Origin: Mobula hypostoma
Lineage: Eukaryota
Length of the DNA stretch: 64,000 nucleotides
Direction: 5' to 3'
Assembly (NCBI RefSeq): GCF_963921235.1
Contig: NC_086108.1
Coordinates: 13,578,001-13,642,000 of the forward strand
The notes under the pieces are model-generated. The model ran no database searches. It was not told the origin of the DNA and saw only the letters and a program-made list of their open reading frames with translations. Of the stretch, positions 1 to 64,000 are shown one piece after another. Every line of letters starts with the position of its first letter. Within the stretch, counting starts at the first letter, position 1. Made by a program: the position numbers and the translations under genes.

Positions 1-1230
1 AGCACCAAACCCTGTGGCACTCCAGTAGTCACAGGCCTCCAGACAGGCAACCATCTACTACCACTTTCTGGCTTCTCCCATAAAGCTAATGTCTAATCCC
101 ATTAACAAAGTCGTCTTGAATGCAAAGTAACAATCTTTATACACTATCTCATAGAAAATCTTCTAATAAATTTTCCATAACTGATGTCAGATTCACTGGC
201 CTATAATTTACTGGCTTCTTTTTAGAGCCCTTCTTAAACAGCAGAACAACATTATCTACCCTCCAATCCTCAGGTACCTCACCTGCAGGTAAGTATAATT
301 TAAATATCTCTGCTAAGGACCCTGCAATTTCTGCATTTGCCTCCCACAGGGTTTAAGGGAACATCTCATCAGGCCCTGAGAATTTATCCACCCTAATTTG
401 CCTCAAGATAGTGAACACTCCTCCTCTGTAATCTGTATAGGGTCCATGAACTTGATGTCGCTTTGCCTCATTTTTTTTAGACTCTGTCAGTCTCCTGAGT
501 AAATCCAAATGTAAAAAATTCATTTCAAGAATCCTCCCATCTCTTTTGTCTCCACGCATAATTACCATACTGATCTTCCAAAGGACCAATTTTGTCCCTT
601 GCAATCTTTTTGCTCTTAATATATCTATCAAAGCCCTTGGGATTCTCCTTCACTTTACCTGATAGGGCAAGCTAATTGCTTCATTTAGTCCTCCTGATTT
701 CTTTTGTAAGTGTTCTTTTACATTTCCTACACTCCATAAGGACCTCATTTGTACCTAACTGCCTATAGCTCCTATGTACCTCCTTTTTGTTTCTTAAACA
801 GTGCCTCAATATCACTTGAAACTTAATGTTCCCTAAACCTATTATCTTTACCTTTTATTCTGGCATACACAAGCTTTGTACTCTCAAGATTTCACTTTTG
901 AAGGTCTCCCACTTACCAAGTATACCTTTGACAGTAACCTGCCTGTCCCAATCCACACTTGCCAGATCCTTTCTCCAATTTAGAATCTCAACCTGTGGAT
1001 CAGACCTATCATTTTGCATATTTACTTTGAAACTAATGGCATTGTTATCACTAGATGTCACCTTCCCTGCTTCATTCCCTAATAAACACATCAAATATTG
1101 CATACGCTCTCGTTGGTACTTCTCTGTATCGATTAAGGAAACTTTCCTGAACACAGTTATCAAACTCTATCCCATCTAGTATAGGAGTCCCAGTTAATAT
1201 GTGGAAGTTAAAATCACCTACTATAACAAC
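1..1230 (-). mobile_element. Degraded CR1-type LINE ORF2 fragment (endonuclease-RT linker to RT)
   Basis: Minus-strand ORFs contain LGNEAGKV, WETFKSEI and DKFSGPDEMFP, all CR1 ORF2 motifs. Confidence 0.8.
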
Positions 1231-1234
1231 TTTA

Positions 1235-3250
1235 AGAGAAGAGACAAGAGGTCCACAAGAGAAAATTTAGAGAGAAAGGTACAGAACTGGAAAACAGGAC
1301 CTCCAGGGTAACAATCTCAGGATTGCTGCCTGTGCCACTCACCAGTGAAAGCAAGAACAGGATGACTTGGCAGATGAATACATGGCTGAGGAACAGGTGC
1401 AGGGGCAGTGTCTGAGGTTTATGGATCACTGGTATCTCTTCTGGGGAAGGCATGACTTATTAGGTTACAAGCAGAGGTAGTGTTTAGTGAGATCATTGGG
1501 AAGGACAAGCAGATGATAGTGGAAATTGCAATCAGTGCGCTGGGTGTGGAGATAAAAGATTGGAAGGTGTGACGCTGTGGGTATCATGAAGTCATAGCTG
1601 AAACATAAAATTGACCCTGATGGGAGTTACTTACATGCCTCCGAACAGTAGCCAGGAGGTGCTTTACAAATTACAGCGGGAGATAGAAAAAACATGTCAT
1701 AGGGGACTTCAATGTACAGTTTAGTTGGGAAAATCAAGTTGGTGCTAGATTCCAAGAGATGGCTTTTTGGAGCAGCTTGTAGTGGAGCCGATTAGGGGAT
1801 CAGCATTTCTGGATTGCGAGTTGAGTAATGAACCAAGTACAATTAGGGAGGTTAAGGTAATGGAGCCCTTAGGAAACTGTGATGATAATATGTTAGAATT
1901 CACCCTGCAATTTGAGAGGGAGAGGCTAACAATAGATGTATCTATATTGCAGTGAATTAGAGGCGGGAGAGAGAAGTTGGCCAAAGTTGAATGGAATGGG
2001 GGACTAGCAAAGATGATTGCAGAGCAGCAGTGGCTGGTGTTTCTGGAAGCAATTCAGAAGGCACAGGACAGATACAGCCCAAGGAAGAGGAAGTATTCTG
2101 AAAGGCAGAATTGCGCAACCATGGCTGACAAAGGAAGTCAAATCCAACATAAAAGCAAAAGAATAGGTATATAATAGAGCAAAAATTAGTGGGAAGTTAG
2201 AGGATTTAGAAATGTTTTAAAAACCAACTAAATAAACCATAAGGGTGGAAAGAAGATGAAACAAAAAGGTAAGCTAGCCAATAGTATCAAAAATGATACC
2301 CAAAAGATTTTTCATATTATATAAATAGTAAAATAGAGGTCAGCGTTGATATTGGACTGCTGGAAAATGAAGCTGGAGAGATAGTAATGGGGGACAAGGA
2401 AATGGTGAACAAATGGAATAAGTGTTTGCATCAGTCTTCACTGCGGAAGACACTAGGGGGCTGAAGTAAGTGCAGTTGCTATTGCTAGGGAGATGGTGCT
2501 TAAGAAACTGAAGGGTGTGAAGTAATTCACCTGGACCTAATTTTCTACACCCTTGGATTCTAAAAGAAGAGATTGTGGAGGCATTAGTAATGATTTTTCA
2601 AGAATCAATAGGTTCTGGCATAGTTCCGGAGGACTGGAAAATTGCAAATGTCACTCTGCTCTTCGAGAGGGAGGAAGGCAGAAGAAAGGAAATTATAGTC
2701 CAGTTAGCGGTTGGGAAGATGATGGAGTCTATTCTTAGGGATGTAGTTTTGAGGTACTTGGAGATACATGATAAAACAGGCAAAAGTCACTATGGTTTTC
2801 TTGAGGGAAAATCTTGCCTGACAAATCTGTTGGAATTCTTTGAAGAAATAACAAGCAGGATATTGAACGCTCTGGGCCTGCAGTCGTTGGAGCTTAGAAG
2901 AATGAGAGGAAATTTCACTGAAACCTATTAAATGTTGAAAGGCTTAGATGGAGTGCACAAGAGGAGGTTGTTTTCTTTGGTGGGGGAATCTACAACTACA
3001 GGGCACAGCCTCATCATAGAGAGACATCCATTTAGAACAGAAATCAGGAGGAATTTCTTTACCCAGAGGGTGGTAAATCGGAGGAATTCATTGCCACAGG
3101 TGGAGGCCGGGTTACTGGGTACATTTAAGCTGGCAGTTGATAGGTTATGGAGATAAGGCAGGAGAATAGGGAGAGGGGAAAATTGATCAGCCATAATGAA
3201 ATGGCTGAGCATACTTGATGGGCCAAGTGGCCTAATTCTCATGTTTCTCG
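1235..3250 (+). mobile_element. Degraded CR1 LINE with ORF1 esterase remnant, endonuclease and 3' tail; RT core deleted near 2860
   Basis: Motifs VTISGLLPVP, EPLGNCDDNM, VPEDWKIANV and KSCLTNLLEFFEE run directly into LGLQSLELRRMRG, followed by a CR1 3' tail. Confidence 0.85.
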
Positions 3251-3848
3251 CTAGTCTGCGGTCTCTGTACAGATTCTTTCCTCCAAATCCTTCAAACTAT
3301 TGGATGGTCTATTATATAGCCCCATTAACATGGTCATACCTTTCTTATTCCTCAGTTGCACCCATAAAGCCTCACTGAGTTCTCCTGTCTGCATCCTGAC
3401 TGAGCACTGCAATGACATTTACCTGACTAGTAATGCCACCCATCCCCCTTTCATCCTTCCCACTGTGTTGGGTCTAAAACAATAGGACCCTGGAATATTG
3501 AGCTGCAGTCCTTCCCCTCCTGCAACTGTCTCACTAATGCCTACAATATCATAATTCCATATGTTGATCCATGCCCTGAGTATATTTAGCTCAAAACATT
3601 AGCTACACAATTCTCAACCTTTTGATTCCCAACTTTAATCTGTGGTCTTAACAATATCCCACAACCTCTCCAATATCTGTTCCAGCACTCTGGGTCCTGT
3701 CCCCCTGCAACTCTAGTTTAAATGCCTCTCTCCCTCCCTCCTTCCCCCCACCCCCGCTATGCAGCACTAGCAAACCTTTCCATTAGAACATTAGTTACCC
3801 TGCAGTTTAGGTGCAAATTGTCTTTTCTGTACAGTCCCACCTTCCCTG

Positions 3849-4162
3849 TGAAACACTCTGGTTTCCTCGTTGCCGATCCTCCATCAATCTCACCCCAGGC
3901 TTTGTCAAATCACGGTCCCGCTCTGGGTCAAATCCTATGACCTCTTCTCTCTGGCGTATTCTCACTCCATCTCTAACAAAAGCCCAACCTTCGTGTCCGT
4001 CACCAGAGAAACCTCCCGTTAATCCGACCTTCCTAATTGGATGGCACACAATTCTCCTATCTCTTTATTCAACAGTAACCCAAACATAAGCTGAGAAAAC
4101 AAGCACCTTGCACAGAACAGCAACAAATGAAATACGAAACGGCATTACAGCAGAACATTGCA
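3849..4162 (-). mobile_element. Probable solo LTR inserted into a minus-strand CR1 remnant (about 3270-4570)
   Basis: TG...CA ends with a 4-bp direct repeat CCTG (3845-3848 and 4163-4166) and AATAAA on the minus strand. The host CR1 reads through when it is removed. Confidence 0.55.
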
Positions 4163-5284
4163 CCTGGAAGACAGCCCAATTATCTAAAAAGTCCAAGGCC
4201 CTCCTCCTTCACCAATTCATCAACCACATAAACTGTGTGACCTTCCTATTTCAGGCTTCACTAGCATGTGCAGCAATGCTGAGATCACAACCCTGGAGGT
4301 CCTGCCCCTTAACGTAGCACCTAATTCCCTGAACTCTCTATGCAGAACCTCATCACTTGTCCTACCCATGTCATTGGTACCTACATGGACCACAACCTCT
4401 AGCTGTTCACCCTCCCACTTCAGAATGCTGAAGACTATCTGAGATGTCTAGACCCTGGCACCCGGGAGATAACATACCATCCTGGAATTTTGTTCTCGTC
4501 CACAGAACTTCCTTTCCATTCTCCTAAAGAATCCCCTATCACCACAGCTCACCTCTTCTCCTTCCTTCATTCCCAGAACAATAAACTTAAACACAAACAG
4601 TTAAGAACAGTATACCATGATCTCTTGAGCCAGGGTCCTTCCAAACGACCCGTCTACACTTGCTCAGAGCAATTCCATTCCCCATTTGCGATTTACTTTC
4701 TTTGTAACCTATTCGCCCCGTATTTCCTAATTCTACCACTTCATTACATGAGGGGTAATTTTACAGTGGCCGATTGATCTGAGAATGAAGTACCTGAAGG
4801 AAATCAACTTGGTCACAGGGACAGCACCGTAGATCAAGTTTCTTGGGTCACAGGAGCCGAGAGACAGTAACTCAACCAACTCTGCCACTGTGCTACTCAA
4901 AGTTTTATTCCTACATTCTCTCTAGCCAAAGGTTAATTTGGTTTATCCTCCTATTCTGTACTTGTTAGAATTGGATACAACCCTGAAGTCACAAACTTTA
5001 AGACCAGCTTTTCATTCGCTCACTAATCAACCTCTAGTTGGTTGACCTCAACTCTCTAGTGCAACAATGGGGTCACAACTTTTGGTCCTCTACCTTATCC
5101 CTTTGGATACCTTCAATGTTCAATGAAGTGTACAAATTTTTGGTAGAATGGATACAGAGGTGATGCTGTATGAATAGATGCCTCAAACCAGTCCATAGTG
5201 TCAGAATAAGGGATCAAATCAAGGCTAAGGCAAGAACAAATTTCCTCATCCAGTTTTATCTGCATTTATTTCTTTAACTTTAAT

Positions 5285-5540
5285 TTAGAAACGTAGCATG
5301 ACATCAGGCACTTGAGGTCCAACAAGCCTGTGCTGCCCAGTAATACTATTGTGACCAATTAGTCTACTAACCAGTAGGTCTCTGGAATGTGAGAGGAAAC
5401 TGGAACACTCAAGAGGAAATCTACATGGTCACAAGGAAAACTTGCAGACTTCTTATAGATAGGGGCAGAATTGAATCCTAGTTACTGGCACCGCAATGGT
5501 GTTTGGCTAACTGCTACGCAACAGTACCGCCGCAGTGTGC
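5285..5540 (-). mobile_element. HE1/V-SINE-like SINE
   Basis: Central-domain-like ggaatgtgagaggaaactggaacac...ggaaatctacatggtcaca plus a CR1-like tail. Related copies are at about 4700-4900, 9900-11646, 30470-30740 and 55810-56030. Confidence 0.65.
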
Positions 5541-5649
5541 TCTGAGGTTTTGGAGTTCTCTACCTATTGGAACATGGAGGCTCAGTCACCAAGTATATTC
5601 AACACAAAGATGAAAGAATTTTAAATATTTAGAGAATCAGTGGTACAAA

Positions 5650-5872
5650 GGCGAGAAAATCTGCAGATCCTGGAAATCCAAGCAACATACACAAAATGCT
5701 GTAGGAACTCAGCAGGCTAGGTAGCATCTATGGAAAACAGTAAACAGCCGATGTTTTGGGCCCAGAATCTTCATCAGGACTCATGAAGGGTCTCAACCTG
5801 AAACATCAACTGTTTACTCTTTTCCATTGACGCTGCCTGGCCTGCAGAGTTCCTCCAACATTTTGTGTGTGT
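5650..5872. mobile_element. Fold-back (inverted) PLE terminal-repeat element with two degenerate hammerhead motifs
   Basis: The arms cacaaaatgctg...cttcatcag and atgaagggtctcaacctgaaacatc...cattttgtgtg are reverse complements. Confidence 0.75.
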
Positions 5873-6010
5873 GTGACATTGAGTTAGTGTAGAGCTGTGG
5901 TGCTGAAGTAAAAGATAAGCCATGATTTTATTTAACTGCTAAGTCAGTAAAAGTAAAATGGCCAACTCTTGCTCATTACAACATTTATCTCACTGTATAA
6001 TGCTGATTTA

Positions 6011-6196
<186 letters not shown>

Positions 6197-6600
6197 CTAT
6201 GATAGAAATGTACAACAGCCGAGTAAAAATAAGCTCAAACAAAGGATATGGTAACACTATTAAGAGATGTTATGGATCAAATGATGATTTACACGAATCC
6301 ACAAATACGAGTTGCATTTAAAAAATGCATCTAATTTTTTTGGGGGGTGCTTTTCTTCATCATATACTCCACTAACGTCTTCCTGGGGGAGTGGGATTGA
6401 GTAGGAGTGAAGTGAGAATGAAGTGAAAGGGATGAGGAAGTGTCCAGGAGGAGATTGTTGAGCGAAGGTGTTCAATAGGGAGGAGGAGGCTGAGAGGTGA
6501 CCAAACAGGGATGCACAAGTTACAAGATAATAGAAAGGGAAGGCATCAGTAAGCTCTTCCCATACTAGAGATGCCTGTAATCAAAGTGTAGGTTTAAGAC

Positions 6601-9425
6601 TGTAATGTATGGATCCATTTTTTTTTCTTAAAAGAGCAATGACTCTCTTCAGCACTACCTATAATCTGTTGTGTGCACAGGTGCATTGGTCTGTTGACCA
6701 CACGTGCGCATTGCACCCCTTCCCTCTTGCTGCAAATGTGGATACATCAGTTAAAACCACCTCCCATGAGCGTATTTCTATTTTAATTGATATGTAGATG
6801 TGCACAGACACAACAAATTAGCAACGAGTACGAACCTGAATGTCAGAAAATATCACGAACTGCACCAATGGTTACGGGATGAAACAGTGAGGGGCAAGAG
6901 TTAAACAGTAAGGAAGTCGTCATGGACACTAACAAAGGGACATGTGAGTAAAGCATAGTACATAGTGAAAGGTGCGCAGCTAGCAAAATTTAAAGTGAAA
7001 ATAATGTGGTGATGGCTTCAGTCGGGAAAGTTGACGAATTTGACAGCGCTAACGAAGGCTGGGAGTCGTATATCTAAAGGATGAAACTGTATTGTAATGT
7101 GAAAAACTTGGAGGAGCAAAAGAAAGCCCCCATGCTTCTTGGCAGTCTCTTACACAACTTGAAAAGACAGCAAACAAGACATTTGATGAAATTGCTACAA
7201 TTTTACAAAATCACTTCAGCCCTCAACAGCTGGGAATAGCTGAGAGATATAGATTTTACAAAAGGAACCAGTCATTTCTGAACACATTGCAGAACTGTGC
7301 AAACTTTGCCAGTACTGTGACTTTAGAGATGGACCTTCTGATGCTTTAAAGGACAGGTATGTATGTGGTATGCATTGTCAAAGCACTCAAAAGAGGCTAC
7401 TGGCAGAAAGAGACATAACCTTAGAACAGGCAATGACCATTGTAATATCATTAAGGATACAGCAGAACTACAGAAAAAGAGGTTAAAATATGAAATGCAC
7501 ATAATGTCCCTGAATGGTGCGAAAACCCAAAGATGTGGCAAATCCTCTCATGATGCAAATGACAGTTCAAAACAAGTTTGCAGGAAGTGTCACAAACAAC
7601 GCCATAGAGAGAGTGTGCAAGGCAGACAGAAGGCACTAACAAAGAGAAAAATCACATCAAGTGAAAAGTCTCATACAAAACTAAGCAAATTCATAAAGCG
7701 ACCAAATATGAAACAGACAACAGAGTCTGACAAAGGTGTGCTGTCATGTCTAGAACTGCATAGCATTACTGAAGCAGATCACAGAATCATATGGATCACA
7801 ATAGAAGTGTCTGGTGTAAAACTGAAAATGGAGCTGGATACAGGTGAGCTTTGTCTATAATTACAGACGCTGACTACAACAAATTGTTTTCTAAGCTACC
7901 ATTAGAGAAGACTTCAGTGATCCTAAAGACCTGCACGGGCAAAAAAGTGCCTCCTAAAGGCAAACTGAAAATAAATGTGAGGCCAAACACAGCAGTTAGA
8001 GCTTTACACATTGAAAGGAGGAGGCCCATCACTTTCGGATGTGAATGGTTGAGAAAATTCCAACTAGACTGGCACTCAATCAAAGCTCTCAGTGTGACAT
8101 CAACAGGCAACATTAGCTGGTTAATGCTAATGAGGTTTGAGAAGGGAATAGATAAACAGTTTGAAAATTTGGCCATAAAGTGTTCAGGATGCCAAAAGGT
8201 TCAAAAGGCACCGTTATACCCGTGGGAGGAGTAGTCATCGCTGTGGCAAAAAGTACATATTGACTTTGCTGGGTCATTCTCGGACTCTATGTTTCTGATT
8301 GCTGTGGATGCTCACTTGAAGTGGCTGGAGGTTATACCAATGAAGTCAACCATCTCAGCAAAGACCATCTCCGCTCTGAAGTCAACCACACCAGCAAAGA
8401 CCATCTTGCTAGGAATGGCTTACCAGAACAAATTGTGAGTGACAACGGACCACAATACACATCAGAAGTCTGACTACTCATGATGAAAATGGCATGAGAC
8501 ATTTCAAGTCAGCTCCTCACCACCCAGCAAAGAATGGATTAGCTGAAAAGTTTATCCAAACCTTCAAGTAGTCTATTAAAGCTATGAACAAGGAGGACAT
8601 TTCTCTACAGCACAAGGTGGACTTTTTGTGTATCAGAACTGTTCATGCAACGTCAAATCAAACACTTGTAATGCTGTTCATAAGCAGGAATCTGAGATCT
8701 TGTATAGACCACCTGAAACCTGACCTATGGACAGAGTGCAGAATAAGCAGTTCAGCCAGTGGTCAAATGAAGCAGCAAAGAGCTTCAAGATCGGATAGGA
8801 AGACCTAGTGCACAATTACCGAGAAGACAAGTGGACACCCGGTAGGATGGCTACAAGAACTGGACCACTGATGTACATAGTGGATGCTGGCAATCATACA
8901 CGGAGACATCATGTGGACCAGACACTAGATGCTCAATTGAAGAACACACCTGAGTCAACTGCATCCAACAAGATGGACACATTAATAGCCACCAGACTTG
9001 CCTCTCAGGTGATGATCATGTCACTGACAGCAACGTGGCACCTGCGAAACCCGATGCCACTCCCCAGGTCAGAGGTGCTATCCTGAAAGAAACAGTGTGC
9101 CACCTAAAAGCCTGATTCTTTAGTATAGTGAAGTTAGTTATGGGCCACATTTCTGAAACCAGGTTTATGAAAGGGAAATTGAATGTTTTATAAACATATG
9201 CGTTTTATGTAGCATTAATCTAAAGGGCGAGGAAGTATAATGTATGGATTTATTTCTTTCAGAGCAATGATCCCCCTCAGCCCTACACGACCTGTTGTCT
9301 GCACATACACATTGCTCTGTTATCTATGTATGCGCATTGCTCCCTTTCTTTCTCTCACACTGCGATGTGAATACACCAGTTAAAGCTGCTTTCCACATGC
9401 AAGTTTTTAATAAATTGACACATCA
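6601..9425 (+). mobile_element. Gypsy/Ty3-type LTR retrotransposon lacking RT and RNase H
   Basis: LTRs at 6601-6815 and 9236-9425, with a 5-bp TSD AAGAC (6596-6600 and 9426-9430). It has a degenerate PBS (ttagcaacgag) and a PPT (aaagggcgaggaag). Coding remnants are gag MASVGKVDEFD, protease LDTG and integrase CSGC..VHIDFAG..SDNGPQ..NGLAE. Confidence 0.9.
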
Positions 9426-9899
9426 AAGACAATGATCAAGAGGGAACAGAAGGAAAAGTTTCATATAGATTGTTGGGAGTTTGAAATACACCTTCTGAGG
9501 GTGCTGGAAGCAAGTACAGTCATTTTATGAGGCTGTACCTTGAAATCATGAGGAACTAAGGGGGAGCTACAAAGCTAATGAGAAGTAGATACAGAAGGAC
9601 AGACATATTGAAGCAGTCATTTTAAAACTGGCTATTTTGGAGGTTGGAGCCCTGTGGTTGAAGTAAAAGCGCGGGTTTAATTCCATGAAAATAATATCTC
9701 AATCTGTTCATTATAACATCTTGCAAAACTATACTCAAGTGCAGAACTGGAAGGGCCCCAATTAGAAAAGAGAAAACCATAGTGTTCTCTCTTCTTAAGA
9801 GAAAGGACTGGAACAAAGGATAATAAAGGGGAGTTTTATGTTCCTCCTGTAGGATGTGGGCGATCAAGGACATTTCCACTGTTGATGGTGACTATATTA

Positions 9900-11646
9900 G
9901 GATGCCACAATAGTGTAACAGCACAACGTATTACAACTTGGGGCACTGGAACTCAAGAGTTCATTCCAGTGCCATCTGTAAGGAATCTATACGTCCTCCC
10001 TGTGGAAAGCACGAGTTTTCCCCAGGTGTTCCGGTTTCATAGAAAAATAGGTGCAGGAGTAGGCCATTCGGCCCTTCGAGCCTGCACCGCCATTTATTAT
10101 GATCATGGCTGATCATCCAACTCAGAACCCAGCCCCAGCCTTCCCGCCATACCCCCGATCCCCGTAGCCACAAGGGCCATATCTAACTCCCTCTTAAATA
10201 TAGCCAATGAACTGGCCTCAACTGTTTCCTGTGGCAGAGAATTCCAGATTCACCACTCTCTGTGTGAAGAAGTTTTTCCCAATCTCGGTCCTAAAAGGCT
10301 TCCCCTTTATCCTCAAACTGTGATCCCTCGTTCTGGACTTCCCCAACATCGGGAACAATCTTCCTGCATCTAGCCTGTCCAATCCCTTTAGGATTTTATA
10401 CGTTTCAATCAGATCCCCCCTCAATCTTCTAAATTCCAACGAGTACAAGCCCAGTTCATCCAGTCTTTCTTCATATGAAAGTCCTGCCATCCCAGGAATC
10501 AATCTGGTGAACCTTCTTTGTACTCCCTCTATGGCAAGGATGTCTTTCCTCAGATTAGGGGACCAAAACTGCACACAATACTCCAGGTGTGGTCTCACCA
10601 AGGCCTTGTACAACTGCAGTAGTACCTCCCTGCTCCTGTACTCGAATCCTCTCGCTATAAATGCCAGCATACCATTCGCCTTTTTCACCGCCTGCTGTAC
10701 CTGCATGCCCACTTTCAATGACTGGTGTATAATGACACCCAGGTCTCGTTGCACCTCCCCTTTTCCTAATCGGCCACCATTCAGATAATAATCTGTTTTC
10801 CTATTTTTGCCACCAAAGTGGATAACTTCACATTTATCCACATTAAATTGCATCTGCCATGAATTTGCCCACTCACCCAACCTATCCAAGTCACTCTGCA
10901 TCCTCTTAGCATCCTCCTCACAGCTAACACTGCCACCCAGCTTCATGTCATCCGCAAACTTGGAGAAGCTGCATTTAATTCCCTCATCCAAGTCATTAAT
11001 ATATATTGTAAACAACTGGGGTCGCAGCACTGAGCCTTGCGTTACCCCACTAGTCACCGCCTGCCATTCTGAAAAGGTCCCGTTTATTCCCACTCTTTGC
11101 TTCCTGTCTGCTAACCAATTCTCCATCCACATCAATACCTTACCCCCAGTCTTTACCAGTCTTTTCCTTTTTACATATCTATAAAAGCTTTTACAGTCAG
11201 TTTTTATGTTCCCTGCCAGTTTTCTCTCATAATCTTTTTTTCCCCCTTCCTAATTAAGCCCTTTGTCCTCCTCTGCTGAACTCTGAATTTCTCCCAGTCC
11301 TCAGGTGAGCCACTTTCTCTGGCTAATTTGTATGCTTCTTCTTTGGAATTGATACTATCCCTAATTTCTCGTCAGCCACGGGTGCACTACCTTCCTTGAT
11401 TTATTCGTTTGCCAAACTGGGATGAACAATTGTTGTAGTTCATCCATGCAACCTTTAAATGCTTGCCATTGCATATCCACCGTCAATCCTCCTACATTCC
11501 AAAGATATTACCAGGTAGGTTAATTCAGTGTTGTCAATTGTCCTGTCGTCAGATTAGGGTTAATTGGGGTTCTCAGAGGTTGCTGGGGTGGCATGGCTCA
11601 AAGGGCCGGAAGGGCCCACTCCATGAAGTAGTGCTAAATAAATAAA
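9900..11646 (+). mobile_element. SINE split by a CR1 insertion (halves 9900-10038 and 11488-11646)
   Basis: ccggtttc and ctcctacattccaaaga rejoin into a continuous SINE core; the tail is taaataaataaa. Confidence 0.75.
10039..11487 (-). mobile_element. Young CR1 LINE 3' part with a 305-aa RT ORF and an internal deletion near 11148
   Basis: ORF 10218-11135 has GVTQGSVL, KFADD and RPHLEYCVQFW, and the 3' tail is intact. Confidence 0.93.
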
Positions 11647-12384
11647 GGATGTGCAGTTGTAACCACTCCCATTAGACCACGAAGCACTCGACTTCCTGAA
11701 TATCCAGGATGCAGTAAATAAATGTGCAAGATAGTTTGCTTAATGGTCACATCAGATGCACAGCGAAGAGATAGGTGACTTCCAGATAGGGCAGCAAGAG
11801 GAGGCACATCCCATCTCAAACAGGTATGCAGTGTTGCATGTATATTTTTTTCTGGTGGAAGGAGTGGCATCAAGGTCTTTTATACACACAAGAAAAGACT
11901 AAGAGTGGGAGGGTGATTGTGTTTGGGAATTCTATTGTAAGGTGGGCTGACAGGTGCTTTTATAGCTGCAAATGAAACTACACAATGGTTTGCTACTTCC
12001 CTGGTGCTAATGCTAAGAATGTCTTAGAGTGGCTGCAGGGCATTTAAAGGGGGAGGGTGAATAGCCAGAGGTTATGGCATATGTTGGTATCAATGACATA
12101 AGAAGGGATGAGATCCTGCAAGCCAAGTTGAGGTGGTTAAGTAGCCAGTGCAGAGTATCCCAGTGGTGGCTCCCTCGAAAAATAAGTATACTGTTTTGGA
12201 AACTGTTGGGGCAGGGGAAACAACCTACTAGGGGAAGACACAGCAACTAGTTCTGGTTCTGTGGGTGAGAAGGGAGGTGAGGGGAGAAGAGTGCAGTAGA
12301 GATGAGGGATTCCATAGTTATGAGCAACAGACAGGAGATCCCCTCGACACAAAGGAGACACCCAGATGGTATGCTGCCTCTCAA

Positions 12385-14929
12385 CTGGGGGTTACTCTAT
12401 TGGGGGTATTCTATAGGCCCCCTGGTAGCAGCAGAGATACCGAGGACCAGATTGGGAGGCAGATTTTGGAAAGGTGCAAAAATAACAGGGTTGTTATCAT
12501 GGGTGTCTTTAACTTCCCTAATATTGATTGGCACCTGATTAGTTCCAAGGGTTTAGATAGGGCAGAGTTTGTTAAGTGTGTCCAGGACGGATTCCTGTCA
12601 CAGTATGTGGACAGGCCGACTAGGGGGAATGCCATACTAGATCTAGTACTAGGTAATGAACCGGGTCAGGTCACAGATCTCTCAGTGGGTGAGCATCTGG
12701 GGGACAGTGACCACTGCTCCCTGGCCTTTCGCATTAACATGGAAAAGGATAGAATCAGAGAGGACAGGAAAGTTTTTAATTGGGTTAGGGCAAATTATGA
12801 GGCTATAAGGCTAGAACTTGCGGGTGTGAATTGGGATGATGTTTTTGCAGGGAAATGTACTTGTATGGACAAGTGGTCGATGTTTAGAGATCTCTTGCAG
12901 GATGTTAGGGATAAATTTGTCCCGGTGAGGAAGATAAGGAATGGTAAGGTGAAGGAACCATAGGTGACAAGAGAGGTGGAAAATCTAGTCAGGTGGAAGA
13001 AGGCAGCATACACGAGGTTTAGGAAGCAAGGATCAGATGGGTCTATTGAGGAATATAAGGAAGCAAGAAAGGAGCTTAAGAAGGGGCTGAGAAGAGCAAG
13101 AAGGGGGCATGAGAAGGCCTTGGCGAGTAGGGTAAAGGAAAACCCCAAGGCATTCTTCAATTATGTGAAGAAAAAAGGATGACAGGAGTGAAGGTAGGAC
13201 CCATTAGAGATAAAGGTGGGAAGATGTGCATGGAGGCTGTGGAAGTGAGCAAGGTCCTCAATGAATACTTCTCTTCAGTATTCACCAATGAGAGGGATCT
13301 TGATGGTGAGGACAATATGAGTGAGGTTGATGTTCTGAAGCATGTTGATATTAAGGGAGAGGAGGTGTTGGAGTTGTTAAAATACATTAGGACGGATAAG
13401 TTCCCAGGGCCTGACAGAATATTCCCCAGGCTGCTCCACGAGGCAAGAGAAGAGATTGCTGAGCCTCTGGCTAGGATCTTTATGTCCTCATTGCCCACGG
13501 GAATGGTACCGAGGATTGGAGGGAGGCGAATATTGTCCCCTTGTTCAAAAAAGGTAGTAGGGATAGTCCAGGTAATTATAGACCAGTGAGCCTCATGTCT
13601 GTGGTGGGAAAGCTGTTGGAAAAGATTCTTAGAGATAGGATCTATGGGCATTTAGGGAATCATGGTCTGATCAGGGACAGTCAGCATGGCTTTGTGAAGG
13701 GCAGATCGTGTCTAACAAGCCTGATAGAGTTCTTTGAGGAGGTGACCAGGCATATAGATGAGGGTAGTGCAGTGGATGTGATCTATATGGATTTTAGTAA
13801 GGCATGTGACAAGGTTCCATACGGTAGGCTTATTCAGAAAGTCAGAAGGCATGAGATCCAGGGAAGTTTGGCCCGGTGGATTCAGAATTGGCTTGCCTGC
13901 AGAAGGCAGAGGGTGGTGGTGGAGGGAGTACATTCAGATTGGAGGATTGTGACTAGTGGTGTCCCACAAGGATCTGTTTTGGGACCTCTACTTTTCGTGA
14001 TTTTTATTAACGACCTGGATGTGGGGGTAGAAGGGTGGGTTGGCAAGTTTGCAGATGACACAAAGGTTGGTGGTGTTGTAGATAGTGTAGAGGATTGTCA
14101 AAGATTGCAGAGAGAAATTGATAGGATGCAGGAGTGAGCTGAGAAGTGGCAGATGGAGTTCAACCTGGAGAAGTGTGAGGTGGTACACTTTGGAAGGACA
14201 AACTCCAAGGCAGAGTACAAAGTAAATGGCAGGATACTTGGTAGTGGGGAGGAGCAGAGGGATCTGGGGGTACATGTCCACAGATGCCTGAAAGTTGCCT
14301 GAAATAGGGTAATTAAGAAAGCTTATGGGGTGTTAGCTTTCATAAGTCGAGGGATAGAGTTTAAGAATCGCAATGTAATGATGCAGCTCTATAAAACTCT
14401 GGTTAGGTCACACTTGGAGTACTATGTCCAGTTCTGGTCGCCTCACTATAGGAAGGATGTGGAAGGATTGGAAAGGGTACAGAGGAGATTTACCAGGATG
14501 CTGCCTGGTTTACAGAGTATGCATTATGATCAGAGATTAAGGGAGCTAGGGCTTTACTCTTTGGAGAGAAGGAGAATGAGAGGAGACATGATAGAGGTGT
14601 ACAAGATAATAAGAGGAATAGATAGAGTGGATAGCCAGCACCTCTTCCCCAGGGCACCACTGCTCAATACAAGAGGACATGGCTTTAAGGTAAGGGGTGG
14701 GTAGTTCAAGGGGGATATTAGAGGAAGGTTTTTTTACTCAGAGTGGTTGGTGCGTGGAGTGCACTGCCTGAGTCAGTGGTGGAGGCAGATACACTAGTGA
14801 AGTTTAAGAGACTACTAGACAGGTATATGGAGGAATTTAAGGTGGGGGCTTATATGGGAGGCAGGGTTTGAGGGCAGGCACAATATTGTGGGCCAAAGGG
14901 CCTGTACTGTGCTGTACTATTCTATGTTC
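12385..14929 (+). mobile_element. Younger 5'-truncated CR1 LINE ORF2 (endonuclease plus RT) with few disablements
   Basis: Motifs [44 protein letters not shown] and KFADD; the tail is ctattctatgttc. Confidence 0.93.
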
Positions 14930-16185
14930 AAGTGCCAGGGTCAGGGATGTGTCAGATCAGGTCAACAGCATCCTAAAGGGAGAGAGTGAGCAACCAGAAG
15001 TTGAGGCACATATTGGTATCAACAACATAGGCAGGAAAAAGGAGGATGTCATGAATAGAAAATATCGGGAGTTAGGTAGAATGCTGAAAAACAGGGTGGT
15101 AATCTCTGGATTGTTACCTGCGCCACGCACCAGTGAGGGCAAGAATATGATGATTTGACAGATGAATCGAGGAACTGCTGCAGAGTTTCAGATTTCTGTA
15201 CCATTGGCATCTCTTCTAGAGAAGATATGACCTCAAAAAGGACGGGCTACACCTGAGCCCAATATCCTTGTGGGCAGCTTTGCTACAGCTGTTTTTTTTG
15301 GGGGGGGGGTCAGATGGAGTTTAAATTAACTTAGCAGGGGAGGGAACTGGAGTGATAGGGCTGAGGATGGGGCAGTTGGTATATAAGACGCAGTGTGTTG
15401 TGTAACAGTAACTACAGGCAGATAAAAGGGCAAAATTGCCGTCAGTACAGAGTTTAAGTGTCACATGGTGGTGATGGTGGAAATCAGAAAAAAGTGATGA
15501 CTATATGACTGAAGGTGTTATATCTGAATGCACGCAGTATATGCACAGTTAGAGATTGGCAGGTATAACGTGGGCACCCCTGGTTTGTGGCCAAAAGAAT
15601 AGTTGGGAGCATAAACATCCAAGGTTACATATTCCATCAAATGGACAGGTAGGTATGCCAGGGTGGGGGGTACTCTATTGGCAAAAAAAATGAAAACAAA
15701 TCATTGGAAAGAAGTGGCATAGGATCTTTAGATGTAGAATCGTTTTGAATAGAGTTAAGAAAATGCAAGGGTAAGACGACCTCCAAAAAGAAACCAGGAT
15801 ACAAATTACAAGGGGAGACAGAAAAGGCATGCACAAGAAACACAATGCTAAACAGTCATAAGGGATTTTAATACGCAAGTAGATTGGAAAAATCTGGTTG
15901 CTGCTGAATTCTAAGAGAGAGAATTCATATAATGCCTACAAGATGGTTTTTTAGAGCAGCTTGCGGTTGAACCCTAGGGGAGAAGCAATTCTGGATTGGC
16001 TGTTATATAATGAATCAGATTTGATTAGGGAGCTCAAGGTAAAGGAACCCTTAGGAGGCAGTGATCACAAAATGAGAGATTTCACCCTGCAGTTTGAGAG
16101 GGACAAGCGACAGTCAGATGTATCACTATTACAGAATAAAGGGAATTACAGAGGCATGAGAGAGGAACTGGCCGAAGTAAATTGA

Positions 16186-17217
16186 CACAAAGGTTGGGGG
16201 TGTTGTGGATAGTGTGGAGGGCTGTCAGAGGTTACAGCAGGACAGCGATAGGATGCAAAACTGGACTGAGAAGTGGCAAACACGAGGAAATCTGCAGATG
16301 CTGGAAATTCAAGCAACACACAAAAATGCTGGTGGAACGCTGCAGACCAGGCAGCATCTACAGGAAGAGGTACAGTTAACGTTTCGGGCCAAGAGATGGA
16401 GTTCAACCCAGATAAGTGTGAGGTGGTTCATCTTATAGGTCAAATATGATGGTAGAATATAATATTAATGGTAAGACTCCTGGCAGTGTGGGAGGAGCAG
16501 AGGGATCTTGGGGTCTGAGTCCATAGGACATACAAAGCTGCTGCGCAGATTGACTGCGTAGTTAAGGCGGCATATGGTGCACTGGCCTTCATCAACCGTG
16601 GGATTGAATTCAAGAGCTGAGAGGTGATGGTACAGTTATATAGGACCCTAGTCAGACCACCTTGGAGTACTATGCTCAGTACTGGTCACCTCACTACAGG
16701 AAGGATGTGGAAGCAATAGAAAAGGTGCGGAGAAGATTTACAAGGATGTTGCCTGGATTGGGGTGCATGTCTTATGAGAATAGGTTGAGTGAACTTGGCC
16801 TTTTCTCCTTGGAATGACGGAGGATGAGAGGTGACCTGATAGAGGTGTATAAGATGATGAGAGGCACTGATCGTGTGGCTAGTCAGAGGCTTTTTCCCAG
16901 GGCTGAAATGGCTAACATGAGAGGGCACAGTTTTAAGGTGCTTGGAAGTAGGTACAGAGGAGATGTCACGGGTAAGTTAGTTTGTTTGTTTGTTTGTGTT
17001 TTTTTTATACAAAGAGAGTGCTGAGTGCGTGGAATGGGCTGCCGGGAACGGTGGTGGAGGTGGATACAACAGGGTCTTCTAAGAGGTTCCTGGATAGGTA
17101 CATGGAGCTTAGAAAAATAGAGGGCTAACCCAAGGTAATTTCTAAAGTAAGTACATGCTCGGCACAGCATTGTGGGCTGAAGGGCCTGTATTGGTTGTAG
17201 GTTTTCTATGTTTCTAT
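16186..17217 (+). mobile_element. CR1 3' fragment that itself carries a PLE terminal-repeat fragment (about 16279-16394)
   Basis: gagaagtggca|gatggagttcaac is interrupted by aacacgaggaaatctgcagatgctgg...; the tail is tttctatgtttctat. Confidence 0.85.
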
Positions 17218-17436
17218 GGGAGGGGACACCAGCAGGAATGACAGCAGAACAGTAATGGCTGGAGTTTCTGAGAACAGTTTGGAAGGCATGGGATAGACAC
17301 AATCCCAAAGATGAAGTAGTATTCGAAAGGGAGGATGACGCAACCATTTCTGACAAAGGAGGTGAAATAAAGTATACAAGTCAAAGGGACGGCATATAAT
17401 ATAGGAAAAACTAGTGAAAAGTTAGAGGATTAAGAT

Positions 17437-18107
17437 GGTTCTACATCCGCGGGTCAACCAACCACGGATCGGGATGGAAAAAAAAATCCGTAAGTTCTCT
17501 CCAGCACTCGTTGTTTGAGCACAGATCCTGACATTAGTATTATTGAGCCTCCTCCAAAGCATCTTTATTCCCTAAACAATACAGTGTAACTACTATTTAC
17601 ATAGCATTTCCATTGTATTAGGTATATAAGTACTGTAATCTAGAAATGATTAAAAGTATTACTCGTTGTTTGAGCATTGTTTGCCTCGCGTCTTGTTCGT
17701 TCGCTCGCTCGCTACTAGTGTTGTGAGCGAGAGGAAGGAGTTCAAGGCTAGTAAGGGATGGCGCTACAGCCTCAAGAACTTAAACATCACGGAAGAATTG
17801 TCATCGGCTGATGCCGAGGCAGCATCAGCGTTCCCAGAAGAGCGACAATGGTTGTGTCTGTACTGAACATATACAGAGTTTTTTTTTGTCATTAGTCCCT
17901 AAACAATACAGTATAACAACTATTTACATAGCATTTACATTGTATTAAATATAAGTAATCTAGAGATGATTTAAAGTATACTGGAAGATGTGCACAGGTT
18001 ATATGCAAATACTATGCCATTTTATATAAGGGACTTGAGCATCCACGAAATTTGGTATCCGTGGGGGGTCCCGGAACCAAACCCCCGCAGCTACAGAGTA
18101 CCGACTG
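17437..18107 (+). mobile_element. Non-autonomous Tigger/pogo DNA transposon (MER2/Tigger3-like) with a transposase remnant
   Basis: ORF FKASKGW..YSLKNLNITEELSSADAEAASAFPEE is a pogo/Tigger motif. The right end ccgactg is followed by TA, and the terminal sequence resembles MER2/Tigger3 from memory. Confidence 0.85.
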
Positions 18108-20114
18108 TACTTAGGAAATACAGGCTGCAATTAATTGCAGTTCAGAAGTATGTATGAAGGAGAGTATTCAATAGTTTTGTAAGCTGTCTCGGAAGGATGG
18201 GGTTTCGGGGTACATGGAGGTGCATTATAAAGTAGGCCAAAATCAGCACGGTTTCCTTAGGGGGAAATATTGCCTGACAAATCTGTTGGAATTCTTTGGG
18301 GAAATAGCACGCAGGATAGACAAAGGAGAGTCGGTGGATGTTGTGTACTTGGATTTTTAAAAGGTGTTTGACAAGATGCCACACGAGGCTGCAGAACAAG
18401 ATAAGAGCCCATAATATTACAGGAAAAATACTAGCATGGAAATCAGATTTGGTGACAGGCAGGAGGCAAAGAGTAGGAATAAAAGGGGGCCTTTTCTGGT
18501 TGTCTGCCACTGTCTAGTGGTGTTCCATAAGGGTTGGTATTGAGACTTCTTTTTATGTTATATGTCAACGATTTGGATGATGGGTAGGAAGTCTGCAGAA
18601 GTACTTTGACAGATTGGGAGAATGGGCAAAGAAGTGGCAGATGGAATATTGTGTAGAGAAGTGTATAGCCATGCACTTTGGTAGAAGGAATGAAGGCACA
18701 GACTGCTTTCTAAATCTGCAGAACAGTAAAATATCAAAGGTGCAAAGGAACTTGGGAGTCCTTGCCCCTAATGGTTAATTTGCAGGTTGAATCAATGATA
18801 AGGAAGTCAAATCTAATGTTAGCATTCATTTCCAGAGAACTAGAGTATAAGAGCAACGATGTGATGCTGAGGCTTTAGAAGACATTGGTCACACTGCATT
18901 TGTAGTACAGTAAACATTACTGGGCTCCTTACCTAAGAAAAGATGTGCTGACATTAGAGGAGGTTTACGAGAATGATTCCAGGAATAAAAAGATTAATAT
19001 ATGGGGAGTGTTTGATGGCTCTTGGCCAGTACTTGCTGGAGTTTAAAAGAACAAGGTGGGATCTAATTGAAATATATCGAATATTGAAAGGTCTAGACTG
19101 AGTGAATGTGGACAGGATATTTCCTATAGTTGGTGAGTCTACAACTAGAGGGCACAACCTCAGAACTGAGGGATGTCCATTTAGAACAGAGCTGAGAAGG
19201 AATTTCTTCAGCCAGAGGATGGTGAATCTGTGAAAAAGCAGAGGTTAATGGGTTCTTGGTTAGGGCATCAAAGATTACGGGGAGAAGGCAAGGGGTTGGG
19301 ACTGAGAGGGATAATAAATCACCCAAGATGGAATGTTGGAGCAGACTCAACCGCCCAAGTGGCCGAATTCTGCTTCAATGCCTTACAGTCTTACTCCTCC
19401 AGGTATTCACTTGACCCAAACTGCCTGTAATTGACCTTTGCCTCATTTTTCCTGATAAGAACATCCATACCACCCATCAAGGGTTAACTACTCTTGCCAG
19501 CCTTGCCCTTCACTCTATCAGGAACATGCAGATCTTGAAGTTTTGATAACTCACTTTCAAAAGTCTTCTACTTGCCACGTGTCCTTTTGGCTGCAAACAG
19601 CCTATTCCAATCAACTTTTTCAAATTCCTGTCTAATACTATCAAAACTTGCCATGCCCCAATTTTTGAACTTTAATTCATGGACTAGATCTGTCCCTTAC
19701 CATGACTAATTTACATCATTAAGGACCTTCACCATACAAGACAGATTTTGAACAAACCATGAACATTACCTCAATTTTTGCACAACTTATTTTTTAATAT
19801 TTCTCATTGTATCTGATAGTATTTTTTATGTATTACACTGTACTGCTGCCACAAAACAAATTTCATGACATGTCGGTGATAACAAATATGATTCTAATCA
19901 CCTGTCCCAAAGTGCTGCCTCTCCAGGTCCAATCAAAGGTGTAATTGTTCATTTTGTCTGTGTTTTTTTTACCATTGTCAGTCACTGCTGGATACCAAGG
20001 ACATCAAGCACAGCAGGGCTATCCCATCAACAGCAATGGAGCTGCCGTTGCTGTGTAATTTGCTAGACTTGCTGTGTAATGTTGTGCTGAGACAGTGCAC
20101 AATCCAACAAGTTG

Positions 20115-20780
20115 ATTAGATTAGATTATGAGGACACTCAGTCCTTGTTTATTGTCATTTAGAAATGCATGCATTAAAAAATGATACAATATTCTTCCAG
20201 AATGACATCACAAGAAACACAGGACAAACCAAGACTAAAACTGACAAAACCACATAATTATAACATATAGTTACAACAGTGCAAAGCAATACCGTAATTC
20301 GATAAGGAGCAGATCATGGGCACGGTAAAAAAAAGTCTCGAAGTCCCAATAGCCTCGTCATCTCACGCAGACATCTCTCTGCCATGAACCTCCAGCGCTG
20401 CAAACTTGCCAATGAAGCACCATTGGAAGCACCCGACCGCAGCGGACTCTGACTCCGTCCGAAAACCTTGAGCCTCTGAACAGCCCTCCGACACAGCCTC
20501 TCCAAGCACCATCCTCTGCCAAGCGCTTCAACCCTGCCCCGGCCTCTGAGCAACAAGCAAAGCCGAGGACTCGGGGCCTTCCTCTCCGGAGATTCTGGAC
20601 CACACAGTAGCAGCAGCAGCAAAGCAATCATTTCAGAAGCTTCCCCAGATGTTCCTCCGTGATCTCACATCCATCTCCATCAAATCAGGATTATGCACGG
20701 CACCCTACTTGACAAATTACAGACATCACCACCGGAGTGGCCGCTGCGAGCTGCATCGTGCCGCCTTCTTCTCCTCCCTC
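20115..20780 (-). mobile_element. Non-coding, GC-rich SINE-like element with a LINE-type tail
   Basis: On the minus strand it ends with AATAAA and (AATCT)n-like repeats and has a GC-rich head. No TE protein motif is visible. Confidence 0.5.
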
Positions 20781-21299
20781 CTTTGTTGAATGAGTGATTG
20801 TTGTGAATGTATTTATTCTGATTGCAAGACCCTGTTGGACATCGGTAATTTAGAACACTGCAAGTCTAGTTCATTGATTCATTGGTGAGACAAAAGGTGG
20901 GACAGCTACATTGCTTTGGTTATGGCGAGGACAAGTCTGAGGCTGCGGTGTTACCTATTCAAACTGCCCATGGGAGGAGAGCCGGGAAGGTGTGGGAGGG
21001 GGTAGGGGCCACTGTGGGTGTGCTGGAACCCGTATCAGGTTATGAGGCTGGTCTCTCTTGTAGGCGCTACTCACCAGTGTCTGCTCAGTGTAACACAAGC
21101 TGGACCAGGCCAATCTAGTCATGCCACTCAGGGACCTGGGCTATACACTTTTTTTCCTTGTGGCTGCATGTTTTTCTGAAATCATAACCATTTACTACCT
21201 GTGGTATGTTGTTTTCTATGTGTTTTGCATCTTGGCTCAGGAGGAACGCTGCTATTTGGCTATTTCATGAATGGGTGAATAAAACTTGAGCTTATTTCT

Positions 21300-22500
21300 C
21301 AGCTTCACCCACAGAGCCTCACTGGATGATTCCTCTGTTATTGCATCTCAGACTACTGCCTTCACATGCTTAATTAGAAAAGCAACTCCCTCTTTATCCC
21401 ACCTATATAGCACTTGTACACCAGAACATCTACCTGGCAATCTTGTCACTCCCTTAGCCAAATTTCTGTAATGGCTATAATATCCCAGTCCAATGTAGCT
21501 CTCTGTGCCTTGAATTCAACCACCTTACCTGTCAGGCCTCTTCCATCAAAATAAATGCAATCGAATCCAACGGTGTTTCCTTGCTCCTTACCATGCTGCA
21601 GTCCATCTTGTTTACTGACTTTAGGATCATTGAATTCGGTCTCAACTTTTAGCCTTCTATCTGCTTCACCTCTGTTTTTGATCCCAACTTCCTACAACTT
21701 TAGTTTAAACTGTCCATAGCAGCATTAGACATGGGTACCCCTCCAGTTCAGGTGCCACCTGGTCCTTTTGTACAGGTTACCTTCATGTTAGAAGAAATCC
21801 AAATAGTCCAAGTCTGAATCCTTTCCCTGCACTAAATTTACAGCCATACATTCATTTGCCACATCTTCCTATTCTTACCCTTACTTATAACACTGAACAT
21901 CACTGAAGATGTGTCCAGAAGCATCAGTTGATATACGTACACAGCCAGAGATTACAAGCCAATGTCCCTTTTCTTAATTCCCTATATCCACTCTGCAGAT
22001 CCTCATCCCTTATTATACCCAGTCATTTGAACCAATGTGCACAATGATTTCTGGGCACTCCCCCTCCCCCTTGAGAATGGTCTGCAGCTGCTCTGAAACA
22101 TCCTTGACCCTGGCATCAGGGAAACAACACATCATCTGAGTCCCTTTTGTTGCCACAGAATCTCCTGTCTGCCCGTAAGCCAGTATCAGACCTAGCGGTC
22201 CTCTACCCATGCGGTGTCCAAAACAGCAAATTATATTCAAGGGGAAAATTGTATAATCTACCCCCTCTAACTTTCTTGGTGGCCTTTCTGAAGCCAAGGG
22301 ATCCACAATGATTTTTTTTTAATCTATGGTGCTCTCAACATCACAGATGATCTTAAGTGTGCCCAGCTCCACTGCAGCTCATTTATTCCATTAAACAAGA
22401 GCTGCAGCAGGACACACTTCCTACAATGGGAGTTCAGCAACACTGAAGTTCTCCTGATCTCCCATGTCCTACAGGATAAGCACACCTCCCATCCTAGTGT
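21300..22500 (-). mobile_element. Degraded CR1 5' portion (ORF1 esterase and endonuclease start)
   Basis: ORF motif MMCCFPDARVKDV...IIVHIGSND. Confidence 0.75.
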
Positions 22501-22868
22501 ACCAAGTGTGAAGATTAAAGTTCTGGTTACCCCTTTACAGGAAGGATGCACAGACACTGGAGGGTGCAGAAAGATTCACCAGGACATTTAGAATACGAGC
22601 TACAAGAGGTTGTACAAATTTGGATTGCTTTCTCTCAATCACTGAAAGTACATAAAATTAAGAGAGTAGCAGAGAGGGTAGATTGTCAGAAACTTTTTCC
22701 CAAGGAGGAAATATCAAATACTAGAGGACATATCTTTAAGGTGAGAAGGGAAAAGTTTAAAGGACATTTATGATGCATGTTTTTTTTAAAAACACAGAAT
22801 AGTAGAATGCACTGCCAGGAGAGATGGTGTAAGCAGGTGTACTATAATTGTTTAACAATTTAGATATA

Positions 22869-24492
22869 CAGTGGCATGCAAAAGATTGGGCAGCCCTGGT
22901 CAAAATTTCTGTTACTGTGAATAGCTAAGCGAGTAAAAGATGATCTGATTTCCAAAAGGCATAAAGTTAAAGATGACACATTTAATATTTTAAGCAAGAT
23001 TACTTTTTTATTTCCATCTTTTACAGCTTCAAAATAACAAAAAAGGAAAAGGGCCCAAAGCAAAAGTTTGGGCACCCTGCATGGTCAGTACTTAGTAACA
23101 CTCCCTTTGGCAAGTATCACAGCTTGTAAACGCTCTCTGTAGCCAGCTAACAGTCTTTCAATTCTTGTTTGGGGGATTTTCACCCATTCTTCCTTGCAAA
23201 AGGCTTCTAGTTCTGTGAGATTCTTGGGTCGCCTTGCATGCACTGCTCTTTTGAGGTCTATCCACATATTTTCGATGATGTTTAGGTCGGGGGACCGTGA
23301 GGGCCATGGCAAAACCTTCAGCTTGCACCTCTTGAGGTAGTCCATTGTAGATTTTGAGGTGTGTTTAGGATCATTATCCTGTTGTAGAGCCATCCTCTTT
23401 TCATCTTCAGCTTTTTCTTTCCCCAAACGGTATAATGTTTGCTCCCAGAATTTGCTGGTATTTAAATGAATTCATTCTTCCCTCTACCAGTGAAATGTTC
23501 CCTGTGCCACTGGCTGCAACACAAGCCCAAAGCATGATCGATCTATCCCCGTGCTTAACAGTTGTAGAGGGGTTATTTTCATGAAATTCTGTACCCTTTT
23601 TTCTCCAAACATACCTTTGCTCATTGCGGTCAAAAAGTTCTATTTTAACTTCATCAGCCCATAGGACTTGTTTCCAAAATGCATCAGGCTTGTTTAGATG
23701 TTCCTTTACAAACTTCTGACGCTGAACTTTGTGGTGAGGACGCAGGAGAGGTTTTCTTCTGATGACTCTTCCACGAAAGTCATATTTGTGCAGGTGTTGC
23801 TTCACAGTAGAACAGTGCACCACCACTCCAGAGTCTGCTAAATCTTCCTGAAGGTCTTTTGCAGTCAAATGGGGGCATTGATTTGCCTTTCGAGCAATAC
23901 TATGATGAGCAATTCTCTTGGAAGGTTTCCTTGGTCTTCTACACCTCAACTTGACCTCCACTGTTCCTCTTAACTGCCATTTCTTAATTACATTACGAAC
24001 TGAGGAAACGGCTACCTGAAAACACTTTGTTATCTCCTTATAGCCTTCTCCTGCTTTGTGGGCATCATTTATTTTAATTTTCAGAGTGCAATGCAGTTGC
24101 TTAGAGGAGCCCACGGCTGCTGATTGTTGGGACAAGGTTTGAGGAGTCAGGGTATTTATAAACCTTTGAAATTTGCATCACCTGGCCTTTCTAACGATGA
24201 CTGTGAACACGCCACAGCCCTAACAAGCTAACTAAGGTCTGAGACCTTGGTAAAAGTTATCTGAGAGTTCAAATCTCTTAAGCTGCCCAAACTTTCGTAT
24301 GGTGCTCCTTTCCTTTTTTCCACTCTAAGATTGTACAAAAGAAAAATAATACACTAATCTTGCTTAAAATGTTGGAAAGAATGTTTCATCTTTAACTTTA
24401 TCGCTTTTGGAGATCAGTTCATCTTCTACTCACTAAACTATTCACAGTAACAGAAATTTTGACCGGGGTGCCTAAACTTTTGCATGCCACTG
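22869..24492 (-). mobile_element. Full-length Tc1-like transposon, family A, with a frameshifted transposase
   Basis: TIRs CAGTGGCATGCAAAAG with TA TSDs. Transposase motifs VLWADE, QDNDPKH and SPDLNIIE. It is inserted in a CR1 tail. Confidence 0.95.
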
Positions 24493-24611
24493 TACACACG
24501 AACAAGTAGGGAATAGAGGGATGCAGGTCATGTGCAGACAGATGGGATTAGCTTTGAATGGCATTATGCTCAGTACAGACATCATGGGCTGAAAGGACTG
24601 TTCCACTACAA

Positions 24612-25720
24612 CTCCCTCTACACTTCTATCCCCCATCAAGAAGACACTGAAGCTCTCTGCTTCTTTTTCAATAAAAGAACCAATCAGCTTCACCACAATC
24701 TTCCTACATCTGGCAAAAAATAGTGCTCTCCCTCAATAATTTTTCCTATCACTCCTCCCACTTTCTCCAGACTTGAGGACTAAACATGAGCACCCACATG
24801 GGCCCCAGCTATGCCTGCCTTCTCGAAGGCTCTGTAGAATAGACCCTGTTCCAAACCTTCCCCAATAATGCTCTCCAACTCTTCATCCACTACATTGATA
24901 ACTCCATTAATGCTGCTTCATGCACCAATGCTGAGCTCATCAATTTTGCCTCCAACTTCTTTAAGGGCCATGCTCTTAAATTCACTTGGTCCATTTCTCC
25001 CACCTTTTCTCAATTCATTCCCTCCCTCTCCATCTCTGGAGAAAAACTGTCTAATATAAACCTACTGAATCCCACAGTTACCTCGACTATACCTCTTCCC
25101 ACCCTGTCTCCTGTAAAAAATGCTATACCCTTTCCTCAATTCCTTCAACCCTGCCACATCTATTCCCAGATTTTCCTTTCCAGAACATCAGAGATGTCCT
25201 TTTTCAAAGAACAGCACTTCCCTTCCTCCACCACTGATGCTGCCCTCCCCACATTTCCTCTATTTCCCAAATGTCTGCATTGATGCCATTTTCCCGCCGC
25301 CATAACAGTGCTGAGTTATTCTTGTCCTTCCCTACCACCACGAGTGTCTGCATCCAACACATCATTCTCCATAACTTCCGCCATTTCCAAAAGGGTCCTA
25401 CCACCAAACACATCTTTACCTTACCCCCCCCCCCCCACATTCCACAGGAATTGCTCCTTCCATGATTCCCCTGTCCTATCGTCACTCCCCACTAATCTAT
25501 CTTCTGGCACTTATCCATGCAAGTGGCAAGTGCTACACTTGCCCATTCACTTTCTCCCCACCTTCATTCAAGCCCCAAATAGTCCTTCCAGGTGAGGCAA
25601 CATTTCCCCTGAGAATCGGCTGGGGTAGTCTATTGTGTCCGGTGCTCCTGATACAGCCTGCTCTACATTGCTGAGGCTCTTCGTAAACTGGGGGACCACT
25701 TCATCTGCTCCATCTGCTGA
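24612..25720 (+). mobile_element. Degraded Penelope-like element (RT plus GIY-YIG)
   Basis: Motifs SLYTSIPH, MGPSYACL and YID, and VVYC..C...LLYI.E..RKLGDHF near 25625-25705. Confidence 0.82.
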
Positions 25721-25724
25721 CATA

Positions 25725-27238
25725 CGTGTTCATTTATTTGTTGAGAAAAATGATCCAATATTACATGTATTTGTTGAAAAAAGTATGCGAATCTTTGCTT
25801 TCAGTAACTGGTAAGACACCCTTGTACAGTAATAATATCAAACATTTCCAGTAACTGTTGACCAGTCCTGCACATTGGCTTGGAGGATCCTAGCCCATTC
25901 CTCCATATGAAACTGTTTTAACTCTGGGATGGATGGTGGGCTTCCTTGCATGAACTGCTTGCTTCAGGTCCTTCCACAACATTTCTATAGGATTAAGGTC
26001 AGGACTTTGAATCAGTCATTCCAAATTTTCTTCTTTTTAAACAATTCTGTTGTTGATTTACTCGTCTTTTAAGTCATTGTCTTGTTGCATTATCCAACTT
26101 CTATTAAGCTTCACATGACAGACTGCTACCCTGACATTTTCCTATAAAATGTCTTGATACAATTTTGAATTCATTGTTCCCTCAATGATTGCAAGCTGTC
26201 CAAGCCCTGAGGCACCAAAGCAGCCCCAAACCATGATGCTCCTTCCACCATGCCTCACAATTGGGATGAGGTTTTGGTGTTGGTGTGCAATGCCCCTTTT
26301 CCTTCAAACATGGCAATGTGCATTCCTGCCAAAAATTTAACGTTTGTTTCAGCTGTCCAGAACATTGTCCAAGTGTTGTAGACACATGAGCAGAGAATTC
26401 AACAAGTTCCAGAGATTTCTGTAGGTTTTTTTTGCTGTTACCCTTAGGTTCTTTTTCACCTCCTTCAGCTTTGTACATTGTGCTCTTGGTGTGATCTTTG
26501 CAGGATGCCCACTCCTAAGCTGAGTAGCAATTGTACTGAGTTTCCTCCATTTGTTGAGAATTCCTCTTACTATGGACTGATGAACATTCAGGTCTTTAGA
26601 AATGTTTTTGTAGCCTTTTCCAGCTTCATGCATCGTGTACACGAATAGATTTTTCTTGAGAAGAGCAGGCTCTGTCAATAACCTGACTTGGTGTGTCTTT
26701 GTTTTTTTAAGAGCAGGGCACCTCTACAACCCACACCTCTAATCTCATCTCTTTCATTGGAACACCCGAATCCAAATAGCTTTTGTAGAAGGCATTACCC
26801 TAGAGGTTCACGTACTTACTTTTTCCAACAAGTACATGTAATATTGGATCATTTTTCACAATAAATAAATGAACAAGTACAACTTTTTTGTGTTATTTAT
26901 TTAATTGGGTCCTCCTTATTTAGTTTTAGGACTTGCATGAAGATCTGATCACATTTTAGGTCATATTTATGCAGAAATAGAGAAAATTAGAACATAGAAC
27001 ATACAAATCCACAGCACATTTCAGGCTCTTCAGCCCACAATGTTGTGCCGAACATGCAACCTACTCGAGAAACTGCTTAGAATTTCCCAACTGCATAGCT
27101 CTCTATTTTTCTAAGTTCCATGTACCTATCTAAGAGTCTCTTAAAAGACCCTATTGTATCCGCCTCTACCACCGTTGCTGGCAGTGTATTCCACGCACCC
27201 ACCACTCTACAGGGTTCACAAACTTTCTAGCACCACTA
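25725..27238 (-). mobile_element. Tc1-like transposon, family B, deleted and carrying a CR1-tail insert (about 26990-27207)
   Basis: One TIR (ttcacaaactttctagcaccact) followed by TA. Transposase remnant HEAGKGYKNISK; homologous to 46123-49074. Confidence 0.85.
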
Positions 27239-27479
27239 TATACAGACCTCCAAATGGTGGCCAGAATTTGGGATTCAGATTATAAGTGATAGAAAAAGCA
27301 TGTAAAAAGGACAATGTTACATGAGTTATGGGGATTTCAAAGTATAGGTAGATTGGGAAAATCAATTTGGTGCTGGATTCCAAAGGGAGGAATTTTCAAA
27401 ATGCCTACAGGATGGCTTTCTAGAGCAGCTTGTGGCTTTTCCCTTTTCCATAAGGGAAAAGGCTATTCTGGATAGTCTG

Positions 27480-28032
27480 TGTAACACCCTGGGAAAGATT
27501 TCACTGTTAATGTAATGGTTTCTCTGTAGCAGCAGTGTTTGGGCTACGACTAGAGATAACAGGAGCTTTGGAATTTAGAATGCCATCCAATGAGGGGAAC
27601 GTTTTTTTCTTTCTTGTGTGCCCAAGAGTGAGGTATTTGCGGGGCTTGTGTTGGGCGAAAGATGGAGAGAGAAGATGCCAGAACGGAGAGGTCTTAGACT
27701 GCAGGACCGACTGGACGTGGAATGGGGTCAGGAGTCGACAACGCCAGGGGGAAATCGATGGAGAACAAATGGATGGGAAAATCATGAGCTTCAAGGTGCA
27801 ACTCAGACTGTTACATTAAAATTGGCCCTTTTTACTAACCCTATAGTCAATTAAGAATTATAAAGCCAAGTCATTTAATTGCATATGGTGTACTGTCAGT
27901 TATTTCGTGGTGCTGATTTGTAACAGGGGAAAACATCACACAGCATCCACACAAACGAGATTTCACCAGTTTGGCGGGGGCGGCAACTGTCTTCCCCTAG
28001 ACTAATGCAGCCCAGTGAACCTGGGGGTTACA
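27480..28032. mobile_element. Solo-LTR-like element
   Basis: Inverted termini TGTAACACCC...GGGGGTTACA interrupt a CR1. The TSD is imperfect (tctg versus ggtg). Confidence 0.55.
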
Positions 28033-28478
28033 GGTGTAGGTAATGGACCAAGTTTGATTAAGGAACATAAGGTAAATGAACCCTGAGGAGACAGCGATCA
28101 TGATAGAATTCAGTTTGAGAGGGTGAAGATAAAATCATTTGTATCAGTATTACAGTGGAGAAAAGGAGACTACTGAAGCAGGAGAGGGGAGCAGGGCAAG
28201 TTTGATTGAAAGGGGACACTAGCACGGTTGACAGCAGAATAGCAAAGGCTGGAGTTCCTTAAAGTAATTTGGAACGTGCAGGATAGACACATTCCAAAGT
28301 AGAATTAGTAGTCTTATCGACTGAGGCAACTGTGGATGACAAGAGAAGTCAAACGCAGCATTAAAACAAAAGATAGGGCATACAATGTTGCAAAAATTAG
28401 TGGAAGCTAGAGGAATGGAAAGCTTTTAGAAACCACAGATGGCAACTAAAACACAATAAAGAAAGAAAAGATGAAATA

Positions 28479-29909
28479 CAAACCACATTTCCAGAAAAGT
28501 TGGGATAATTTCCAAAATGCAAAAATAAAAATCTGTGATATGTTAATTCACATGAACCTTTATTTAACTGACAAAAGTACAAAGAAAGATTTTCAATAGT
28601 TTTACTGACCAACTTAATTGTATTTTGTAAATATACACAAATTTAGAATTTGATGGCTGCAACACACTCAACAAAAGTTGGGACAGAGGCATGTTTACCA
28701 TTGTGTTACATCACCTTTCCTTTTAATAACACTTTTTAATCGTTTTGGAACTGAGGATACTAATTGTAATAGATTTGCAATTGGAAATTTTGTCCATTCT
28801 TGCTTGACATAAGACTTCAGCTGCTCAACAGTCCGTGGTCTCCGTTGTCTGATTCTCCTCTTCATGATGCGCCATACATTTTCAATAGGAGATAGATCTG
28901 GACTGGCAGCAGGCCAGTCAAGCACACGCACTCTGTGTCTACAAAACCACGCTGTTGTAGCCCGTGTAGAATCTGGTCTGGCATTGTCCTGCTGAAATAA
29001 GCATGGACGTCCCAGGAAGAGACGTCACCTTGATGGCAACATATGTCTCTCTAAAATCCTAATATACGCCTCAGAGTCAATGGTACCTTCACATACATGC
29101 AACCCACCCATGCCGTGGGCACTGATGCACCCCCATACCATCACAGATGCTGGCTTTTGCATCTTTCACTGATAACAATCTGGATGGTCGTTTTCATCTT
29201 TGGCACGGAGAACTCGACGCCTGTTTTTTCTGAAAACTAGCTGAAATGTGGACTCATCTGACCACAGCACACGGTTCCACAGTCTTTTGGTCCTTCTGAG
29301 ATGAGCTCAGGCCCAGAGAACTCGCCAGCATTTCTGCATAGAGTTGATGTATGGCTTCCTCCTTGCGTAATACAGTTTCAAGTTGCATTTCTGGATGCAG
29401 CGACGGACTGTGTTGAGTGACAATGGTTTTCCGAAGTACTCCCGAGCCCAGGTGGCTATAATTGTCACAGTAGCATGACGGTTTCTTAGGCCGTGCCGCT
29501 TGAGGGCTCGAAGATCATGCGCATTCAACAGTGGTTTCCGACCTTACCCTTTACGCACTGAGATGTCTCTGAATTCTCTGAATCTTTTCACAATATTATG
29601 TACTGTAGATGTTGAAAGACCTAAATTCTCTGCAATCTTGCGTTGAGAAATGTTCCTTTTGAACTGACTAACAATTCTCTCACGAACTGTTTTAACTCTG
29701 TCCCAACTTTTGTTGAGTGTGTCGCAGCCATCAAATTCTAAATTTGTGTATATTTACAAAATACAATTAAGTTGGTCAGTAAAACTATTGAAAATCCTTT
29801 CTTTGTACTTTTGTCAGTTAAATAAAGGTTCACATGAATTAACATATCACAGATTTTTGTTTTTATTGCATTTTGGAAAATATCCCAACTTTTCTGGAAA
29901 TGGGGTTTG
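28479..29909 (-). mobile_element. Tc1-like transposon, family C, with ~210-bp TIRs and internal deletions
   Basis: Ends CAAACCACATTTCCAGAAAAGTTGGGA and TCCCAACTTTTCTGGAAATGGGGTTTG with TA TSDs; motif WPAASPDLSPIENVW. Confidence 0.93.
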
Positions 29910-32299
29910 TACAAAGGTAAGCTAGCCAATATTATAAAAGAGGATACCAAAAGTTTTTTTCAGATATAAATAGAGGTTAGCTGCCAGTGACTAGTTGTGT
30001 TCCCCCAGCATCGGTGTTGCAACTGCTCATTTTCACATTATATGTCAATGAAGATGATGCTGGAATTGATGGCTTTATGGCCAAGTTCGCAGATGATACA
30101 AAGATAGGAGGAGGGGCAAGCAGTGTTGAGAAGCAGCAAGTCTGCAGGACTTAGATAAAGAAAATAGGCAAAGAAGTGGCAGATGGAATACAATGCAGGG
30201 AAGTGTGTGGTAATATAATTCGGTGGAAGGAATAAAGGTGTATACTATTTCCTTAATGAACAAATTCAGAAATTAGAGGTGCAAAGGGACTTGGGAGTCC
30301 ACATACAGTACTCACTACAGGCTAATTTGCAGGTTGAGTCAGTGGTAAGGAAGGCAATGCAATGTTAGTATTCATTTCAAGCAGACTGGAATATAAACGC
30401 AAGGATCCAATGCTAAGGCTTTATAAGGCATTGGTCAAACTGCACTTGGGGTATTGTGAGTTGTTATTTATTTATCTATTTATTTATTGAGATACAGTGC
30501 AGAATAGGCCCTTCCGGCCCTTCGAGCTATGCTACCAAGCAATCCCCTGATTTAATCCTAGCCTAAACACAGGACAATTTAGAATGACCAATTAATCTAC
30601 CACCCAGTACATCTTTGGACTGTGGGAAGAAACCGGAACACCCGGAGGAAACACACATGGTCACGAGAAGAAAGCATAAACTCCTTACAGGGAGTGGCAG
30701 AAAGCACTGTGCTAACCACTGTGCTACTGTGATGCCCGATATCTAAGAAAGGAAATGCTGGCATTGGAAAGTGTGCAGAGGAGGTTCACGAGAATGACCC
30801 CAGAAATGAAAGGTTTAACATATGAGGAGCATTTGATAGCTCTGGGCCTCTATTCACTGGAATTTAGAAAAATAAGGGGGTCCTCAATGAAAGACATCGA
30901 ATATTGAAAGGCCTAGATAGAGTGTAGAGAGGAAGCGGCTGTTTCCTATAGTGGGGGAGTCTAGGACCTGGGGGCACAGTCTTGCAATACAAGAACGTCA
31001 CTTTGAGATAAGCCTGAGGCTGGTGAACCTGTTGAATTCATTGTCATGGATGGCTGTGGAGGACGCCATTGAGTATATTTAAAGAGAAGGTTGATATGTT
31101 TTTGATTCGTCAGAGCATCAAAGGTTACGGTGGGGGGGGGGGGAAGGCCAGAGAATGGGGTTGAGAGGGATAAGAAATTATCCATGATGGAATGGTAGAA
31201 CAAACTTGATGGGCCAGATTGTCTAATTCTGCTCTTGTCTTATGGACTTGTGGCAGCATTACAGTGCAATACATTTAAAAACTTACTATTTACAGTAAAA
31301 ATAAACAGTGCAAAGGAGAACAGTGGGATAATGTTCATACACTGTTCAAAAACATGATGCTGGAGTGGAAGAAGCTGATCCTACAACCACGTTTGTCTTC
31401 AGGCTCCTGTATCTCCTCCTTAATGATTGTAATGAGTAGAGGGCGTGTCCCAGACAGTGACGGCATACGAACACTGTTTTCCATGCATGTCACCCTATCC
31501 CTTCTCAACTATTGCACAATTAATCTGGTACTGTTACTCTGCTACTTCTCTTTTACAATTGTAAAATGTTCCCAAATGAATAGTTCTGTGGACTGCATCT
31601 CAGGATGGATAAGTTGACTTTGAACAAATTGCCACCTGGATTTATAACTATCTAATGACCACCAATTTGAAACATTGACTGTTTCTCAGCAGATACTGAC
31701 CTTAGATATACTGCACTTCAATTTTTTGCACTTTTCTTTGGACTCCCAGGGTTAGGTTATGAGGATACATTGAGGGGGAAAAAGCTTCGGTATATAGCAA
31801 TTATTTCTATTAAAGCAAAAGCCTTTGATTTAGGTCTTTCAAGAGAGAAGTACAAGTATCAAAGTCTCTTCTATAAATACCAATTTTATATCCAAGGTTA
31901 ATCCAAGTTTTAAGGTACGTGGGCAAAAGCAAGTTATGGTTTTCACCCAGCATTCAGTTATTAATTCAATGCAGAGTAAATCAGGTTCAAAAGCTCAAAA
32001 GACTTGTTCCTCTTTTCATATTTCACCTGCCTTGTTATTACTTTCATTAGGTGTTTGATATTTCACTAAAAATGGTAAAAAGGTCCTTCATTTTGGTTCA
32101 GTCTAATGAATGGCTGGTTTAGACTAGATGATGAGCACCATCCAAACAGAGAACCTAACATACACCTAGTGATAAAAACCCACACATGACAAGTTGAAGT
32201 GAAATTGATTAATGAAACCCAAGGTTCACAAACGACACCATCTTTCACAGCTCATGCTACTGTTAATGGAAGATAGACAGCAGTATGTAATAGATGTTA

Positions 32300-32425
<126 letters not shown>

Positions 32426-33124
32426 TCAGAACAATCATTAGCAGCTTTGTGCTTAATTTCATCACAAATATATTTCTGTTCAGACCAACAGCTTTCTACT
32501 TCAACCAAAAAAAAAACTTTATCCTGCTTTAGAGTAAAAGAACATGACTTTTGTTAATGATTATGGATACACAATTTTGATATAGCCTCAAAATATATTT
32601 TGTCAAATTTTTCTCCTTTTTAAAGAGTAATTTTATAGTGAAAATTATACCATACTGCATACATCTCGGGACTACCTGAAAGGCCAGTGAGTCAAGTTAT
32701 TTGACACAGAACAGGCCCTATATCCATATCAATGCTAAGATATGTATTGAGCTGTATTTGGCCTATGTTTCTCCAAACATTTCCTATGCATGTACATGTC
32801 CCAAGTGTCTTCTAAGTGCACCTACCTCAATCACTTCCTCTGCTAGCTCATTCCATTATCTTCAGTGCCAAAAACCTGCCTCTCAAGTCCCCTATAAATC
32901 TATCCCCTTTCCTTAAGTGGTTTCTTGATACGTGTTAGATTCCCATACCATTAGAAAAAAATCATCCACCTTCTTTGTCTCTCATGATTTTGTAAACCTC
33001 TTTAAAGTTGCCCCCTCAGCCTCCTACAGTATACTCCAGATAGCAATATTTAGCCGATCTAACCATTCCTTTTTTACTCAAGACCTCCAGTCCTGGTAAA
33101 ACCTTCATTAGACTTTTCAGCACC

Positions 33125-36100
33125 TGTGGAAATTGCAGTAAAGCAAGGGTTAAAACCTGTGCAACAAAACTGAGTAGCACAGATTCTCTGTGTTAAAGCT
33201 CACTCAGGTAGTAGCCAAGATAACTATCAGAGAGAGTGTGGAGACATATTGCAGTCACCCAGGCTAAACATGGTCCTTGAAAGCCCATCTCTTGTGGGGC
33301 CTGGGACATAATGCTCAAACATGCGCTTCACCAGAGTCCCCTCAGGGGAACTGGGACAGGGCGCTCACACTACCATTCACGTATTCACAATCATTTACAC
33401 TTCAGAATTCTTTTTTACTCACACACTGAAAAGGAAAAGAAAATTCTCTGACCCACTCTGATCTACCTCCTTTTTTTTTTGCTTTTTTCTCCTTCTCTTT
33501 GTAGTTGCAGGAGGGGCAGGTCTAGCAGCTGAATATTCCAGGGTTCTGCTGTTTTAAGTGCAACAGCGCAGGTGGAATTAAAGGAGGGAGTGGTCAGGGA
33601 AAATGCCATAGCAGGGCTCAGTCAGGACAGACTGGAGAACTTGCTGGAGTTGTACTTAGCTACACAGTCATAAGTGCAAAGCGAGTAGAGCAAGGACCAA
33701 GTACACATTCCTGCTGATGGAGATTGTGAAGGAGATGTTTTTGCCATTTCTTACTGATTGGGGTCCACAAATGAGGAAATCCAGGATCCAGTTGCACAAA
33801 GGGAGTATTAAGGCTCAGGTCAGGAGTTTACTGATTAGTTTTGAGGGGACGATGGTGAGCTGTAATCAATAAAAAGCATCATGATGTTCGCATCATTGCT
33901 CTCCAGGTGTTAAGGGGTTGTGTGAAGAGCCAATTAGATGATATCTGCTGTAGACCTCTTGCTTTGTTAGGCAAATTGGAGCAGAACCAAGTTGCCACTC
34001 AGCCAGGAGTTGATACAGCCTCTCAAAACATTTCATCACTTGGATGCAAGTGCCACTTGGCAACAGTCATTTAGAAATGTTACCATGATCTTCTTGGCCA
34101 CTGGTACAGTTGAAGCCTGCTTGAAGCAGATGGGTATCATACACTGCTGGAGCGAGAGGTTGAAGATATCCATGAATACACTATTCAGCTGGTGAGCACA
34201 GGTCTTCAGAACTTGGCCAGATACTCCATCTGGATCGGATGCTTTCCTTGCATTCACTCTCTGGAAGGCCATCCACATATCATCTTCAGACACCGAGACC
34301 AAAGGATCTTCAGGAGTCATGGGAGTGTGCAATGTTTCCCCCCTGTTCTGGTGATCAAAGCGAGTATAGAAGGCATTGAGCTCGTCTGGACGCAAAGCTC
34401 TGCTGTCCCCTATGTCGCAAGATTTAACTTTGTAGGAGGTTATGGCATTCAAACCCTGCCATAGCAGTCGAGCAACCCTTGTTGATTCCTAGTGCAGAAC
34501 CACCACTTCGCCTGTGAGATGGCTTTCTGGAGATTATACCTGCACCTCTTGCAGTATTCTTGATCTCCAGACTTGAGTGATCTTGCTCTCGGCGAATTCC
34601 AGATTTCATTGCTCTCCAGGGCTTCTGATTAGGGTAAGCCCTGAACAACTGGGTGCATACACACACATCCATGGCCGTTTTAATAAAGTCTGTAATGACA
34701 CTGATGTAGTCATTCTGGTTCTCGGCTGAGTTCTTGAATACAGGCCAGTCCACTGACTCAAGGCAAGCCTCCCATGACCACCTCTTAAGTTGTCTTGATC
34801 TCTGGAGCCTTGTTTTTTTAGGCTCTGTCTGTATGTAAATAGTAAGAGTACAGCCAAATAATCTGTACCAATATGCGGTCTTGGAAAAGAATAGACAACC
34901 CCTATAGTACTTAGCAGTGGTCTAATGTGTTGAGACCTCTGGTGATAACTGGGCAGTGATTCCCGCCCCCTCCTCCCCCCACAAACAAGCCTGATTAAAG
35001 TCACCAATGATAATTTGAAATGCATCGGGATGGGCCGTTTCTTGCTTACTAACAACACCATGCAGTTTCGTGAGTGCTTGCTTATATCAGCCGCTGGTGG
35101 TTATGTAAACTGCTGTTAGGATCACAGATGAGAACTCCCAAGGCAAGTAGAATGGTCGACATAACCCCAATGTCTGTGCACCAGAATTGACTAAAAAGCA
35201 CACGCCGCCACCTTTTTCCCTTCCAGAGTTTGCCGTTCAATCCATTCTGAAAATTGTAAAACCTTCTGGTCATATCACTCCATTGGAAGTATTCATCATT
35301 AACCAAGGTAGGGGAGAGGGATAATACCATCTATCTCAGTGTAAAACAAACTGGTACCGCAGGCTGAGAATAAACGAGATGTTGATTTAGATGTACCCTA
35401 AACTAATACAATAGAAGCTTTAAGAAAATGCACTATAGATTGTCATAAGACAGTGCCACACAAAAGATACGTGATGATGCTAATACACAGAACACATTCG
35501 CATTCTATTTCAGAAGTATTTCAGATTAACTTTCAAGGTGGGGACACGCCTCTTAATAAGTATTATGGTTATTGGGCTGCAACCTAGGTTATGGAAAACG
35601 TATACTGTTACTTGTGTAAGATGAGAAGAGTCAAGTAGAATTGTGAGTGTCTTGCAACATTGTCAGAACTAGTTAACTCAGAGTTAAACATGCCAAGGGA
35701 GACAGAGACAAAATATTGTACATGTTGTTTTAAAAAAAAGTTGTGACAGCTGACTTATAGTAGGGGCAAATAAGGGAATGTCCATGAGGGGTATTGTTTT
35801 CCTAGCTGACAGTCTGGCCACTGGGCACGAAGGTTCCCTAAGGAACAAGGCAACTGTGATCACAGTCAGCATCCTCCTGCATCACCACAAGTACCTCAGA
35901 CTACAAAATTTACTTCAAACAACCCCATCCAGAAATGTACTGAAAAACGTGCACATTACAATTCTACCCATTATAAAGATTTCAGAACCCATTAGTCCAC
36001 TGACTGCAAAATAATAATTTGATTTCCTGGTTGATACTGGAATCAGTTTTTCCACAATTTATACTTCTAATTGATTACAAGCACTTTTAAGCAATTAATC

Positions 36101-38472
36101 AGTATAGTGGACTTGCAGACATTGTCTCTTTCTTGTAATCTCTTATCAGCTTTTCAGATATGAAGAACAACATGCTTTTGTAGCACAAGACCCACTGATT
36201 AATCTGTGGGGACAAGTTTTTCTTTGCAACTAGGATGGTCTCCTGAAGGCATACAATTTGAGGTCTCAGAGACAGTATAGCCAACTATACATGTTAGAAG
36301 CACCTGTTCAGATAAACCTAAAGTTTAGTGGTGGAAGTTTAATAACAATTTTTTGTCTGCAAAGCATTACTATGGTTGAGCAACTGCAACAACTCAAGAG
36401 GCTTGTACAATGTTAGACAAATATATACGTCTGACATCCAAGTGGCATACGACCATCCCACTCTAAATGGCACATTGCTCTGAAGAAAGTCAAGACCATT
36501 CACACATCCATCACAGCAAGTCCTTCTCTCTTGCTCTTTTTGTCCTCTATCAGGACTCTGAGAGTGTAGCCACCTAAAGCTGAACTACTTTTAAATTGTC
36601 ACCCGATACAAATAGTACTAACATAACTCTTAAATGTTACCATCAACAGGTGTTTCAAGCCCATGAAGATCATGTGAACTACAGAATGCCATACCTACTA
36701 GCCTGGAGTTTGGGTACTTGCAAAATCCTACTGACGAAAGTATTGCCTTGAGCCCATTTCAAGTACTGATAACCACATATACTGCTCAAAAGTCCAGGGG
36801 AAGCCAACCTCAGTCCATGCATTGTACATTAAGCCAGCGGTGCCACAAGACTAAGGAATCAGTTGCCAGACAATCCTGATGACAAAGACTGACTAACTAA
36901 ACTTTGATCACACTGCTTGCAATCTTCAGTGATCATTTTGCATTATACATTTTGGATAGTCTGTGCATGTGCTTTCTGCCCAAAAAATTTCTCATGATAC
37001 TAAGACTCCTAATACTTTTCTTCATCTTAATTATGAATATGCCTTGTGTACCAACCAGTAGAGCTGGTGGGTTTGACTAGAGCCGTGAACCGAGCAGGGG
37101 ACTGCATTTCCCATAAATAACTCTAACCAATGCAACCAGGCATGGATAACATATGTGCAATCTCTATGTCACCAATCTTCTTCCAAATGTGGTTAATTTC
37201 TAATAAGATGCTTGGCCTGAACTAACTCCATGGAGGGGTGTTATTACCTGGCACCGGTGGTACATATATCACATATCATCTCCATACATATAACTGTGTG
37301 AGGCCAACAATGAAGGACTATTACAGAGACAGAACATTTCTTAATAATACCACCCATTCTGTGGGATGGCCCGACTTGCTCAATACATCCTCAGTGCTGG
37401 AGAAATTGGCCAGTGAGATACTTAGCATTGCATGACACCAGTAAGGCTATTAAAGACATCACAGCTGGGATGTTTACAATTCATACTGTGGCACTTTAGA
37501 ACTGGTTGGTGTTGGGATTTCCTGCAGGCAAAGGAAGGTGGTATTTACGCCATCATTGGCCAGGAGTGTTGTACACAAATCCCTGATCCAGTTTGAAGCA
37601 GTTAAGGTCAAGAAGAGTGTGTAGGGGGTTACAGCAGACCTGGTCACCACCTGGCTCCACTCCTTTCTGGGAGGTTGGTGTTGTTCCATTTGCAGTGGGC
37701 AATGGGGGCTATATTCCTGCTAGCTGTGATTCTTGTTTTTAGTTTCTTGCTTGAGATTGCTTTATGGAGTGATAACTCACAGAGCAGCTTTCTCTATTAT
37801 GATCCAACAAGCCACTATCATCAGCCAATTGCCCCTGATGAAACTGTGCTGGAGTTTCAAAGACTATGCACTACTGAAATTCAGTAAAGCATTGTCCTTT
37901 ACAGGACAAAAAAAAAGGAATTGTGGAAATTGCAGAAAAGCAAGGGTTAAAATGTGTGATACCAGAGTGCAGGGACTTAGGATAGACCTTCTCTGTGTTA
38001 AAGCTCACGAAGGCAACAGTCAAAATAAGCAAGGACAGCATGGAGACATAATGAAGTCATCTGGGCTGAACATGGTCCTTGAAAACCTAAAACTTTTTGT
38101 TTAGGCCTGGGAACCAAGGTCACTGAGCATACCAAGACAAGATAAAGATGCAAACAAAGGATTCCAGGGCAACTCTTACTATTGGATAGACATTTTACTA
38201 ATTCTCACGTATTATTGGCCTTAACACATGGATTTAATTGGTTATTAATACCTGAACTTTGTAGTATGATTGGTAATTATTCAGAAATACACAAAGATTC
38301 TATTGGATCAATATTTGTATACAACTAGTCAATTTCTGTATAAGAATGGCATTTCTTTGTTCAAACCAGAGCCATGCGTTGACAGGGACTATGCTGTTCT
38401 CTTTGAGCACACATAAATAAAGTGTGATTGAGGAACGAATGCAAGTTGTCTGAGTCCAGATAATCAGTGTCA
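33125..38472 (+). mobile_element. Degraded class I (gamma/epsilon-like) endogenous retrovirus with env
   Basis: Related LTR starts tgtggaaattgcag at 33125 and 37922, with a purine tract before the second. Remnants include a zinc knuckle (GHWAR, ~35815), protease FLVDTG (~36025), an integrase C-terminus (FQVLITTYTA, ~36760) and env TM DFLQAKEGGIYAIIGQECCTQIPD (~37516-37590) followed by a hydrophobic anchor. Confidence 0.85.
33700..35100 (-). mobile_element. Rex1/Babar-like LINE fragment nested in the ERV
   Basis: Motifs LNAFYTRFD, KASDPDGVSGQVLKTCAHQL and PICFKQASTVPVAKK. Confidence 0.85.
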
Positions 38473-39664
38473 GTCCATTTCCACATTAATGACATCCTTC
38501 CTTTAGGGGGTGCGACCAGGAATGAGTACAGTTCTCCAAGTGTAGTCTCACTAACAAATTGCATTGTTGCAACATGATGCCCAACTTCTGTACTCAGTGC
38601 CCTATCCAATGAAGGGAAGCAGTCCAAAATGCCTTCTCCATGCAGTCTATGTTTTGCCACTCTCAGGGAATTACGTACCCATACACTGACATCCCTCGTC
38701 TTTTCTGGATACGTTCCAGTCCTACAACTTCCTGTCAAGTCCTGCCCTGCGTTCCAAAATGCAGCACTCACACCTTTCTTTGTTAAATTCCATCAGCCAT
38801 TCCTTTGTCCACGTCACCGTCTACGTCTTGTTGTAATTTTAGATAACCTTCTTCACCTTCCACACCTCCACCAATTGGTGTTATCTGCAAATTTACTAAC
38901 CATGTTAACAACATTGCCATCTATATTAATGATTTGGATAAAAAACAACAAAGCCAGCACCGATCTCTGTGGTCACAGACCTCCTAACTGAGTAACAATC
39001 CTATACTACCACCACGTCTCCAACCACCAAGCCTATTTTGTATCCAGCTGGCGAACTCACCCTGAATCCTATGTGATCTAACCACCCAGACAAGCCCACC
39101 TTGCAGGACTTTGCTAAAGTCCATGTGGACAATATCTATTTCTTTCACCTCATCAAGTCTTCATCCTTGCCTTTCAAAATGCTGTTCTTCAGAAACCCCT
39201 CCATTAACTTTCCCATCACTGATCTTGCAGCTCTTCTTAAATTAAGGCACGTTAGCAATATTTCAGTCTTCCTGTACCTCACTGTGGCTAAAGATGATGC
39301 AAACCTCTCTGCTAGGATCCCTGCATTCTCTTCTCACCCTTCCCACAAGGTCAGGGCCCAGGGACTTCTACACCTTAACATGCCTTAAGATTGCCAGTTG
39401 TAGTATGGGTATGTTCCAATAAATCACTATTCATATTCCTTCATTACTTTGCTTCCATGACATTCTCAATGCTAAACTTCTGAGAAGTTTTCACTTCACA
39501 CCTTGCCCATCAACTGTGCCTGCACATTGATCTATAATGGGTCCTAGATATTGTTTAGCTCCTAATACACCTCTAGAATCTTTGGATTCACCATGTCTAT
39601 CAAAGCTTCCTCATGTCCTCATTTTGTCCTCCTGATTTTTCTCATGCGTTCAACACAACCATAC

Positions 39665-40362
39665 CCTCAGTTCTAATGATAAAACACCACAACCTGGGTG
39701 TCTGTTCCTCCCTCTGCAACTGGATCCTTGACTTCCTCACCAGGAAGCCACAGTTAGTGCAGAACTGAATTAACATCTCCTCCTCATTGACAGTCAACAC
39801 TGGCACACCTCAGGATGTGTGCTTATCCCAACTGCTCTATTCTCTACACCCACAAGTATGTGTCTAGGCACAGCTTAAACGCCATCTATAAATCTGTCGA
39901 TGACACAATCGGCAGAATTTCAGATGGTGACAAGGCAGCGTACAGGAGTGATATAGATCAGCTGGTTGTATAGTGTTGCACTCATCATCAAGAAGACTAA
40001 GGAATTAATTGTGGACTTCAGAAAGGGGAAGTCAAGGGAAAACACACCTGTCCTCATCATGGAACCAGCAGTGGAAAGGGTGAGCAGTTTCAAGTACCTA
40101 GGTGTCAACATCTATGAAGATCTATTCTAGGCCCAACATATTGATGCAATTACAAATAAGACAGGAAAGTAGCTATATTTCATTTGGAGCTTGAGGAGAC
40201 CTCATATGTGTCACCAAAGACACTTGCAAATTTCTACAGATATACCATGGAGATCATTATAACTGTTTGCAACACAGTTTTTATTATTATATATTGCAAC
40301 GTACTGCTCCTGCAAAACAAATTTCACGACATATGTCAGTAATATTAAAGCTGATTCTGATG
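39665..40362 (+). mobile_element. Rex1/Babar-like LINE 3' fragment
   Basis: Motifs [20 protein letters not shown] and FKYLGV; tail attaaagctgattctga. Similar fragments are at about 40810-41900 (-), 51700-52950 (+) and 56260-56850 (+). Confidence 0.8.
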
Positions 40363-40561
40363 TACTTTTACATCCCTTTACTTAAGGGATTCTTTTGATC
40401 CCAGCTGTCTACACCTGACATACAATTCCTCCTGTTCCCAAACCACAGCCTCAATAACCAGGGTTCTGTAATCCCGTCATCTTCTTCATTCACTCTGCTA
40501 TCTCTGTCAGCGATCAACTCTGCTGACACTTAGAAACACACCTGCAATTACATTGTACTCA

Positions 40562-40729
<168 letters not shown>

Positions 40730-42098
40730 TCAAACAAATTGTAAGAGGTGAAGTGAAAGGACATAAGGGATTAACCAACCCCCTGCAAGGAGAGGTATCA
40801 GAATAATAACCATTGGAATTTGTTTATTATTGCTACATATACCAAGACACAGTGAAAAACTAGTCCTGCATACTGTTCATAGAAATTAATTCATTACCAA
40901 CACAATTGAGGTCGCACAAAGTAAAACAGTAACAGAATGCAGAATAAAGTATAACTACTGAGGAAGTGCAGTGTAGGTAAACAATAAGGTACAAGATCAA
41001 GACAAGAATCCATCCTATCAGACAAATGATACATTTTATTGTCTTATAACAGAGAGGTAGAAGCTAACTCTGAGTCTGGTGGTACACACTTTCAGGTTTA
41101 AATATATTCTGCCCGATGCGAGAGGGGAGTGAGAGAATGGCTTGCGTGTGTGGGGTATTTAATTATGCTGGTTGTTTTACTGAGGCAGTGAGAAATAAAG
41201 ACAGTCAGAAGGGAGGCTAGTTCTATACGCCCTCACTGGCGTACAACCTTATGTACAGCCTAACGTCACCTTATGGACAAACAATCAATGACTATAAGCT
41301 ATCTTATGTATTTATATTTATTGTGTTTTTTATTACTTTATTAGTGTTCTTTATCTTGTGTTTTTTTGTAACTATTTCATTCTCCTTATATTTGTGTACA
41401 GGAAATGACATTAAACTACCTTGAGCCTTGGTTTCTGTGATGAACTGAGCCACGAGCACAACTCTTTGCAGTTTCTTGCTTTCATGGGCAGAGCAGTTGC
41501 CATATGGAACCGTGATGTATCTAGATAGACTGCTCTCTATGGTGCATCAGTAAAGCACGGTAAGGGTTGACAGGGCCATGCCAAATCTCTTGAGCCTCTG
41601 AGGAAGCAGACACATTGCTGAGCTTCCTTGGCCATGGCATCTGCATGGCTGGACCGGGACAGGTTACTGGTAATGTTCACTCCAAGAAACTTGAAGCTTT
41701 CAAAATCTTCAGTCTCATCACCACTTCTGTTAGCAGAAGCAGGTGCACCACCCCCTTCCAGAACTCAATGACCAGTTCTTTGTTTTGTTGACTTTAAGGG
41801 AAAAGTTGTTGCCATGACACCATGTTACAATGTTCTCATCTCTTTCCTGTAGCCCAGCTCATTGTTATTTGAAAACATGCAGGAATCATCTGCAAACTGT
41901 AGAGAGATAATCAGGTAGCACAAGAGCTGTTCAGGACGATCATAATCCTTGCAACAAATACAACCACAAGAAAGATGCTTTGTCACAGCAGCTTTTCTCT
42001 CCCAAGGACCACACCTGGCTGCAATCCCTCCTAGCAGTCCCAACCCCATCCTCCATGTTTCAGGTCCAAGCCAGGTGCAATCGATCTGCACAACTCAC

Positions 42099-42234
42099 CT
42101 AGAAACAATACTTGAGCCATTGTACAAGTCGTTGGCGTAGGAGAGGGTGGCAAGGGGTCTTACTGAGCTGTACCGTGTAAACTTTGAAAGACACTCCTGA
42201 AATTCTTCCAGCTGATTGACTGATCTGGTTTCAT
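42099..42234 (-). CDS. COP1: COP1 exon ([45 protein letters not shown])
   Basis: Flanked by ttacag and gtgagt, 136 nt. Matches COP1; phase 1 to 2. Confidence 0.96.
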
Positions 42235-43227
42235 CTGTAATATGTAATACAAAGAATCAGTCTTATCTCTGTTCCTAACAGCGATGTAACTATAACCTCA
42301 ATGAATCTGACCAATACTGGACTGGATGAACTCAGTCAGCAAATTGATACTCCGATACCCCTTTAATCACTCTGTTACAAATAAACTGGTGATTTTCACA
42401 CAGCATGGCCTGAGAAAGCAACTTCGAAAATAAAGTGACAACAGATGTTGCAGTTTGCTATCCTCAGGCGATGACAGTGGATGGGAACTCTAACTGACCA
42501 CCTGAACTCCAGGTGGTTGACTTGGAAGGTGTTGGGGGAAAAAAAAAGCTATTTCCACCGCTAGCTATCCAGTAGCTTTAAACAGTATGGAAAATTTAAA
42601 TAGAATTTTCAGGTTGCAATGCATGGTTAACACAAATATATATATTGTTAGGAGATACGCAGTGTTTAAGCAAGATTGATTTTTGAGTCAAAGATGTAGA
42701 TAATCCTCCCAGAGAAGGGCTGTGCTTAATCACGTTTTTAGGAAAAAAAACTGGGCAAGTGTTGGAAGTCTCAGTTGGGAACACTTCAAAAATTCACAAT
42801 TCCATAAGTTGTAAGGTTATTATGAAACAGGTTTAAGGTTGTTACTCAAGTTGAAGTCCTAAACTTAGTGGGGGGGGGGGGGGAAGAGGCTGATTTCAAT
42901 AAAGATTTGCAACGTAGACTGGAAGCAAAGGCATGCAGTTTAAAAAAAGTATCTGACAAGTAGGAGTCTTGTAAAAGAGTTAGCATGAATTGAGGGACAG
43001 CATGTTTGGTGAGGGTCAAACACAAGAGATGGCAAAAATAATGACCCTACCTTGCTAGATAAAGGGTGACTGCCAAGAGGGGTAGGCAGGGAAGAATGCA
43101 AACGACTCCTATGGCTGTGCACCTCTCCAACCAGTATATCATTCTGAATACAATTGGGAGGTGAGAGGAAGAATGGCCTTTCAAAGTAAAGCAACAGCAG
43201 CAGCCAGATCAGCGGCAGCATGATGGC

Positions 43228-43445
43228 AAACATGAGGAAATCTGCAGATGCTGGAAATTCAAGTAACACTCATAAAATATGCTGGTGAATGCAGCAGGCC
43301 AGGCAGCATCCAGAGGGAGAGGTACAGCCGATGTTTTGGGCCGAGGCCCTTCGTCAGACGAAGGGTCTCGGCCCGAAACATCGACTGTACCTCTTCCTCT
43401 AGATGCTGCCTGGCCTGCTGCATTCACCAGCATTTTTTATGTGAG
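43228..43445. mobile_element. Fold-back PLE terminal-repeat element with a 12-bp TSD
   Basis: About 87-bp inverted arms centred on 43356, flanked by the direct repeat GCAGCATGATGG (43215-43226 and 43445-43456). Confidence 0.85.
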
Positions 43446-46122
43446 CAGCATGATGGGCTCTGTTGTACAGCAGGGTAGGTCAAAGCCTGGGTGAGCAATA
43501 GTTATAGAGGACTCTTTGGTCAGTAGTGGAGACAGAAGTTCTATGGTTCCTTGCTGCCAGGATAAAGGACATCTCCAAGTGGGAACAGAACATTTTGAAA
43601 GGGGAGGGTGAGCAGTCAGAGGTCGCAGTCCACATTGGCCATGATACAGGTATGAAGAGAGATGAGGTCCATTAAAGAGAACTTAAGGAGTTAGGTAGAA
43701 AGTTTAAACTAAACAAGAAAGTCAGGGCTGTAATGCACAATGAAAACAAGGAAAATAGTACAGTCAATTGCCTGGCTAATGAGCTGATGCAAGAGGGAGT
43801 GCTTCAGGTTCACGGATCATTTGGCTCTCTTAAAAGGGAAGGTTGCAACTGTACAAGAGGCAAATAAACTGGAGGGGTACAACTATTTATAGAAACATAG
43901 AAAACCTATAGCACAATACAGGCCCTTCGGCCCACAAAGCTGTGCCGAACATGTCTTACTCCAGCCTCACAGGCATACTTCCTATTCTTCACAAGTAACT
44001 TGCCTCACCTTGACCCACTGAGAAAAAGCCCTCCTACTCTGACTCCCACTACTCTAACACCCGCTCTATAAAGCTGTCTTCTTGTAAAGTCCTTCCCACC
44101 GGTCTAACTTGCTGACGTCCATGCACCTGCGCAGTGGTGCCACCATTTCTGCAAGGAGGGGTATTTAAGCCAACATGACAGGAGTGGGAATCAAAGCAGA
44201 AGGTCAGCAAGCGAAAGGAGATTAAGCTGAGCAAGTCTAAGAGGAAAAACAGACAATTGAACACAGCAGGACTGACAGGCTCCTGTATTTATTTCAATAA
44301 AAAGACAATTAAGCCAAGGCAGATGAATCTAGAGCCTGGATTAGAGTATAGGTTTATAAAGTCATGGCCGTTACTGAGACTTGATCAAGAGAAAAGCAGG
44401 AATGGCAGCTCAAAGATTCAGGCTTGAATGTTTCAAGCACAACAGAGGGATATAAAAATGGTGGTAGAGTTGGAATAATGACCAGGAAGAGGGGCACAGC
44501 TGCACGAAGACAGAGCATCATGGTGGGCTCATACAGTGTTGCAGTGATGCATAGAGGTGCATCACTTTGATGGGGATATACTATAGGCCTATACCGAGGG
44601 AGATGGAGGAACATATACGTAGGCACATTATGGAACGACGTACAAGTAACAGGGTTGTTATTATTGGTAATTTTCATTTTCCAGTAGGCTTAGATGGGGT
44701 AGAATTTATTAGATGCATAGAAACAAGTTTTGTGAAACGTTATGTAGATAGTCCAACTAGGGAAGGAGATGCTTTGAAGATAGAGCTCTGGGGAAAGTGC
44801 TAAATTGGGGTAAGACTAATTAGGAAATTCAGCATATCTTGATGAGTTTCACCAATTTTGTAGATGCACAAAGAAAGCATTTTATCTAGAAAAATCAGTT
44901 TGGTGTAGCAACTGCTCTGTCCAAGATCACAAGAAATTACAGAGATGAAGACACAGCTCAGTTCATAATACAAACCAGCCTCCTCTCCATGGATTCAGTT
45001 TACATTACCTGCTTCCTTGGGAAAGCACCCAACATAATCAAAAATCCCTCACTCTGGAAATTCTCTCCTCTCTTTTGATGAAGCAGAAGATACAAATGCT
45101 TGATGGCATACCATCAGACAAATACAGTTTCTACACTTTTTTCACCCGAATGGCATCTTTGCTATAGCAGAGTGACCAAAGCTGAACACAGTATTCCAAA
45201 TCTGACCTCACTATCTGCAGCTTCACACTTGAACTGCTATTTTCAATGCCCTGAACTGCGTGCCAAAACCCTTCTACACAGTCTACCTGCGACATCGCTT
45301 TCAGGAACCATATACACCTGTTTTCCAACATTCCTCAGGGCCCTATCATTCACTGTGAAAGTCCTACCCTCATTTGTTTTCCCAAAATGCAACATTTCAC
45401 ACTTATCCATATTGAACTCTACTTGCCATTACTTAGCACACTTACATAGATCAAGTTCCCTTTGTAATTTCTCATAAACATTATTATCAACGAGACCACC
45501 TATTTTAGAGCTATCTGCAAATTAACCATGCCTTGTATATTCTCAATGAAATCATAGATATAGATGATATATAGCAATGGCCATAGCACTAAGTCCTGGG
45601 GTATACCTCCAGTCCAAAGAACAAGTTTCCACCATCTCTCTGCTTCCTACCAGGAAGCTCAAAGTGTATCCAATCAGCCAGCTCTCCATGGATCCCTTAT
45701 GACATGACTTTCCAGAGCAGTCTACCATGCTGAACCTTATAAAAAGGTGTTACTGAAGTCCTTTGGATTTTCTTTAAACTTCTCTGCCAAAGCCATCCCA
45801 TTTCCTTTTTTGCACTTTTGATTTCTTTCTCACGTGTATTCATTGAGGGAATTACTTGATCCCAGCTGCCTATACCTGACCCATGCCTCATTTTTGCTGA
45901 CCACAGCCTCAATATCCTTCATCATCCATGATTTTCTACATCTACCAGCCTTGCTCTTCACTAACAAAAATGTGCTGATATTCACCTCTTGATATCTCAC
46001 ATTTGAAATGGCTGAGCTTGTTCTCCCTTGAGCAAAGGAGGCGACAGGAGAGCAGTGTAAAAAATTACAACAGGCAAAGACTGAACAGAGTTAAAATGTT
46101 TTACCAATGAAAAGGATATATA

Positions 46123-49074
46123 AAGTGGTGCTAGAAAGCTTGTGAACCCTGTTGAAAAGTAACATTAGCAAATTTGCAGATGACACAAAGCTGGGCGGCA
46201 GTGTGAAACGTGAGGAGGATGTTATGAGAATGCAGGGTGACTTGGACAGGCTGGGTGAGTGGGCAGATGCATGGCAGATGCAATTCAATGTGGATAAATG
46301 TGAGGTTATCCACTTTGGTGGTAAGAACAGGAAGGCAGATTATTATCTAAATGGAGTCAAGTTAGGAAAAGGGGAAGTACAACGAGATCTAGGTGTTCTT
46401 GAACACCAGTCACTGAAAGCAAGCATGCAGGTACAGCAGGCAGTGAAGAAAGCTAATGGCATGCTGGCCTTCATAACAAGGGAAATTGAGTATAGGAGCA
46501 AAGAGGTCCTTCTGCAGCTGTACAGGGCCCTGGTGAGACCACACCTGGAGTACTGCATGCAGTTTTGGTCTCCAAATTTGAGGAAGGACATTCTTGCTAT
46601 TGAGGGAGTGCAGCGTAGGTTCACAAGGTTAATTCCCAGGATGGGCGGGACTGTCATATGTTGAAAGATTGGAGTGACTGGGCTTGTATACACTGGAATT
46701 TAGAAGGATGAGAGGGGACCTGATTGAAACATATAAGATTATTAAGGGATTGGACACGCTGGAGGCAGGAAGCATGTTCCCGCTGATGGTTGAATCCAGA
46801 ACCAGAGGCCACAGTTTAAGAATAAGGGGTAGGCCATTTAGAACGGAGTTGAGGAAAAAATTTTTCACCCAGAGAGTGGTGGATATGTGGAATGCTCTGC
46901 CTCAGAAGGCAGTGGCGGCCAAGTCTCTGGATGTTTTCAAGAAAGAGATGGATAGAGCTCTTAAAGATAGCAGAATCAAAGGTTATGCGGATAAGGCAGG
47001 AACTGGATACTGATTGTGGATGATCAGCCATGATCACAGTGAATGGCGGTGCTGGCTCGAAGGGCCGAATGGCCTACTCCTGCACCTATTGTCTATTGAA
47101 TTTTTCTATTTCTCCATAAATATGATCTAAAATGTGATCAGATCTTCACACAGGTCCTAAAACTAAATAAAGAGAACCTAATTAAATAAGTAACACAATA
47201 AACATTATACCTGTTCATTGTTTATTGAGAAAAATGATCCAATATTACATCCACTTGTTGGAAAAAGTATGTGAACCTCTGGGGTCCTACCAAAGTGTCT
47301 TGGCCCGAAATATCGACTGTACTCTTTTCCATAGATGCTGCCTGGCCAGCTGAGTTCCTCTAGCATTTTGTGTGTGTTGCTTAGATTTCCAGCATCTGCA
47401 GATTTTCTCTTGTTTGCGACTGAACCTTTGGGGTAATGGCCTCTAAGAAAACCAACTGGAGTCAGATGGTCCAATCAATGAGATGAGACCGGAAGTGTGG
47501 TTTGTAGATTTTCTGCATTAATTAAAGTGTGGTCGATTCTCAATCTAAGTCACAATAATTAACAAACACAATCTGCTGAAATAATACACTAACAATTGTA
47601 CTTCTCATCAGTATTGAGTGTACCATTTAAACAATCACAGACTAGGTTCAGAGAACTATGTAAATCTCTGGGGTAATGCCTTCTACAAAAGCTATTTGGA
47701 GTCAGGTGTTCCAATCTACATTGGACGTGTGGGTTGCAGAAATGCCCTGCCTTATAAAAGACACACACAAAGTCATGTTACTGACACAGCCTGCTCTTCT
47801 CAAGAAAAATCCGTTTATGTGTACCATGCCTCAATCAAAACAACTTTCAGAGGACCTTAGAAGAATTGTAGATATGCAAGAAGCTGGAAAAGACTACAAA
47901 GGCATTTCTAAAGATCAGAGTGATCATCAGTCCACAGTAAGAAAAATTGTCTACATATGGAGAAAACTCAGTACCATTGCTACTCTCCTTAGGAGTGGGC
48001 ATGCTGCAAAGATCACACGAACAGCACAACATGCAATGCTGAACGAGGTGAAAAAGAACCCAAGGGCAACAGCAAAAGACCTTCATAAATCTCTAGAACT
48101 TGCTCAAGTCCCTGTTCAAGTACCCACTCTAAGAAAACCACTGAACAAGAATGGTGTTCATGGAAGGACACCACGAAGGAAACCACTGCTCTCCAAAAAA
48201 CTGTCTCAAGTTTGCAAATGACCACTTGGATGTTCTACAACACTTCAGGAATAATGTTTCGTAGACAGCTGAGACAAAAGATGAACTTTTTGGTGGAACT
48301 GCACTTTGCTATGTTTGGAGGAAAAAGGGGACTGCACACCAACACCAAAACCTCATTCTGTGAAGCATGATGAAAGGAGTATCATGGTTTGGGGCTGCTT
48401 TGCTGCCTCAGGGCCTGGACAGCTTGCAATCATTGAGGGAACAATGAATTCAAAATTCTATCAAGACATTTTATAGGAGAATGTCAGGATAGCAGTCCAT
48501 CAGGAAGCTTAATAGAAGATGAATATTGCAACAAGACTGACTCAAAAGACAAGAGTAAATCAACAACAGAGTGGTTTAAAAAGAAAAAAAATTCTTGTTT
48601 TGGAATGACTGAGCCAAAGTCCTGATCTTAATCTTACAGAAATGCTTTGGAAGGATCTTAAGACCATAAGACCATAAGACAAAGGAACAGAAGTAGGCCA
48701 TTCGGCAAGCAAGTCATTCAAGGAAACCCACCAACGTCCCAGAATTGAAGCTGTTTTGCAAGGAGGAATGGCTTAAAATTCCTCCAAGCCGATGTGCAGG
48801 ACAGTTACTGGAAATGTTTGAAGTTATTGCTGTACAAGGGGGTCACACTGGTTACTGAAAGCAAAGGTTCACACACTTTTTTTGAACAAATAAATGTAAA
48901 ATTGGATAATTTTTCTCAATAATAAATTAAGAATAATGTTTTTGTGTTATTTAATTAATTGGGTTCCCTTTATCGAGTTTTGGGACTTGCATGACGATCT
49001 GATCACATTTTATGTCATATCTATGCAGAAATAGAGAAAATTCTACAGGGTTCACAAACTTCCCAGCACCACTG
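46123..49074 (+). mobile_element. Tc1-like transposon, family B, with nested CR1, PLE-repeat and other inserts
   Basis: TIR (c/a)agtggtgctagaaag at the left and ttcccagcaccactg plus TA at the right. Transposase ORF 47676-48221 (PQSKQLSEDLR...GRTPRRKPLL). Confidence 0.9.
46157..47095 (+). mobile_element. Young CR1 3' fragment inserted in a Tc1 TIR
   Basis: KFADD...RPHLEYC; TSD TTGAA (46152-46156 and 47096-47100); same subfamily as 10039-11487. Confidence 0.92.
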
Positions 49075-49361
49075 TATCAACAAGAGGGCACAGATTTTGG
49101 GTGAGAGGAAAACATTTTCAAGGGGATTTGAGGGGCAAGTTTCTTTTACACCGAGTAGTTGATATCTCGAATGTACCGTTAGAGGTAGTGATGGAATCAG
49201 ATGCAATTACTATGTTTAAGAAGCACATTAACAAAAAAAAAATAAAAAGATAAGGCACAGAAGGACACAGTCAGTTTACTTGGTGAAAATGGTCAGTATG
49301 GACAGGGTGGGCTGAAGGGTCATTTCTAAATTGCATCACTCTATGGAAGTAAGAATTTTAC

Positions 49362-49473
49362 CTGATAAACAAGATAACCTGGTTGAGAAATAACATTGCT
49401 CAAGATCCTCAAAATGAGCAGTTAATCGCTTGCGTCGGGAGGCCAATGTGTTGTTGTACGTTTGTCTCTTTCC
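49362..49473 (-). CDS. COP1: COP1 exon ([37 protein letters not shown])
   Basis: Flanked by ctgcag and gtaaaa. The [24 protein letters not shown] block is characteristic of COP1; phase 0 to 1. Confidence 0.95.
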
Positions 49474-49960
49474 CTGCAGACATATTAAAGCATCAGTCAA
49501 ACATCATAAACCAAAAGACAACAGACTCAGCAGATAATTTAGAACATAAAACATAGAAAAAGACACTACAGTACAGGACCTAAGGCCCACAATGTTGTGA
49601 CAACTTTTTAAACCCTACTCCAAGATCAATTTAGCCCTTCTCTCTCACGTAGCCCTTCATTTTTCTTTCTCGCGTTGTTGCTTGTGATGAAGTATTGAAA
49701 ATATTTTTGTCTCAGTCACAAAATTTTTATACCTTTTCCACTCATATTGGTTTCTAATGGTCTATCCATCATTAAGGTATTTTTCAAGCTGTGCTGTCTG
49801 GATTTTGGATTTCTCCGGCCCTGATTTTAAACACTGCATTTGACGTAATCTTGCAAAGACCAGATAAACTCTTATGTGTTTGTGCCCTTTGAAGCCAACG
49901 CCCTTCCCAGTTTGGTGACTTTATGTCCCAGAAACTGCTTTGGGTGACTATTGGCATATA

Positions 49961-51519
49961 CAGTGGCATGCAAAAGTTTGGGCACCCCGGTCAAAATTTC
50001 TGCTACTGTGAAAAGTTAAGTGAGTAGAAGATGAACTGATCTCCAAAAGTCATAAAGTTAAAGATGAAACATTCTTTTCAACATTTTAAGCAAGATTAGT
50101 GTATTATTTTTGTTCTGTACAATTTTAAAGTGGAAAAAAGGAAAGGAGCACCATGCAAAAGTTTGGGCAGCTTAAGAGATTTGAGCTCTCAGATAACTTT
50201 TATTAAGGTCTCAGACCTTAATTAGCTTGCTAGGGCTTGTTCACAGTCATTGTTAGGAAAGGCCAGGTGATGCAAATTTCAAAGCTTTATAAATACCCTG
50301 ACTCCTCAAACCCTGTCCCAACAATCAGCAGCCATGGGCTCCTCCAAGCAGCTGCCCAGCACTCTGAAAATTAAAATACGTGATGCCCACAAAGCAGCAG
50401 AAGGCTATAAGAAGATAGCCGTTTCCTCAGTTCATAATGTAATTAAGAAATGGCAGTTAACAGGAACAGTGGAGGTCAAGTTGAGGTCTGGAAGACCAAG
50501 AAAACTTTCCGAGAGAATTGCTCATAGGATTGCTAGAAAGGCAAATCAAAACCCCGTTTGACGGCAAAAGACCTTCAGGAAGATTTAGCAGACTCTGGAG
50601 TGGTGGTGCACTGTTCTACTGTGTAGCGACACCTGCACAAATATGACCTTCATGGACGAGTCATCAGAAGAAAACCTTTCTTGTGTCCTCACCACAAAAT
50701 TCAGCATCAGAAATTTGCAAAGGAACATCTAAACAAGCCTGATGCATTTTGGAAACAAGTCCTGTGGACTGACGAAGTTAAAATAGAACTTTTTGGCCGC
50801 AATGAGTAAACGTATGTTTGGAGAAAAAAGGGCGCAGAATTTCATGAAAAGAACACCTCTCCAACTGTTAAGCACCGGGGTGAATCAATCATGCTTTGGG
50901 CTTGTGTTGCAGCAGTGGCACGGGGAACATTTCACTGGTAGAGAGAAGAATGAATTCGATTAAATACCAACAAATTCTGGAAGCAAACATCACACAGTCT
51001 GTAAAAAAAAACTGAAGGTGAAAAGATGATGGCTTCTACAACAGGATCCTAAGCACACCTCAAAATCCACAATGGACTACCTAAAGAGGCACAAGCTGAA
51101 GGTTTTGCCATGGCTCTCACAGTCCCCTTACCTAAACATCATCAACAATCTGTGGATAGACCTTTAAAGAGCAGTGCATGGAAGACGGCCCAAGAATCTC
51201 ACATAACTAGAAGCCTTTTGCAAGGAAGAATGGGCAAAAATCCTAAACAAGAATTGCAAGACTCTTGGCTAGCTACAGAACGCGTTTACAAGCTATGATA
51301 CTTGCTGACCATGCAGGGTGCCCAAACTTTTGCTTCGGGCCCTTTTCCTTTTTTATTATTTTGCAACTGTAAAAGATGGAAATAAAATGCTTAAAGTATT
51401 AAAGAAATGTGTCATCTTTAACTTTATGCCTTTTGGAAATCAGGTTATCTTTTCTTCGCTTAGCTACTCACAGTAACTGAAATTTTGACCACGGGTGCCC
51501 AAACTTTTGCATGCCACTG
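49961..51519 (+). mobile_element. Full-length Tc1-like transposon, family A (second copy)
   Basis: TIR CAGTGGCATGCAAAAGTTTGGGCACCC with TA TSDs; disrupted transposase starting MGSSKQLPSTLK. Confidence 0.95.
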
Positions 51520-54500
51520 TATATGCCAATCAATGGAAGGTATTGTGGAAGTTGTGGCAAGGAAAGAGTCAATATAATGCCCAGACAAAGATAGATTACA
51601 GCAGCTCAGCCAAGAAAGGTGCTTGAAGAGCATACTCCCCCCCCCCCTTCCCCCCGCTGCAATAAAGCAACAGAACTGCTCTACGGCAGATGCCATAACT
51701 TTTGTCATGCACCTGGCCCTGACATACACTTATGTCAAAATGCTGTTTTTGGATTTGTTTGCATTTAACAGTATTGTCCCACAGAGCTTGGTGAACAAAC
51801 TCTTAATCGTTTGTCTAGTCACATCACTGTGCAACTGGGTGCTGGACATTCCAACGAACAGACCTCAGAAGGTCAGGATGCATATCTGCTTCTTTCTCCC
51901 CATCATCCTCAACACAGGTGCCCTCCAGGACTGTGTGCTGAGCCTATTACTGTTCACTCTGGTCATTCATGACTGAACGGCCAAACACCCAAGTAATCAC
52001 ACTGACAAGTTTGCTGATGACGTGACAGTGGCGGAGCTCATCACTAACAAAGATGAGATGGCCTACATTGAGGTGGAAGAGCTTGAGGCCTGGTACCAGG
52101 CAAATAACCTCATCTTCAATATCAATAAGACAAAGGGGATGGTTATCAACTTCAGGAGAATTTGCATCACTCATGCCTCTCTTTACAACAGCAGCAAAGC
52201 AGTGGAAATTGCACGTAGATTCAAACTCCTGGGAGTGCACATCTGGAAAACCTCTCAAGATCCCAGAACACATCCTACACAATAAAAAAAGGTCATCAAC
52301 TTTCTGAGGAGGATGAAGAAAACTGGGCAACACACTGAACACTGGAGGAACTCAGCAGGCCAGGCAGCATCTACGGAAAAAACTACAGTCGACTTTTCAG
52401 GTCGAAATGTATGAAGATAGGAACGACTGCGCAAGCACGTAGACGTCAGCGAGTTAGACCGGTGGGAAAAGTTTAAAAAGACAGCTTTATCGTGCTGTAG
52501 GTTTTCTATGTTTCGATGAGAAGTGGACTAAGCACATGTGTAGTAATGTGCAATAAGCATCCTAATATGCTGCATCATTGCTTGGCACAGGGACTGCACT
52601 GCGGCAGACAGGAAGGCTCTACAATGGGTAGTCAAAACTGCCCAACATATCCAAGGCACCAGCCTACCTGCCATCAAGGACATATATACAGAAAGGTACC
52701 GGAAACTTTTCCACTGCTTGTACCATTCCATTCAGGGAGGAGACCATCTGGTATCCACACCATGACCACCATCTCAAAAATAAGTTATTTTCCCCCAATA
52801 CTAAGGCTGATCAATACTTCCACCCACTAACTCATTCCTCCACATACCCTCCACCACTACTTTATCAATTCCTGTTAGTCAACTTATGTACAGACACTCC
52901 TGTTTCTAGAGTCTCTTTATGGACATACAATCAACGGATATTTTCATTATTTATTCATTTACGGGATGTGGGCATTGCCAGCTAAGCCAGCATTTATTGC
53001 CCATCCCTAGTTGCCCTTAAGAAGATGGTGATGAGCTGCCTTCTTGAATTGCTGTAGTCCCCGAGGTATAAGTATACCCACAGTACTGTTACGGAGGGAA
53101 TTCTATGATTTTTACCCAGTGACAATGAAGGAGTGGCAATGTGCTTCCAAGTCAGAATGGTGGTTGACTTGGAGGGGGATTTCCAAGTGGTGGTGTTCCC
53201 AGTTATCTGCTGTTCTCGTCCTTCTGGATGGTCGTGGTCATGGGTCTGGAAAATGCTGCCTTAGGAACTTTGGTGTGTTATTGCAGTGCATCTTGTCGAT
53301 AGTATACACTGCTGCAACTGTTCGCCAATGGTGGAGGGATTGGATGATCGTGGATGGGGCTATCTTATGTATCTTAAACTATCTTATGTATTTGTATTTA
53401 TTATATTAACATTGTTTTTTTCATGTTGCTTTGTATCTAAAGTAACAATTATTTTGTTCTCCTTTGCACTTGTGTACTAGAAAGCGTATTAAAGAATCTT
53501 GAATCTTTAATCTCATGCCTGAGATCACTCTGTGGAGTGAAGGTTTAAAGAACACTGCCTCCATCATGATCAAACAACTATCCCTGATGGAACTGTCATG
53601 GAGTTTACACTCTTTGCTATTGAAATTCAGTCAGATTCACGTTGTCCTTTACAAGAAAGAAAAGGAGGGAGTGTGGACATTGCAGCAAGCCAAAGATTAA
53701 AAAAATGTCCAAGCAAGGATAGGTTGCAAATGGAGTACAGCAGCCCAGGCAAGAAAGGTCTTTGAAGAGCACAACTTCCCTTTGCATTGCAGTTTGCACT
53801 TACTACGACAGTCAATATAATAATATAATGAAAGGATGCAAAACACACAAACCAGCTGAGGGACAATTGTTTCGAAGTATCATCGGTTGTCAGCTCATAG
53901 GTACTAGCCACTTTTAACAACTGTGTCGTGAATGGTGATTTTCTTGCGAGTAAAGAATTCAAACATACATAGCTTGTCAAATAGTCAATATCCACAAATG
54001 CTGGAGCCATAGAGAAGTACAGCACAGAAACAGGCCCTTCTGCCTATCTAATCCATGACAATTATTGAAACTGCCTACTCCCATCAACCTGTACTGGGAC
54101 CATAGCCTCCATATCCCTACTATTCATGTATCTATCCAAACTTGAACGTTGAAATCGAGCTCTTGTGCACCGCTTGTGCTGGCAACCTCAGTGGAAAAAG
54201 CCTGCCTGCATTTAACCAATGTATACCCCTCATTATTTTGTTTACCTCCTTCAAATCTCCTCTCAATCTTTTATATTCTAAAGAATACAGTCCCAATCTA
54301 TTCAATCTTTCCTCAGGTTCTCAGGCTCCAGAGACCCAGCAATATCCTTGTAAATTCTAGCCGATTCTGTATAAAAATGACATTTCTCTGTTCAGAATTC
54401 AGAACAGTGTGAGTGTTCTCCTTATACACAACCATTTATGATTGAGAAATAAGTGCATGTGGTTCAGAATACAACCAGTATCAGAACTGAGTCATGGAGT

Positions 54501-54921
54501 CAGAGTACAGAACACTGAAATGAGCCACTCGACTGACAAAGTTGCCTGCATGAGCTGATTCTGACTTGGAAATGGAATTTGTAAGCAACATTATTTAACA
54601 GCACACTGGGGCATTTGAGCTTTCACTTTACGATGTTTTAGCTTCAGGGTTTAAGAGAACAATCAAAGTTGAAACTGAGGTCCACATTTTACCACTGTGT
54701 TACGCTATCTGTTGATGTAAAATAGCTGTAACAATTAACATGATTACATACAGTAAAACAATCCCATGGAACACTTGTCGATATTGGGTCCGATTTCAAA
54801 GGTGAAAGAGCAACAAATCACAGGATTTTATTCTTGTGAATTAAAGTTCAAAACAAATTTATTATCAAAATACATAATGTATACTGTTACCATGTACTAG
54901 TTTTTATTACTAAAGTGCGTA

Positions 54922-55421
54922 CTCTCAGTGGCCATTTTATTAGGTATATCTGCTTATTAATGCAAATATCTAATCAGCCAATTATGTGGCAGCAACTCAA
55001 CGTATAAAAACGTAGACATTGTCAGTTGTTTTTCAGACCAAACATCAGAATGGGAAGAAAGGTGATCCAACTGACTTTGATCATGCAATTATTGGTGCCC
55101 AAAAAGATGGTTTGAGTATCTCAGAAACTGCTGATCTCCTAGTATTTTCACGCACGTCTCTACAGTGTATAGAGAATGGTGTGATTAACAAAAAACATCC
55201 AGACAGCAGCAGTTCTGAGAACAAAAACACTTATTAATTAGATAGGTCAGAAGAAAATGGCCAGACTGGATCAAAGTGACAGGAAGGTGAGAGTAGCTCA
55301 AATAACCACCTGATACTACAGCAGAGCATCTCTGACCACACAAACCTTAAAATGGATGGGTACAGCAGCAGAAGACCACATCCAGTTCCATTACTGTACC
55401 AAATAAAGTGGCTACTGAGTG
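54922..55421 (+). mobile_element. Short non-autonomous Tc1-like element
   Basis: TIRs ctctcagtggccattttatt and aataaagtggctactgagtg; remnant GLSISETADLL. Confidence 0.8.
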
Positions 55422-56875
55422 TGTATGTTACCACATAGGACCTGATTCATTTATTTTCAGGCAATTTACAGGAAAAACATACAAAGAATTTATTAAACGC
55501 TATCCATAAACAGAGGCCAACACATAACCATGTGCAAAAGACAACAAATCGTGCAAACCAAAAACCATACTGAGAACGTGAGTTGTAAAGAATCCTTTAA
55601 AGTGAGTTTGTAGGTCATAGACCCAGTTCAGAATTGTGGTGACTGAAGTTATCCTTGCTGGTTCTGAAGACTGATCATTGTAGGGTAATCATTTTTCCTG
55701 AACTTGATGGACTGTGACATTTTGTCCGATGGCAGTATTGAAAAGAGGACATGGCATGGATGGTGGTGGGGTAATGCGTTCTTGTGACAGCACTCCATGT
55801 AATTGTGTTCCTTTGGGCAGCATGGTAATGTAGCAAGTGTATTGCTATTATAACACCAGGATCAATTCCACTGCTATCTATGAGTTTACATGTTCTCCCC
55901 ATGCTCCAGTTTCTTCTCACATTCCAAAGATGTATGAGTTGGTAGGTTAATTGTCCAATGGCTGTAACTGGGTGGCCTGGGGTCGTTGTGCCAGAACGGC
56001 CTGTTTCATAGCTGTACCTATTAAATAAATAAAACTATGCACCTATCTAAGAGTCTCAAATGTTTCTGCCTTTACAACCACCTCAATAATTTGTTCCATA
56101 CACTTATCACTCTTAAGTCTACAGAATAGAGTAACTGAACCCTTCCTGTTTCTGCCTTCCACCCTTTCTTCAGCTGTGATCAGTCTCTATGTTCTAAACC
56201 ATCTTGAAACTGTAGCTGAACCCTCCCAACGCATTTCTGATATACTCAAAATAAATCATCTGAGCAACAACAACCTTGCACTCAATGACAGCAAGATCAA
56301 AGAACTGATTATGGACTTCAGGAAAGGGAAGTCAAAGGTACACATACCAGTCCTCATAGAGGGATCAGCAGTGGAAAGAGGAGCAGTTTCAAGTTCCTGG
56401 GTGTCAACATCTCTGACGATCTATCCTGGGCCTAACATATTGATGCAATTACAAAGGTGGCATTAGGAGTTTAAGGAGCCGTGGTATGTCACCAAAGACT
56501 CTTACAAATTTTTACAGACATCACGGAGAGCATTCTAACTAGCTGCGTCACTATATTCTATGGAGGGCCCACTGCACAGGATCAGAAAAGGCTGCAGAAA
56601 GTTACAAACTCAGCCAGCTCCATCATGAGCACTAGCCTCCCCAACATCGAGGCCATCTTCAAAAAGACAGCATCCATGATCAAGGACTCTCACCACCTAG
56701 GATATGCCTCCTTCTCATTGCTATCATCCCAAAGACACAGTCAACGTTTCAGGAATAGCTTCTTCTCCTCCGCTTCAGATTTCTGAATAGACGGTGAATC
56801 CATGAACATTACCTCAGTTTTCCTTCCTCTCCCTTTCTGCACTGCTTAATATACAAACACATACATATATATGTA

Positions 56876-57645
56876 CAGTGCCTTTAAAAAGTATTCATCC
56901 CTTTTTATTATTTAACAACATTGAATCCCAATGGATTTAATTTGGTTTTTTTGACGATGATCAAGAGAAAAGATTTTCATGTCAAAGTGAAAATAAATTT
57001 TGACAAATTCGGCTAAATTTATTACTATTATTAACACAAAATAATTTAATGCGTAATTACTCACTCGCTTCAAATCAGTATTTAGTAGATGCCCCTTTGG
57101 CAGTAATCACAGCCTTGAGTCTGTGTGGATAGGTCTCTATCAGCTTTGCACATCTGGACACTGTAATTCTTTCCCATTCTTCTTTATAAAACTGCTCAAG
57201 GTCTGCCAGATTGCACGGGGATCGTGATTGAACAGCCCTTTTCAAGCCCAGCCACAAATTCTCAATTGGATTGAGGTCTGGATTCTGACTTGGCCGCTAA
57301 CTGTGCTGTTTATAAGCCAATCCAGTGTAGCTTTGGCTTAATGCTTGGGGTCATTGTCTTGCTGGAAAACAAATCTTCTCCCAAGTTAGTTCTTTTGCAG
57401 ACTGTATCAGGTTTTCCTTCAAGATTTCCCTGTATTTTGCTGCATTCATTTTACCTTCTACCTTCACAAACCTTGCCGGGCCTGCTGCAGTGAAGCATCC
57501 CCACAGCATGATGCAGCCACATTTCGCAGCAGGAATGGTGTGTTTGGCTTAAGCCAAGCATAGTGTTTAGTCTGATTCGCAAAAAGCTCAATTTTGATTT
57601 CATCAGACCATAGAAACTATTTCTATCTGACTTCACAGTCTCCCA
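56876..57645 (-). mobile_element. Tc1-like transposon 3' half, family D
   Basis: TA followed by CAGTGCCTTTAAAAAGTATTCA; C-terminus YPHRLKAVITAKGASTKY. Confidence 0.85.
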
Positions 57646-59531
57646 CATTTCAATGACAGACTCTGTCATCTTCTTCAGGGATGCCTGGGTTAAGTCTCAT
57701 CATACTCACGTATCTCCATCTCTGTTAAAATTCTTTTCCTGTAGTTTTATTTCAATATCTTCCTTTACCAGGCAATCTCAAAAGCCATTGGCACGGCACA
57801 GTACAGTGGTTTTGCGCCAAAATCAATCCTATGGCCACTGTGAATACAGTGTTCTGCTACCACCAATTTCTCCCAGTAACACAAACAGATACACCTCCTG
57901 TGTACCTTGATGTAGGTTTCCACCATGCGATCTCTCTGCCCGATAAATGCTGCTCCATGTTCACTGGGAATCGCCAGCTGGCCGAAGTCCCAGATCATCT
58001 CTGACTCGCATAAGCTGCAAGTTGAGCTTCCTTATGGATTTATGGATGATATTTAACCAGTATTTCTTCAGGATCCTGGCGATCCTTCCAGAAACTGTGG
58101 AAATATAGGGAAGACAGGCGATAACGATGGATTCCTCCTCGTTGTTAGGTTACTATCTTAAGGTTGTCGAGTTACTGTCTCGCTAAGCACTCAACAACCA
58201 TGCTATCACCCTTTGTTTGGGGGCTGTTCAACTTTGTTAAAAGAATAATCAACATCCAGCTGAACCCAGAGCACATAATGGTCAGTTTCAATGTGGTGTC
58301 CCTGTTCACGAGAGTTTCCATGAAGGACAGCTTGGTCCTCCTTCATTCAAAGTTTGAGGGGAACTACTTTGAACAAGTGGATGGAGTGGCCACGGAATCA
58401 CCCTTGTCACTGGCTATTGCTAATTTCTACATAGAGGACTTTGAGGAGAGGCTCTTAGTTCATTAGGCTTATACTCAAAATATTTCTTCAGATACATCGA
58501 TGACAACTTCGTAGTGTGGCCTTGTGAACTCCAGGCACTTCAACAGTTTCACAACCACCTGAACAGCATACATTCAAACATTCAATCAATGATGGAGATG
58601 GAGAACAACGGTTGCTTCCCGTTCCTGGACATTCTAATATGTCGCAAACCAGACAGTAGCCTTGGACCTGGCATCCATCAGAAACCCACTCACACAGATT
58701 TATATCTCAACAATAACAGCCATCATCATGCCTCCCAACAAAGGGCGGTTCTTTCAACTTGATTAACCGTGTAAATACTTCAGACCTAGAGAGTTTCGAC
58801 ATTCCTACAGAATGGCTACAAGGAGAAGGAAATCAATTGGTCCCATAACAAGGGCTGATAGAAAAACCAGGAAACCTAACAATGAGGAGGAAACCGTCAT
58901 TACCGCCTGAATTGCCTATATTTCTATGGTTTCTGAAGAATCGCCAGGATCCTGAAGAAATACCGGATTAATACCATCCACAAACCCGTGAGGAAGCTCA
59001 AGTCACAGCTTATGCAGGTCAAAGATGACCTAGGACTTCGATCAGCTGATGTTTATTGGATTCTCTGTGAATGCGGAGCAACATATATCGGCCAGACAGG
59101 ACACACGGTGGAAATCCGCATCAAGGAGCATAGGAGGTACATTAGTGGAACACTGCATTTGCAATGGCCATAGGATTGATTTCGACGGCTCAAAACTACT
59201 GCGCCGTGTAATGGGTTTTGAGACTGCCTGTTAAAGGAAGCCATTGAGATAAAGCTAGAGGAAAAATTTTTTGACAAAAACAAGGTTTCACTCAAAGAAA
59301 GAACTGGAATTTGTTTGTAAACAAGGTGGGTGAGCAAAAATGAATTAAATGAGTACTAACCAATCAGAAGGGGTGGACTTCGGGGGGGGCGGGAGGGAGG
59401 GGAGAGATATAATTACCGCTGGACTAGATTCACCCAGGCATCACCCCGAAGAAAATGACAGAGTTTGTCACCGAAACATCAATTATAGTCAATACCTGTA
59501 CTTGGCTTGAAGCCCGTGAAGAGTTTATTCA
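57645..59531 (+). mobile_element. Penelope-like element, second family: inverted partial copy (57645-58155) plus RT-GIY-YIG body (58200-59531)
   Basis: Motifs VSFNVVSLFT, GVATESPLS, RYIDD, PFLD, QKPTHTDLYL and VYWILCECGATYIGQT. The segment 57645-58155 is the reverse complement of about 58870-59480. Confidence 0.9.
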
Positions 59532-60195
59532 CAACAGAATGGTTTAAAAAGAAGAAAATTTGTGTTTTGGAATGGCCATGACAGAGTCCAGACCTTCACC
59601 CAATTGAGATGCTGCGGCATGACTGAAGAGAGCTGTTAAGGCAAGGTATCCCAAAAAAACTATCAACTGAAACAGTTTTGTATGGAGAATTGATCTAAAG
59701 TTCCTCCTCTCCATTCGTATACATGTACACACAAACGTATTAGTAATTTATAATTTTTACTATTAGGTATTGCAATGTACTGCTGCTCCAAAACAACAAA
59801 TTTCACAGTATATGCCAGTGATATAAAACATGATTTTGACTCTGAATAACGTGTATTCGTACTGCACATTTACAAGACACTTCAGAATAGCAGCGAACAG
59901 AATGTAGCACTATAGAATAGAGGGGAATTTAGGCATCACAAACAACAGGACAACATGCTTGAAGCTTAATATCAATCAATATGGCTCCCGGTTAACAAGC
60001 TAGGGGCATATAATACTTGAGGCAATGCCATGGGCCTAACGATTTCCATCCATGGCACAGCACATCAGTGGATCTAAACTCTGCATAAGCCAAAATTTCC
60101 CACTGAAACAGATTCTTCGGTTTGAACCCAATCATTTAAAAATATCTGACCACAATTTATACTGGTTAAGGTTGTAAAATAAATCAACAGCTCAC

Positions 60196-60253
60196 CTGTG
60201 AACCTCCACTGAAACCATGGTGCTGGGAATATTCAGGAGAGTCCATAATGCTA
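60196..60253 (-). CDS. COP1: COP1 exon (S/SIMDSPEYSQHHGFSGGSQ)
   Basis: Flanked by ttttcag and gtgagc, 58 nt. Matches human [20 protein letters not shown]; phase 2 to 0. Confidence 0.92.
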
Positions 60254-60348
60254 CTGAAAAGTATACAAGAATAAGGATTAGGAATGTTGTCACGGAAGTT
60301 ACAGCACAGGAGGTCATTCAGTCCACTGCACCTGTGCCAGCACTTTAC

Positions 60349-60440
60349 TGCAAGGTTAGGGAGAACGAGCCACAGTGCACATCTCGTGAGTGGAGCAACT
60401 CACGAGATGTGCACTGTGGCTCGTTCTCCTTAACCTTGCA
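60349..60440. repeat. 43-bp inverted repeat with a 6-nt loop
   Basis: 60349-60391 pairs with 60398-60440 with a single mismatch. Confidence 0.95.
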
Positions 60441-61129
60441 AATTTTTCCTTACCATTTATCAAATTTACTCTTAATGAAATATTGTTATAATCATGTAAA
60501 ATAAAACAGAATGAAAGACACTTGAAGATAGCTAGCTATAGTAAATTTCCAACTGATAATTGCAATGTGACAAATTGCATTATTTAAATGAGTTCAAAAC
60601 GAATCACTTTGCTCATCAGAATTCAATACACCAACATAGAGAATGTTGGTAAGCAGTATTGCTCATTTAGCCAGCTCACCATTTAAAAGATAATTCGATC
60701 TCTGATCTTGTGTTGCTGTCACATCACTCTCATCCAAATTTCCTGAACCAGTTGAGTAAAAAAGATAATCTTTATTTTTAAAAGTGTGTTAATAAACCAA
60801 ATGGGTTTTAAGACAATTTGGCCAGTTCATAATCACCATTACTGAAATACTTAATATACCAAATTTAAACTGACAGCTCTGGATCATCAACCCAAGACTT
60901 TGGATTGCTTGCACAGTGATTAAAACATTAGTTTGTTGGTCATGAGGAATGTTAAGAATTCTACTGAAGGACAGGTTCATGGGATCATGTTGCTAATAAG
61001 GAATGGACAATTCAAAGTATTAAAACTTGTGTTATTTATTCAAAAATCAATTGGAGTTATCATTTATTAATCAAATACAATGCACATTTTTATGACAGTT
61101 ACCCACAAACTCAAAAAAGTGATAAGTAC

Positions 61130-61242
61130 CTGTGTGATGGGGATGGTGCTTCAAACTGTGGAACTGTGCTATCCAGATTTGGCACATGAGTCAACTCACT
61201 CATAGGAGAATACAGACCTGTTGGCTCATTGAATATCAGCCC
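61130..61242 (-). CDS. COP1: COP1 internal exon (GLIFNEPTGLYSPMSELTHVPNLDSTVPQFEAPSPSH/S)
   Basis: Flanked by tttcag and gtactt. The translation matches the recalled human COP1 segment GLYSP...DSTVPQFEAPSPSHS and ends in phase 2, compatible with the next exon. The acceptor was chosen by phase. Confidence 0.85.
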
Positions 61243-62789
61243 CTGAAAGAAATCCTTACATTAAATGCATTCCATTCTCATTCGGGTTGATAATGTTCTT
61301 CCATCTTCACCACCACCTTTTTACATCTTTTCATTTTTGCCTTAAAACTTTATTGCTTGGAGTGTAGGAGACTGAGGGGTGAACTTACAGAGACTGTCTT
61401 GAGGGGCATAGATAGGGTGAACAGATGGTATTCTCCACCCCCCCAGGAAAATTAAAAACTAGAAGGAATAGGTTTAAGAACCATGTCTCGTCCAAAAACC
61501 AATACACTTAGAAACTTTGCGCTGCCATTTCTATACTTTAAACCACATGCCAGTATTAACTATGAATAGTTGATGCAGCTCTTCATCCAAGATAATCCAA
61601 CAGAACCTCTCAAACTAACATCTACCATTGAGGACAGGAGCTTAGACACATGACAATACCACCATATACAAACCCCGCTTCATGTCACACAGCTTTCTAA
61701 CTTATTAATATATTACTTGTCTCTCAAAATCCTTGATCTGCCTCCACATCAGCACTGTGCAAGCACCTTTTTCATATGGACTGCAACAATTCAAGACTCA
61801 ATTTCACAAGGGAAATCAGCAATAATCACACCTATAAAAAAGGGGCTTAAATAAAAAGTGTCTGCATTGCTGAGACCTTGGCTTAGCTCCCTTCTTCACT
61901 TAGCTCCTTGCCATTCACCCCTGAGCCTTTGTTTCCTTTGACTTCCAAACTCTCACTAATTTTCTGCCTTCCACACCCGGCCTTGCTTCTCTCTATCTAA
62001 ATCAGGTTTTTATGCCCTTGCCATGGCAGTCTAATTGCACGAGATAACTTCCTCCAATGATTCTGTTCCAAATGCACTGCAAACAATCCAACACGTACAA
62101 GTGTCATCTCCCAGGTAAGGTTCCCAGTACACGAGAAAATGTGCAGATCCTGGAAATCCAAAACCACCACACACAATCTGCTGGGGGAACTTAGCAGGTC
62201 AGGCAGCATTTATAGAAAAGAGTCAACTGTCGACGTCTTGGGTGGAGACCCTTCTTCAGGACTTGGTAAAGTTCTCAGTACCACATGAACTAAATCCTTC
62301 CCTCTTAGCTGCATCTGTCAGCATCCTTCCTTCTACAGTACTCTCAAGTACATGGGATGAAAAGTAAACTGATATCCCAAAAACCTCGCAAAGACGACCT
62401 CAACACTTTTTCTACTTCCATCACCAATATGGACCATGAACGAGTCATAAATTTGTACAGTACAGAAATGGGCCCTGAAGCCCACTACATCCATGCCAAC
62501 ACCTCTGCCCATTACTTCATCAATTCTTCTACTCATCTTCTTAAGTCCATCTAAATGCCTCTTCAATAGAGCAATTGTATCTGATTCTACTTCCTCTTCT
62601 GGCAGTGTGCTCACTGTATTAAAAAAAATCCTTCCTCTCACCTTAAGCCTATACCCTTTTGTTTTTGATACTTCTAGTATGGGGAAAAACATTTTACCTA
62701 CCTTGCCCATGCCTCAAGATCTTACATATTACTGTCGACCTTCTTCACTCCAAGGAAAACAAGTCCAGCCCATCCTTTCTCCTCACACC

Positions 62790-63585
62790 AGTCCCGACTA
62801 GGAGTTGAGGATGCCATCATCTACCTGCTGAACCGTGTCTACGCCCACCTGGACAAGCCAGCGAGCACTGTGAGGGTCATGTTTTTTGACTTCTCCAGTG
62901 CGTTCAACACCATCTGCCCTGCTCTGCTGGGGGAGAAGCTGACAGCGATGCAGGTGGATGCTTCCCTGGTATCATGGATTCTTGATTACCTGACTGGCAG
63001 ACCACAGTACGTGTGCTTGCAACACTGTGTGTCCGACAGAATGATCAGCAGCACTGGGGACTGTCTTGTCTCCCTTTCTCTTCACCATTTACACCTCGGA
63101 CTTCAACTACTATACAGAGTCTTGTCATCTTCAGAAGTTTTCGGATGACTCTGCCATAGTTGGATGCATCAGCAAGGGAGATGAGGCTGAGTACAGGGCA
63201 ACGATAAGATACTTTGTCACATGGTGTGAGCAGAATTATCGGCAGCTTAATGTGAAAAAGACTAAGGAGCTGGTGGTAGACCTGAGGAGAGCTAAGGTAC
63301 CAGTGACCCCTGTTTCCATCCAGGGGGTCAGTGTGGACATGGTGGAGGATTACAAATACCTGGGGATACGAATTGACAATAAACTGGACTGGTCAATGAA
63401 CACTGAGGCTGTCTACAAGAAGGGTCAGAGCCGTCTCTATTTCCTGAGGAGACTGAGGTCCTTTAACATCTGCCGGACGATGCTGAGGATGTTCTATGAG
63501 TCTGTGGCGGCCAATGCAACCACGTTTGCTGTTGTGTACTGGGGCAGCAGGCTGAAGGTAGCAGACAACAACAGAATCAACAAAA
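62790..63585 (+). mobile_element. Young Rex1/Babar-like LINE RT
   Basis: Motifs FFDFSSAFNTI, LSPFLFTIYT, KFSDD, KTKELVVD and QSRLYFLRRL. Confidence 0.92.
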
Positions 63586-64000
63586 ACAACAGGAATTCTG
63601 CAGATGCTGGAAATTCAAGCAACATACATCAAAGTTGCTGGTGAACGCAGCAGGCCAGGCAGCATCTATAGGAAGAGGCGCAGTCGACGTTTCAGGCCGA
63701 GACCCTTCGTCAGGACTAACTGAAGGAAGAGTGAGTAAGGGATTTGAAAGCTGGAGGGGGAGGGGGAGATGCAAAATGATAGGAGAAGACAGGAGGGGGA
63801 GGGATGGAGCCGAGAGCTGGACAGGTGATAGGCAGAAGGGGATACGAGAGGATCATGGGACAGGAGGTCCGGGAAGAAAGACGGGGGGGGGGGGGGGTGA
63901 CCCAGAGGATGGGCAAGAGGTATATTCAGAGGGACAGAGGGAGAAAAAGGAGAGTGAGAGAAAGAATGTGTGCATTAAAAAGAGTAACAGATGGGGTACG
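63586..64000 (-). mobile_element. PLE 3' terminal region with a pyrimidine-rich tract on the minus strand, interrupting the Rex1 element
   Basis: Same ctgcagatgctggaaattc repeat family as the copies at 5650, 16279, 43228, 47284 and 62130. The link to PLEs is inferred from the hammerhead motif. Confidence 0.7.
63682..63717 (-). ncRNA. Minimal type I hammerhead ribozyme motif
   Basis: AGUC-CUGACGA-AGG(GUCUCGG)CCU-GAAACGUC-GACU: stem I, catalytic core, stem II, palindromic ACGU stem III and a GUC cleavage triplet. Confidence 0.8.

Follow-up and report, generated by a model that had tools for sequence, protein, structure and literature searches.

Horizontal transfer very probably brought one lineage of Tigger (pogo) elements into rays and, separately, into placental mammals, where its descendants are likely MER2 and MER2B, to judge from the near identity of a non-coding 3′ end in the two groups. 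In a 64,000-nucleotide stretch of the Mobula hypostoma genome (hereafter the window), the lineage is represented by a 5′-truncated, non-autonomous and inactive copy of 671 bases at positions 17437–18107. An earlier note made from the letters of the window alone had placed a Tigger element at this position and had quoted MER2-like strings from its reverse complement. The coordinates were borne out both by alignment to a family consensus and by a genome search with 17400–18110, which gave 2186 first-look candidates (40 scored, 30 fetched; best E down to 1e-231), and the quoted strings do lie on the minus strand. The element itself is oriented along the + strand, as seen from its transposase remnant at 17725–17843, and therefore the MER2-like part is its 3′ end. 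The copy and its surroundings are composed as follows (window coordinates).

17201–17436, + strand: left flank, a piece of an older LINE that matches window 1991–2210 and other loci
17437–18107, + strand: 5′-truncated copy of a ~697-bp non-autonomous Tigger/pogo family, with 6.6% substitutions against the family consensus
17437–17521, + strand: what remains of the 5′ terminus and 5′ untranslated region; the left terminal repeat and the left TA are lost
17520–17659, + strand: displaced internal duplicate that combines the last transposase codons with the first part of the 3′ untranslated region (parent B 1986–2121), 89%; direct repeat D6
17661–17705, + strand: piece of the parent 5′ untranslated region (parent B 202–246), 93%
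17725–17843, + strand: transposase remnant, about codons 131–176 (end of the HTH_Tnp_Tc5 domain and linker), with an 18-base deletion
17847–18107, + strand: non-coding 3′ segment common to mammal-type copies (MER2-like)
18084–18107, + strand: right terminal inverted repeat, degraded
18108–18109, + strand: TA target-site dinucleotide, right side
18110–18500, + strand: right flank, same LINE family, a reverse-transcriptase-like region that matches window 2739–2862 within the open frame 2521–2931

The copy aligns to its own family consensus over 17444–18109 (89% with gaps), bases 17437–17443 match a longer 5′ variant of other copies, and the missing left terminal repeat amounts to ~22 bases. Only ~40 transposase codons are kept; over this remnant the family consensus is 99% identical to parent B, one of the two full-length parents described below. 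The two flanks match one LINE family, for which we assume a CR1-type label on the right side, and their order is that of another copy of this LINE in the window, less ~440–500 bases between them, so that a single deletion likely took the left end of the element together with part of the LINE.

Four Rfam matches were obtained on the element, all far below the gathering score (E 1.6–9.7). One of them, mir-4703 at window 17574–17623 in the duplicated segment, is weak (E 1.8, 17.8 bits versus a gathering score of 88) and could be a MER2-derived microRNA or chance. Elsewhere in the window, fragments that look Tc1-type transposase-like by eye were seen at 23085–24177, 26182–26723, 28695–29024 and 47664–48221.

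We built a 697-base family consensus, measured between the two TA dinucleotides, from 21 of the 30 fetched loci after excluding nine variant or interrupted ones. Copies are 4.3–9.1% diverged from it (2.6–6.4% outside CpG); since the analysis took the top-scoring copies out of thousands, the 4–9% divergence is a low-side estimate, and the ages are low-side as well. TA was present on both sides in 20 of the 30 loci, the window copy keeping the right TA only, and a 24–25-bp inverted match joins the ends of the family and parent consensuses. Also abundant in this genome are B-type deletion derivatives of 661 bases, of which 17 homogeneous copies (3.3–6.9% diverged) were seen in 30 loci. This 661-bp family is 98.7% identical to the window family over 464 bases, and the window family is set apart from it by a rearranged 5′ part with the transposase-tail duplicate; parent B, the 661-bp family and the 697-bp family have their ends in common. 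When ~340-bp copies were sought in 120 ray loci, three were shorter than 480 bp and none of these three had the mammal-type junction. A ~340-base MITE of the ray family was found at one of 60 loci (L303; G000:C36, about 7328563–7328900), with a junction unlike the mammal-type one. Pieces of the window family's ends were also noticed in two other Tigger families, at L041:2889–3022 (135 bases, 97%) and L057:3–145, which suggests that Tigger families may exchange such pieces.

The full-length parents were reached through the transposase. A 48-residue remnant from another copy (L008) led to P0001, an intact 607-residue transposase on a JGI contig (89%), with CENP-B_N, HTH_Tnp_Tc5 and DDE_1 domains and with catalytic residues D194, D308 and D341, i.e. 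DD32D, where the Tigger range is given as DD29–36D (PMC7386202). Searching the ray genome with 228 residues of P0001 gave 17 matches at 78–89% among 150 listed of 152. The consensus of parent A is 2460 bases long (7 loci) and that of parent B 2251 bases (5 loci, four copies being 3.9–5.6% diverged and one truncated). The proteins of A and B are 91% identical, their last 230 bases are 90% identical, and P0001 has 90% identity to parent B. Six loci were found with a pattern meant to reach parents beyond the deletion junction, all of them short copies.

P0001 and a second intact transposase, P0008 (611 residues), lie on JGI and Logan contigs of 2.1–2.4 kb; both are 90–93% identical to parent B and have a C-terminus longer than that of the ray parents. 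Their intact frames, longer C-terminus and level of identity to B suggest a third host for these two proteins. The 77 metagenome loci obtained for P0001 had best segments of 29–72% identity, none of them close. In a survey of annotated proteins, the next named relative was that of a skink (73%) and named mammals reached at most 63%; no mammalian parent transposase was seen among them. In a transposase tree drawn without a mammalian parent, the ray parents fall together with two intact proteins and with a clade of skinks (93/95, drawn open). Two further sets of proteins were noticed. P0044, from an elephant, joins a KRAB domain and a Tigger transposase that has 63% identity to P0001; in the tree it falls with a copy from the dugong. 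Ten ENA/Logan peptides (P0007 and P0031–P0039) are decayed readings of the same transposase, 63–78% identical to parent B, and could represent what is left of the parent transposon in a mammal.

Because gene callers often read through repeats, we searched proteins with the translated non-coding end. The query profile was a 45-codon reading of the non-coding 3′ end from nine ray copies, seven of them of the window-family type, and its matches (47 proteins and the best 150 of 1537 representatives) comprised 182 distinct sequences, which were picked by likeness to the ray query and hence favour less diverged copies. All figures for the comparison across species come from translated non-coding sequence. 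The majority residue of the 182 matches was that of the ray 661-base consensus at 58 of 59 non-CpG codons (nt 450–665), the single mismatch being a 4–4 tie at depth 10. At CpG codons 5 of 11 agreed, and the other six showed CpG-decay residues. About 74% of substitutions would be visible in translation, which places the divergence of the consensuses at no more than ~2.3–3.6% (rough 95% upper bound) and implies that ray and mammal-type consensuses would be at least ~96% identical.

About 25 of the compared codons lie upstream of the 45-codon query and the agreement holds there, so that the likeness is not only a product of ascertainment; the reading frames of the 5′ end are likewise in accord, albeit at low depth. 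A frameshift at a T run accounts for three seeming mismatches at nt 441–447, which lie outside the counted codons. The matches also discriminate between ray subfamilies: of the codons that tell the B/661 type from parent A by residue, they follow the former at 9 of 10, the one that departs being a CpG codon, and of those that tell it from the window family, they follow it at 5 of 5. Individual copies are more distant, with a mean identity of 68.5%, which corresponds to ~16% DNA divergence in a simulation.

One of 20 clusters of 3′-end matches that were looked up carries an organism name, and one of 30 clusters of matches or relatives names a mammal. The named protein, P0321 (KAL0616128.1), is from the titi monkey Plecturocebus cupreus and equals the ray consensus at 34 of 46 codons and the window copy at 24 of 39. 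The flanks of eight matches, P0321 included, cluster together and are presumably Alu readings. The same heptapeptide as in these Alu-type flanks has been printed from human genes (PMC4160624). In the ESM Atlas, the flank of P0174 found only 'Chordata' clusters (0.94–0.95) and the translated 3′ end had no match. Flanks of other matches we take to be ruminant, cetartiodactyl or pig SINEs. Eleven hand-picked matches with Alu-type flanks agreed with the ray sequence at 40 of 46 codons and five hand-picked ones with ruminant/cetartiodactyl-type flanks at 35 of 40, with all misses of both sets at CpG. Pfam gave nothing for six of six spurious peptides, blastn of 17850–18102 gave no match to plasmids and phages, exact element patterns were absent from viral contigs, and exact patterns in GTDB genomes gave none and then one 20-base chance match (L211).

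Could such a likeness be inherited? A Tigger lineage present in the jawed-vertebrate ancestor might have remained mobile in both lines with hardly any change and expanded in separate bursts. Tigger transposases do occur across vertebrates and invertebrates (protein search; PMC7386202), and the present lineage, surveyed in annotated proteins, may extend to intermediate groups (birds, reptiles, amphibians, teleosts, sharks). However, cartilaginous and bony vertebrates separated more than 409 My ago (bioRxiv 10.1101/2025.02.26.637739), and vertical descent would require less than about 4% change of non-coding DNA over twice that time, which is implausible when two ray subfamilies are already 10% apart. 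Moreover, even at the protein level no named relative from lizards, turtles or fishes exceeds 73% identity, and we consider vertical descent very unlikely. Strong selection on the 3′ segment was rejected as a cause, since such constraint is at odds with the 10% divergence of parents A and B from each other there.

Contamination was likewise rejected. Most matches do come from metagenome or sequencing-run contigs, as might be the case if mammalian DNA had entered the ray assembly or if the database matches were themselves ray sequence. On the other hand, the ray copies are found on many large contigs and inside native LINEs, they are ~5% diverged, and the annotations of three genera of rays include one fused copy. 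The matches, with a median identity of 68% and a 95th percentile of 79%, also contrast with the top ray copies read in that frame (78–96%), and one of them is the named monkey protein. An artefact of this kind is thus extremely improbable. Horizontal transfer, which the earlier note had raised as possible, of a lineage common to rays and placental mammals is supported by an identity far above what host divergence would lead one to expect, given the agreement at non-CpG codons and the ray-subfamily control, and by the subfamily-diagnostic codons.

The name under which that note had placed the element, MER2/Tigger3 (Golem), held in part. The likeness to mammal-type copies stands at the translated level, but the label likely merges two families. 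GOLEM (Tigger3) stands apart from MER2 and MER2B in a Repbase table (PMC5753468), and the Tigger3 consensus is 3029 bases long with a median divergence of 15.7% in humans (RepeatMasker rows in the supplement of PMC1914374), against parents of 2251–2460 bases. Tigger3 belongs to the same family and is of similar age in humans; its separate listing and its length set it apart and make the Tigger3 part of the label probably wrong. MER2 and MER2B are non-autonomous human repeats of the Mariner/Tc1 class and of Tigger type (PMC5753468; supplement of PMC1914374). Human MER2 is 345 bp long with a median of 18.5% from its own consensus, and MER2B 336 bp with 19.2% (same supplement), so that, at ~16% per copy, decay of the copies alone explains the distance of the mammal-type matches.

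Eighteen matches span both the 5′ and the 3′ parts. The lengths implied by their junctions are 322–325 bases in three (337–340 with a 15-base 5′ variant), 332–333 in two and 292–320 in eleven, two giving nonsense; junction-based lengths are 3–50 bases below those of MER2/MER2B. We take the sequence of the 3′ segment to be that of MER2, and the name was chosen on this presumed likeness together with the rough fit of length. Both the 5′ end and the last ~265 bases on the 3′ side are common to the mammal-type matches and the ray family. The window family differs from MER2/MER2B in its length of ~697 bp, in its transposase codons and rearranged duplicate, and in lying ~5% from its consensus; it lacks the 336–345-bp non-coding structure and is likely a sister derivative of the MER2/MER2B lineage rather than a member. 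The mammal-type copies may instead be a relative of MER2 under another name, such as Tigger3/Golem or another Tigger derivative, in which case the transfer would still hold. A presumptive name and lengths that fit roughly leave room for this, as does the old RepeatMasker class 'MER2_type', which covers all Tiggers. None of the 182 matches maps inside the transposase frame, however, as expected of short non-coding derivatives like MER2/MER2B, and the 3029 bases of Tigger3 do not fit the parents; we regard another name as improbable and retain MER2/MER2B.

The ray elements resemble known Tigger/pogo elements in their TA target site and in ~24-bp terminal repeats starting with CAG (PMC7386202; PMC9219625), pogo/Tigger terminal inverted repeats being 8–33 bp long (PMC9219625), and in the CENP-B_N, HTH_Tnp_Tc5 and DDE_1 domains and DD32D spacing of P0001, their closest intact relative. 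The family thus shows the TA duplication, the short terminal inverted repeats and the CENP-B-type head with a DDE core, head and core being those of P0001. Its terminal repeat and protein start were absent from the available part of the supplement of PMC9219625, and the repeat was in none of the fish, chondrichthyan and mammal rows examined in Table S1 of that paper, a table with no myliobatiform ray in the part available. The same paper reports Tigger transfer between Eutheria and Chondrichthyes, linking Helogale with Carcharodon and Scyliorhinus. These events are of the same kind and join the same two classes, but they concern different elements and rest on coding-sequence distances with a 70% identity floor, whereas here an identity of ~96% or more is inferred for non-coding DNA. 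Transfers of this kind have therefore been published for other Tiggers, and the present one is less surprising for it. MER6 is also comparable as a human Tigger-class MITE with parts traced to non-mammalian vertebrates; it differs in being a SINE chimera, for which a vertical origin near the boreoeutherian root is favoured and transfer is given as an alternative (PMC6887750). In the literature searched we found no paper on MER2 outside mammals or on the ray family, which Repbase, Dfam, Smit and Riggs 1996, Pace and Feschotte 2007 or a 2020 survey of transfers among vertebrates may already contain; MER2 is not mentioned in the accessible parts of PMC3525145 and PMC3268980, and a 15-base motif of the element was absent from a literature text search.

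One ray copy appears to have become part of a gene. At L208:7553–8544 (G000:C71), a TA-flanked deleted copy joins transposase codon ~190 directly to the MER2-like 3′ segment, and in the NCBI models of Mobula, Hemitrygon and Hypanus this copy is the first coding exon of a GTF2I-like gene, contributing the DNA-binding head of ~190 codons. The junction residues are the same in all three genera, and the exon is 88–92% identical to parent B. For exons 2 and 3 of the Mobula protein P0004, our genome has counterparts with 100% identity, and the first exon matches P0004 up to the splice, with the predicted splice donor apparently lying in the first bases of the MER2-like segment. A second GTF2I-like paralogue was seen at L210:5103–7785 (G000:C71:44919633–44921781), where the frame of another Tigger, with 596 open codons and 42% identity to P0001, lies ~1.3 kb upstream of its exon; this is possibly an independent fusion.

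In Tc1/mariner/pogo elements, the transposase of a full copy binds the terminal repeats, excises the element and inserts it at TA, and short copies ride along. The parent transposase, with its CENP-B-type DNA-binding head and DDE core, would accordingly have recognised the terminal repeats of the ray family and moved its short copies in trans, and the window copy would have become immobile on the later loss of its left end. The same parent lineage would have invaded an ancestor of primates and ruminants, where deletion products of ~300–345 bp may have arisen with junctions different from those in rays. The difference between ray and mammal junctions suggests that a longer element moved and that each host made its own derivatives.

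In rays, the insertion common to Hypanus, Hemitrygon and Mobula indicates that the invasion predates the split of these genera, which probably falls in the Late Cretaceous; no date for the stingray–devil ray split was found in the literature searched. For mammals, a divergence of 18.5% at 2.2e-9 per year corresponds to ~84 My, and primate-type and ruminant-type hosts point to the boreoeutherian root at 91–102 My (rate and root age from PMC6887750). MER2 itself has been dated near the divergence of mammalian orders (PMC1914374). The invasions would thus have taken place about 85–100 My ago in mammals and before the stingray–devil ray split in rays. Most likely both rays and mammals received the element from a third host, and direct transfer from ray to mammal is possible. 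We lean, by a narrow preference, towards a fuller reading in which the ray parent is the lost autonomous parent of MER2/MER2B, a single Late Cretaceous wave reached the boreoeutherian and myliobatiform ancestors, and the third host keeps P0001/P0008; the MER2-like segment would then have given the GTF2I-like fusion its splice donor, and the fused factor may bind MER2-type ends.

MER2 and MER2B account for 8377 and 2224 fragments of the human genome, respectively (supplement of PMC1914374). If the transfer is true, horizontal origin would be supported for a textbook human repeat, and a transfer between land and sea vertebrates would be datable from both sides. The intact frames in two datasets, P0001 and P0008, point to a possible donor source. 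The genome of the ray is slow-evolving, and with a likely MER2/MER2B parent still at ~5% from its consensus it would name the transposase that spread these repeats.

Follow-up and report, generated by a model that had tools for sequence, protein, structure and literature searches.

A minimal hammerhead motif at the 3′ end of a young Penelope-like insertion in a COP1 intron of Mobula hypostoma is likely a silent passenger

The window analyzed here is a 64,000-nt stretch of the Mobula hypostoma genome (NC_086108.1, positions 13,578,001 to 13,642,000). L031 is the locus adjoining it; an L031 position plus 64000 gives the continued window numbering, and negative numbers continue it leftwards. Short peptide motifs that we take to be those of COP1 place its exons on the minus strand, between about 103400 and -30800, and the single exon compared with known proteins (40589-40708) matches human COP1/RFWD2 with an E value of 5.6e-20. 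One intron of 10,013 nt runs on the minus strand from 71255 to 61243 (L031:7255 to window position 61243), with splice sites read from the sequence; we take it to be intron 7 in human COP1 numbering. It is followed by the exon at 61130..61242 (minus strand), whose lower boundary is approximate. Within this intron lies a 36-nt minimal type I hammerhead motif (63682..63717, minus strand), defined by letter-for-letter reading and a descriptor match. Since COP1 exons and motif share the minus strand, the motif is in COP1 sense orientation, as the preliminary description of this DNA had stated.

Several other repeats are present in the window. LINE fragments with reverse transcriptase (RT) and endonuclease sequences, presumably CR1-like, are found at 10218-11249, 12232-14704, and 46146-46892. 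Two long inverted copy pairs carry transposase-like frames (22864-24494 with 49959-51524, and 25777-26633 with 47874-48882), which we assume to be Tc1-like. Moreover, an 84-nt near-perfect hairpin occurs at 60353-60436, with the COP1 exon at 60240 some 100 bases away; matches of the hairpin to miRNA models are far below the gathering scores, and it is probably a small inverted-repeat element.

The motif sits in a Penelope-like (PLE) insertion of 3,291 bp in all (63585-66875, minus strand), of which 63585..64000 falls in the window. The target of the insertion was an older LINE RT fragment (62780..63584, plus strand), presumably of Rex1 type, whose frame resumes after L031:2890. A 15-bp target-site duplication flanks the element, with its left copy at 63570..63584 (plus strand) and its right copy at L031:2876-2890. 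The near end of the insertion alone carries a 32-bp tail (63585..63616, minus strand). The adjacent segment (63617..63969, minus strand) is duplicated in inverted orientation at the far end, where a 353-bp copy of the 3′ end (L031:2524-2875, plus strand) ends at the equivalent of 63617 and contains an identical motif (L031:2775-2810, that is 66775-66810). The predicted 353-bp duplex in COP1 pre-mRNA spans the whole motif, and because the two arms are 99.7% identical, the insertion is very young. Upstream of the hammerhead, a pyrimidine-rich 3′ UTR (63718..64000, minus strand) extends to the endonuclease stop codon at L031:16-18.

The coding frames begin 300 bases past the motif, on the same strand. 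The GIY-YIG endonuclease (EN) frame occupies L031:16-537 (minus strand), just beyond the window end, and the RT frame, which is 5′-truncated, lies within L031:339-2523 (minus strand) in a frame other than that of the endonuclease. Owing to this frameshift and the 5′ truncation the COP1-intron insertion is not intact, and its Pfam scores for RT and GIY-YIG are weak, that for RT being under the cut-off. Intact copies elsewhere have one 1043-codon ORF with RT followed by GIY-YIG, and the Pfam matches to RVT_1 and GIY-YIG are again both weak. In an intact natural copy, a CX4CxxC linker is located at residue 910, between RT and EN; a CxxC precedes YIGET, two histidine motifs follow downstream, and two cysteines lie within the GIY-YIG core. 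Judged from these residues, the linker and the GIY-YIG cysteines point to an EN+ PLE of Neptune or Nematis type, in line with the CX2-5CxxC linker described as common to both (PMC8557442). Pseudo-LTRs (pLTRs), an inverted 5′-truncated arm, a one-sided tail, and a target-site duplication of variable length are likewise among the PLE features described there (PMC8557442), and the anatomy of the insertion, with pLTRs, an inverted 5′-truncated arm, a tail at one end, and a target-site duplication, fits this pattern.

Reading the minus strand from 63717 to 63682, we recovered the same letters, intact core, 4-bp stem I, and loopless ACGU that had been given in the preliminary description. Stem I (AGUC/GACU) pairs 63717-63714 with 63685-63682. 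It is followed by the intact core CUGACGA (63713-63707), a bulged A at 63706, which is the unpaired base between positions 9 and 10.1, and stem II (GGGU/GCCU with the loop CUCG), in which 63705-63702 pair with 63697-63694 and the closing pair is G10.1·U11.1. The intact GAAA (63693-63690) leads into the palindromic loopless helix III, ACGU (63690-63687), and the predicted cut lies between the scissile C17 at 63686 and 63685 (all on the minus strand). Stem II is present and is better drawn in this way than in the earlier 3-bp form. The register with a bulged A and 4 bp has an energy of -6.0 kcal/mol versus -4.6 kcal/mol for the register drawn first (energy model), and it is that of the published consensus for minimal hammerhead ribozymes (min-HHRs; PMC4209133); the A-U register was dropped as less stable and off that consensus. 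Directly upstream of the motif, TCAGTT (63723-63718, minus strand) marks a possible pLTR start site. It resembles an initiator element.

We considered whether the resemblance to the hammerhead consensus might be fortuitous. Folded by itself, the 36-mer is no more stable than its shuffled versions (z -0.37), and a covariance search, which had been proposed earlier as a check, gave no support to the assignment: an Rfam scan of the window returned no hammerhead family up to E 5. Against this reading, the min-HHR descriptor matched once in the 64-kb window, at 63682..63717, while none of 100 first-order Markov surrogates, each 64 kb long, contained a match, and the motif closely resembles the published Acropora Neptune motif (PMC4209133). 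Its fixed position in the pLTRs of all 20 full-length copies, described below, also speaks against chance, which we regard as almost certainly not the explanation.

The motif belongs to an abundant repeat family, as had been proposed. The exact 36-mer occurs 32,886 times in the 3.48-Gb genome, and a 34-mer with two free positions occurs 45,476 times, with 0 matches for the reversed-pattern control in both searches. A 200-aa piece of the ORF gave at least 150 genome matches, with 97-100% identity among the matches listed. From the 150 matches listed, we picked 20 full-length copies for their long open frames. In every one, the 1043-codon frame lies between two same-strand motifs spaced 3,504-3,519 bp apart; 36 of these 40 flanking motifs are identical to that at 63682..63717, and four of the 20 stretches also hold an opposite-strand motif. 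Two same-strand motifs per full element is the published PLE arrangement (PMC4209133). With RT and GIY-YIG frames adjoining the motif in the COP1 intron and the motif found twice in each full-length copy examined, the earlier view of the repeat as a ribozyme-bearing PLE end is well founded. An endonuclease-anchored search for unrelated hammerhead families yielded only the same motif type at the loci examined, where the 28 of 101 matches with less than 90% identity were inspected.

Inverted arrangements are common in this family. Among the first 100 places of the 34-mer, 17 neighbor pairs lie within 6 kb, of which nine are back to back, four face each other, and four are on the same strand; about 2.6 pairs are expected per class, and the back-to-back arrangement, inverted as in the COP1 intron, is the commonest. 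Loci L105-L110 were considered as full-length tandems and rejected, being separate or truncated insertions. Older members are also seen in the window. At 43228-43442, two older family tails are joined back to back inside the motif to form a long palindrome, with similar pairs at 5654-5852 and at several loci, and an older PLE fragment (24613-25701) is 69% identical to the coding region of the element.

To describe conservation, we searched 723,797 bases with the tail alone, which gave 62 copies, and kept 55, the other seven being dropped for low identity or because they fell short of the 5′ end of the motif. Differing cells numbered 40/550 at non-CpG core positions, 111/990 at other motif positions, and 340/3,080 in the tail (p about 0.01), an outcome that the filter and the non-independent pairs favor. 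G12 is replaced by A in 13 of the 55 copies, and therefore the core decays in inserted copies. Between subfamilies, the motif is 0.83, 0.86, and 0.94 identical versus 0.53-0.61 upstream and 0.55-0.70 downstream, in three informative rows, two of which had been selected through the motif, out of a total of 11; of the other eight rows, five were dropped at zero identities and three were copies of the same subfamily. In contigs from four runs of four organisms, the motif changes only at N7, 11.1, 16.2, 17, and the outer stem I base in the rows shown (22 others not shown). The flanks show near-fixed differences in the runs of the two distant organisms, and every one of the four runs has an accumulation of loose ends at 63681 and 63717.

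Position 11.1 (63694) deserves separate attention. It is U in the motif at 63682..63717 and C in the consensus, and among the 55 copies it is U in 30 and C in 21. The youngest subfamily has G·U in place of G-C at 10.1-11.1. A second subfamily (L113, L132-L134, L138, and L139) has C11.1 and the loop UUCC, and its stem I is shorter and its tail different. By contig depth, the share of C at 11.1 is 21% and 29%, rising to 55% and 87% in the runs of more distant organisms (X1, X5, X9, and X12), a trend suggesting that U11.1 arose recently in the active subfamily of the Mobula hypostoma lineage. A search for compensatory stem changes gave no clean pair: two stem I pairs showed few double changes (216 and 348 matches), and these were mixed. 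The 216-match change was rejected as covariation, being by appearance mostly CpG decay plus single changes, and the 348-match change was rejected because it reflects the UUCC-loop subfamily, with a 3′ C and a mixed 5′ partner.

These patterns bear on whether the family keeps the motif for a non-catalytic job, as a structure or promoter mark such as a reverse transcription stop or a transcription start, with no copy cleaving. Among 31 young copies (window and L031-L104), 14 start within 10 bases of the 5′ edge of the motif and none at the cut site. The monomer, which lacks helix III, folds best as a rod that pairs core bases with the cut site, and the G·U at 10.1-11.1 in the youngest subfamily costs the dimer 5 kcal/mol. 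Other functions are left open in PMC4209133, and HHR function in EN+ PLEs is called unclear in PMC8557442. Set against these points, the catalytic letters are kept across subfamilies and in other species while the flanks change, as selection for catalysis predicts, and G·U closing of stem II also occurs in several of the published min-HHRs (PMC4209133), where the G10.1-C11.1 closing pair is an over 80% consensus and not invariant. We consider a purely non-catalytic job unlikely, at perhaps one chance in a few; it concerns the whole family and is compatible with the COP1 copy being a passenger.

The COP1 intron harbors a second insertion of the same family (L031:5780-7213), with a sense motif at L031:5880-5915 (minus strand) and an antisense motif at L031:7111-7146 (plus strand). 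Cutting of the intron had been made conditional on a partner copy, and one is indeed within reach: the sense motif at 69880-69915 (L031:5880-5915) is identical, 6.2 kb off, and in the same intron. In the pre-mRNA, the order is antisense arm, sense motif, antisense arm, sense motif, so that each sense motif emerges after a complementary arm. Only 42 nt separate the start of the second insertion from the 5′ splice site at L031:7255, where the insertion would fold into a 350-bp duplex. Together with other inverted copies across COP1 exons, such as the sense copy near L035:431, the insertion at L031:5780-7213 could give rise to ADAR editing or back-splicing.

With such a partner at hand, the two identical sense motifs (L031:5880-5915 and 63682-63717) might assemble into a dimeric hammerhead whose cutting of COP1 pre-mRNA is frequent enough to reduce or change COP1 output. 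Both copies are core-intact, in sense orientation, and in one 10-kb intron, and the dimer can be drawn without mismatch. For the S. mansoni min-HHR, no monomer cleavage and low dimer and trimer cleavage in vitro are on record (PMC4209133), and an intronic ribozyme that may influence its host gene is reported for CPEB3 (PMC10274809). The predicted folds favor a different outcome. When the 3,291-nt insertion was folded, all 36 motif bases were paired with its inverted copy. The two antisense arms are transcribed ahead of the sense copies, and under nearest-neighbor energies, which ignore Mg2+, tertiary contacts, hnRNP coating, and ADAR unwinding, the arm duplexes of the two insertions are worth hundreds of kcal/mol (-791.8 and -747.4 kcal/mol). 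With the same limits, the active dimer comes to -9.5, two monomers to -20.0, and the inactive cofold to -28.3 kcal/mol, leaving the active dimer about 19 kcal/mol worse than the inactive cofold; for a natural C11.1 copy, the values are -14.7 for the dimer versus -32.1 kcal/mol. In a full-length copy, one active hammerhead lies 13.6 kcal/mol above the optimum in the same model, and since this charge applies there too, dimer energy alone cannot separate working from idle copies.

In 579,797 bases of 30 gene stretches, we counted 37 sense and 27 antisense intragenic matches (p 0.26), and hence found no deficit of sense copies in introns; among core-intact copies the counts were 16 and 8 (p 0.15; permissive core test). 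These counts are small, the gene strands come from unverified WD40 exon matches and COP1, and inverted pairs are non-independent. Sense copies in introns are thus not rare, and in other genes they include neighboring sense copies, both with an intact core, at spacings of 2.1 and 2.7 kb. Sense orientation is itself uninformative, because the inverted geometry puts one sense copy in the transcript of either strand. The youth of the insertion also argues against an effect on COP1. Collectively, with the inverted copy pairing the whole motif in the predicted fold, the active dimer disfavored, and sense copies not depleted from introns, the earlier suggestion that the motif could cut the COP1 intron is not supported: cutting by the copy at 63682..63717 is unlikely according to the modeled folds, and a dimer that changes COP1 output is very improbable. 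We would give equally little credence to an extended scheme in which the COP1 dimer cuts the pre-mRNA whenever the antisense arms are unwound, the PLE burst having seeded introns with latent ribozyme pairs and the inverted arm making them tolerable to the host as a built-in antisense safety catch.

In our judgment, the motif is very probably the min-HHR of the 3′ pLTR of a young, 5′-truncated PLE in a COP1 intron, a likely silent passenger whose predicted state is a 350-bp duplex with the inverted arm of the same element. In full-length elements, by analogy and from sequence conservation, a dimeric hammerhead would arise from the two motifs, the 5′ half of one pairing with the 3′ half of the other. 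Helix III of this dimer would be the 4-bp ACGU, and the ribozyme would process or trim the RNA of the element, probably with protein help; master lineages would keep the motif because of such processing. At COP1, RNA polymerase would make the antisense arm first, and the sense motif would pair with it on emerging. The intron would then be spliced out and discarded, and the copy would decay neutrally like older ones.

As an ordinary family member, the single COP1 copy is of little importance. The family itself is useful: it is very young, many of its full-length frames are open and have a motif on either side, and its identical copies number in the tens of thousands and cover all arrangements. 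Because it is young, numerous, and identical, the role of PLE hammerheads is easier to test here than in old, varied families. This role is an open question (PMC8557442) that the family suits well, offering a huge target for the mapping of cleavage ends and copies in introns whose orientation is countable in large numbers. Were host introns indeed cut by such copies, gene regulation could spring from a transposon burst, but the present evidence speaks against this.

In the literature searched, we found no account of the hammerhead of this family or of a PLE hammerhead in COP1, which does not prove that none exists. The motif resembles host intronic ribozymes, such as CPEB3 and the amniote intronic hammerheads, in being of self-cleaving type and in sense orientation within an intron. 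CPEB3-type ribozymes and the conserved amniote intronic hammerheads are single conserved loci that are able to fold as monomers. In contrast, the COP1 motif is a young copy of a mass repeat, without a monomeric helix III, and a domesticated host ribozyme was rejected on the grounds of the 32,886 identical copies, the young insertion, and that missing helix. Non-LTR retrozymes (bioRxiv 10.64898/2026.07.22.740005) also carry a type I hammerhead related to PLE pLTRs; they are reported there in one chondrichthyan genome and are depleted from Xenopus introns. However, these are non-coding tandem arrays, whereas the motif here is the end of a coding element with an inverted arm and no tandem array, and this assignment was rejected as well.

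Compared with intact EN+ PLEs of Neptune or Nematis type (Craig et al. 2021, PMC8557442), the COP1 copy differs in being 5′-truncated and frameshifted. The closest system is that of the metazoan PLE min-HHRs (Cervera and De la Pena 2014, PMC4209133), among which the closest row is Acropora digitifera Neptune; names of cartilaginous fish were absent from the alignment rows examined in supplementary file 2 of that paper. Shared features are CUGANGA with a bulged base, short stems I and II, GAAA-C-G-U-C, a palindromic loopless helix III, and a U-rich 5′ flank, as well as, in full elements, a pair of motifs with a spacing of about 3 kb. Moreover, truncated elements with single or opposite-strand motifs are described there, and an inverted second copy like that at COP1 is seen in the Cotesia example. 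The dominant subfamily differs from the published consensus at 11.1, with U instead of C, although G·U is present in several published rows. Copy number also differs, with 32,886 identical motifs here versus about 4,000 and 9,000 variable motifs in coelacanth and Xenopus, respectively (PMC4209133). Collectively, the motif belongs to a class that is already described, and the COP1 copy is notable only for the copy number and youth of its family.
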